From positions 45,632,001-45,696,000 of the forward strand of contig OX597826.1 of NCBI GenBank assembly GCA_951406725.2: DNA of 64,000 nt. The letters run 5' to 3'. The first letter of the stretch is position 1. Each line of letters starts with the position of its first letter. The notes below the pieces were generated by a model, which searched no databases, was not told where the DNA came from, and was given only the letters and a program-made list of their open reading frames with translations. This DNA is from Octopus vulgaris. Taxonomy: Eukaryota. Positions 1-64,000 of this stretch are shown in pieces. The translations under genes and the position numbers were made by a program.

Positions 1-32
1 AATATACTTTATTTGCTTACTTAAAAAGTTTT

Positions 33-619
33 AATATTCCTTTATACTCTAGGCACAAGGCCCGAAATTTTGGGAGAATGGGGCCAATCGATTAGATCGA
101 CCCCAGTTCGCAAATGGTACTTAATTTGTCGACTCCGGAAGGATGAAAGGCAAAGTCGAACTCAGCAGAATATGAACTCGACAGACGAAATACCTATTTC
201 TTTACAATACCTATTGTTTTACAAGGGGCTAAACACAGGGAGGACAAACAAGGACAGACAAACGGATTAAGTCGATTGCATCGAACCCAGCGCGTAACTG
301 GTACTTATTTAATCGACCCCGAAAGGATGAAAGGCAAAGTCGACCTCGGCGGAATTTGAACTCAGAACGTAGCGGCAGACGAAATACCTATTTCTTTGCT
401 ACCCACAAGGGGCTAAACACAGAGAGGACAAACAAGGACATACAAACGGATTAAGTCGATTATATCGACTCCAGTGCACAACTGGTAATTAATTTATCGA
501 CCCCGAAAGGATGAAAGGCAAAGTCGACCACGGCGGAATTTGAACTCAGAACGTAACGACAGACGAAGTACGGCTAAGCATTTCGCCCGGCAGGCTAACG
601 TTTCTGCCAGCTCGCCGCC
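33..619 (-). mobile_element. SINE family A (tRNA-derived, Meta/MESC-type central domain, OR1-like): 3-unit array
   Basis: The minus-strand head GGCGAGCTGGCAGAAACGTTAGC (A box) is followed by the B box GAGTTCAAATTCC and the core GACTTTGCCTTTCATCCTTTCGGGGTCGATAAATTAAGTACCAGT. Unit junctions (plus-strand gaaatacctatttc) lie at ~187 and ~381. The family name is from memory. Confidence 0.85.
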
Positions 620-635
620 ATTAAAAAAGGATTGA

Positions 636-1035
636 ATGTTCTTTTCTACACTAGGCACAAGGCCCGAAATTTTGGGGGAGGGGGCCAGTCGATTAGATCA
701 ACCCCGGTATGCAACTGGTACTTAATTTATTGACTCCGAAAGGATGAAAGGCAAAGTGGACCTCGACTGAATATGAACTCAGAACATAAAGACAGACGAA
801 ATACCTATTTCTTTACTACCCTCAAGCGGCTAAACACAAAGAGGACAAACAAGGACAGACAAACGGATTGAGTCGATTATATCGATCCCAGTTCGTAACT
901 GGTACTTATTTAATCGACCTCGAAAGGATGAAAGGCAAAGTCGACCACGGTGGAATTTGAACTCAGAACGTAACGGCAGACGAAATACCGCTAAGCATTT
1001 CGCCTAGCGTGATAACGTTTCTACCATCCTCGTCG
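636..1035 (-). mobile_element. SINE family A: 2-unit array
   Basis: Same core sequence. Junction gaaatacctatttc at ~798. The 3'-most unit has the alternative (alpha) tail CCCCCAAAATTTCGGGCCTTGTGCCTAG. Confidence 0.85.
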
Positions 1036-1041
1036 CTCATT

Positions 1042-1470
1042 CTTGCTACACCACACGTCGTCCTTCTTGTAATAGCTTGCTTTCTCAGCGACTTCCGAAA
1101 GTTTTCAGAACATATTTTGACTCCTTCGCAGTTAGTCTAAGATCTCTGCGCATCGAGCAAACGCTGATTCCAACAAATTCTCTAAAAAACAGTCTTGTTG
1201 TATTACAGCTATTGCTTCCATAGTGTTCACCAACTCACAGTATTTTCTCTCTTTCTTGAGGAAAGTGTCTTCGAAGTTCCCTTGCCAGATAACTGTTAGC
1301 TTTCCTATGTTATCCACCTTCCTTTCTTGGTACAATATGAGAAGGTTGGGTCTTTTGGTGGTAAAATGTGAGAAGTGATATTTACTGTCAAGCAATCAAA
1401 ATCCCCAGAGAACTGTCTTTATTGGAAACACTTATTACTATTATCTCATTATTTAAGCATCTTGACAAAT
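1042..1470 (-). pseudogene. Degenerate RLE-type non-LTR retrotransposon C-terminus (Hero-like)
   Basis: ORF 1132-1395 reads TTKRPNLLI..QERK...IGKLTVIWQGNFEDTFLKKERKYCELV, matching the Hero RLE pattern RPD(I/L)V...ELTVPWE...ERK..KY.EL. Downstream, in another frame, SEVAEKASY matches the Hero terminus SEAAEKAS.W. Confidence 0.65.
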
Positions 1471-1559
1471 CCCACACACACACACACTCACGCACACGCA
1501 CACATGGACACACACATAAGTAAGTATATATATATATGGATAGATAGATAAATAGATAT

Positions 1560-1626
<67 letters not shown>

Positions 1627-3214
1627 CGTATATATGGATATGCGTGTGAGTATACGTGTATATGTGTCTCACGATTGTGTATGTGTGTGTGTGTGTACAG
1701 CGGTAGACGCTTATCGTGGTTACTTTGGGATCAAAGCGTTTTCGATAATTATAACTGACTTTAGAGCACACTAATTTTGGAAACAATAACTAATCGATAA
1801 CATTATCCGTGATTAGAAAAAGCGATTTCTACTGTATGTGGGTTTATTTTTTTATTTTTTTCAGTCTTTGGATTGCGCGTCTCGCCGAGGCACCGCTTTG
1901 AATTATTTTAATCAACCAAGTTCCACCCCCAGTTCTTATCTTAATGACTGTGCATACTCATCGTTCCCTTTTTGCCGAACTACTAGGTTACGAGAAAGAA
2001 CATAAGCGAATCAACACTAGTTGATGTTATGGTATATCAAATGCAAAACTACATATAGTTTTGATTTATTAAAACTACATCCGTCTTTATAACATATGTC
2101 ACAGTTACCAATTAGCAAGTGAGAACAGCTTCCTGAGATGGGGGAATAATCTCAAGGACTAAGAATTTCTCCGAAATTGACATGTCACGAAGGAAAAGGA
2201 CAGGCATATTGCCTGGAGATAGGAGGAAAATAGTAGACACGTATTTCTGCCTCAAAAGGGTGTCATCAGCACAGCAGCTGTTTTAACCTATCTCCTGCAG
2301 CCTGGAGACATAGACATATATAAAATAAAAGAACACATATATAGCCTGTATAATTTGTATGAATTAAAGAAAAATGGACTAAGAGAAACAATTCACAATA
2401 GCCAGTGGCATGTATGTGAGCATCAGAGCCAAGTTCAATTATATCAAATACCATGCAACATAGATGCTTGGTTAATTAATACTATCTCTTTTTCTAGAGA
2501 AGATAGTTTTAATCAACTGAGAATAGCTTCAGTTCACTGGTCATTAAAGAAAAGGGGAAGCTTGTTTGCTTGAGATAGTGTTTTTTTTTTTTTTGCTTGT
2601 CTCTGTGTATCTTTTCTCTGGTAGAAAACATCTGTCCGAGGTACCATACATTGTAACCGAACGCGAAACTTTATGTTTGCGAAGGGAATTCTTAACACCA
2701 CAGCCACGCCTACACCCTGAACTATAATTGTTGTCAGGTTTGGGGAAGGAAATAACACCATCTGGCGGAAGGTGTTACCGGAGTGAGATAAACTTTAAAG
2801 GCACAGATGCGCAGTCAGCCTTTATGGTCAGGCTATCTGTAGTTTTGTTGGGGTTTCTACGAGTAACACCCGAAATTTTTCCTTTTGAGGGAAAATGATC
2901 ATATTTAAAATACTTTTGTTACTGTTATTTTCTTTGTACGAGCTCTTTTATGTAATCCCACATCGTATCACCCTGTACCGTCCCAAATTGTTTTGTGAAC
3001 CCTAAGTATTTAAAAGAGAAAATAGTATTGATATCACTATTATTTTTATTACATAGCAGCATTTCATATGCCTTTACTTTCTGAGTTCAAATTCCATCGA
3101 GATCCACTTCGCCTTTTATCCTTTCGGAGTCAATAAAATAAGCAACAATTGAACATTGGGGAGCGATGTAATCGACTAACCCTCTCCCGAACTTGAACCG
3201 ATTATTATAATCAT

Positions 3215-3755
3215 TATTCTTTGATGAAAACTCTAAGCTTATTTTGCTGGGTATGATAGAAAGTGACAGCTGTCCATAGCCAGCAGACTAAGGTGGCACT
3301 TGTATACTGGTCATGCTTCAAGAATCCTGCAAGAATTCTTGCTGTTCCAAGCAATACTGATTTTTGTAAGTGTTCTACTTTCACACTTGCTCCAATCTTT
3401 TCTTATATCCCAATCTTTTTTTAGTCATGCTGGTAGTTGGGAGTTGATACTTCTAAGGGCGCCAATTACTATTGGTATCACGTCTACTCTCCTCTTTGAC
3501 CGCAACCTTTGTATATTCCACTTCAAATCGTCACAGTTGTTCAGTTGTTCTTCTTTCTCTCTGATCCTATTGCACCGAGACATGCTATGTCGATTATTAT
3601 GCATGTTTTTCTTTTTCATTCACCACGACAATGTCCAGTTTCCGATGTCTGGTCAGGTGATCGCACATAATCATTGCATCCTTCAGAATTTTGCAATCTT
3701 CATTCTCAGTGAATCCTACTGTGGTTTGCTTACACCACGTATTTGCTCTTTGTAG
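3215..3755 (-). pseudogene. 5'-truncated R4/Dong-like LINE: RLE domain plus 3' UTR ending in TAA-rich repeats
   Basis: Translation across frameshifts gives ENEDCKIL.D..HRKLDIVVV..IIDIAC..RIREKEEQ..DDLKWNIQRL..RVDVIPIVIGALRSI..EHLQKSVLLGTARIL, the typical R4/Dong RLE motif series. A TAA-like tail lies at ~3200-3217. Confidence 0.8.
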
Positions 3756-3918
3756 GCTGTGAATTCCCTGTCCCCGAAGTTAACTTTACCTTTCATTCTT
3801 TCGGGGTCGATAAATTAAGTACCAGTTGAGTACTGGTTCGATCTGATCGACTGGCCACCTCCCACCAAATGTCAGGCCTTGTGCCTATAGTAGAAATGAT
3901 TATTATTATTATTATTAT

Positions 3919-3984
<66 letters not shown>

Positions 3985-4581
3985 CAGCAGCAGCAGCAGC
4001 AGGTCTGTTGTTTGTAATGAAGTGTAATTGAAACCGTAAATGAGGGTGAGATAAACAAAGCCACTATGACACGTGATGAGTATTAACAAAACCCGTGTAA
4101 CATCTAAGGAAAAACAAAAAGAAGGTTGGTGATATTATCTTAAGATATCAGCGTATTTGACAAATTCTTGTTCTGCGTGTGTACATACGAAAGAATATGA
4201 AGTTGAGGACGTATATATATACTTATGTTATACCCGTGTGAGTAATAATACACATAATTTATAATACGTATATACGTATAACACTGTGTGGACATGTGCG
4301 TGCGTGCGTGCAACTGTATGTAAGCGAAACATTCAACTTGCACACATTTACCAAAGAGAAAACAATGGAAATTCATAGTGAGCAATGTAGCTTTAATCCT
4401 TTAGTAAGAGATGGAAATAAAGAAACAAATCCTTTATTAAGCCTGACATTTAGTTCTTGCGTTCGCTACAAACGTATGTGCGCAATAACGTACGTACGTG
4501 CGTGTATATTGTGAGGCGCACGTATGCGTATCGGCAAGTGCGCGTGTTTGCGCGTGTCTAGCTCCGAGTTTGTGTGTGTGG

Positions 4582-4624
<43 letters not shown>

Positions 4625-4894
4625 TACTTAGTTCGGAAGCTGGAGAGAGAAACAAGAAGAAGAAGAAGTAGAAAAAAAAATATCTGGCTTATCGAAAGAT
4701 TCACTGACTCATGAAGCGAAAAGGCCGAGCAAGTTATCTCGGTTTGTCAATAGAGGGTCAAACCATCACCAAATGACATAGAACACGATTAGAAACGTAC
4801 GTGCAACTTATCTACATACACGAATACATATAGGCATGCATGTGTGTGTGTCTGCATGCGCCCGCATATATATGTACGTGTGTGTATGCGCATG

Positions 4895-4911
4895 TATACA
4901 CACAACCACGC

Positions 4912-4970
<59 letters not shown>

Positions 4971-5037
4971 CATATAAATATATACAGATATATATAAACA
5001 TATAAATATATACACATAAATATATAAACATATATAT

Positions 5038-5100
<63 letters not shown>

Positions 5101-5125
5101 TATATATTTATAAGCATATAAATGC

Positions 5126-5164
<39 letters not shown>

Positions 5165-5287
5165 TACATACATACATACATACTTAATACATACATACAT
5201 ATATGTGTATGTGTTTAAATTCAATTTGGCTGTATACATATATATGTATGCATATTATATATATAAATATATAAATACACTTATACA

Positions 5288-5331
<44 letters not shown>

Positions 5332-6031
5332 TATATGCATGTGTAGAGAGAACTATGAGTATTTAGATGTATCTATACATGTTTGTAGGTATGTAGCTGC
5401 ATACACAAATATGTATAAGGGTTTAGTTATGTGTACGCATGCGTATATAGCGCAAGCACATACACACACGTACATGTACGATCGTCGTTTCCCTTTTTCC
5501 TCTTTCGCCTCCATGTTTCCCTCTCTTCCTTCTTCCATCATTTCGCATGTAACTGTGAATCACACGTCTACACACATGCATACGTATATACACACACACA
5601 TATATATACACGTACACCTACAAACATAAATATATACACACATATATATATATATATACACACACGCATACATAAATACTTACATGTACACATTGATATG
5701 TGTATGCACACATAGTTACTGACATGCATATTCACACATACTTTCTACATGCATACATACACATGTAGTGACGAAGAAAGAACTGGGAGGATTTTGAAGT
5801 AATAGTTACATAAAAAACAACCTGTACAGTGCTTATAAAATACAAGAAAAACAGTTAGTTAATGGTAGAAATATATTGGATCAGCTTGCATGAAGAATAT
5901 ATTACTAAAGCCACGAAAGTACAGACGTCAAGATGTCAGAACAGTATGTAGAAAGCGGTGAGGCACACACACACACACACATACAAACGTTTATCTGACT
6001 TCTCATACACTGACACAGATAAATGTATAGG

Positions 6032-6115
<84 letters not shown>

Positions 6116-6145
6116 CATACATACATACATACATACATACATACA

Positions 6146-6181
<36 letters not shown>

Positions 6182-6234
6182 TATATATCGCGTGTGCATG
6201 TGTATATGTGTGTGTGTATATATATATGTAATTG

Positions 6235-6265
<31 letters not shown>

Positions 6266-6331
6266 ATAAATAAAGAGAGAGAGACAGACAGACAGACAGA
6301 TAGACAGACACATACATAAGTACACGTAGGC

Positions 6332-6406
<75 letters not shown>

Positions 6407-6560
6407 TATATGCGTATGTTTGCGTTTGTGTGCGTATATACATATACATATATATATGAGCGGTTGTCCCTGTGCGCGTATACGTGTGTATACGTGCGTG
6501 TATTTGCGCGTGTGTATGTGTATGTGTGTACGTGCGTCCGTATAGTTGCATAACTATGTA
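4895..6560. repeat. Compound (TA)n/(TACA)n/(CA)n microsatellite fields
   Basis: Directly visible; source of the YIYI, HTHT and VCVC ORFs. Confidence 0.95.
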
Positions 6561-6851
6561 AGTTTGCACATACATTCAGTTCGATAACCATTTCTATGTC
6601 TAATACAACTATATATGCGTACATATACACGCACTCACGCACACACATTACACATACATTTACACATACGCGAACAATCTCCCTTAAACAGAAAGGACAA
6701 ACCAATCATTTACGTGATGGTATTCTGAAAATGTCTACACTAGTTATCTCCCTTTGAGGGACGTTTTTGACTTCACGAAATGACAATACAATTTCTTCGG
6801 AAATGATGACATTGTTTTCTGAACAATGAGTACGTAAGTTGTTTTTGTGTA

Positions 6852-6914
<63 letters not shown>

Positions 6915-7071
6915 TGGGCTGAATATTCTGTAGTGTTTATTTTCTCTTGTCTCCAGAGTGAGTTCAAATCCCGCTGAGGCCATTGACGATAACATAAAAT
7001 CCAGTTATATACCGACGTTGATTCAAATCTCCTAGGCTCGTCATCGATAAAAATGTTAGGCTTACTCTAAA

Positions 7072-7081
7072 GAAGACAAAA

Positions 7082-7136
<55 letters not shown>

Positions 7137-7430
7137 GAAGGAAGGAAGGAAGGAAGGGAGAAAGGAAGGGAGAAAGGAAGGAAGGAAGGAAGGAAGGAAG
7201 GAAGGAAGGAAGGAAGAAAGGAAGGAAGGAAGGAAGAAAGAAATAAAGAAAGAAAGAATAAGGAAAGAAGGAGGAAAGAAAGAAAGGAAGGAAGGAAGGA
7301 AGGAAGGAAGGAAGGAAGGAAGGAAGGAAGGAAGGAAGGAAGGAAGAAAGAAAGGATATAAAGAAAGAAAGGGAGGAAGGAAGGAAGGAAGGAAGAAAGA
7401 AAGGAAGAAAGAAAGAAAGAAAGAAAGGAA

Positions 7431-7467
<37 letters not shown>

Positions 7468-7544
7468 GTAGAAAGAAAGGAAGGAAGGAAGGAAGGAAGG
7501 AAGGAAGGAAGGAAGGAAGACAGGAAGGAAGGAAGGAAGGAAAT

Positions 7545-7575
<31 letters not shown>

Positions 7576-7579
7576 GAAA

Positions 7580-7613
<34 letters not shown>

Positions 7614-8024
7614 ACGAAGGAAAGAACGAAAGAACGAAAGAAAGAAAGGAAGGAAGGAAGGAAGGAAGGAAGGAAGGAAGGAAGGAAGGAAGGAAGGAAG
7701 GAAGGGAGAAAGGAAGGAAGGAAGGAAGGAAGAAAGGAAGGAAGGGAGAAAGAAATAAAGAAAGAAAGAATAAGGAAAGAACGAAGAAAGAAAGAAAGAA
7801 AGGAAGGAAGGAAGGAAGGAAGGAAGAAAGGAAGGAAGGAAGGAAGGAAGGAAGAAAGAAAGGACATAAAGAAAGAAAGGGAGGAAGGAAGGGAGGCAGA
7901 AAGAAAGGAAGAAAGAAAGAAAGAAAGAAAGGAAGGAAGAAAGAAAGAAAGAAAGAAAGGTAGAGAGAAAGGAAGGAAGGAAGGAAGGAAGGAAGGCAGG
8001 AAGGAAGGAAGGAAGGAAGGAAAT

Positions 8025-8056
<32 letters not shown>

Positions 8057-8625
8057 AATGAATGAAGGAAGAAAGAAATAAAGAAAGAAAGAAGGAAGGA
8101 AAGAACGAAAGAACGAAAGGAAGAAAGGAAGGAAGGAAGGAAGGAAGGAAGGAAGGAAGGAAGAAGGAAAGAAAGAAAGAAAGAAAGAAAGAAGGAAAGA
8201 AAGAAAGAAAGAAAGGAAGGAAGGAAGGAAGGAAGGAAAGAAGGAAGGAAGAAAGAAAGAAAGAAAGAAAAAAAGAAAGAAAGAAAGAAAGAAAATTTAA
8301 AGGAAAGGAGTAGAAAGAAAATTTAAAGGAAAGGAATAGAAAGAGAAAGAGAAGGAATGATAGGAAGAAAAGAAAGAAGGAAGAAGAAAAGAAAGGAAGA
8401 AAGAAGAAAAGGAAGGACGGAAGGAAGGAAGATATAAAAAAGGAAAGAATGTGTGAAAGAAAGAAAGTGTGAAAGAACGAAAACAAAAGAAAGAAAAGTA
8501 GAAGAGAAAATGACAAAAAAAAAAGAAAGAAAATTGAAGAAAAGAAAGAAAGAAAGAAAGAAAGATAGAAAGAAAGAAAGAAAGAAAGAAAGAAGGAAGG
8601 AACGAAGGAAGGAAAGCGAGAAAGG
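7072..8625. repeat. ~1.55 kb polypurine (GAAA)n/(GGAA)n tract with an internal ~500-bp duplication
   Basis: Almost purine-only on the plus strand. Rare interruptions recur in the same order at ~7240-7640 and ~7750-8120. Confidence 0.95.
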
Positions 8626-8837
8626 AAAACACTGGAACAAGTTAAAGCAAGAAACAGAACCACGGTTTGAAGAATTTATAGAATTTAACAAACACAATTT
8701 TTAAGACACTACTGTACATACGTTCAACAACATAATGATTCTATACGCATATGCGGCTGGAAAAGACACAACCTGCAGCGCAATGTAAAGCATACAAGGA
8801 AAATACACGCCAGAACAGAGCTAACCACATAAATACC

Positions 8838-8985
8838 GATTTCTTTACTGCCCACAAGGGGCTAAACACAGAGAGGACAAACAAGGACAGACAAAGGGAT
8901 TAAGTCGATTATATCAACCCCAGTGCATCACTGGTACTTAATTTATCGACCCCGAAAGGATGAAAGGCAAAGTCGACCTCGGCGG
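8838..8985 (-). mobile_element. 5'-truncated SINE family A copy (Tx1-type tail)
   Basis: Core plus tail ...GGGCAGTAAAGAAAT, followed on the minus strand by non-SINE CGGTATTTATG. Confidence 0.8.
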
Positions 8986-9250
8986 ATAAATCCCAGGGAC
9001 ATTTACGAACGCCTTACCCCAAAACCACACACAACGGAAATAAGCTCATTTGCAGGCATTGCTACGCGGTTAAAAAGCTCGCTCTGCAACCACTTGATTT
9101 CGAGTTCAATCCCACTCCGCGGCACCTTGGGTATATAACTTCTACTATTGCCCCCAGGCCGACCAATGCCTTATCAGTGAATTTGGGAGAAGGAATATAT
9201 TACCGTATGTGATAAATTGGATTATCGCTGCTATGCGTGCTCCCTATGAC

Positions 9251-9297
<47 letters not shown>

Positions 9298-9697
9298 TGA
9301 GTGTGCATGTATGTATGTGTCTATGTGTGTGTGTGTATTGACAACCGGTGTTGGTGTGTTTACGTTCCCGTAACTTAGCAACGCGGCAGAAGACTCCGCT
9401 AGAATAAGTACCAGGTTTAATAAAAAAAAAATTAAGTACTAGGGTCAATTCATACGGTTAGAGCAAATTGTTCAAGGCAATGCCCCAGCATGGCCACAGT
9501 TAATGACTGAAACAAGTAAAAGATAAAAGATAATAGGCAGAAAGTTTACTGAGTGGATCGAGCGCTGAAAGTTTCGGGTAAGTCACTTCTCCAACGTAAA
9601 CTGCAAGATTTAATAGTAACACCCGATATAGAATAATTAGTAGCCAGCACTGGTCACATCACAACCCCTTGTCATTACGTCACAATAATCACTGATT

Positions 9698-11175
9698 CTC
9701 ATTTTGGCAAAAGGCCAGCAATTTTGAGGAGAAGAAGCATATCGATTAAAAGACCCGAAATTTGAGGGGATGGGGTCAGTCGATTACATCGACTCCAGTG
9801 CTCAACTGGTACTTAATTTATAGACCCCGAAAAGATGAAAGGCAAAGTCGACCTCGGCGGAATTTGAACTCAGAACGTAACGGTAGACAAAATACTGCTA
9901 AGCATTTCGCCCGGCGTGCTAACGATTCTGCCAGATTGCTACCTTAACAAGTCGATTACCTCTTTTATTTTATTTTCTGCTCTAGGCGCAATGCCTAAAA
10001 TTTGGGGGTGGGGTGCCAGGCGATTAGATTGATCTTAGTACGCAACTGGTACTTAATTTATCGACCACGAAAAAGATGAAAGGCAAAGTCGACCTCGGCG
10101 GAATTTGAACTCATAACCGTAAAAACAGGAAATGCTGGTAAGCATTTTGCACGGGGTGCTGACGATTCTGCCAGCTTGCTGTCTTTAACAAGTCGATAAT
10201 ATCAACGCCAGTACAGGTGTGGTACTCATTTTATCGACCACGAAATGATGATAAACAAAGTCGACCGCAGTGTTTTTTTAAATTTTTAATTCAGAACGAA
10301 AAGAGCCGGAAGAAATGTCGCTAAGCAATTTATTAAACCTGCTAATGATACTGCCGCCTCGCCGCTTTAGGTCACAATAATCCATTCTACAGTAGATACA
10401 AGATCAGAATTCTTTTGTGGGATTGAGGCGTAGGTATATCGATTACATCGACGCCAGTGCGAAACTGATTCTTATTCCATCGACTCCGAAAGGATGAAAA
10501 GCAAAGTCGACCACGGCGGGATTTGAACTCAGAACGTAAAGACAAACGAAATACCAATTTCTTTACTAGCCACAAGGGGCAAAACCAAGAGAGGACAAAC
10601 AAGGACAGACAAACGGATTAAGTCGATTATATCGACCCCAGTGCGTAACTGGTACTTATTTAATCAACCCTGAAAGGATGAAAGGCCAAGTCGACCACGG
10701 CGGGATTTGAACTCAGAACGTTAAGACAAACGAAATACCTATTTCTTTACTAGCCACAAGGAGCTAAACCCAGAGAGGACAAACAAGGACAGACAAACGG
10801 ATTAAGTCGATTATGTCGACTCCAGTGCGTAACTGGTACTTAATTTATCGACCCCGAAAGGATGAAAGGCAAAGTCGACCTCGGCGGAATTTGAACTTAG
10901 AACGTAGCGGCAGACGAAATACCGCAGAGCATTTCGCCCGGCGTGCTAACGTTCCTGCCAGCTCGCCACTTTTAGTTTCAGTTTCGGCACAAGGCCAGCA
11001 TTTTTGAGGACAGGGTGGGTAAGTCGATTATATTAACCCCGGTACCTGAGTGGTACTTATTTCATCGAGCCCGAAAAGATAAAGGGCAAAGTCGATGTCG
11101 TTGGAATTCGAGAGCTGGAAGAAACGCCGCTAAGCAATTTATTTAGCACGCTAATGGTTCTATCATTTCACCGCT
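9698..11175 (-). mobile_element. Cluster of ~7 SINE family A copies, including a 3-unit array at 10430-10968
   Basis: Repeated core gaaaggatgaaaggcaaagtcgacctcggcggaatttgaactc. Array junctions at ~10548 and ~10732. Confidence 0.85.
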
Positions 11176-11379
11176 TTATGTTACAGTAAAACCTCAAATA
11201 ACATACACTGCAATAGCAAGAACACATCATTATCCGACACTTTTGAAAAATCAACCCCCAAAAGGAAAACTCCAAGAAAACAAGAAAACATTTTGTAAAA
11301 ATCCAATCCTTTCACCTAGACTCCTACTTCAATCCTTTATTTTCATCTGACACACACAACGCAACAGAGAAATCACAAA

Positions 11380-11540
11380 AAATACTCCAAAATACCAGGG
11401 CCAGAACAATCAACAAAGGAACAGCGGCTTTCGTTCTATGACCGAATTCACCTCTCTCGACTCTGTTGTGGTCTACACCATAATCTACAGACGTACAAAT
11501 AAAGACTGGACGTCAGGGCGAGTGCAATATGTCCGTAGAG
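11380..11540 (+). pseudogene. Possible I/Ingi-group LINE C-terminal remnant
   Basis: From 11416 it reads KEQRLSFYDRIHLSRLCCGLHHNLQTYK*RLDVRASAICP*, resembling the E..L.R..R..L.RLR.G...L..Y..R.....CP.C motif. Contains stop codons. Confidence 0.45.
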
Positions 11541-11750
11541 TGTCACATTGTACCTTGTGTGGGTTTTCATTATATGCTGGAGTGTACAGTATGACCATTA
11601 GCTAAGCACGGACATGGTGTAAATAGAAAACAGTATTTGTAGATAGCGTCACGTTGTTTTTGGCCGACAACTTGCATACAAGATAAACTATTCGATAAGG
11701 AAGGGTTCTGAAATTACATAGCAACAACAATAAGAGCAACAACAACAACG

Positions 11751-12250
11751 GGAGGCGCAATGGCCCACTGGTTAGGGCGGCGGACTCGCGGTCGTAAGAA
11801 CACAGTTTCGATTCCCAGACCGGGCATTGTGAGCGTTTATTGAGCAAAAACACCTAAGCTCCACGAAGCTCCGGCGGGGTGAGGTAGTGAACTCCGCTGT
11901 ACTCTTTCACCACAACTTTCTCTCACTCTTTCTTCCTACTTCTGTCACAAAGCAGAGGAACCATGGTGTAGCCCACTATGGTGTGGTAAACTTTCAGACC
12001 CTAGTCTAGACTGCGAATCCTCTGTACCCAGGATGGTTCAGTTCTCCACCCGTTAAAAGCTACCGTTTACGAATGACGATAACAACGTAGCTTTCGCGCC
12101 CTTGCAACCGCCAGTCTATCGCGTGTGGTGGGTGGATCTTCAAGTTGCCACACGCATTCTTAGTAGCTTAGAATAGGCTCGAATTGGAGATTATTCTTTG
12201 TGGCTAATGGCGTGAGTCCTGATTGGATAGAAGAAGAAGAAGAAGAAGAA
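11751..12250 (+). mobile_element. SINE family C (tRNA head GGAGGCGCAATGGCCC), tail type 1 ending in (GAA)n
   Basis: A box TGGCCCACTGG and B box GTTTCGATTCC. Homologous copy at 43105-43631. Confidence 0.85.
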
Positions 12251-12554
12251 GATGGCGACATATAAAGAAGATTATAACAACAACGTAAACGATTAGCGAC
12301 GATAAAACGACGATGACAAAAACAATAACAAGAACAATGCCAACGGCAGCGACGACGATCACGATGACGACAACGACGACAGCAGCAACAACACGACGAG
12401 ACTACGATGACAAGAGTCACAACAACAACTACGGCAACAACATCGGTGGCAACAACAACAACAAATGTTTGGTTTGGTTTGATTTGGTGCCAAAGTAAGA
12501 AATCAAAACAAAAATCTAAAAGCCTGTTGCTAAGTAACTCATTTAATGGTAAGG

Positions 12555-12847
12555 GTGGTGATGGTGGTGCTGTGGTGGTGGTGGTGGTGGTGGTGGTGGT
12601 GGTGGTGGTGGTGGTGGTGGTGGTTGATAGGTTTGTTGTTGTTGATGGTGATGGTGATGGTGTTGTTGTTGATGTTGGTGGTGATAGTGGTGGTGGTGGT
12701 GATTGACGTGGGGTAGTAGTAGTAGTAGTAGTAGCAGCAGCAGCAACATTAGTAGAAGTAGTAGTAGTAGTAGTAGTAGTACAGGTGGTGGTGGTGGTGG
12801 TGGTGGTGGTGGTGGCGGCAGTGGTTGACGTGGGATAGTTGACGTGG

Positions 12848-12883
<36 letters not shown>

Positions 12884-12902
12884 GGTGGTGGTGGTGGTGG
12901 TT
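12555..12902. repeat. (GTG)n/(GTA)n trinucleotide field
   Basis: Directly visible. Confidence 0.95.
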
Positions 12903-13177
12903 GATATAGCACAAGGTATCTGTGTTTATGTTAAACCAGTATGTTATTTGTTTCCAGTAGGTTCCAGCAAATATTTCTTACGGAATGCTTTACAAATCTT
13001 CAAGTGTTTCCTAAAGTCAGTTATTTCTTTCTGAATCTTCTTTCTTTTTCTTTCTTTCTTTTTCTTTCTTTCTTTCTCTCTCTCTTTCTCTCTTTTTTAT
13101 TTTGTTTCCAAAGATCCTCATTAACTCAAGCTTACTATGTAAACACGGTGTTGCATTGCGCAATGCATGGCTGAGTA

Positions 13178-13621
13178 TAGACATGAATAATAAACCTAGA
13201 CATTCCGCGAAACTAGCCGTGGTCACAGTAAAAATTTTCTTCAGCTCACTCACATACACTGCCGTCTTTAAAACAATCAATGATAAATTTGATAACGTAT
13301 TCCTAGACACACTGTTCTTCTATCATTATCTTCTTTTGAGCAGGCAGAATGGTTAGCAAGACGGGCAGCATTTCGTCCGTCTTTACGTTCTGAGTTCAAA
13401 TTAGACATGAATAATAAACCTAGACATTCCGCGAAACTAGCCGTGGTCACAGTAAAAATTTTCTTCAGCTCACATACACTGCCGTCTTTAAAACAATCAA
13501 TGATAAATTTGATAACGTATTCCTAGACACACTGTTCTTCTATCATTATCTTCTTTTGAGCAGGCAGAATAGTTAGTAAGCCGGGCAGCATTTCGTCCGT
13601 CTTTACGTTCTGAGTTCAAAT
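13178..13621 (+). repeat. Tandem duplication of ~222 bp (13178-13401 and 13402-13621)
   Basis: Near-identical copies starting tagacatgaataataaacc, differing by one 4-bp indel and 3 substitutions. Each ends in a SINE A head. Confidence 0.9.
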
Positions 13622-14271
13622 TTCGATGAAGTCTACTTTGCACTTCATGCTTTCGGGGTCAGTAAAATAAGTACCAGTTGAACACTGGGATTGATGTAAT
13701 CGACTAACTCACTTCCAAAGAAAGTCTAGTGGCGTTGTGCCAAAATTTGAAGCAATTATTATATTCTTTAGAATGGCAGAATGGTTAGCACGCCGAATAA
13801 AATGTGCAGCGGTATTTCGTCCGCCATTACGTTCTGAGTTCAAATCCCGCCGAGATCTAGTTTGCCTTTCAAACTTTCAGGATCGATAAAATACGTACCA
13901 GTTGAACACTGGGGTCGATGTAATCTACTTAGCCCCCTCCCCCAAAATTGAAGGCTTTGTGCCGAAATCCGAAACCATAATTATACTTTTTTATGACTTT
14001 CTATCATGGACTGCGACCATGATGGGTCTTCAAGGGTCTAGCAGCTCAAATCTACCCCAGTTCATAAAGCTTGGTGCTTATTCTGTCGGATCTCTTTCGT
14101 AGAACCGCTAGGTTACGAGGACGTAAGTAAACCAATACCATATGTCAAACGGCATGGGTACAAATAAAAGCTGGCAAACACATGCATATATACAAACGTG
14201 TGTGTGTGTATGTGTGTGTACATGCACGTATGTAAGTATTTATTTGTGAACGCATGTACGTGTGATTTGAT

Positions 14272-14675
14272 TTCAAATTTTGGCGCAAGACCTACAATTT
14301 CGAGGGAGAGGATAAGTCAATCAAATTGACCCATGTGTTCGTCTATTACCTCGAAAAAATGAAAGGTAAAGTCGGCCTCGGCAGAACTTGAACTCAAAAT
14401 GTGAAGGTAGAAGAAATACATTTTTTTGTCCGGCGTACTAACCATTCTTATTTCTTTATTGCCCAGAAGGAACTAAACATAGAGGGGACAAACAAATACA
14501 GACAAAGGAATTAAGTCGATTAGATCGACCCCAATGCGTAACTGGTACTTAATTTATCGACCCCGAAAGAATGAAAGGCAAAGTCGACCTTGGCGGAATT
14601 TGAACTCAGAATGTAACAGCAGACGAAATACCGCTATTTCGCCCGGCGTACTAACCATTCTGCCAGCTTGCCGTC
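14272..14675 (-). mobile_element. SINE A copy inserted into the head of an older SINE A, with a 19-bp TSD
   Basis: ccggcgtactaaccattct is duplicated at 14430-14448 and 14643-14661. Confidence 0.85.
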
Positions 14676-14747
14676 TTGTATTTATGTACGTTTGTTTTTA
14701 TATTCAGTTATAATAAAAGCCATTCTCGTTATTCTTTTAAAAGAATA

Positions 14748-14812
<65 letters not shown>

Positions 14813-14984
14813 TATACACACACACACACACTCACACACATGTTTTGCAAACAACTTGCGCACTTGCATGTGAAAGTTGTTTGCAAAACATGTGTGTGTA
14901 TAGAAATATATATTTAAATACACACACATTTTACATGTATATATGTGTGTTTTTGTATATATATATATATATATATATAATGCT

Positions 14985-15135
14985 GTGCGTTCACAAGGTC
15001 ATCATCAGGAACATTACTTCTCGTGACTTACCTGATGACTCGGTGAACCAAGGAATGTTCAGGCGAAACTCCAGAGCAACAAGGCCATGCTTCTATGGTA
15101 TTGAGTACTCGTTCTTCCGACATTCAACACTAAAA
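14985..15135 (+). mobile_element. Penelope-like terminal repeat remnant with a degenerate hammerhead motif
   Basis: CTGATGA (15032) ... GAAACTCCAGAGCA (15065). An opposed CTGATGA lies on the minus strand at ~15003-15009. The downstream tggtattgagtactc is shared with 40846-40861. Confidence 0.55.
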
Positions 15136-16155
15136 TGATATACACACGCACACACACAACCACACACACACTCACAATCATACACACACACACATACACA
15201 GACATATTATATGTATGCGTAAACATATGTATCTGTATATATATATATGTTTGCATAAGTTAGTTACGTATTCTTTTCTCTCTCTATTTCTCTCACCCAA
15301 CCCCGAGGTTCCGCTGTTATTCAGACCTGTTACTGTCTGTCTATAAATAACGAATGCTATGGAAGTTATCCATAATATTTATTGGAATTCATTTACAGGT
15401 TTTGATTCTCAACTGGAAATAATAAAAATAATAATAAAATCAAAAATCAAAGATAGAATATAAATAACAATGATCAAATACGAAACACACAAAAATATCC
15501 TCAATATCGTGTTGTTTTGATATCTACGTTACAGATTTATTCGTGTATCCAGTTAGGTATATATGTATATTTAGTTATTGAAACCAATAGTAATACGACA
15601 AAAGAATTTCTAAAGCGTACATATGTGTATCGTATTGTATGATAATGCAGGGTGCAGTGTAGTGTTATGTCAAGTTTGATATAAATGCAATCATGAATAT
15701 TGAGAACTATATACTGCATACATAAATTTATTATACCTTTGCTTCTCATATTCATATGTGTGTGTATTTGTATGTTTGTGCATGTGTATTTAAGTATATA
15801 TATATAATTATATAATGTGTGTATGTATATGTGTGTGTGGGGGGGGGGGGGTGTTTATACGTATACATTTATGTATGAATATGTTTATACATATACATAT
15901 ATATATACACATACAAGTATGTTTATAATATATATAATGTGCGCATATGCTATAGATACATATATGTGTATATATGTGTTTGTATATATATACATATATG
16001 TATATATGTGTATATATTTTATATATACTTATACATATATATGTGTATATATATATTTTTTATATATACATATATATTTATATATGTGTGTATATATATA
16101 TACACACACATACATACGTATGAGTTTAAACATATATGTATATATATATGTATAT

Positions 16156-16216
<61 letters not shown>

Positions 16217-16224
16217 CTTTTATT

Positions 16225-16390
16225 CTTTATTCCTCAGCACCTCCCCTCCCTGTGTATATTTTCCGCTTTCTGTTACCTTTGATGAAGAGTAACGGCCAAA
16301 ACGTTAGGGATTTCTCCTCTCCTTTGAAGCGGTTAACTAAAAACTTTTGTTAAAACTTGTCTTTTTTTGCTCATTGCTTAACTACCTATT
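16225..16390 (+). mobile_element. Penelope-like terminal repeat remnant with a degenerate hammerhead
   Basis: ccttTGATGAagagtaacggccaaaacgttaggg...gaagcggttaactaa resembles the copy at 25485-25550. Confidence 0.45.
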
Positions 16391-16628
16391 ACGCACGCGT
16401 ACACACACATACATACACACACACACACACACATACACACGCACGCACACACTTACACGCACGCACACGTTTATACGTATATGCTGTTGGGGATGTTTTG
16501 CTGTTCTGCATACACCCCGTGTATTATTATGTTTTGCAGACATCATCACGCATCAGTAAATAATTTATCTACTATTTTCTATGAACAAACGACCAGTGCT
16601 CTTGTGGGATTCATCGGTTCAGCGGGAT

Positions 16629-17191
16629 AATTTTGACTGAAGAGACACAAAATGGGGTGGAAATCCTGTGGTGTCTCAAAGTCTTCTTACACCTGTAAAT
16701 AGCTTGCTCTATGAATACACACCGGGCAAAAGGAGGAAGTTGTCTCTGATTATCAAACCCAGTGGCGATCAGATGTTCATATTCATTTGATAACACTGTA
16801 TGAATACGATTTTTGTCCATGCGTAGCAACTGTTATTTTCTATTTGCTTATCCCTAGAAGGTATGAAAATGGCTAATATTTCCTTCAAACCCCAAAGAAT
16901 CCCTCTCAACATGTGGCTATGATGCTCCACACTACCCAAGCACATGATCAGAGATGCGCATATTGTCAGCCACTAAGGGACATGCTCAAGTGGTTATGGT
17001 CAAGCAACTGACAAGCAAATATGAGGTTATCAAGTGAATATGAACATCTGATCGCTACTGGGTTTGATAATCAGAGACAACTTCCTCCTTTTGCACGGTG
17101 TGTATTCACAGAGCAAGCTATTTACCGGTGTAAGAGGACTTTGAGACACCACAGGATTTCCACCCCATTTTGTGTCTCTTCAGTCAAAATT
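16629..17191. repeat. 166-bp inverted repeat (16629-16794 and 17026-17191) around a 231-bp spacer
   Basis: Six mismatches between the arms by my count. Near-identical peptides appear in ORFs 16611-16829(-) and 17021-17230(+). Confidence 0.92.
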
Positions 17192-17466
17192 TGCTATAAC
17201 GATATTTCTGCTTCAGCAACTCAGCACTGAATTTGTCTGAAATGTAATGGAAAACAGGTCAGTTTCAAAACATTAATGCCCAGGTGATAAAGGCAAAGTG
17301 TGGTGAAGGAAGTAGTATTCAGTTCCTTTGATTTTTAGATGGAAGCAAATAGGAAATAACACTTACTAACCAAAGACTAGAAACTTAAAATTTTGTTACT
17401 CAGTGTAATCAGTAAATTTCGAAATTTGTCAGTTAAAGAAAGAAAGAGTTCGGGACAGATATTTAA

Positions 17467-17560
17467 GAATACACGGAATATAGAATGAAATACGTGGAAT
17501 ATAGAATACACGGAATATAGAATGAAATATATGGAATATAGAATACACGGAATATAGAAT
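17467..17560. repeat. 37-bp minisatellite, ~2.5 copies
   Basis: gaatacacggaatatagaatgaaata(c/t)(g/a)tggaatata is repeated. Confidence 0.85.
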
Positions 17561-17620
17561 AGCAGGTGCGGCTGTAGGTGCAGCTGCAGCTGTAGGTGCT
17601 GATGTGGCGGTATGTACAGA

Positions 17621-17797
17621 AGGTGGCGAGCTGGCAGAAACGTTAGCACACTGGGCGAAATGCGTAGCCGTATTTCGTCTGCCGCTACGTTCTGAGTTCA
17701 AATTCCGCCAAGGTCGACTTTGTCTTTCATCCTTTCGGGGTCGATAAATTAAGTACCAGTTACGCACTGGGGTCGATGTAATCGACTTAATCCGTTT
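17621..17797 (+). mobile_element. SINE family A copy
   Basis: Complete head and core, 3'-truncated. Confidence 0.85.
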
Positions 17798-17964
17798 GTA
17801 AAGATATAGGTATGTACAGATGTAACCCTGTGAATGAAAAATTTGTTTCCTAACCGCATGGTCTTGGCTCACTGCTACCAGGGGCAAGTGCTTTTCACGG
17901 TAACGCGAGGCTGTCAAAAGCCTTGTACTAGGTTTGATCAATACGTATCTGGGCTGGTGTTATA

Positions 17965-18995
17965 AAAATTCGAACTGAGAACATAAAGACAGACAAAATA
18001 CCGCAAATATCGGCGTGCTAACGTTTCTTATTTCTTTTATTGCCCACAGGGGGCTGAACATAGACGGAACAAACAAGGACAGACAAACGGATTAAGACGA
18101 TTACATCGACTCCAGTGCGTAACTGGTACTTAATTTATCGACTCCGAAAGGATGAAAGGAAAAGTTGACCCCGGCGGAATTTGAACTCAGAACGTAACGG
18201 CAGACGAAATACCTATTTCTTTAATACCCACAAGGGGCTAAACATAGATGGGACAAACAAGAACAGGCAAAGGGATTAAGTCACTTACACTGATCCCAGT
18301 GCGTAACTGATACTTAATTTATCGACCCCGAAAGGATGAAAGGCAAAGTCGACCTCGGCGGAATTTGAACTCAGAACGTAAAGACAGACGAAATACCTAT
18401 TTCTTTACTACCCACAAGGGGCTAAACATAGACAGGACAAACAAGGACAGACAAACGGATTAAGACGATTACATCGATACCAGTGCGTAACTGATACTTA
18501 ATTTATCGACCCCGAAAGGATGAAAGGCAAAGTTGACCTCAGCGGAATTTGCACTCAGAACGTAACGGCAGACGAAATACCTATTTCTTTATTACCCACA
18601 AGGGGCTAAATACAGAAAGGACAAATAAGGACAGACAAACGGATTAAGTCGATTAGATCGACCCAGTGCGTAACTGGTACTTAATTCATCGACTCCGAAA
18701 GGATGAAAGGCAAAGTCGACCTCGGCGGAATTTGAACTCAGAACGTAAAGACAGACGAAATACCTATTTCTTTACTACCCACAAGGGGCTAAACATAGAT
18801 GGGACAAACAAGAACAGGCAAAAGGATTAAGTCAATTACATTGATCCCAGTGCGTAACTGATGCTTAATTTATCGACCCCGAAAGGATGAAAGGCATAGT
18901 CGACCTCGGCGGAATTTGAACTCAGAACGTAACGGTAGAGGAAATACCGCTAAGCATTTCGCCCGGCGTGCTTACATTTCTGCCAGCTCGCCGTC
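17965..18995 (-). mobile_element. SINE family A: 5-unit array (183-184 bp period) plus a remnant of the host copy
   Basis: gaaatacctatttc junctions at 18206, 18390, 18574 and 18757. Single head at ~18950-18995. Confidence 0.9.
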
Positions 18996-19377
18996 TTCGT
19001 TGCACACTGTATTCTCAAGAATTACGTTTATATTTCATTGCAGCTTAGTTGTAAAGGAACTTGGATTTGAACTGTAAATATATTTCTTGGCACTTAATTT
19101 TTCACTATATTTCAGATGTTTTTGTTGTTCTCTTTTTTTATGCAAATATACAACGCCAAGGTAAGAGACAATAAAATGCGTAAGCGTAATAAAATAAAAC
19201 TCAAACCCACACCTCGGTGTAATTAGGTATAACACCATTTAACTGATAAACATTGCTAGTCGGGGTAACACTTCTGTAGTATTTAATAGATTCGAAATAA
19301 AATTGGACGTCAACAATGAAGGTGTCAAAAGTTGAACTACACACAAACACACGAGCGCAAACATGTCTTACTTATAA

Positions 19378-19417
<40 letters not shown>

Positions 19418-19717
19418 CTATATATATATACGTATATATATGTATATATATATACATACATACATATATACATATATACATAAATACATATATATATACA
19501 TATATATATATATACATATATACATGTATATACAGATGTATAGATATGGACATATACATACATACATACATACATATATATATATGTGTGTGTGTATGTA
19601 TGTATGTTTGTACGTGGGAATTTTGACATACCTGTATGTCTTTGTTGTTTCTGAGCATGTGTATGCCCGCGCACGTTTGTGTATGTGTGTGTGTCTGTGC
19701 GTGCATGCGTGTGTGTC

Positions 19718-19763
<46 letters not shown>

Positions 19764-20359
19764 TGTGAGTGTGCGCGCGTGTGTATGCGTACGCGGGTTT
19801 CAGAAACATTTCTTTCTCGACAAGAAATAACCATTTTGACATATATTTTCTAAGGTGTGAAATATTTTTCTGTGTTTTGAAATTTGTCTTTTTATACTTC
19901 CCAAATAAGCAAATTTCGATACTCTAAGCCACATTTTATGTCTTATGGTCTCCTGTCGTGTGAAGCACAGCTCATAGAATTAAACCCGAACCCGTGGGGA
20001 TTCAAACTGTCCCACTAACAAGGTTGACAAAACAGAATTTATAGACGTAGTAATTCTGTCAAACTCTAGTTTATATCTTGAATCAAATATTTTACAGTTT
20101 CTCTTTTATCTTTTACTTATTTCGTTTATGAGACTATGGCTACACTGGGGCACCACCTTGAAGGATTTTATTTGAACTAATCGACCACAGTACTTATTCT
20201 TGTAAGCCTATTAATTTTTGTATCATTTTGCTATTCTGAACCGCTAAGTTGCCGAAAGGTAAACTAGTTGTCAAGCAGTGTGTGTCAAGCAGGGTGTGTC
20301 AAGCAGTGGTGAGGGACTAACACTAGCACAAACACAGAAACAAATATATACAGACACAG

Positions 20360-20430
<71 letters not shown>

Positions 20431-20887
20431 CACACACACACACATACACACACACATATATATATATATATAACGCAACAAGGAACAAGTGAAAAATTCA
20501 CACACAAGATGAGAACTTGCTACTTCCTCGTCAGTCATCGTCCTAAAGGTATTTACAATTTTACGCCTTTAACGATAATATTGTTCACTTTTGGTGGCGT
20601 CAGTATGTATATGTACGTGTGAATTTTGACATACCTGTATGTCTGTGTTGCGTTTGTAGGCATGTGTATGCCCGCGCACGTTTCTGTGTGTGTGCCTGTG
20701 CGTGCCTCTGTGTGTGTGTGTGCAAATAGCAAACGAACGTTGGGGACAGGTGACGTAAATAAATGCGACAAACCGTGAATATACAAACGAAATAAAATAA
20801 AATTAAATAAGACGAGACAAATGTATTGATAACGCAAAAGAAATGTTTTATAAGACTAGACACGAAAAGAAAAAAAGGTAAAACGAA

Positions 20888-21042
20888 GGCGCATGAGTGG
20901 CTGTGTGGTAAGTAGCTTGCTAACCAACCACATGGTCCCGGGTTCAGTCCCACTGCGTGGCATCTTGGACAAGTGTCTTCTGCTATAGCCCAATGCCTTG
21001 TGAGTGGATTTGGTAGACGGAAACTGAAAGAAGCCTGTCGTA

Positions 21043-21101
<59 letters not shown>

Positions 21102-21313
21102 GTGTCTGTGTTTGTCCCCCTAGCATTGCTTGACAACCGATGCTGGTGTGTTTATGTCCCCGTCACTTAGCGGTTCGGCAAAAGAGACCGATAGAATAAG
21201 TACTGGGCTTATAAAAAGAATAAGTCCCGGGGTCGAGTTGCTCGATTAAAGGCGGTGCTCCAGCATGGCCGCAGTCAAATGACTGAAGCAAGTAAAAGAG
21301 TAAAGAGTAAAGA
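20888..21313 (+). mobile_element. SINE family B (tRNA head GGCGCAGGAGTGGCTGTGTGG, internal TA/TG microsatellite, (TAAAGAG)n tail)
   Basis: A- and B-box-like head and partial CORE-like CTTGGRCAAGTGTCTT. More than 10 homologous copies or fragments occur in the window. Confidence 0.85.
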
Positions 21314-21767
21314 GGGGTGAAAATAATAAACTGCGTTCAAACGTAGAGACGAAAGAAACGCTTCTCATCGACTCAACGTTCAGCCGAAAAGAGGAACATC
21401 TACCAAATCCACTTATATTAGAAGATACTTGCCCAAGGTGCCACATAGTGGGACCGAACCTAGAACCCTATGGTTCTTACCACACAACCACATCCGGACC
21501 TTTATTTAAAAATATTAGCTTGCCGCGTTTTTCTCAGCATATATGATATGTTAATACGATATATGTATGGCTGAGTGGTTAAGATGTTCGCTTCGAAGTT
21601 TTGAGATTTTGCGTTCGATCCCTTTGCGTAACATCTTAATAAAATATCTTTAACCTAAGTCGCGGATAGATCTAAGTCTTGTGAGAGTATTTAGATATAC
21701 GGAAACTGCATAGAAGCCCAGTTGGTGGACTCTATTGTACCTTCATAATGATAATAATAATAATAAT

Positions 21768-21960
21768 CCTTTCAAATTGAAGCTCAAAACCTCAAATTTC
21801 GGGGAAGGGATTGAGTCGATTACATTTCTGGTACTTTCGACCCCGAAAGGATGAAAGGTAAAGTCGACCTCGGTGGAATTTGAACTCAGAACGTCCTGAT
21901 GGGCGAAATGCCGCTAAACATTTCGTCCAACGTGCTGACGATTCTGCCAGTTCGCCGCCT
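21768..21960 (-). mobile_element. SINE family A copy (alpha tail)
   Basis: Core and head are recognisable. Confidence 0.8.
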
Positions 21961-21961
21961 A

Positions 21962-22094
<133 letters not shown>

Positions 22095-22651
22095 GAGTGA
22101 GCGAGCAGAGCATGCCATCAAAGTGACACTCGGGTAAAATATACGAAGCCCAGTATACCCATCATGACTACCCGTCCGATAAGGGCACACCAGGCACATG
22201 CATCACAACCATATGTGCACGACATGGTGATCTCATATCAAGATAAACAGCACATGACCTTGCAGGTGGAGCCCAGTTAGAATTTTCTTCAGATCGAGTA
22301 ACCCATCCCGCTCAAAAGGTCCCTGAATAAGGGCTGTCCAAGGACGTTGAACGAAACACCCATGTTTCCAGAGGTGAATTATTCAAACCCCAAAGAATCC
22401 CTCTCAACACATGGCTATGATGCTCCCCCACTACTTCTGCTCGTGATCAGAGATGCACATATCGTCAGCCACTCAGGGACATGCTCAACTGGTTAAGGTC
22501 AAACAACTGACAAGCAAATCTGTGGTATTGAGCAGAATATTTGCTGTAGCCCATATTTTATACCAAGACAAAACAATGTACATGATAACACTTCCAATCA
22601 GTTAAGATCAGAAGCCATGAGAGCCACTGCCTGGTACTGCATCAGGGCATT
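22095..22651 (-). mobile_element. Element E: ~557-bp non-coding interspersed repeat embedded in (TAA)n
   Basis: Colinear, end-to-end homologue at 44326-44882 in the opposite orientation, with partial copies at 16884-17025 and 45610-45995. The strand is assigned by inference from the (AAT)n tail. Confidence 0.85.
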
Positions 22652-22656
22652 TATTA

Positions 22657-22709
<53 letters not shown>

Positions 22710-22941
22710 ATTATTATTATTATTAATGATAATAATTACTAGCAGCTGGTGGGGGAAGCGTTAGCACGCTTGAGAAATGTTTAGCGGCATTTCATTTGTC
22801 TTTAGGTTCGGAGTTCAAATTCCGCTGAAGTTGACTTTGCCTTTCATCCTTTTTAGGATCGATGAAATAAGTACCAGATTTTCACACTCCTGAAAATTGC
22901 AGGCATTTTGCCACTGTAAGAAAGGATTGTTGTCGTTGTTG

Positions 22942-22973
<32 letters not shown>

Positions 22974-23154
22974 GGTTTTATGTCTTCGAGTGAATTTATG
23001 GGGAGGTAAATCAAAGGTGCCACAATCGCAGGAGTGAATGGAACAATTGCAAGTAGACGTCTGCAAGTCGTAGAATTGTAGTTAGAAAGAGAGAAAGAGA
23101 ACGACAGAGAGAGAGAGAGAGAGAGAGAGTACTTATCCTAGGTGTATAAGATTT

Positions 23155-23391
23155 ACACGTTTCAGTCATCTGACTGCAGCCATGCTGGAGCACCGCCTTA
23201 AAATGTTTTAGTTGAAGATATCGAGCCTATGACTTATCCTTTGTAAGTCTACTACTTATCCCCTCGGTCACTTTTGCCGAACCAGTATGTTACAGGGACG
23301 TAAACACACCAACACCGGCTGTCAAGCGATGGTGGGGACAAACACAGACAGATACACATGCAAAAATAAATATATGCATATATATATATAT

Positions 23392-23477
<86 letters not shown>

Positions 23478-23640
23478 GATCGGCTTCTTTCAGTTTCCGT
23501 CTACGAAATCTTCTCACGAGGCTTTGGTCGGCCCGAGGCTATGGTAGAAGACACTTACCCTAGGTGCCAAGCAGTGGAACTGAACCCGGAACCGTGTTGC
23601 TTAGAAGCAAGCTTTTTACCACACAGCCATGCCCGCGCCT
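23155..23640 (-). mobile_element. SINE family B copy (internal GATA microsatellite)
   Basis: Reverse-complement homologue of 20888-21313. Confidence 0.8.
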
Positions 23641-23850
23641 ATGGCTCTGTTAGGTTCCTCCAATGGTTGTCCTTATATAAACGTCTTCCTCTTTGGATAG
23701 GACTGCTTCCTCATTAATCTTTATTTGCATAGTATTTCGTATTTTACCTTTCGTTTTCTATTTTCTATGTAAGCACCTCTACTTCATTCCCTTGCTGCCC
23801 TCGTCACCACCATCCATCCATGTTCCTGATGGCAATTAAAATCAAATCAC

Positions 23851-23905
<55 letters not shown>

Positions 23906-25079
23906 GTTATCTTCATCATCACCACCACCATCATGCTGACTTGTTAAGGAGCGTAACACATGCTGTGTTCCACGAAATTTCTCACACACACACGCACTCG
24001 AGCGCGCGCATGCTGTGTGTGCGGGTGCGTGTGTGAGTACGTGTGCGTATGTGTACATACATATATATATATGTTAGCATAGATATATATGTATATAGAT
24101 TCATTTAGATGTATACAATTACATAAATACATATGTATATATATATACACATACATACTCATACATACACACTATCGCACATGTACGCACACATACCTCC
24201 AACACACACACAACACAGACATGGGCATAAACACACACGCACATACACGCACACACGCACGTAAGCACACGCACATGCACACACACACACACGCACGGGC
24301 ACATGCGCACACGATTGCACACATACCTAACATTCACAATCCCACGCATGCACGTATACACATCCGCATACACACACACGCCCACATATACACACGCACA
24401 CACAACTACACGTACATACACACGCACATACATACATACACGCACATGTACACACGCACATACACTCACACGCACAGACATATATACACAAGCACACACA
24501 TACACACACGCAAATGGACTCACACATACTTTCCATACACACACAACACACACTCATGCATACATGGACACACACACGCACACACAGAGTAACGTACATT
24601 TACTCCACTGACAACCGATGCTGGTGTGTTTACGTCCCCGTCACTTAGCGGTTCGGCAAAAAGAGACCGATAGAATAAGTACTGGGCTTATAAAAAGAAT
24701 AAGTCCCGGGGTCGAGTTGCTCGACTAAAGGCGGTGCTCCAGCATGGCCGCAGTCAAAGGACTGAAACAAGTAAAAAAGAAAAAAAAAAAAAGTAAACAC
24801 ACATACACACTGCAAACAAAACACATACTTCAAACTACTAGTTAAACACCTCTCTACTGACCATTCTCCTACATACATGTATAGGGAGACACACAACAGA
24901 CAGAAACTCCTACCAAAATTCTTACTAAAACTTCTTCCTATGACCTTAAGCGACACTAAATCCAACCACACGCATACATAAACAGCCACAACCACGCACA
25001 CACACACACACACACACACATACATACGCACAGACATACTCACACATACACACTCATACCTCCTTCTCTTGCACTCTCC

Positions 25080-25712
<633 letters not shown>

Positions 25713-25783
25713 ATATATACATATACACACATACTTATATCTACATATACTAGTATATATATCTACATATACATGTGTATACA

Positions 25784-25840
<57 letters not shown>

Positions 25841-25849
<9 letters not shown>

Positions 25850-26580
25850 GAATGTGCGATCTTTATTCATTGTTGTACCCATATCCTAAATTTAGTTCTT
25901 TCACAATCCTGCTCTGCTATGAAAGAATGCAAGATATTTTTTTGTACAATAAACGGACTGAGTACATTTTTTACGAAATCACCGAAAAGGGCTAATGCAT
26001 TAGATAACATTGTTAAAAAAAATATTTCCGAAGGCAACAGCAATGGAATTACTCTTCACGGCTTATTATTACCACAAAGGAAAATTATAATTTCATAATC
26101 AGCCTTTTTGAGCACATCATTGAAAATCCTGAAGCATTGGATGATACCACCATAAATTCAGCAATTGGATTCTTACACACTTTAAAAGCTCCTGATTTCT
26201 TATTTTTGTTAGAAGTATTCAGTGAGATCTTTTCTTTTACTGACGTCTTATTTAACATCCTCCAGAGTAAAAGTCATGATATAGTGTATTGTAAAGAGCA
26301 GATAGATAAAACTAGAACTGTACTCGAAAACAAACTTGATAATTTTTCAATCTTTTATATGTTAGGGGGAAAATATGGAGTCGATGCAGGAATCAGAATT
26401 CAGAGATCCAAGAATATATCTATTGAGCCCCAACGACATTATAAAATGCTTTATAACAAAATTATCAGTACAATAGTTGCCCAAATAAAAGCACGGTATT
26501 CATCCTTAGAAGAGTTTAAATTCATGGAACTTTCGAATTTCAACAAATTTGATGAGTATTGCAAACAATTTAAAAATCAT
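25841..26580 (+). pseudogene. hAT transposase remnant (Tip100/ZMYM1-like)
   Basis: [25 protein letters not shown] (CxxH motif), then after a frameshift FLFLLEVFSEIFSFTDVLFNILQSKS..Y..II..I..QI..RYS. Truncated by a MITE. A hAT-like terminus gcacaccacttg lies at ~27008-27019. Confidence 0.8.
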
Positions 26581-26582
26581 GG

Positions 26583-26840
26583 GTACTATTTAAGAAGAGT
26601 GGTCCCGGTGCACGCACCCGAGCATCCACGCCAGCTAGTCGTGACTAGTCGGTCCTTACTTTGTGTTTTTGTGTTTTATTTACTTTGTTTAAAACATTAT
26701 TTACTTTGTGTTTTTGTGTTTTATATATTTTGTTTAAAAAATTTATTTACTTTGTTAGATAGCCGTAGGATCGACTAGTCACGACTAGCCAGCGCGGATG
26801 CGCGAGCGAGCGCAACGGGATCACTCTTCTTAAATAGTAC
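26583..26840. mobile_element. MITE with ~75-bp imperfect TIRs
   Basis: gtactatttaagaagagtg...ctagtcgtgactagtcggtcc pairs with ggatcgactagtcacgactag...cactcttcttaaatagtac. The T-rich interior is tandemly repeated. Confidence 0.8.
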
Positions 26841-27194
26841 TAGGGTGACGTTTTTTTTTTTTATTCTAGGTCATACGGGGGTGATTGCATATTCAGAATC
26901 TCCCATATGTAAATCGTAGGAATTCGAAAATTTTTTTTACTGAAAAATTGCCGGGGAGTGGGGGGGGGGCAAAGAAATTCATTGCATGCCCAACCCCGGA
27001 AGTCGCCGCACACCACTTGATATACACACATGCATATTGGCATGTTCGCTTAGCCAGCGGGGTGGCGTCATTTGAAGTCTAAAACAATGCTAAGTGCATT
27101 GTGAAAAGCGATGTGTAGCAACATCTGATATCCTGGTCGGTCACGTGATCACGTGATATACATGCATATATGTACATATACACATATATATATA

Positions 27195-27229
<35 letters not shown>

Positions 27230-27399
27230 TATTTTAGCCTTTCTACTTCTTTTCTCTCTCATTCTTGTAATCCTAGCCTTTCCCCTTTCCCTTCATCCGT
27301 TTCCACTTGTGTTGCTCTCTCTCCTCCTCTCTCTCTCCTTTTTCTCTCTCTATATATACATCCATACATTTACGTAAATCTACACATTTACAGACATGC

Positions 27400-27826
27400 T
27401 CACATACATACATACATACATACATACATACATACATACATGCATGCATACATACATACATACATACATACATACATACATACATACATACATGCATGCA
27501 TACATACATACATACATACATACATACATACATACATACATGCATACATACATACATACATGCATGCATACATACATACATACATACATACATACATGCA
27601 TACATACATACATGCATACATACATACATACATACATACATGCATGCATACATACATACATACATACATACATACATACATACATACATACATACATACA
27701 TACATGCATACATACATACATACATACATACATACATACATACATACATGCATACATACATACATACATGCATACATACAAACATACATACATACATACA
27801 TACATACATACATACATACATACATA
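27400..27826. repeat. (CATA)n/(CATG) microsatellite
   Basis: Directly visible; its last TA is the mariner target site. Confidence 0.95.
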
Positions 27827-29117
27827 CGAGGGGCGTTCAATAAGTAATGCCTCTGACCCACTTGCAGTTGTTTGAGCTAGCTGAAAGTTTGCATGTGCAA
27901 TTATTTATATCTCTATAGATTAAGTGGAAAATTACAGCTCTGAACTAATTGTGGTTTCTGATTTACAGGTGTTTGAACTGAGTCAAGTGTAAAATGGAGC
28001 CTGTTGAGTGTCGAGCAGTGATCCGGTTTTTGTATTTGAAAGGACGCACACCACGGGAGACTTTTGATGAAATGAAAGTAACTTATGGTGATGATGCCCC
28101 ATCATATGACCTTGTAAAACGCTGGCATCGTGAATTCAAACATGGTCGGAACTTTGTGGAAACAGCTCCCAGATCTGGTCGTCCCCCTTCTGCCATTGAT
28201 GAGGCATCTGTCCGTCAAGTTGAGGCTGCCATTTTGGAAGATCGACGCATAACTATTCGCCAAATAGCCCATGAGGTCAAGATTAGTACCGGGTCTGTGG
28301 AAACTATCATTCATGACCATTTGCATATGCAAAAGGTGTCTGCCAGATGGATTCCCAGGTTGCTCACACCTTTCCAGAAGCAAGAACGCGTCGAGTGCTC
28401 GAGGATGAATTTGGAGATGTGCCAAGAAGATGAGTCAAAATTTTTCAAAAGACTGATTACACAGGATGAAACCTGGGTCCATCACTATGATCCAGAGACC
28501 AAAGCCCAGTCAATGCAGTGGAAGCACCGTGACTCACCTCCTCCAAAGAAGGCAAGGGTGCAACCCTCCGCTGGCAAGGTCATGCTCACAGTCTTCTGGG
28601 ACCAGGACGGAGTAGTGATGACAGATTTCCTGGCAAAGGGTACCACAATTACAGGAGCCTATTATGCTTCACTTTTGAGGAAATTAAGAGAAGCTATCAA
28701 AATCAAGAGGCGGGGCAAGATCAGCAAAGGCATCTCCTCTTGCAGGACAACGCTCCGGTCCACAACTCGCGTGTCGCCAGATCAGAAGCACAGGCGTGCG
28801 GCTATGAACTCCTCCCCCATCCCCCTACTCTCCTGACCTTGCACCCTCTGATTTTCACCTCTTCCCAGCCATGAAGTTGTTTTTGAAAAGAAAGCGTTTC
28901 CCAGATGATGCAGCCTTGATTTCTGAAGTCACGTCGTGGTTGGAGGGCCAAGCTGGGGTCTTCTACAAAAACGGTTTCCATAGCTGCATCAAACGATGGG
29001 AGAAATGCGTAACTCTGAGTGGTTCCTATATATAATAAGACTAATAACTGTGCCAAGTTTCGTTGCTCTACTGCTATGGCAAGTGGGTCAGGGGCATTAC
29101 TTATTGAACGCCCCTCG
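27827..29117 (+). mobile_element. Full-length mariner (DD34D), irritans/Bytmar1-like, 1291 bp
   Basis: 39-bp TIRs CGAGGGGCGTTCAATAAGTAATGCCYCTGACCCACTTGC with 1 mismatch, and TA on both sides (27825-26, 29118-19). Confidence 0.96.
27994..29036 (+). pseudogene. Mariner transposase with a single 1-bp deletion frameshift near 28733
   Basis: HTH region, WIPRLL and ITQDETWVHHY in the first frame. LLQDNAPVH, HPPYSPDLAPSDFHLF and RWEKCV..GSY follow in the shifted frame. Confidence 0.92.
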
Positions 29118-29682
29118 TACATATGCACACACCTAAGTAAGATATAGCTAAGTATATTATAGTTTGAGAAATAACGACGACCGCCTCTTCGCTAGAAAAA
29201 AAAATGAAAAAGAAAAGTTCAACGAAAGAGTTAATGAACAGGTCACGAGTGACTATCAAACTTCTTGATAAACTAGTTGACTACAGATAAGATAAGAGAC
29301 CCTTTAGTGTTGCTAATGCAAAAGCTAGGCAAGACTTCATGTAGATTGTGCCACGATCTTATCAGAACTTCATATCTGTGTTGATAACATTGAAATGATC
29401 CACAAGTGATAAGGACGAAGGAGGGGATCGTCGTTTTAAAAAGCCTTCTTCTATCGACTTGAAGCAATTCCAAATAGATTATCTACTCAAGTAATTATTA
29501 TTATGAATCGGCTGATAACAGGTTGGAACTGAAATAATTATTGACTGTGTAGCACTAACGTATGTTTATAATGCGGCAGTGACGGTTGTAGTGGTGATGG
29601 CGGTATTGGTGGTTGTAGTGGTGGTGCTTGTGGTGGTGGTGGTGGTTGTGGTGGTGGTAGTTGTGGTGGTGGTGGTGGTGGT

Positions 29683-29719
<37 letters not shown>

Positions 29720-29811
29720 GTGGTGGTGGTGGTGGTGGTGGTGGTGGTGGTGGTGGTGGTGGTGGTGATGTTGGTGTTGGTGGTGGTTGAGGCTATACAT
29801 TGCTTAGCGTA

Positions 29812-30030
29812 TGCTCTGTTTTGTTTATGTTTTCTGTACTCTCTTCCCTAATTCTCCGCAAGAAATCTCTTTTTGCGGGCACCGCCAATTGGGAAGTACT
29901 ATTTTATCGTTAAAGGTGCGAAACTGAATATCAACAATTGGCCGATAACTGATGAAGAATTACGGACCTTCTGCTTCGTTTTACATTCAGTATACGTTGT
30001 TGTTTGTTTATTTACCCTACAGTTATTTTT
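29812..30030 (+). repeat. Unclassified repeat F (second copy at 30535-30745; a related pyrimidine-rich piece at 27230-27330 and 30190-30280)
   Basis: Shared caccgccaattgg..accgttaaaggtgc..ggccgataactgaygaagaattacggacct. Confidence 0.7.
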
Positions 30031-30088
30031 CATTAAGTAATGGAATGCAGCACACACCGAATTTGTAAGATTTTATATATCCATGTGA

Positions 30089-30143
<55 letters not shown>

Positions 30144-30779
30144 GCCTTCATTCTTTCCCTTTTTCTTTCTCTCATCCTCTCACTTCTATTTTGTCCTTTC
30201 TACATTCTTCTTTTCTCTCTTCCTCTTTTGTATTCCTAGCCTTTCACCTTTCCCTTCATTCCTTTCCCTTTCTTTTCTCTGCCGCTCTCTCTCCCTCTCT
30301 TTTGCTGTCTTCCTCCTCTGTCTGGTACTATCACGTGAACCGTGGCCAGTTTCTCTTTTCCCTCTCTTCTTACACTGGTCCCGTTGCGGACCAGTCGCAA
30401 ATTCTCTGTCCCTCCATTCTCCATCCTTCAAAGCATTTTCTAAGCGTCACCCAATATTCTCGTCTCCTTGGCCCCACGGCCGTATTTTGTTCGACTGGCC
30501 GTCCTTGACAACCGTCCTAAATCACACTCTGTGCCGTTTTGCTTGTTTTGCTGTGTTTTGTTTGCTCTCGCCCCTAATTTCAGCAAGAAAACTTTTTTGT
30601 GTGCACCGCCAATTGGAAAGCACTCAGTCTTACCGTTAAAGGTGCAAATCTGAATATTACCAACTGGCCGATAACTGACGAAGAATTACGGACCTACATT
30701 CAATATACGTTATATAGTTTGTTTATTTACCATGCATTTTTCATTCATTATATATCAATCGATCGATCAATAGATAGAT

Positions 30780-30821
30780 ATGTTTCTTTATTAGCCACAC
30801 AGGGCTGCACACAGACAGAAC

Positions 30822-30822
<1 letters not shown>
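30780..30822 (-). mobile_element. 43-bp 3' end of the Tx1-like LINE, inside (GATA)n
   Basis: Matches 48979-49021 with 1 mismatch and sits in the same microsatellite register. Confidence 0.85.
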
Positions 30823-30877
<55 letters not shown>

Positions 30878-31218
30878 GATAGATAGATAGATAGATAGAT
30901 AGATAGACACTTATACATGTGGTTGAGGCTTGCCTAGATACATGGAGATTCATATATATGTATATATGCGAATGTATGTATACATAAACATATACTTCTA
31001 CATACATGCATATATATTTAAACACACACACGGGTGCGCGCACACACACACTCACACACACTCATTCAAATTATGTGTTAGAAGCAGCTCAATCTTGTAT
31101 TTGTTGATAAACGCCCGATGCTGCAGTATTTCATTCTAGGCTTACAAAGAATAAGTACTGGGGTCGATTTGCTCGACTAAAGGCAGTGCTCCAGCATGGC
31201 CGTTTAGTTAAAAAGGAG

Positions 31219-31359
31219 CCCAGTTCTATATTTAAGAGATGAGGAATTATGTACATTATTTACTTTTGACGGATATTTGTCCTCATCTTGTTTGTTATTA
31301 ATCGAACTCGGAATCTTGGGGTTAGTAGCCCGCGTTCTTAACCATTACGCCATATGCCC
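31219..31359 (-). mobile_element. SINE family G fragment (tRNA-like head)
   Basis: The minus strand reads GGGCATATGGCGTAATGGTTAAGAACGCGGGCTACTAACCCCAAGATTCCGAGTTCGATT (A and B boxes), joined to a non-tRNA tail. Confidence 0.65.
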
Positions 31360-31774
31360 GATGCTGGTGTGTTTACGTCCGCGTAACTTACCGGTTCGGC
31401 AAAAGGGACCAATAAAACAAGTACTAGGCTTACAAAGAATAAGTCCTGGGATCCATTTGCCCGACTAAGGGTGGTGCTCTAGCATGGCCGCAATCAAATG
31501 AAACGAAATCGACCGAGGAGTGGATGAAAACGACAGACACCGGTGTTACACAGTTCCTTGCTGCCTATTAATGTCACGTGCTCGACTCCCTTTCGAAGCG
31601 AAATGGAAATTGTTAACCAGAAGTATATACAAATAGCGAAAAAACCATTTGGGATGTTGTTCAGTTTAGTATTATATTAAGAAAGTAAATAAAAATTAAA
31701 GGGGAGATAACTAGTAAAGGACATACATAAGTCAACATAAATATTGGATATTATTTACTTTAGAATTGATCAGA

Positions 31775-31981
31775 ATGGCACATGGAAGACCAACGGAACC
31801 GTAATCCATTGTTCCTGAAATTGAAATCCTCAAGCGCGAATCAATCTTGGAAATCACCCAATTAGCCGATTTACGAGATAAGATTCTTCAGTGGTTGGCA
31901 CAGCGTCGGCTAATTATGGATTTATACAGGTGCGAAAATTGTAATTCACCATGTTACCTTACAACAGTATTTGTTGTTTAA
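31775..31981 (+). pseudogene. Possible Merlin (IS1016-like) transposase N-terminal remnant
   Basis: MAHGRPTEP*...KILQWLAQRRLIMDLYRCENCNSPCYL resembles the Merlin N-terminal WL..R.L+...CxxC...L pattern. One in-frame stop; no DDE domain is visible. Confidence 0.5.
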
Positions 31982-32039
31982 GAGTAAGTTTTCTTATGTA
32001 TTTCCCCCTTCATTTTTATTTACTTATTTAATTGGGGTG

Positions 32040-32422
32040 GGGAAGCACTCCGTCGGTTACGACGACGAGGGTTCCGGTTGATCCGAATCAACGGAACAGC
32101 CTGCTCGTGAAATTAACGTGTAAGTGGCTGAGCACTCCACAGACACGTGTACCCTTAACGTAGTTCTCGGGGATATTCAGCGTGACACAGAGAGCGACAA
32201 GGCCGGCCCCTTGAAATACAGGTACAATAGAAACAGGAAGTAAGAGTGAGAGAAAGTTGTGGTGAAAGAGTATAGCAGGGATCACCACCATCCCTTGCCG
32301 GAGCCTCGTGGAGCTTTGGGTGTTTTCGCTCAATAAACACTCACAACGCCCGGTCTGGGAATCGAAACCACGATCCTATGACCGCGAGTCCGCTGCCCTA
32401 ACCACTGGGCCATTGCGCCTCC
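32040..32422 (-). mobile_element. SINE family C with tail type 2
   Basis: Same head and body as the 11751 and 43105 copies up to CTTTCTCTCACTCTT, then an unrelated tail (..GTGCTCAGCCACTTACACGTTAATT..GTCGTAACCGACGGAGTG). Confidence 0.85.
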
Positions 32423-33059
32423 ACTTATTTAATACCACTAAACTGAACACGTACCAACAATTTATTGATTTGCAAATGCGTCGTACAAGTAGAATACATT
32501 CAAATTATATATCAGAAACAGTTCAGTGATGTAAACAGTATTAATAATCATGAATTTAATGTATGTGTATTATTAAACACCAGGAGCTGTGGCTTTGAAG
32601 CATGCTGAGTCTTTTAACACGCTACGTCTTCAAGGGGATCTTTCCCAGACGATAAACTGCAGCTCCCCAACCACATGGTACCGGGTTCAGTCCCACTACG
32701 TGGCATCTTGGACAAATGTCTTCTATTATAGCCATGGGCCTACCAAAGCCTTGTGATTAGATTTGGTAGACGGAAACTGAAAGAAGCCCGTTGTAATATA
32801 TATTTACGTTAATGTCTATGTATGTGTCATTGTGTGTGTGTGTTTGTCCCCCACCACCACTTGACACCATCACTTGCTGGTGTGATTACGTCCCCTTAAC
32901 TTAGCGGTTCGGCAAAAGTGATAATATAAGTAGTAGCTTTAAAAAAACCCTAATGCTGATTTTTTTTTTTTTTTTTTGCATGGCCGCAGTCAAATGACTG
33001 AAGCAAGTAGAAGAAACGGTCATCATATGTGTGTGTATGTTTATATATATATCTACATA

Positions 33060-33106
<47 letters not shown>

Positions 33107-33109
33107 ATA

Positions 33110-33145
<36 letters not shown>

Positions 33146-33590
33146 TATATGTATATATGTATGTATGTATGTATGCATATATATATGCGTATGTGTGCAT
33201 ATCAATGTATGCATGTATGTATGTATGCACACTTCTTTTGCAAATGACAAATGTGAAACATGTTCTTTCCTTCAAAGCTACCGTCACTCGGGAATGAGGA
33301 TAGCTTGGTAACATGAACCATGTTTTCGCTAATTGCTTTAGGTGCCTGTATAGCTGCGAACAGACGTAGACACTTTCTCGGATCTCCCAGCGTTTGGCCC
33401 TGCAGAACAACAAGGATGTAACAACTGAAGAGAGAGGGGGGGCAGCCAGATAGACAGTGATAAAGAGAGGCGCTAACGCTCAGCTGGTTCTCATTTTCAA
33501 AACATGTGTTTCTTACATTTCCTGAAAATTCAAGTAATGTTTGAACCATAGTAATGTGGGGCGCCATAAAATTTTTTTTTTTTTTAAATC

Positions 33591-34500
33591 ACCATTGGGA
33601 GTCACTGGTGATTCTCCTGGTATATAAAGTATATAGCGTGGAGTGTTACCGGTGACTGTCATGGTATATTAAGAATATACGGTGAGCTGGCAGAAACGTT
33701 AACACGCCGGGCGAAATGCTCAGCGGTATTTCGTCTGCCGCTACGTTCTGAGTTCAAATTCCGCCGAGGTCGACTTTGCCTTTCATCCTTTCGGGGTCGA
33801 TAAATCAAGTACCAGTTACGCACTGGAGTCGATATAATCGACTTAATACCTATGTCTGTCCTTGTTTGTCCCCTCTGTGTTTAGCCCCTTGTAGATAGTA
33901 AAGAAATATGTATTTCGTCTGAGCTTAAATTCCGCCGAGGTTGACTTTGCCTTTCATCCTTTCGGGGTCGATAAATTAAGTACCAGTTACGCACTGGAGT
34001 CGATATAATCGACTTAATCCGTTTGTCTGTACTTGTTTGTCTCCTCTCTGTTTAGCCCCTTGTGGGTAGTAAAGAAATAGGTATTTCGTCTACCGTTACG
34101 TTTTGAGTTCAAATTCCGCCGAGGTCGACTTTGTCTTTCATCCTTTCGGGGTCGATAAATTAAGTACCAGTTACGCACTGGGGTCGATATAATCGACTTA
34201 ATCCGTCTGTCTGCCCTTGTTTGTCTCCTCTGTGTTTAGCCCCTTGTGGGTAGTAAAGAAATAGGTATTTCGTCTACCGTTACGTTTTGAGTTCAAGTTC
34301 CGCCGAGGTCGACTTTGCCTTTCATCCTTTCGGGGTCAATTAACTAAGTACCAGTTACACACTGAGGTCGATGTAATCGACTTAATCCCTTTGTCTGTCC
34401 TTGCTTGTCCCCTCTATGTTTAGCTTATTGTGGGCAATAAAGAAATAAGAATATACGGTGAGGAGTCACCACCAGTGACTCGCATGGTAAGCGAAATGTT
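33591..34500. mobile_element. Small MITE-like element interrupted by the SINE A array
   Basis: Inverted ends accattgggagtcactggtg (33591-33610) and caccagtgactcgcatggt (34470-34488). Confidence 0.55.
33681..34449 (+). mobile_element. SINE family A: 4-unit array flanked by a 17-bp TSD
   Basis: taagaatatacggtgag occurs at 33670-33686 and 34446-34462. Junctions at ~33909, 34080 and 34264. Confidence 0.9.
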
Positions 34501-36522
34501 GAAGAATTAGTATAAAATCTTGTACCAATTCACGACAATGAAGTTGATCAGATTATTCTGGTATAAAATATTATAACTAAGTTAGAAAGGTAGGCCACAG
34601 AGTAAAGTTCAGTTATATAGTTTCCATCATATTGGTTACACCATGCTGCCAGAGAGCAAAATAAAAACCTAGTTAATAACTTACAGATAAAACCGTAAAC
34701 TAATTATTAAGCTAACAATCGGACAGGCCAACAGAGGCAATGAATAAAATGTTGATGATTATCAATTGTTATTGTTAAAGTTAACTAAAGAGATAAAACA
34801 GAAAACCGCTGTATACAACTGAGTATAATAACAGTAATCTATATAACTCATTGTATTCATAAACACGCGAGTATTTCACACTTATAATAGAAATTCATAT
34901 TTTCATTTAAGCATTGCGATGTGATCTCGCATGTATTTATCAAACTATAAAATGTGTATGTATCCATTTGAAGTGTTTACTTTGGGAAATATGTGTGTAT
35001 GTGTGTATGAATGCATATGCATTTGTATATACGTGTACGGATACGTGTGTGTGTGTGTAAATGCATATGTCTGTAAATTTATACATACATGCATACATAC
35101 ATAAACACACAATATATATATATAAATATATGCATGTATACATATATATGTATATGTATGTATATATATATATGTGTGTGTCTGCCTGTCTGTCTGTCTG
35201 TCTATACATATATATGTATATATATATATTTATATATGTTTGTTTGTTTGCACGTGAGATAAATTCTCATTTTATTTGACACTTAAAAAAATACTTTTCA
35301 CTTTTCTTTAAAATAAAACCAAAATTGAAAATTTAATTCTTGTCAGCCATATTTATACCTGACTGAGTCTGATTCCATTCATATGATGTGGTGAATTAAT
35401 TACCAATAAAATGAAGAGTTATCAAGTTATTTCTTGGCATTCTGGACACAGCTGGCACCAAACAGCTATTCTTCAAGCAAGAAATTAGTAGTTCGGTTTC
35501 TGGAACATCAATTGCTAAACACTGGAAGCAAACGATATACCATTTTTTTTTTCTCCTCCTGCCAAAATCGTAAGTATTTCAACCCCGAAGACACTTGATA
35601 ATATGCTGGGTGGGTCTTTCTTGATCACATGTACTAAATAAATGGGATACACTCACTCCTTTTTTTCAGATACAGGGAGCGGTTTAATTAGTTTCAAACT
35701 GTGAACTCCTTGCGAGAAAATAGCGGGAAGTGTTCCAACTGTTTCCCTCCAGCTGCTAATGAGGAAAGTGAATTCATTCTCGGTACGAAAAAGCTAATTA
35801 CATTATGGTTTGGTCGAATTAAATTCCAATTAATCATTCTTATCGTCAAGTCTAAACCATGTACTCATCGAGAGTTTGAACAATCTTGACATCCAAGAAT
35901 ATTAAACGACAGCACTTTGTTATATCTGATACAAACCTTCCTTGGTTTGATTTAGGTTTATCGTGCACCTACTTCACAGTGCCACTCCTACTTCTACCTC
36001 TCATATCTCTTCCAAGTACGTTTCTTCCCAGTTTATAGCCCTTCTCTCTTAGCCAGTAGCTTCAGTAATCAGCTAGCTAAGTCTCAGACGTGTGTTGCCA
36101 TTTTACTTATTCTTTCTACTTCCCTGATTTCTACTTCTTTCTCTCTCACTTTCTAGTTTTTTTATTGCTTGATTTTTGCTTTTCTTTTTCTGTTTGTTTT
36201 CCGCTCAATTTTTAAGATGGCGCATCTAATTATGGGAGGTGACCCGAATAGAAAGAGAGAGAGAGAGGGAGATAAAGAATGAACGAGAGTTATTCCCTTT
36301 GCACTTCGTTGCTAGAAGAGTTTTGATGAACTTTGACACTTGCTACAACAAATCTTCTATAAAAAAAAACATATATGTACTTGATTAAAAGATATTAAAC
36401 CAAGCAAACGCAATGAAAGTGTTAAAAAAATTGTCAGAAACCAAATTTCATTCCGCCAGATGCTTTAAATCAAGTAGATTTTGTCACACACACACACATT
36501 TATATATATATACATTATATTT

Positions 36523-36560
<38 letters not shown>

Positions 36561-36577
36561 ACACACACACAACAAAG

Positions 36578-36665
<88 letters not shown>

Positions 36666-37379
36666 TATATGCGTGTATTTGATTTTTGGTTTGTTCCCAC
36701 TCTCTTTCTCTCTTCACCCATATATATATATATATATATATATATATCTGTATACACACACATACACACACAGGCACGCACACACACACACACTCATACA
36801 TTTACACACAGATACATACATTCCTAATACTTTGCTCTTTATATTGCTTCCACCCATATTTGAAACATTTGTCTTACGTTTCAAACATCACATGTTACAC
36901 TTTTGTTTTTCATTGCTTTAATCGGCTCCATGTTAAGATTACACACAGCTACACGAAACCTATGTTGTGTTTTCGACTCTGAGAGATGTATACCCAAACC
37001 TTTAGAGGAACGTACCTTCTCAAGATTAACAAAATATGCTCGTGTTTCTTCTCCCTTGTTGATATAATATTTTCTTTCATGCAATTCTTTGCTTTTCTTG
37101 CTTAGTATCTCTCTCTCACTCTCTCTCCTTCCCTCCCTCTCTCTTCCCCTCTGTCCCTCTCACTATCCTTCCTTAATTTACTCCTTTGTTCTTTGTTTTA
37201 CTTTCATTGCTATTGTTTTGGTGATTCTTCAAAGTGTTAGGTCATACTGAAGATACTAGTAAACTAGATCGTTCTGTTGTAAGTTCAAACAAATGGATAC
37301 TTTGATATTAGTTCCTGGCAGGAAAAACAACAAACTTGAAAATTAAAAACTTGTTCAAATAATTATTTTGTATATTGTA

Positions 37380-37945
37380 TTGCGTTGTCAGAAAAGTTCG
37401 TGCCGATTTTTAAAGGAAAGGAAAAGGTCAATAAATACTTGCCATTACATTTTTAATCAACCAAATATGAACCATCCTGTTGCACAATGCGTCTCCATCT
37501 TTCCTTTAACTTGAAAACACTCTCTTCCCAGAATTGAGGTGGTTTCATGGCAAATAATTCAACAAGGTATCTTTTTACGTCATCCAAGGAATTGAAATTT
37601 TTACCATTAAGGCTATTCTGCAGAGATCTGAATAAGTGGAAATCTGAAGGAGCAATATCTGGTGAATATGGAAGGTGGGGTAACACATCCCAGCCGAGTT
37701 GCAGCAATTTTTGTCTGGTTCCCAAAGCATCAAGTGCCGAAAATAAACTTTCTTATCTTCCATTTTAAAGGGTTACAGAATTAACACAGGTTATAGGAAC
37801 ATAAACCTTCTTCCACGAAAAGATAGCTTAAACTGTGCTCTAAATTGAGGTGTACTAAAATCCTATTTTATGGACTCAACCATGTTCTAAAATAAGTCGA
37901 AAGGTAAGCTACTATAAATCGGCACGAACTTTCCGGACAACCCAA
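37380..37945 (-). mobile_element. Internally deleted mariner (mellifera-like), 566 bp
   Basis: ~30-bp TIRs TTG(G/C)GTTGTC(C/A)G(G/A)AAAGTTCGTGCCGATTT with TA flanks. The N-terminus MEDKKVYFRHLMLWE is fused out of frame to TRQKLLQLGWDVLPHLPYSPDIAPSDFHLF..ERWRRIVQQDGSY. Confidence 0.92.
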
Positions 37946-38087
37946 TATAATGTTGTTTCATAAAAGTTTAATCTGGTTTAGAAGTTAGTCAGCCATCGAA
38001 TCAAGAAACATGCAGCAGCTTGCTAGAGGTGTCTCCTTTCAACAGACAAATATTAGTCTAGTATATTTGTACATCTTAATCACACAA

Positions 38088-38124
<37 letters not shown>

Positions 38125-38502
38125 CGTGATTATTGCCTCATCTTGTAAGACGATAGCCGTCTCACATTCTGCCTGATTGTTATTATTTACTCCCATCCTT
38201 GCATGAGCTCAGATATGCTGCACACGTTGCCACATATCCATCACCATACGTTTATATTAAATACTAAACGGAATGAAATGATAGTGCGAAATCTGAACGT
38301 CATTGGATTTGAATAACAAAATCTTGTACAACACTTTTGGCACCCTCTCACTAGCTATAGGTGGTTCCAGTGCCAAGCGTTGTAAGATGGCTGGAACTGT
38401 TTTGAATGCCAGAGTATCGTATTCCTTGAAAAGCTGCTTTGCTCACGGTTATGTCAAAAATAACAGGACCCTCCTCTGCATCTGAGAAAACTGTGTAATT
38501 CG

Positions 38503-38652
38503 TAGATGGGACTCTGACAGGTACTACCGTTCCGGATCAGAAAGGAGCTGGGAGTAAAGGTAATTAAGGGGTAATTCCGCGCTTCCCACGACTCCAGGAG
38601 TCTCGAAATGGAGCCTCGCGACCGGATGCAGTTTAATGTCAAATCCAGGACA
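38503..38652 (-). repeat. Probable SINE body fragment of another octopus repeat family
   Basis: Resembles a common octopus repeat I recall (..TTACTCCCAGGTCCACTCTGACCCGGAGTGGTAGTACCTG..). It is single-copy in this window, so this is unverified. Confidence 0.4.
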
Positions 38653-39080
38653 CACACACACACATACAAGCGCAATACGGAGCAAAATGGGCGAATGGTT
38701 AAGAAGTTTGTTCCCCAGCCACAAAATCCTAGATTCAATCTCACAGCGCGGCAGTATAAGTGAATGTCATTTGCATAGCTTCAAATTGAATCATAGCTTG
38801 TGACTGAAATTGGATTGACAGAAACTGCAGAGAAGCATTCGAACAGTTTGCATCTGTAAGTCAAAAGATAGCCTTCCCCACTCTCTAACACACTGGTTCT
38901 ATTTGAGAATTACTTATATAATTCAAATATAAGACAAATGTTTCAAATATGGGTGGAAGCAATATAAAGAGCAAAGTATTAGGTATGTGTGTGTGTGTGT
39001 ATGTGTATGTGTGTGTGCGTGCATGCCTGTGTGTGTATGTGTGTGTGTGTATTCAGATATATATTACTGTATGTGAAATC

Positions 39081-39410
39081 GTATGGCTCAGTGGCTAAAG
39101 CGTCAGGCTCACAATCATGAGGTAGTAAGTTCGATTCCCGAGCAAGGTTGTATGTTGTGTTCTTGAGCAAGACACTTTGTTCACGTTACTCCAGTTCACT
39201 CAGCTGTAGAAATGAGTTGCGACGTCACTGATTTCAAGCTGTATCGGCCTTTGCCTTTCCCTTGGATAACATTGGTCACGTGGAGAGGGGAGGCTGGTAT
39301 ACATGGACGACTGTTAGTCTTCCATAAACAACCTTGCCCGAATTTGTGCCTTGGAAGGGAACTCTCTAGGTGCAATCCCATGGTCATTCATGAGCGAAGG
39401 GGATCTTTAC
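39081..39410 (+). mobile_element. SINE family D: CORE-SINE (OR2-like)
   Basis: tRNA head TGGCTCAGTGG..GTTCGATTCC. Positions 39157-39215, gtgttcttgagcaagacactt..cagttcactcagctgtagaaatgag, align to the MIR CORE GTGACCTTGGGCAAGTCACTT..CAGTTTCCTCATCTGTAAAATGGG. Confidence 0.75.
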
Positions 39411-40086
39411 CTTTTTACACCTGTCTATGGAATGCTCAGCTACTTACACGTTAATTCAAGTACAGGTAATTCAATCGATCGGACAGATATACATATAGAG
39501 TTGTAATATGCAACATACAAAAATATCTACCCACTGTTTATTTGCTTCCGTTACTAATTGTATGAACATGGTATAAATATTAAGGCCAAAAGCAGCAATT
39601 TAATAGAAGTTTCATTCCTACGTATTTAGAAAATTAACAACTACGCTGAGCACAAATGAACCCCCATCAGGTTGTTATGCGCTTGCAATTCGCCCCTGCT
39701 GCTAAAACCGAACCCCTCCTTGGCAGAAGCGCTCACTCGTTGGTTCACATTTCAAAAGTTGATTGGTGAAGAGCCGTAACGTAAGATGATAATTAGTACA
39801 CAAATAATTGGTAATGATGTGGTTTAGATGAGGCGCGTGGGAATGCAGCCGGGTGTGGTAGGCTGAATAAACAAGGGAATAACTAAGCAAGCATTTCTCT
39901 CGTGTGTGTGCGTATGCATGCGTATTTGGGCGTATACGTGTATGTATATCTGTATAACAAGTATGTGTGTGTGTGTATATGAGGTCGAGTCTCATTTGTA
40001 TCCAAAGCGATTTTTTCCCCAATATCCCAATACTTGCATATGCTGTTATTTATAGCCTTATCTGGTTTGAGATTTACCGAAGGACC

Positions 40087-40658
<572 letters not shown>

Positions 40659-40664
40659 GCACTT

Positions 40665-40900
40665 TATTTAAAAGGACCAATGAAACAAATCCATTTTTAA
40701 AGGTGTATCCTTTATTTAGTTTTGATCATATCGTTATTTCTGTTCTATTTTAACAAAACTGTCCGACGAACGGGAACTTGAAACTCTGAGTAACAGCTTT
40801 TGTTATATTTCTGCTGCTTTTAAACAAAGCATATTACTCTACCTCTGGTATTTGAGTACTCTTTTTTCCACCTTGTTTCACATTTATGTGCTTACTCCGG
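40665..40900 (+). mobile_element. Penelope-like 3' remnant with a minimal hammerhead motif
   Basis: ctgt-CCGACGA-..-GAAA-CTC-t-GAG-TA-acag (40759-40796) has a 4-bp stem I and a palindromic stem III. The upstream [10 protein letters not shown] is only weakly reminiscent of a GIY-YIG C-terminus. Confidence 0.6.
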
Positions 40901-40970
<70 letters not shown>

Positions 40971-40973
40971 GAC

Positions 40974-41010
<37 letters not shown>

Positions 41011-41062
41011 GACAGACAGAGATGCAAATACACACAAATTGTAGATATGTATCTATATGTAT

Positions 41063-41138
<76 letters not shown>

Positions 41139-41249
41139 ATACATATGTGTATGTACGTAAACTTATATATCCGTACATATGCGTATATGTGTGTAAACTT
41201 ATATATCATTATATACATTTTTATACATATATCTGTGGTGTGTGTGTGT

Positions 41250-41322
<73 letters not shown>

Positions 41323-42137
41323 CGTGCGCATAACACAGAATTTGTGGTAACGGCTAGTCCGATAACTCTTTTACTACTGACAAAATATTTAGCAAGAACT
41401 TCAAATTCCTGCGGCGACCGGACTTGTTTACTAGGCGGCCCACAGATGGTGTTGCGTGTAACCACACAATTTTAGATCGTTTACTCTGTAGGTAGAGTTG
41501 GAGTTTAAAATTCCAGCAGTCTGTGGTAATTTAGAGATACAAAAGGCACATAACGATATTAATTATGGAGTACTAGCAATAGTGACCACCACTGGATCAC
41601 CAAAACTGCTACTTCGGTGTGGTTTTCGGACCAATGGTGGCAGAAATATAGCGTTGCAGCTGTACATTCGTGTGCGTTTATGCCTGAGTGTGTTTGGGTA
41701 TATACAGGTATAATTATATAGTTCTCTCTGTGTGTATAGACATGTACTTATGTAGTTCTCATAGTTAATTGAATACGTTCACTCGCTATCTCCATGAAAC
41801 ATGCAGCTGTCAACATTTCTACCGCTCAATAATGCTACGTATAAAGGTTACATGTCTCTGACAATTCGACATCAGGTTTTCATTATGTGATTTACGTTAT
41901 GTAACTAATAACCGCTGTTTGTGAGTGAAACACACGTAAGATGGCGTAACTAGATATCTTTTAAACACTCTCCTGTTTTCTACTTCCTTATGTGTGTGTA
42001 TGTGCGCGCGTGTGTATATGTGTGTACGTACGTATATATATATATATATATATATATGTAGATATATACATATATATATATGTATATATATATATACATT
42101 TATATATAAATACATGTGTATATATGTAGATATATAC

Positions 42138-42168
<31 letters not shown>

Positions 42169-42227
42169 CATTTATATATAAATACATGTGTGTATATGTG
42201 TATATGTACATATATATATGCACACAT

Positions 42228-42302
<75 letters not shown>

Positions 42303-42355
42303 TCTACATACGTGCATGCATACATATCTTTATGTATATAATTATATGTATATAT

Positions 42356-42401
<46 letters not shown>

Positions 42402-42625
42402 GTATTTATATGTACATATAATTATATTCATTACATACAGATGTTTATGCATGCACGGACATAATTATATGTACATATATGTATATATATATATATGTAT
42501 GTATATAGATATGTATGTATATATGTACATATAACTGTATATATATAGATAGATACATAGAATAGATAGATTGATAGATCGAATGTATGTATATGATAAA
42601 TATGTATTTTATATATAAATGTATT

Positions 42626-42678
<53 letters not shown>

Positions 42679-43104
42679 GGTGCTTGTGTCTGTGTGCTCG
42701 CGCGCACGCTCGTGTTTTAAAGGACGCCTTTGATATTCAGATGTATGCTACTATAGACAGGCGAAATCGAGATATGTAGACAGTAAAAGTAGTGAATTAC
42801 TTTCCAATATATAATGCCGTCTTATTTTATAGATTAAACAAGACCTGGTTTGAGCTAAAAGAATAGAAAAGATAAAAAAGAAATTCATTTCGTATGTAGA
42901 CAGTAAATTTCTCTTTACAAAGTAATCCTTATTGACATAAAATGTCTACTTGTTCATGTTTTGTTTTTAACTTTCGTCTGCTGTTAAATGATTGATTAGC
43001 TGCTAATGATTTCGTAACAGATAAATATTTCTCTCCTCAAATCATATTGAGAGTTTTGATTTAATGACGACGACGACGATGACAACAACAACAACAACAT
43101 CTGT

Positions 43105-43631
43105 GGAGGCGCAATGGCCCAGTGGTTAGGGCAGCGGACTCGCGGTCGTAAGAACGCGGTTTCGATTTTCAGACCGGGCATTGTGAGTGTTTATTGAGCA
43201 AAATCACCTAAGTTCCACGAAGCTCTGGTGGGTGGTGGTGGTGAAGCCTGCTGTACTCTTTCACCACAACTTTCTCTCACTCTTTCTTCCTACTTCTGCC
43301 ACAAAGCAGAGAAACCATGGTGTAACCCACTATGGTGTGGTAAATATTCAGACCCTTGTCTAGATTGCGAATCCTCTGTACCCCAGGCTGGTTCAGCTCT
43401 CCACCCGTTAAAAGCCACCGTTTACGGAATGAGGATAACAACGTAGCTTTCGCGCCCGTGCAACCGCCAGTCTATCGCGTGTGGTGGCTAATGGCGTGAG
43501 TCCTGAGAAGAAGAAGAAGAAGAAGAAGAAGAAGAAGAAGAAGAAGAAGAAGAAGAAGAAGAAGAAGAAGAAGAAGAAGAAGAAGAAGAAGAAGAAGAAG
43601 AAGAAGAAGAAGAAGAAGAAGAAGAAGAAGA
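43105..43631 (+). mobile_element. SINE family C, tail type 1 with a long (GAA)n
   Basis: Homologous to 11751-12250 but lacks ~70 bp between GTGG repeats. Confidence 0.85.
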
Positions 43632-43644
43632 AATCAATAACAAT

Positions 43645-44085
43645 TCTTTCAACTATAGGCACAAAACATGAAAATTTTTATGGAGCGAAAGGAAGATCGG
43701 TTACATCAGTTTTGAACTGATCCTGTAAGAATGAAGGGCAAAGTCGACCTTAGTGGAATATGAACTCGGAAACCAAAACGCTGAAGAAATGCCGTGAATC
43801 ATTGTGTCTGTTCTTCTAATGATTCTGCCGACGCACCATTCCAATATTAATAACAACAACAACAATAATAATAATCTTTTCTAATATACATACAAGACTT
43901 GAAATTTGGTGGGGAAGGGACTAGTAGATTACATCGACCTCAGTGTTTCATTGGTACTTAAGTTATCATCGGACCCGAAAGGATGAAATGCAAAATCGAC
44001 CTCGGCGGAATTTGAACCCAGAACGTGGAGATGGGCGAAAAACCGCTAAGCATTTCGTCCAGCATGCTAACGACTCTGCCAGCGC
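43645..44085 (-). mobile_element. Two diverged SINE family A copies (alpha tail)
   Basis: Core recognisable at ~43730-43770 and ~43975-44020. Confidence 0.75.
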
Positions 44086-44280
44086 GTTATAATAATAATA
44101 ATGATGATGACGATGATAATGATTATGATGATGATGATGATGATGATGATGACGACGACGGTGATGATGATGTTAACGGAAGACGACGTATGAGCGATTA
44201 GCTTTTGCAATCATAATAACGACGACGACGGGGGCTCTCCCGTCAAAGACAACGCAGAGCGTTTAGCTTTTGCAATAATG

Positions 44281-44325
<45 letters not shown>

Positions 44326-44328
<3 letters not shown>

Positions 44329-44882
44329 GCCCTGATGCAGTACCAGGCAGAGGCTGTCATGGCTTCTGATCTTAACTGATTGGAAGTGTTATCATGTACA
44401 TTGTTTTGTCTTGGTATAAAAGATGGGCTACAGCAAATATTCTGCTCAATACCACAGATTTGCTTGTCAGTTGTTTGACCTTAACCAGTTGAGCATGTCC
44501 CTTAGTGGCTGACGATATGTGCATCTCTGATCACGAGCAGAAGTAGTGGGGGAGCATCATAGCCATGTGTTGAGAGGGATTCTTTGGGGTTTGAATAGTT
44601 CACCTCTGGAAACATGGGTGGTTCTTTCAACATCCTTAAACAACCCTTCTTCAGGGACCGTTTGAGCGGGATGGGCTACTCAACCTGAAGAAAATTCTAA
44701 CTGGGCCCCACCTGCAAGGTCATGTGCTGTTTATCTTGATATGAGATCACCATGTCGCGCACATATGGTTGTGATGCATGTGCCTGGTGTACCTTTATCA
44801 GACAGGTAGTCATGATGGGTATATTGGGCTTCGTATATTTTACCCCAGTGTCACTTTGATGGCATGAACTGCTCTCTCACTC
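44326..44882 (+). mobile_element. Element E full copy in (TAA)n
   Basis: Homologue of 22095-22651 with (TAA)n on both sides. Confidence 0.85.
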
Positions 44883-44892
44883 AATAATAATA

Positions 44893-44957
<65 letters not shown>

Positions 44958-45041
44958 GATAATAATAATAATAATCGGTGCATTTTCACCTACACTGTGT
45001 TACGAAGGAATAATAATAGTAATGACAATAATAATAATGAT

Positions 45042-45608
45042 ATCGACCCATCATGCCCCTTTGATTCCAAGATCGTAGAGAAAGAAGAAGAAAATCATAA
45101 TAGACTAAATATTACAATCATAGATAACAAAAAGCGAAGTTGCATATTTATCGCCTAAGTGCTAGACCACGAACTAGATCATTGAGTTCAGGTTGAGTGA
45201 TGGAGTGAGGATTCTTGTCAGATTTTCCATCATTTGGACCCATGTAACTATAAAAATATTGAGTGTAGTTTTATAATTTTCATGGGTTAGGTTGACAAAT
45301 ACCTTAGGAACACTCCATTAGAATTATATCAAAATCTATGCATAACTTTTAGAGTTCTCAGTTTCGGCCCAATCCTGTTTGCACTCAATTCTTACGGAAC
45401 CATTAGTGTATTTAACATAAATAAGATGGTAATTTACAAGAAGCCGGAGGTTATTCTCATTTCCGTTTTTTTTCTTTTTCGTTATTATACAGTATTTTTT
45501 GTTGTTGTGTTACAGTATAATTTATGTGTTGAGAACAGTAAGCCAGACAAGTGGCTGAAGGAGATTGAAATAGAATGCCTGGTAGAATGCTTAGGGACAG
45601 CAAGGATT
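45042..45608 (+). pseudogene. Two short R4/Dong-like RLE fragments
   Basis: IDPSCPFDSKIVEKEEE (45042-45092) and DKWLKEIEIECLVE-CLGTARI (45546-45608). The latter abuts a partial element E. Confidence 0.55.
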
Positions 45609-45998
45609 AGCAGTACCAGGCACTGGCTCTCATGGCTTTTGATCTTAACCGAATGGAAGTGTTATCATGTACATGCTTTGTCTGGGTGTAAAAGATGGGC
45701 TACAACAAATATTCTGTTTAATACCACAGATTTGCTTCTCAGTAGCTTGACCTTAACCAGTTGAGCATGTCCCTTAATGGCTGATAATATGTGCATCTTT
45801 GATGAAAAGTAGAAGTAGTGGGGGAGCATCATAGCCATGTGTTGAGAGGAATTGTTTTGGGTCGTAATAATTCACCTCTGAAAACATGAGTGTTTCGTTC
45901 AACATCCTTAAACAAACCTTATTCAAGGATCTTTCGAGTGGGGTGCGCTAACTGGATCCCCACCTACAAGGTTATGCGCTGTTAATCTTGATATAAGG

Positions 45999-46176
<178 letters not shown>

Positions 46177-46427
46177 TGTAAGTTGGTAGGTAGGTAGATA
46201 ATTTAGCTGTTTCTTTGGCGAATAGAATACAAGTCTGTATATATAGTTTTTGCTTAGATTTAACTATCTCCGAAGACATATATATATCCGAAGACATATA
46301 TATCCCAACACGTGTTTGTCTTTAATTTCCTTTAAAGTTATTCCATTCGAGTTATTGCTTTCTAAAGCTGACAAACAACGCCATCTTTAAAACACGTCAG
46401 AACACTTACTTATTATTATTATTATTA

Positions 46428-46495
<68 letters not shown>

Positions 46496-46944
46496 TACGA
46501 CATTTTATTTTTCACGGGCAAAGATAATGTTAAATAATAATTAATTAGTTATGCATAGAAATATCAGTAAATGAATCGGCGTTTCTTGTGAAAATGTGTT
46601 TCTTTTCCAAGCAGTCAGTTAATTTTTCATTCTTAGTCTTTCTTCCTTCATTCATTTCTTTCTGTCTTCCCTTCTTTCTCTCTTTCTTTGTTTCTTTCTT
46701 TTTCTTTCTTTCTCTCTCTCTCTCTCTCTTATCATGTTGGACGTTGGTGGATCTATTTTGGAAGATGCGAAGCGCGAGTCTTTTTACAGACTTTTTTTTT
46801 TCTTTCTGGCAACAGCAATAAAATAGCATGGCAAATAAAAATGCCAGAAGAGAAAGCATGAAGAATGGAAAACAAAAAAGCAAAAAAAAACCTTAAAAAA
46901 CACAAAAAAAAACAAAAAGAGAATATAAAATATAGAAAGATAGA

Positions 46945-47065
<121 letters not shown>

Positions 47066-48041
47066 TGAAAAAGATGATGATGGTGATGATGATGATGATG
47101 AGGAGGAGGAGGAGGAGGAGGAAAAAAGTAAAGAAACAAATAGAAAAATGAAAGAATAAATAAATAAATAATTAAATAACGGTAACACAATTGCACTATT
47201 TCTTTACTCTGACAATAATATGTTCTTCCTACGCCGAGTTCTAAAAATGTTAGTTTGCACTCGTAATGTTATATAAGCCAGAAAACTAACTTTCTCTCGG
47301 AAATAACTTAGAATTTTGTAATTTAATTTGGTCATCACTTTCACTGGAACCAACTTTTAAAATTTGGAAGGTTTCTTTGTGTACGCCATAGCTGTGTACA
47401 CACAAGAGAGAATTGGAAAAATCAAAAACCTTCGACGTCTTTTTATTCAGTCTTGTAAACGAATAGGAATCTTGCAAATACGTTCAGCAATCTGTCTTTG
47501 AATATTCTACACGAAAACCAAACAAATTCGCTCTAAAATGTTATTGTCCTTACCATAACACTGTTTCAAAACAGGCAGCAGAATAACAATAATAAGAAGA
47601 ACATAATAATAAAAAGAAAACGAACGAAATAATTCAGTTAATATAGCGATGTTTTCTATTTGTTGTTGCTGTTGTTGTTATTGACGTTGTCGTCGTCGTT
47701 ATCGACAATTCTTTTACCATTTATGTTGTAAATGAGTATATTTCGGTTTGGTTTGTTTGTTGCCATCTACTATCTCACCTTTAAACACAATTCATAGAAT
47801 TTGAAAGTCTTCTATTCAATATTCTTTCGTCAAGTCGAATTGTTGGGACATTTAAAATATGCTACTTCATTAAAATTACATCATGACCTTTACTCAGTGT
47901 TACGAGATGACCTTTTGTGTGAATTTGACCTTTTGCTAATATACTGAACTAAATTATCAAGAAAAACTAGCGCTTTTTATCTATAGATGTGATGAAGCCA
48001 TCTCCGACAATTATTCTCCACTCCTTTCTCTCTTTCACACG

Positions 48042-48087
<46 letters not shown>

Positions 48088-48266
48088 GTTTTTCTTCTCT
48101 TTCCCTTCCTTATTCTCTATTTATTTCTATTTCATTCTGCTGTTTATCATTACTTACAAACATATATGAATCTATTAGTTACGAGGTTGGAATAATCCCA
48201 GCAAATAAAATATATATATATACATATGTGTGTGCGCATGTATATATATATGCATATGTAAGTATG

Positions 48267-48394
<128 letters not shown>

Positions 48395-48496
48395 CACACA
48401 TATATAGATGTATATAATGTATATACAGAGGGAGGGAAGACAAAGAAAGAGGCGGGCAAGTGACAGGGAGAGCGATACAGATACATGCATATATAC

Positions 48497-48610
<114 letters not shown>

Positions 48611-48844
48611 CATATATAGATATGTCTGTATGTTTGTATGTATATGCATACAAACACACATACTGGGGCACATGCATACGTGAGTATGGTGTGTGCGAAT
48701 ATTTGTTTATTACTGTGGGAATGGAAATAAGGTTGTCGTTTATTAACCCTTGTACCCTTTAAAAGAGGTTTATACTGCACGAATGTGTGTGTGTGTGTAC
48801 ATATATGTATGCATACATAGGCATGATTATATCTATGTATGTTT

Positions 48845-49632
<788 letters not shown>

Positions 49633-51694
49633 GATAGATAGATAGATATGTAGGTATGAAAGTAGGTAGGTAGGTAGGTATGTAGATAGATAGATAATGC
49701 TTTGAGGAAAGCAAAATATTATTGGCTAAATTCTTCACTAAAGGAATTTTACTGGGAGCTCTTATTCTGTCATATCAAACATCAGAGAGACACACACACA
49801 CACACAAGTATATACATATGCGTGTACGGGTGTGCGTGTGTGTGTGTGTGTAATACAAATTCAGTAATGATATAGAGACTTACTGACGAAGATTATGGTC
49901 ATGTCTGCCGGACAGTGGTCCCGATTAGTTTCTATGGCGATGTAGGAATTTCTGTATATTAATAACCTTGTCTAGCATTTGCCTATAGGTTTCCCAAGAA
50001 GCCATTTCAATATATGTGACAGAACCTCGGCAACAGTTGAAATAATAATGAATAGATATACATGCATACACACACACATACACATACACACACGTACACG
50101 CACACATACATATATACATATATATGAATATGTATGTATTTATATAGTTATGCATGTATATATATATGTAAATATGTATGTAGATAGACGCAGAGAGAGA
50201 GATACAAAGAGACAAAGAGAGATTCATATATTTGTAAATACATAGATCTTTTGTATGTTACTTGTTCCAATCATTGGACTGCAGCCATGCTGGAGTACCT
50301 CTTTGATAAGAGTTTAGTGGAATAAATCGACCTCAGCACTTATTTTTGAGACTGTTACATATACTATTCGTCGTTTTTTGGCGAACTTGGTAAAAGATGA
50401 ACATACAAAAGAAACCGATACAATGAGTACAAGGCTTTAAAAAATACAATACTGGGGTCGATATGTTCGACTAAACCGCTTTAAGGTTGTGCCCATGGCC
50501 GCAGTCAAATGACTGAAACCAGGAAAAAAGAAAAACAATAAGTAGTAGGCTTACAAAGTATAAGTCCTCGGGTCGATTTGTTTGACTAATAGCAGTGCTC
50601 CAGCAAGGCCGCAGTCAAATAACTGAAATGAATAAAAGAATTAAAGAATAAAAAAACATATGTGTGTGTGTGTACATCTCTTTGTATGTATGTTTGTTCC
50701 CCTACCTTCGCTTGACAACCGATGTTGGTGTGTTTATGTTCCGTAAACTAGCAGTTCGGCAAAAGAGATCAATACATTAATAGGCTTACAAAGAATAAGT
50801 CCGGCGAGGGGGGGGGGGATTTCTTCGACTAAAATCCTTTAAGGTGGTGCTCCAGCATGGCAGCAGTCAAAATAACTGAAACACGTAAAAGAAAAAACAA
50901 ATTAATATTCTCACTCGCGCACGCGCGCACACATCACATTGTTTGGAACATTAAATATCGAGAATAAGGTCACGTGTGTGAAGAGAGTAAAATCGTATTG
51001 GATGATGATTACTATTAAATTTAAACAGCTAACTACCACATTCATTAGAGTGTATCACAAAATAACATGTGGTAAATGTTCCGAGTTTCTGCATTCTAAG
51101 TTCAAATCAAAGAGATTTCTCCGAAAGCAACATGTATGTATATACGTCATTATACAGTTCATTTCAAGGTGTCTTGCCAATAGGGAAAAAAACACATATG
51201 TATGTATGTATGTGCAGATTTGTATGTTTTATGCATGTATTCTCAATCATATAGTTGCATATCTAGACATGCTTATATATATTCAAATGATAAACTTCGG
51301 GAAAATTTTACAGATTTTTACAGTTCCAGTGATGGATTGCATCTGTAGTCTTCGAGTTAGCTTTCTCCTTTCTGGTTATGAGAAGCCTAATATCTCAAGA
51401 TTGGTATTTAGGCAGTGTTACATATCCCAGGGCCCCAGTATGTATGTGTGTCTATCTATCTGTCTGTCTGTCTGTCTGTATGTATGTATGTATGTATGTA
51501 TGTATGTATGTGTATGTATGTATATGTGTGTGTCTCTGTGTATATATATATGTGCGCATGTGTGTGGATGTATGTATGTATGTATGTATGTATGTCATTA
51601 TTCAGTTTATTTCAAGATTTCTTGCCAATAGAGAAAGAAACGATTTCTAACCTAGATCCGAGGTTTAACATCAACAACAGGGTATTTTTGTTTG

Positions 51695-51900
51695 CGTGTA
51701 TGTTAAGAGAGTACATATGGTGGCACCTGTTCCTCCTGCCAGCCAGCACAGTTGTCTAGTATGTAATAAAATGTATAAAGCTTGGCTGGTCTTAAAAATC
51801 ATACAAGGGCATCACATGGCAACAATCATGAATCATTTCAGTAAGTATTCTTGGCAATGGCTTTTCTCGTGTAACGAGGATGCCGCCGTGATGTAATGAT
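51695..51900 (+). pseudogene. RTE-like LINE 3' remnant
   Basis: HSCLVCNKMYK/LAGLKNHTRA, a C2H2-like terminal motif with a frameshift, then a short UTR running into (TATG)n. Confidence 0.55.
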
Positions 51901-52088
51901 GTCATGTATGTATGTATGTATGTATGTATGTATGTATGTATGTATGTATGTATGTATGTATGTGTGTGTGTATGTATGCATATATGTATGTATGTATGTG
52001 CAGATTTGTATGTTTCATCATGCATATATTCTCATGCATATAGTTACATATCTATATTCTCATGCATATAGAACATATCTAGACATGC

Positions 52089-52125
<37 letters not shown>

Positions 52126-52579
52126 TGTATGTGCGTATGCATGTATGTATGTATGTATGTATGTATGTATGTATGTGTGTGTTACTGTAGACAAAGAGTA
52201 TCGTTTAAAAGTCAGGTATTTCTAAAATTGTTATCAGTATGACATATTAATAGTTGAGCGTGTGATAACGTAGAATGCGTGGGAAACTATTTTTATAACA
52301 GGAAAAAGAAATGTCTAAAAGAAAATCAAATGCGTGGTGTGAGGAAGATTTTATTTGTCAGTTTTGGTATCTTTATTTCTTTATATATTTTCCGAAATGT
52401 ATGGAGAACTTAGAACGTCTTAAAATATTAGTGATTGCAGAACGGAACTTTTTACTACATTTCTTCTTCATTTACCATCTCTGAATTTCACTCACTCCCA
52501 CTCACTCCGTTTATTGCTCTCGTCTTCCTTCAGCGTAACCGACGGGGAGACACACATTGTGTTTTATTATACATAACAT

Positions 52580-52653
<74 letters not shown>

Positions 52654-53219
52654 GTGAGAGTGAGTGGGTGTGTATGTAACTATTCGGACTTTAAGTATAT
52701 GCCTATTAGTATTGTCAATTAAAGCACATTCACCGTTTAGGCTACCTGATGTCACCCACAATTACGATATGATTTTCACTAGATCTACGTCAGGAAATCT
52801 GCAGTTCTTGTTGAGTTGTGTACGTCTATACATATATATGTTCATGTCAACGAGTGTATACCTATCCTTCTTAATTTTAACTTTGACAAGTTTTATTCAT
52901 TATCCTTTTTGCTATATAGTCACTGTCAACTATAGCTAGTATAATTTGCGGGCAACAACCCTCAAATCATTCTACCCGCAGTCAGTGTACCCACATAAAA
53001 CGAGCGAGAACAACATGCTAGGGAGAACTCAGTATATCTAGTGGGATAATTTTTTACACCAAGCACCTGAAGAGACATAGCCTGCGCTTGCTCATGCAAC
53101 ACAAATATAGACACAATATCCTATCCCTAAGGGATAGCTGCAGGATGGGTCGAGACGATCGTCGTGGTGAATAAGGATTCGTACTAAATCCATCTTCTGT
53201 TTCCTTCATCAATTATATA

Positions 53220-53385
53220 TGGAGTGGCTGTGTGGTAAGTAGCTTGCTTACAAACCACATGGTTCCGGGTTCAGTCCCACTGCGTGGTACCTTGGGCAAG
53301 TGTCTTCTACTATAGCTTCGGACCGACCAAAGCCTTGTGAGTGGATTTGGTAGACGGAAACTGAAAGAAGCCTGTCGTATATATG

Positions 53386-53438
<53 letters not shown>

Positions 53439-53690
53439 GTGTGTGTGTGTGTGTGTGTGTGTATGTATATGTATGTGTGTATATGCTTGTGTGTCTGTGT
53501 TTGTCCCCCAACATCGCTTGACAACCGATGTTGGTGTGTTTACATCCCCGTAACTTAGTGGTTCGGCAAAAGAGATCGATAGAATAAATACTAGGCTTAC
53601 AAAGAATAAGTCCTGTTGTCGATTTGCTCGACTCAAGGCGGTGCTCCAGCATGGCTGCAGTCAAATGGCTGAAACAAGTAAACGAGAGTA
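53220..53690 (+). mobile_element. SINE family B copy
   Basis: Homologous to 20888-21313. Confidence 0.85.
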
Positions 53691-54107
53691 AATGATATTT
53701 ATATGTGTGTGTATGTTTGTGTGTGCGTGTGTATGTGTATGTATTATCTATGTATGTATTCAGAGTGTGAGAGAGAGATAGGTGAAAATACGAAACAAAG
53801 TGGCACTTAAAACAATTGTTAGGAGCTATACATGCGTGTGCGCGCGCACGCGCGTGCGTGTGTATTTCACTTAGTCATTGTGATATTAATAACCTGGTGT
53901 GGAACTCAATATATAAATGCTTCAGAACGAAGCTTTAGTAAAGTACAGACTGGTAATAAAAAAAATAAGATGACAAAGAAATAAACAATTATCTTATGAA
54001 CGTATATAGCTTACAGCTGTTTGAGCTATAAGACGCAGAGGACACCTGCAGCAGAAACAGCTGTCAACTAAGATAATTTTTCTCTTTGTCGTCTCATATA
54101 TATATAT

Positions 54108-55452
54108 ACTCTTTACTCTTTTACTCTTTTACTTGTTTCAGTCATTTGACTGCGGCCATGCTGGAGCACCGCCTTTAATCGAGCAACTCGACCCCGGGAC
54201 TTATTCTTTTGTAAGCCCAGTACTTATTTTATCGGTCTCTTTTGCCGAACCGCCAAGTAACGGGGACATAAACACACCAGCATCGGTTGTCAAGCAATGC
54301 TAGGGGGAAAAAAAACACAGACACACAAACACACACACGCATATATATATACATATATACGACGGGCTTCTTTCAGTTTCCGTCTACCAAATCCACTCAC
54401 AAGGCATTGGTCGGCCCGAGGCTATAGTAGAAGACACTTGCCCAAGGTGCCACGCAGTGGGACTGAACCCGGAACCATGTGATTGGTAAGCAAGCTACTT
54501 ACCACACAGCCACTCCTGCGCCATTATACTCTCTTTACTCTTTTACTCTTTTACTTGTTTCAGTTATTTGACTGCGGCCATGCTGGAGCACCGCCTTTAG
54601 TCGAGCAACTCGACCCCGGGACTTATTCTTTTTGTAAGCCCAGTACTTATTCTATCGGTCTCTTTTTGCCGAACCGCTAAGTGACGGGGACGTAAACACA
54701 CCAGCATCGGTTGTCAAGCAATGCTAGGGGAACAGACACACAAACACACACACGCACATACATATATATATATACATACATATATACGACAGGCTTCTTT
54801 CAGTTTCCGTCTACCAAATCCACTCACAAGGCATTGGTCGGCCCAGGGCTATAGCAGAAGACACTTGCCCAAGATGCCACGCAGTGGGACTGAACCCGGA
54901 ACCATGTGGTCGGTTAGCAAGCTACTTACCACACAGCCACTCCTGCGCCTATATATATATAAACATACATATTCTTTTGTTCTTTTACTTGTTTCAGTCA
55001 TTTGACTGCGGCCATGCTGGAGCACCGTCTTGAAGGGTTTTCAACGAAGAAAATCGCCCCCAGGTCTTATTCTTTGTTAGCCTAGCACTTGTTCTATCGG
55101 TGTCTTTTGCTGAGCCGCTAAGCAACGGAGACGTAAGCACACCAACATCGGTTGTCAAAAGGTGATGTGGGTCAAACACAGACACAAAGGTACACATAGA
55201 TACATATATACATATATATGTCTCTGTGCTTGTTAGTGTGTGTATGTGTGTGTGCGTTTGTGTGTGTGTGCGTTTGTGTGTGTGTGTGTGCACGACGGAC
55301 TTCTTTCTGTTTCCGTCTACCAAATCCACTTACAAGACCTTGGTCGGCCCGAGGCTATAATAAAAGACACTCGCCCAAGGTGCCACGTAGTGGAACTGAG
55401 CTCAGAACCAAGTGGTTACAAAGCAAGCTTCTTACCGCACACCCACGACCGC
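54108..55452 (-). mobile_element. Three tandem SINE family B copies (54108-54522, 54527-54949, 54985-55452)
   Basis: Each has its own head (plus-strand cacagccactcctgcgcc in the two younger copies) and tail. Confidence 0.88.
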
Positions 55453-55506
55453 ACCAATATGTACGTGTGTTATATATGATGTATATATAGGTACATATAG
55501 ATATAT

Positions 55507-55578
<72 letters not shown>

Positions 55579-58500
55579 GTATGTATATAAATATAGATAT
55601 GTGTGTGTATATATATATATATATATATGCATGTAAGTGGGTGAGTCAGAAAGTATTGCTCAGAAAGATTGCGTTACTTTCTGGCTCACCCTCGTATATG
55701 TGTGTGCATGTGTAGATATAACATATACGTGTGTGAGTGTATATATATATATGTGTGTATTTATGTATGTATATATATATATATACATATATGTATGTAC
55801 ACATGTATTTCTGCATATATGTGCGTGTGTGTATGTGTCTGTATGTGAAATATATAGGTACTTAGATATACGCATATAATTAGTTTTTATATAAAATGAC
55901 TTTCTTTTTTCCTGACTGATTTCCAACTTAATATGCAACCAGTCATATTGTCTTTCATGCTAACTATTTTGAATCACACACACACATGCACACACAGATA
56001 CATACTCACACACATTGTATATATATATATATATATAGTTTGTTTGTGTTTGCTTCAGTGTTTGCGCTTGCAATGTCCTTAGCGTGTGTCAGGTCGTCAA
56101 GTACAGATTTCTGGGGTGTTTTTTTCCTGTTTTATATATTTTTTATGTTATGCGATGAAGTAAACGAAAAAGTAACAATAACAATAAAACAAAAAAATAA
56201 CATTTCCCTCTCAACAATTTTTGCTTGCTAAGATAATTAACGAAACCTTATCTGGATAGATCTAACTAAAATATTACGAATATACACCAAACAAACTAGT
56301 GAGAGAGCCCAGCGAAGCATACATAATGTTGAATCAAGTTAGATAGACGTTGAGCATACTTAAAATGATACATCATAACCAGATGTCTTTCTCGTTTTCT
56401 TAAGAGATATTGTTGTCTTATGCCAGAAAAGAAAATTGAAAATTATACGCTGTTTATTAATGTTTTGGTGACTGATTAATAATAGTCGAATTATTAAAAT
56501 AAACAGCAACAAAAAATAAGGAATTTAGTCTCTTAAATCTGTCCAAAGTTGTTTGTTTTAGTAAGTATATATCTTTGGTTTCTTGCGTGTTCCTGTCCTT
56601 AAAGTTCTCTAATATGAATAAAATTGTTAATTTCACGTTTGGCTGAAAATATCTCTCGCATTGTAAATTATTTTCTATCGTTGGTTATTCCCTTCTTAGA
56701 TTCATTTTCCTCAACGTCCACTGAACGAGATTGCAGTAAGTGGGGGAAAGAAAAAGAGAGTGTTTTCGAAAGAGCTAAGCATACCGTTTTGCAAAATTCT
56801 CTTTTCAAATTTGTTCCCTCTTGTACGTGGCCACAATGTTGTCACATACCAAACCCCTTCGTTTATGTTCAATATCCTTTACATCAATGGACGACAGATG
56901 TTTGGCTCGCTTCCCAAAACTGAAAACTTTGATTTGATATCTAATACAGCATAAAATGCCATTAAATAGAGAACGAAGATATTTATTCTTTGCTTTTTCT
57001 ATGAGTTTCTGCTATAAACGTTTGTTACGCGAAGGATATTAGCCTGCCATAGCTTAATAAGTGTCGCGACAATGATTCTGAACTGCAAGAATAACGGATG
57101 TAAGGATTAAATAGAACCATTTCTTTGTGACTGGCGGCGATTAAGCTACTGATCTCACGTTGAAGAACTCGAAGCAACTTGAATCCTACCATTAATAATC
57201 TTAGGACTGAAAACTAATTTCAACGGCCCCACCTCTTTCAGTGAAGATCATGACATTGTCTCTCCACATGCAATGAAAATATAATAAAACCAAAATAAAA
57301 CAATAATTATATATTCATTTCTTAGAAAGAACAGAATTTCTTATTTTATTCTGTTGAAAATCTTAAGATTCAAATATCTTCACAGTTAAGTATTTTTTTT
57401 TTTTTTTACGTTTCACTTTTTCCTTTTATTGATCTTCCACACTTTTCTAATAAAGTTTATCTCGCCATAAGCTTGTCATCTACTAACCTCTGGCAACCAA
57501 GCTTTTCTTCCCACAATTCTTTTATATTTTTTTTATTTGTTCTATTTTTATTTTTATTTTTCTTCTTCCTTTATATTTCTTTGAACAATTTCCTATATTA
57601 TGATCAGTTGTTGTCTCTCACAAGACACACATCTTTATTCTGATGTCGAAAAATCTACGTTTTCTATTTGTATGTAGCACAACCGAGATGAATAGGTCCA
57701 GCTACATTTGGCTTTCTCTGATCATAGGCCATAAGTCTACTTCATGATCAGAACAATTTATTGACTCTCTTTTTTTTCTTTCTATGTGGGAAGCAAATGG
57801 CCAAATACTTATAACGCATGGTCTGTATAGCCCAAGGTCAAGAAATTCTGAATGTGCTGAACTATGATCAAACTATTCCAGCTATGACTATACCGTTTTC
57901 TTTATTTTTCTTTTTTTCTGCCCATGGTACTGCATCATCCCATTCTGCCCATGGGACTGCATCTTTTTCTTATGAATGTAGAGAGTGATTGCGCGAAGAT
58001 TTGACTGTTATTTCTAGCTAATCGAATGACCGCATAGAAGCTACTCCATTGGATCATCACATTACAATGCAGATGCCACTGATTTTGTATGTATCTCAGC
58101 TGGCGGGAGATTGGGTGAATCGGCAAAGCGGTCAAAGTGCATCGCGGAAATTAACTACGAATCTTTACGCTCTGAATTCAAATCACAGAGAGGCCAGTTT
58201 CGTTTTCCATCCTTCTGAAACTTATAAAATAAAGTACCAGTCAAATTCTGGGCTCTGTTTTCTCGATTAACCGTTCCTCCCTAAATTTCTGGCCTTGAAA
58301 TTATGTTAGAAACGATTGTTAATCAACTGGTATGTAAATATAGTGTTGACGAGGTGAACATGGAAACCCGAAACAATGTCTTTAATAAGAGTGGAAAAGG
58401 GAGCTGAGAAATATGACTTTAGAGAACACAGAAGCCAAACATGTTTCTGGCTTTCACCTAAAAAGCTGGTAATCTATATGAATATAAACCTTTGAGTGGG

Positions 58501-58645
58501 GATTCTATCATACATAAAGACTTGTGCAAATCCCACGAAATAAGCGACTGTCAGGTTTTTATAACGCCTCCTTTTCACGGAAATGAATGTTTTACAGTCG
58601 CCGCAATCTTAGTCTTTGACTGAAAGAAAAATAAATAAGCAAATA

Positions 58646-59050
58646 GGCGCAGGAGTGGCTGTGTGGTAAGTAGCTTGCTAACCAATCACATGGTTCCGGG
58701 TTCAGTCCCACTGCGTGGCATCTTGGGCGAATGTCTTCTGCTATAGCCTCGGGCCGACCAATGCCTTGTGAGTGGATTTGGTAGACGGAAACTGAAAAAA
58801 GCCTGTCGTATATATATATGTTTATATATGTGTGTGTGTGTGTTTGTGTGTCTGTGTTTGTCCCCCAAGCATTGCTTGACAACCGATGCTGGTGTGTTTA
58901 CGTCCCCGTCACTTAGCGGTTCGGCAAAAGAGACCGATAGAATAAGTACTGGGCTTAGAAAGAATAAGTCCCGGGGTCGATTTGCTCAACTAAAGGTGGT
59001 GCTCCAGCATGGTCGCAGTCAAATGACTGAAACAAGTAAAAGAGAGAGAG
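58646..59050 (+). mobile_element. SINE family B copy, close to consensus
   Basis: Runs from GGCGCAGGAGTGGCTGTGTGG through GACTGAAACAAGTAAAAGAG. Confidence 0.88.
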
Positions 59051-59653
59051 TAAATAAATAAAGACTAAAAACAGAAAAACTAGATTATTATGTAGAGTAT
59101 GATTCTAGTGGGGTTTGGTTGTTATTTCTAGTTAGTCAAGCGACCGTATAGAAGCTCCAGCAGTGGATTATCAAATTAAAATGTAGATATCATTGACTTG
59201 ATAAGCACTTCAGCTGGAAGGAGACAGGTTGAATCGGTAAAGCAGATAGAAAGCATCACGGGAAAATTAGCTTCGGATTATTGTACTCAAATCTCACTGA
59301 GATTAGTTTTGATTTTCATCCCTTTTGGTTATTTTTGTAGTTGTTTATTATTCATATATTTTTTTAACGTCCCATCCAGGATGTACCTCTTTTTAACATT
59401 TATGTGGAATAGTACTTCCCTGGTTAAATATTAATGGAAATTACAAAAGAAGGTTAGAAGAAATATATTGGATCATGGCGCATCATCAGTAATATTTTCT
59501 ACTGGTTGAGAATATAATGTTCTATTTAAATTTTAATCCCAACGAAGGGTTTTTTTTTCGAAAATGTGTTTAAATTGTAATAGTACTGAAATGTAATTAC
59601 TGATTTAATAGTACAAAATAATAGTAGTTTCACGATTTTATTTCTTTATCGTA

Positions 59654-59692
<39 letters not shown>

Positions 59693-60800
59693 ACGTTCCC
59701 TATGAATACGAAAACTGAGTTACCGATTTTGTCATATGAAAAGATTCAGTAATCTTTCGGCTACCAAATAAGGTATGTTTTTTGCACAACTCTTTTTTAC
59801 TACAAAAATAACCTTGAAAACGAAGTTGGGTCGCACAATTTTGAAGTCTTTAGCTAATGGAGGTAACTCTGCCTGTACAATGTCTTACATAGAGCATAAA
59901 AAGAAAATGTTTAAAATACATGGAGTTTTACCAGGAATGAAACTTCTAAAATTCAGATAAGTACTAAAATATATAAATACTAAAGCACAAGTACTATAAT
60001 AAGTAGTAAAATATAAACACCGTTTAAAAATTTTCTTTTTTCTTGTTTGTTAGAAAAATCACGACGCCTAACACTTCCTTGGCATTTTCTATTTTCTCCT
60101 TTGTAAGATCAGAACGTTCACAAGGTGGCGCTATGTCCAGGTTAAGAATCAATTTTTCTAAGTCATAATGGATCTAAAATCAACTCCTTCCGTTCTATGA
60201 TAATTATTTATTCGTTCGAGTCTTGTTTGAATCTCATCTCCCTTGGTACCTAATCCTGAACACACGGTTGCGTACAGAGAAAGATGTCTGATAATGTCAA
60301 GACGACATCTTAATTAAGTGTCAGAGAAGGTTTAATTTCATCTGTGAATTATGATCAAATAAATAAATAAATAAATAAAATAAATAGCAACATTTTAAAC
60401 CACTTCCATTCTTTAATTCATTTTCTCTCCCCAATTTCCCCATACGCTTCAAAAACCCTTTGCTTATTTCATTCGTACGTGTCAAACGCACTGATAGTAA
60501 ATTCTATTTTTTTAAAAAAGGAATAAAATGATGCAATATTAAAAAAAAAAGACAGAAAGCAGTTGTAAGGTTGGTGAATGCAATAAACGTCAAGTTCATA
60601 CCACTTGACAAAGTTATAACTGTAATTAGATAGTATTGATTAATTTTACAACTGTGTCAATCAACAATTGCATTTCTAATTGATACTTCGATTCCAATTT
60701 CAAAAAAAAAATCACAGAGCGAACGTATTAATAATAATGATAATAATAACAACAATAAAAAATTATTGCGGTAACAATAATGATAATAGTAAAGGAAGTG

Positions 60801-60865
<65 letters not shown>

Positions 60866-61020
60866 TGTAGAAGAAGAAGAAGAAGAAATGTAGCAGAACT
60901 CTTATAAAGGAAAAGAGTTGTTTCAGATTCTAAGAATATCTTGCCTTGTTGCGAAAGCGTTGCCTAAGAATTCACTGATAAGAAGGACAGTTCTTTCGAG
61001 ATTTTTCCTATTTTTCTTCA

Positions 61021-61071
<51 letters not shown>

Positions 61072-61221
61072 CATTATTATTATTCATTATTTGATTTTCT
61101 TTTTTTTTCTTTTTTTTTTGACGTTAATTTGTCAAACGATTTTTTTCTGTCAAAAATAATTTTTGAAAAATTACAAATAATAAATTATAACTATAACTTT
61201 ATTTAACATTATGCACGCACG

Positions 61222-61257
<36 letters not shown>

Positions 61258-61626
61258 GAAAGATAGATAGATATGTACATGCATACATATATGTGTGTAT
61301 ATTTAAATATTATTATTATTATTATTATTATCATTATTAATATTGTTATTGTTGTTATTGTCATTATTATTATTATCATTATTATTATCATATACACATA
61401 CATACATGTATGCACATATATGTACATCCATAAATCTATAAATACGCACACATACACATATTTATATTTCAAATATATGTGTGTGTGTATATATATATAT
61501 TTATATATTCATATATATACGCATTCACACACATACATATGTATATATATACATATATATATATACACTCTCACACACATATACATAAATACATATATAT
61601 TCAGTGAGACATACACACACAGACAC

Positions 61627-61672
<46 letters not shown>

Positions 61673-62027
61673 CTATACATGTATGATAATTATCAAACAT
61701 TTTCTCCTTCCACTCTATCGGCTTGATGTCATCGTTCTTGTCGTTGTCATTGTCATCATCATCACCTTCAATATCAATCGTCATCATCAACGCCATCTCC
61801 ATCGTCATTATCATCATCATCATCGTTCTCCTCCTCCTCCTCCTCCTCATCATCATCATCATCATCATCGACCACCGTCATTGTCGTTGTTATGACTGGT
61901 TCTACTGTTACTTGGTTTTCTTGTTATTGTTAGCGTTGTCTTTTATTCATTTATTTCTTGTTACGTTTATTATTCTCCAATGTCTTCAGCCTGAGTAGCC
62001 AATGCAAGAAATCATTATTGCTATAAC

Positions 62028-62098
<71 letters not shown>

Positions 62099-62104
62099 TA
62101 GTCA

Positions 62105-62290
62105 CAAACTCGTTAACAGCGATATTTTTGCCCGTCACTACGGTCTGAGATCAAATTCTGCCGAGGTCGACTTTGCTTTTCATCCTTTAGGGATCGATTT
62201 TAATTAAGTACCAGTTGAATGCTGGTGTCGTTGTAATCGACTCATCCCCTCCCCCAAAATTGCCGCCCTTGTGGCAAAATTTGAAGCCAT
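62105..62290 (+). mobile_element. Diverged SINE family A copy (alpha tail)
   Basis: Core at 62153-62216. Confidence 0.75.
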
Positions 62291-62439
62291 TATTATTATT
62301 ATTTTTTTTATCATCAGCATTGTTATTGTTGTTGTTGTTATTATTATTATTATTATCATTATTATTATCATTATTAATATTGTTATTGTTGTTATTGTCA
62401 TTATTATTATTATTGTTGTTATTATTATTATCATTATTA

Positions 62440-62526
<87 letters not shown>

Positions 62527-62719
62527 TGTTGTTGTTGTTGTTGTTGTTGTTGTAGTAACAGCAGCAGATGTTGTAGTAGTAATAACTGAATTAATGTTAC
62601 TTTTTTTTCTCACTATTTTTTTTTATTCCTTTCCACACTAACTAACAAAGCTAGAGGGCAACAACGAATGTAACAACACCGACATTAACATCGGTACCAC
62701 CTCAATCATCATCATCGTC

Positions 62720-62751
<32 letters not shown>

Positions 62752-63140
62752 CATCACCACCACCACCACCACCACTATCATCATCATCATCATCATCATC
62801 ACTGTTATCACCATTGCCATCATCACCATCATCATCATCCTCATCCCCTCCACCACCACCACCATCATCATCATAATCACCACCATCCCCCTCCTCCTCA
62901 TCATCATCATCGTCGTCGTCGTCGTCGTCTCATCATCATCATTACTTTTCATCATCATCACCATCATGATCGTCATCATCAATGTTATCAACATTACCAT
63001 CATGACCATCATCATCATTATGAACACCATCATCATCATCATCAACATCATCGTCGTCGTCGTCATCATCATCATCATCATTATGAACACCATTATCATC
63101 ATCATCATTGTCATCGTCACGGCATCATCATCATCATAGT
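62290..63140. repeat. (ATT)n/(AGT)n/(CAT)n trinucleotide fields
   Basis: Directly visible. Confidence 0.95.
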
Positions 63141-64000
63141 TGTTGTCATCGCCATCATCTCCATCAACAAAAAGACGAAGAAAAACTAGGAAAAGAACAA
63201 AAACAAGGAAGAGAAGAAGAACAAGAATACCAAGAAGAACAAGAAGAACAAGAAACAACAACAATAATGGCACCATTCACGTTGGTAGATGCTTCTTTTA
63301 CTGTTGTGAAAATAGTAACAGCATTGCTCTTTACCAAATATCAACTCTAAATCCCTCCACTTTCTCTCTCTCTCTCTCTCTTCTATCTTTCTCTTTCTCT
63401 ATTTCTCACTTTCACTCTCCACCCCCTCTCTCCCCCTCCTCTTTCTCATTCCATCTTTAATCTCGTAATCTCTCATCTGTATATAATGAGTCGACGAAAC
63501 GAAAGAACAACAACAATCACAACAGCAATAACAACCACACTTTATAATAACAACAATATAATTTATCAGTTGATGGTTACAGGGGTGTGTGTGTGTGTGT
63601 GTGTGCGTGTGTGTGTGTGCGTGTGTGCGTGCGTATATGTGTGTATTCGCATTCATACATAGATGAGCATATGCATAAATATATGCACACATATGTGTAT
63701 AGGTAGCTATACACATGATATTTACAGAGGTACATACATACATATGGTGTATACATATATACATGCACATATATGCACACTCATATATATACATGTGTGT
63801 ATGTATATATACATGTATATAATGTATATATATATATATATATGTGTGTATATATTTATGTGTATATCATATATGTATATATATATATATGTATATATAC
63901 ATATATACATATATACATATATATGTATCCATATCAATTTATTTATCTATATGTATATATGTGTGTGTGTGCGTATGTATGCATGTTTGTATATATATAT

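What the first reader, a model, noticed from the sequence alone, without database searches (positions are those of the whole stretch)
17965..18995. Self-targeting SINE: one-head, many-body arrays joined at one fixed nucleotide
Seen: five arrays (33-619, 636-1035, 10430-10968, 18029-18995, 33681-34449) each have a single complete tRNA head followed by ~184-bp headless units. All 12 internal junctions fall at the same site, tail..AAAGAAATA|GGTATTTCGT, in the loop of the head hairpin GGGCGAAATGC-ttagcg-GTATTTCGTC. In every array the 3'-most unit has a different tail from the internal units. Inference: new copies insert site-specifically into the head of a resident copy and resolve their 5' end by homology, so the head is not duplicated. 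The SINE would thus use itself as a safe-harbour target while keeping one intact Pol III promoter.
Basis: partly seen in the sequence, partly recalled or inferred. Interest (0 to 1): 0.78.

Follow-up and report, generated by a model that had tools for sequence, protein, structure and literature searches.

The report
SINE that homes into its relatives
A very common short jumping element in this animal genome lands again and again at one exact base inside the front end of older copies of its own kind, likely because its RNA carries a copy of that landing site, which leaves chains with one head and several bodies.

Summary
The arrays are real: one Pol III-type head, 184-bp units, one junction (J1) with 23,064 exact copies genome-wide. 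J1 is a true insertion site: 127 places show the junction sequence duplicated in front of a second full head, against 5 at a control site. In 1.97 Mb sampled, the 3' unit is usually an older SINE family, its flanking duplication is old, only the first ~14 head bases are old, and no shared master multimer was found. The tail resembles the 3' end of an abundant L1-group LINE. Targets follow the tail: T1 tails land before GGTAT, T2 tails before AGA/AATA and at a second head site, which points to pairing by read-through RNA. Corrections: many copies sit in non-SINE DNA, 28 of 149 arrays end in the internal tail, and local duplication adds units, including in the focal array. Safe harbour is unsupported. 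The anatomy is known from a clam, and the steps from R2 and Alu; the self-carried guide to one base appears new.

The parts
18949..18997 (-). Single SINE head (positions -49..-1), A-box-like TGGCAGAA at about 18978-18985
18765..18948 (-). Unit 1 (184 bp): junction motif, B box at about 18912-18921, central body, LINE-like tail T1; shares 7 private changes with unit 4
18582..18764 (-). Unit 2 (183 bp), headless, joined at J1
18398..18581 (-). Unit 3, headless, joined at J1; shares 3 changes with unit 5 that no other of 518 units combines
18214..18397 (-). Unit 4, headless, joined at J1
18029..18213 (-). Unit 5, headless, variant tail T2
17967..18028 (-). Remnant of an older resident SINE from head position -33 to +35, joined to the T2 tail at the second junction J2
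33..620 (-). Array: head, two family-A units, older family-B unit
636..1030 (-). Array: head, one A unit, family-B unit
10400..10970 (-). Array: head, two A units, old resident; unit 2 is a mosaic (5' like the resident, tail like unit 1), so one insertion plus one local duplication
   Evidence: resident end and flank covered in two other organisms
33671..34462 (+). Array: head, three T1 units, T2 unit, enclosed by a 16-bp target duplication at 33671-33686 and 34447-34462
14348..14677 (-). T2 monomer inserted at J2 of an old resident; both head copies share private changes (target-duplication type)
17605..17820 (+). Family-A monomer with most of its tail missing, in non-SINE DNA, 12-bp duplication starting GGTAT

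Best explanation
This is a short non-coding retroelement (SINE) whose copies insert at one fixed base in the head of resident SINEs, likely because its RNA reads on past the tail into the junction sequence and pairs with that same sequence in the target, and whose head is likely merged with the resident head by homology so that only one remains. Steps. (1) Shown: head with A/B-box motifs, no run of four T in the monomer; inferred: Pol III reads through the tail into whatever follows. (2) Shown: the tail resembles the 3' end of an abundant LINE with endonuclease, reverse transcriptase and zinc finger, closest to L1 ORF2p, and target duplications have a median of 15-17 bp; inferred: such a LINE protein does target-primed reverse transcription from the tail. 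(3) Shown: targets follow the tail type and J1 is a hot spot; inferred: the bases after the tail pair with the nicked primer, so a copy that once landed at J1 hands GGTATTTCG.. on as a guide, a positive feedback. (4) Shown: after insertion the first ~14 head bases are resident-aged and the rest young, with no internal duplication in about 97% of cases; inferred: the cDNA end anneals to the resident head, as proposed for R2. (5) Shown: local duplication or conversion then adds and mixes units in many longer arrays, including the focal one.
For: Insertions caught unresolved: junction sequence + 0-10 bases + new full head at 127 places genome-wide against 5 for a control 11-mer from the body (some of the 127 are local repeats of one event); 5 of 167 sampled arrays show resident head or tail, an 11-19-bp duplication and a second head (one more). 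Last unit older than first: family B 39 against 15 (n=64, p=3e-5), older C/x 15 against 2 (n=17, p=9e-4). Duplication around A-B arrays is old: perfect in 3 of 19, solo B 2 of 18, young T1 23 of 43 (p=0.006). Head -40..-31 divergence 39/587 in A-B arrays, 26/1022 in solo A (p=1e-4), 50/666 in solo B (p=0.58); body of the first unit young (136/4423 against 237/7541). B-type T at +15: first unit 6/60, last unit 38/60, solo B 40/65, solo A 5/103. Adjacent A units share no rare change in 62 of 100 first pairs. Tail decides target: T1 to J1 120, J2 0; T2 to J1 1, J2 6 (before T2-targeted searches); in non-SINE DNA T1 is followed by G in 35 of 54 (GGTAT or more in 15 of 54, background 0.0007) and T2 by A in 35 of 44. 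In 4 of 43 T1 insertions G, GG or GT follow the tail but are absent from the upstream duplication copy. Precedent: read-through pairing (PMC6795142, passages) and upstream heteroduplex with a ~5% duplicated minority (PMC3774820, passages).
Against: No RNA was seen; read-through and pairing are inferred. No empty-site allele was obtained. Mismatch rate of duplications around A-B arrays (22/237) lies between young (29/517) and solo B (24/218) and differs from neither by that measure (p=0.08, 0.64), so some A-B arrays may be single multimer copies. B units at J1 are less diverged than solo B (0.058 against 0.073). Arrays of young units show no age gradient. Over -30..-1 A-B heads differ from neither solo A nor solo B (p=0.65, 0.31); only the C class separates (p=4e-4). 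Both tail types share W-A-T at target positions 3-5 and the related LINE always sits before CATAT in (TATC)n (10 of 10 3'-end loci), so the endonuclease probably contributes. The unresolved form at J2 (7) is not above the control. The exact partner LINE was not identified. Most of the sample was picked by motif searches on one chromosome end.
Confidence: 0.68

Rival explanations
1. Insertion at J1 is real but set by the sequence preference of a Tx1-like LINE endonuclease, not by the RNA.
For: The related LINE family is tightly tied to (TATC)n; Tx1-mobilised SINEU-3 goes to fixed sites in another transposon (PMC4494074, passages); W-A-T is shared by T1 and T2 targets.
Against: T1 and T2 tails differ by two bases yet go to different head sites and different first target bases; bases matching the junction appear after the tail without a counterpart in the upstream duplication copy. 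T2 is somewhat older, so two LINE subfamilies cannot be excluded.
Confidence: 0.14
2. Arrays are copied whole from read-through multimer RNAs, or built in one event by the reverse transcriptase jumping between RNAs at the shared GGTATTT.
For: No terminator in the unit; one duplication encloses whole arrays (9 of 20 T1-ended, 9 of 14 T2-ended); first and last units equally young in T1-ended arrays.
Against: Of 14,706 array pairs only 3 match in both units, all segmental duplicates with identical flanks (this excludes few masters, not thousands of weak sources). Old duplications and old head 5' ends in A-B arrays. Of 23 arrays without a full head only 1 had an enclosing duplication.
Confidence: 0.1
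3. One or a few ancestral dimers, expanded and shuffled purely by DNA-level unequal exchange (a SINE-derived satellite).
For: Adjacent units are closer than random (0.071 against 0.103), nearest neighbour in the same array for 66 of 249 units; 18 of 32 longer arrays hold a pure sub-clade; an 11-unit near-uniform array; private haplotypes in the focal array.
Against: Only 4 of 32 arrays monophyletic; 97 of 297 junctions join different families with the switch before +13; duplicated-head insertions at J1. It is a contributor, not the origin.
Confidence: 0.04
4. Insertion at J1 always duplicates the head first; the two 65-bp head repeats collapse later by recombination (differs from the best reading only in step 4).
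For: Duplicated heads exist; a later crossover would also leave an old 5' part and a young 3' part.
Against: It needs about 97% collapse in elements only ~3% diverged, and resident-type bases should persist further into the head than seen at -12, +2, +13, +15.
Confidence: 0.15

Closest known systems
TSD-(SINE)n-TSD arrays of the blood clam Scapharca broughtonii (PMC11481361, passages)
   Same: First SINE with full head, repeated head-truncated units, last unit with a different 3' end, one enclosing duplication.
   Different: There 3% of copies, and unequal recombination is suggested; here internal units keep the full tail, junctions number tens of thousands and there is direct evidence of insertion at the junction.
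Squamate SINE-derived satellites, sSat1-3 (PMC10702118, main text parts 1-4 of 5)
   Same: Tandem units from part of a SINE with a longer terminal unit; alternating sub-variants.
   Different: sSats are long, homogeneous, subtelomeric; these are mostly 2-5 unlike units, interspersed, ending in older families.
R2 in 28S rDNA (PMC6795142 and PMC3774820, passages)
   Same: Works like it: downstream target sequence in the RNA aids priming; upstream homology gives seamless 5' joins with a small duplicated minority.
   Different: R2 is autonomous with a site-specific nuclease and a host gene target; here a non-coding passenger of an L1-group LINE targets a repeat family, and many insertions go elsewhere.
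SINEU-3 / Tx1-Mar of crocodilians (PMC4494074, passages)
   Same: SINE moved by a Tx1-type LINE into fixed sites of a repeat, sequential tandem insertions, 16-bp duplication.
   Different: Target is an unrelated DNA transposon, copies stay separated by the duplication, specificity is ascribed to the endonuclease.
Alu self-insertion hot spots (bioRxiv 10.1101/2025.02.26.640385, passages)
   Same: RNA 3' end pairs with sites in resident copies, sense orientation, feed-forward.
   Different: Generic poly(A) pairing, about 11-14% of insertions, up to 10-fold enrichment, heads kept; here one complex-sequence base and head merging.
Octopus tRNA SINEs OR1/OR2/OK and Nin-DC/Deu central domains (reference listing, passages; otherwise recalled)
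   Same: Recalled resemblance of head and central body; the host looks like an octopus (my inference from genome size and repeats).

Membership tests
SINE | Short, non-coding, interspersed, high copy number | tested here: met
   233-bp monomer; 171 units in 464 kb; 51,481 exact T1 tails
SINE | Internal Pol III A and B boxes in the head | tested here: met
   A-box-like at -37, B box at +27
SINE | 3' end shared with a LINE | tested here: met
   last ~45 bases align to 3' ends of an endonuclease-RT LINE
SINE | Target-site duplications | tested here: met
   found in 102 of 195 scorable loci, control 2 of 400, median 15-17 bp
tRNA-derived SINE | Head traceable to a tRNA | tested here: inconclusive
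   boxes present; ARAGORN 0, Rfam 0
SINE | Transcribed by Pol III | not testable with these tools
   no raw RNA reads available
Nin-DC / Deu superfamily | Central conserved domain | tested here: inconclusive
   recalled likeness; three motifs not found in 4 supplement files of PMC4758252, file 1 not searchable
Octopus OR1/OR2/OK | Match to published consensus | not testable with these tools
   original paper seen only as a reference
Target-specific retroelement (over 20% in one target, criterion of PMC4494074) | Share of copies flanked by one target | tested here: met
   37 of 61 T1-like tails at J1; 22 of 61 if only older-family and unrelated junctions count
Dimeric SINE with master copy (Alu type) | Multimers share linked changes across loci | tested here: not met
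   3 of 14,706 pairs, all segmental duplicates
SINE-derived satellite (sSat) | Long homogeneous arrays | tested here: not met
   228 of 239 arrays have 2-4 parsed pieces; 4 of 32 monophyletic
TRIM / Cassandra tandem arrays | 4-5-bp duplications, terminal repeats | tested here: not met
   duplications 10-26 bp, LINE-like tail; PBS/PPT not searched; PMC10886601 abstract
Retrozyme | Self-cleaving ribozyme in each unit | tested here: not met
   no Rfam match at gathering or E<=1; an undescribed ribozyme is not excluded
Partner LINE as Tx1 clade | Placement in an RT tree | not tested
   L1 group by best solved-structure hits; Tx1 label rests on recalled features (ORF1 zinc knuckle, microsatellite target)

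The most novel reading that the evidence does not exclude
A SINE family carries its own heritable targeting guide: the bases read through behind its tail direct up to about half of its insertions to one nucleotide in the heads of its own and older SINE families, each hit renews the guide and overwrites the resident's promoter, and a second tail variant with another extension homes to a second nucleotide.
Probability: 0.55. Interest if true: 0.76.

Novelty: new variant of a known kind. Interest (0 to 1): 0.63.

Why it matters
If true, a non-coding passenger can retarget an L1-group enzyme by RNA-DNA pairing alone and join seamlessly at the 5' end, a natural case of RNA-programmed insertion at genome scale. 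It offers a testable origin for one-head SINE arrays now ascribed to recombination (clam, squamates), shows how old SINEs get young promoters and new tails (module exchange), and warns that repeat ages and copy counts in such genomes are distorted by chimeric copies.

Tried and rejected
Empty-site test with other samples: contigs of 4+4 runs broke inside the SINEs, no verdict; only the old resident end and flank at 10310-10498 were seen in organisms D and E. No RNA holder listed. Fixed-window duplication dating lacked power and was replaced. A new promoter formed by the T1 tail (A-box-like TAGTAAAG at +171): 0 of 239 arrays start there, rejected. Simple duplication model (resident bases 0..+16 copied into unit 1): rejected for most J1 events, seen in a few J2 events (shared changes 8 of 60 over -33..-10, control 2.6). 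RNA fold of two units not better than shuffles. Over-specific duplicated-head pattern gave 1 hit. Closer LINE-like tail found at only 3 places, not characterised. Atlas search gave only generic LINE clusters. Earlier findings of this scan: nothing. Paper searches listed no description of this junction or mechanism in a cephalopod SINE; subscription papers, Repbase and Dfam were not searchable, and unseen supplements (PMC11481361, PMC4758252 file 1, the bioRxiv preprint) may bear on family naming.

Full report
Observation. The window lies in a 2.8-Gb genome of 227 contigs; that the host is an octopus is my inference from size and repeat content, not a tool result. On the minus strand, 17967-18997 holds a 49-base head, five units of 183-185 bp and a 62-bp remnant of an older SINE. 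The other four arrays are as described. All 12 internal junctions are in register (J1: tail AAAGAAATA, then GGTATTTCG, head position 0); 10 of 12 are exact. The 27-base junction occurs 23,064 times genome-wide, the reversed control never. No tRNA or Rfam family is found; A- and B-box motifs are.

Sample. I parsed 1.97 Mb (window, 200 kb around it, 200 kb contiguous on C1, the rest chosen by motif hits on C1) into 1,123 SINE pieces at 748 loci. Young family A has two main tails, T1 and T2, differing at two bases. Older families B and C share head and body to +118 and have other tails; mean private divergence of solo copies is T1 0.032, T2 0.048, B 0.073, C 0.117. The 464 kb called unbiased below includes the window itself.

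The internal tail is not confined to junctions: it ends 28 of 149 head-bearing arrays, and 21 of 61 T1-like tails in the 464 kb are followed by non-SINE DNA, 37 by J1. A second junction exists, T2 joined to head position -33 (J2; 1,308 exact copies); it closes the focal array. Of 297 J1 junctions, 97 join A to an older family, 80 join unrelated A units, 29 share one rare change, 59 involve a unit related to an array mate, 32 lead to partial units.

It is a LINE-driven SINE. Duplications were found at 102 of 195 scorable loci (control 2 of 400), median 15-17 bp, starting at the tail end. The last ~45 bases resemble the 3' end of a LINE with a 1,149-residue endonuclease-RT-zinc-finger frame, closest to L1 ORF2p, 26,617 first-look candidates in the genome. 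That LINE family sits before CATAT in (TATC)n in 10 of 10 fetched 3'-end loci; it is a relative, not proven to be the partner. The monomer has no run of four T, so Pol III would be expected to read through (established knowledge).

J1 is an insertion site. Five of 167 head-bearing arrays have, upstream of their head, a resident head or tail ending in an 11-19-bp copy of the junction sequence (6 flagged, 1 was an ordinary flank; a stricter scan gave 4 of 299 with one new case). Genome-wide this form occurs 127 times against 5 at a control site; among the 100 listed, 8 form one local run and a few are pairs. The same form at J2 occurs 7 times, not above control. The last unit is older than the first when it is family B (39 against 15 of 64) or C/x (15 against 2 of 17), weakly for T2 (12 against 6 of 23, p=0.06), not for T1 (12 against 10 of 28). 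Duplications around A-B arrays look old (perfect 3 of 19; solo B 2 of 18; T1 23 of 43), though by mismatch rate the difference from T1 is only p=0.08. No master multimer: 3 of 14,706 pairs match in both units, all with identical flanks. At 10310-10498 the old resident's end and flank are present in organisms D and E, E differing by 11-13% in flanking DNA, while the A units are 4-8% from consensus; whether those organisms carry the A units could not be read.

The single head. In A-B arrays the first unit is A-type at +13, +15, +93, +96, +109 while the last unit is B-type from +13 on and A-like at 0..+11. Head positions -40..-31 are as diverged as in solo B and more than in solo A; -30..-1 cannot be told apart for B but is young for C residents. 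So the resident keeps its flanks and first bases and the newcomer supplies the rest. R2 elements with upstream target sequence in their RNA are described as joining the same way, with about 5% duplicated junctions in one species (PMC3774820, passages). Later collapse of two heads is the alternative.

What picks the site. T1 goes to J1 and T2 mostly to J2 (one search includes loci picked for J2 and for T2 followed by GG). In non-SINE DNA, after removing loci picked on that base and those scoring as SINE, T1 is followed by G in 35 of 54 and by at least GGTAT in 15 of 54 (background 0.0007), or by TATAT-like sequence; T2 by A in 35 of 44 (a few long matches may be unparsed SINE starts). In 4 of 43 T1 insertions G, GG or GT after the tail have no counterpart in the upstream duplication copy. 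The simplest reading is that bases read through behind the tail pair with the nicked target, as reported for R2Ol (PMC6795142, passages). A copy at J1 passes on a perfect match to every SINE head, hence feedback. A weak endonuclease preference (W-A-T) probably adds.

Local exchange. Adjacent units are closer than random, 21 of 100 first pairs share two or more rare changes, 18 of 32 longer arrays hold a pure sub-clade and 4 are monophyletic. In the focal array units 1 and 4 share seven changes and units 3 and 5 three, combinations found in no other of 518 units. Its likely history: a T2 copy entered J2 of an old SINE, one or more T1 copies entered J1, and local duplication or conversion made the rest.

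Comparison. The anatomy is described in the blood clam (PMC11481361, passages) and resembles squamate sSats (PMC10702118, parts 1-4 of 5). SINE targeting of a repeat is known for SINEU-3 (PMC4494074, passages) and self-insertion for Alu (bioRxiv 2025.02.26.640385, passages). Zepp and HeT-A arrays are recalled only. Ten paper searches listed no account of a SINE homing to one head base by its own read-through sequence; older subscription papers on octopus SINEs and repeat databases could not be read.

Verdict. Real; insertion at J1 is well supported, RNA guidance and co-insertional head merging are inferred (0.68); safe harbour is unsupported. New variant of a known kind, interest 0.63.

Noticed in passing
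window 17967-18028 and 14348-14448; 1,308 exact copies genome-wide: Second fixed junction J2: T2 tail joined to head position -33, inside the A-box region.
   Followed up: yes
G000:C10:17996023-17996500: Eight head-only repeats with a 64-65-bp period (head plus J1 duplication), a tandem array of promoters.
   Followed up: no
L319-L329; G000:C1:60418992-60441087, 71616089-71630281, 84374167-84393686: Abundant young L1-group LINE with many intact ~1,140-residue frames, inserted in (TATC)n and clustered in runs of same-strand copies.
   Followed up: partly
L316-L318: Rare element (3 copies) whose 3' end matches tail T2 more closely; candidate relative of the true partner LINE.
   Followed up: partly
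solo T1 copies in L006-L035: Head variant GCGTAGCC tends to go with TATAT targets and GCTTAGCG with GGTAT targets, perhaps two source lineages with different read-through; partly a sampling effect, not tested.
   Followed up: no
window 600-660, 9758-10363, 10968-11111, 13338-13931: Old SINEs often lie head to tail a few bases apart, suggesting insertion at or near older tails as well.
   Followed up: no
L119 (G000:C1:4676060-4678100): Eleven-unit array of near-identical units ending in family B, the satellite-like extreme.
   Followed up: partly
L128, L145 and L120: Inverted SINE pairs joined back to back with a duplicated ~5-kb or ~3-kb segment (L145, L120) and a 2-kb tandem LINE-end duplication (L128).
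   Followed up: no
window 13178-13622: 220-bp two-copy duplication (96% alike) that includes a SINE head fragment.
   Followed up: no
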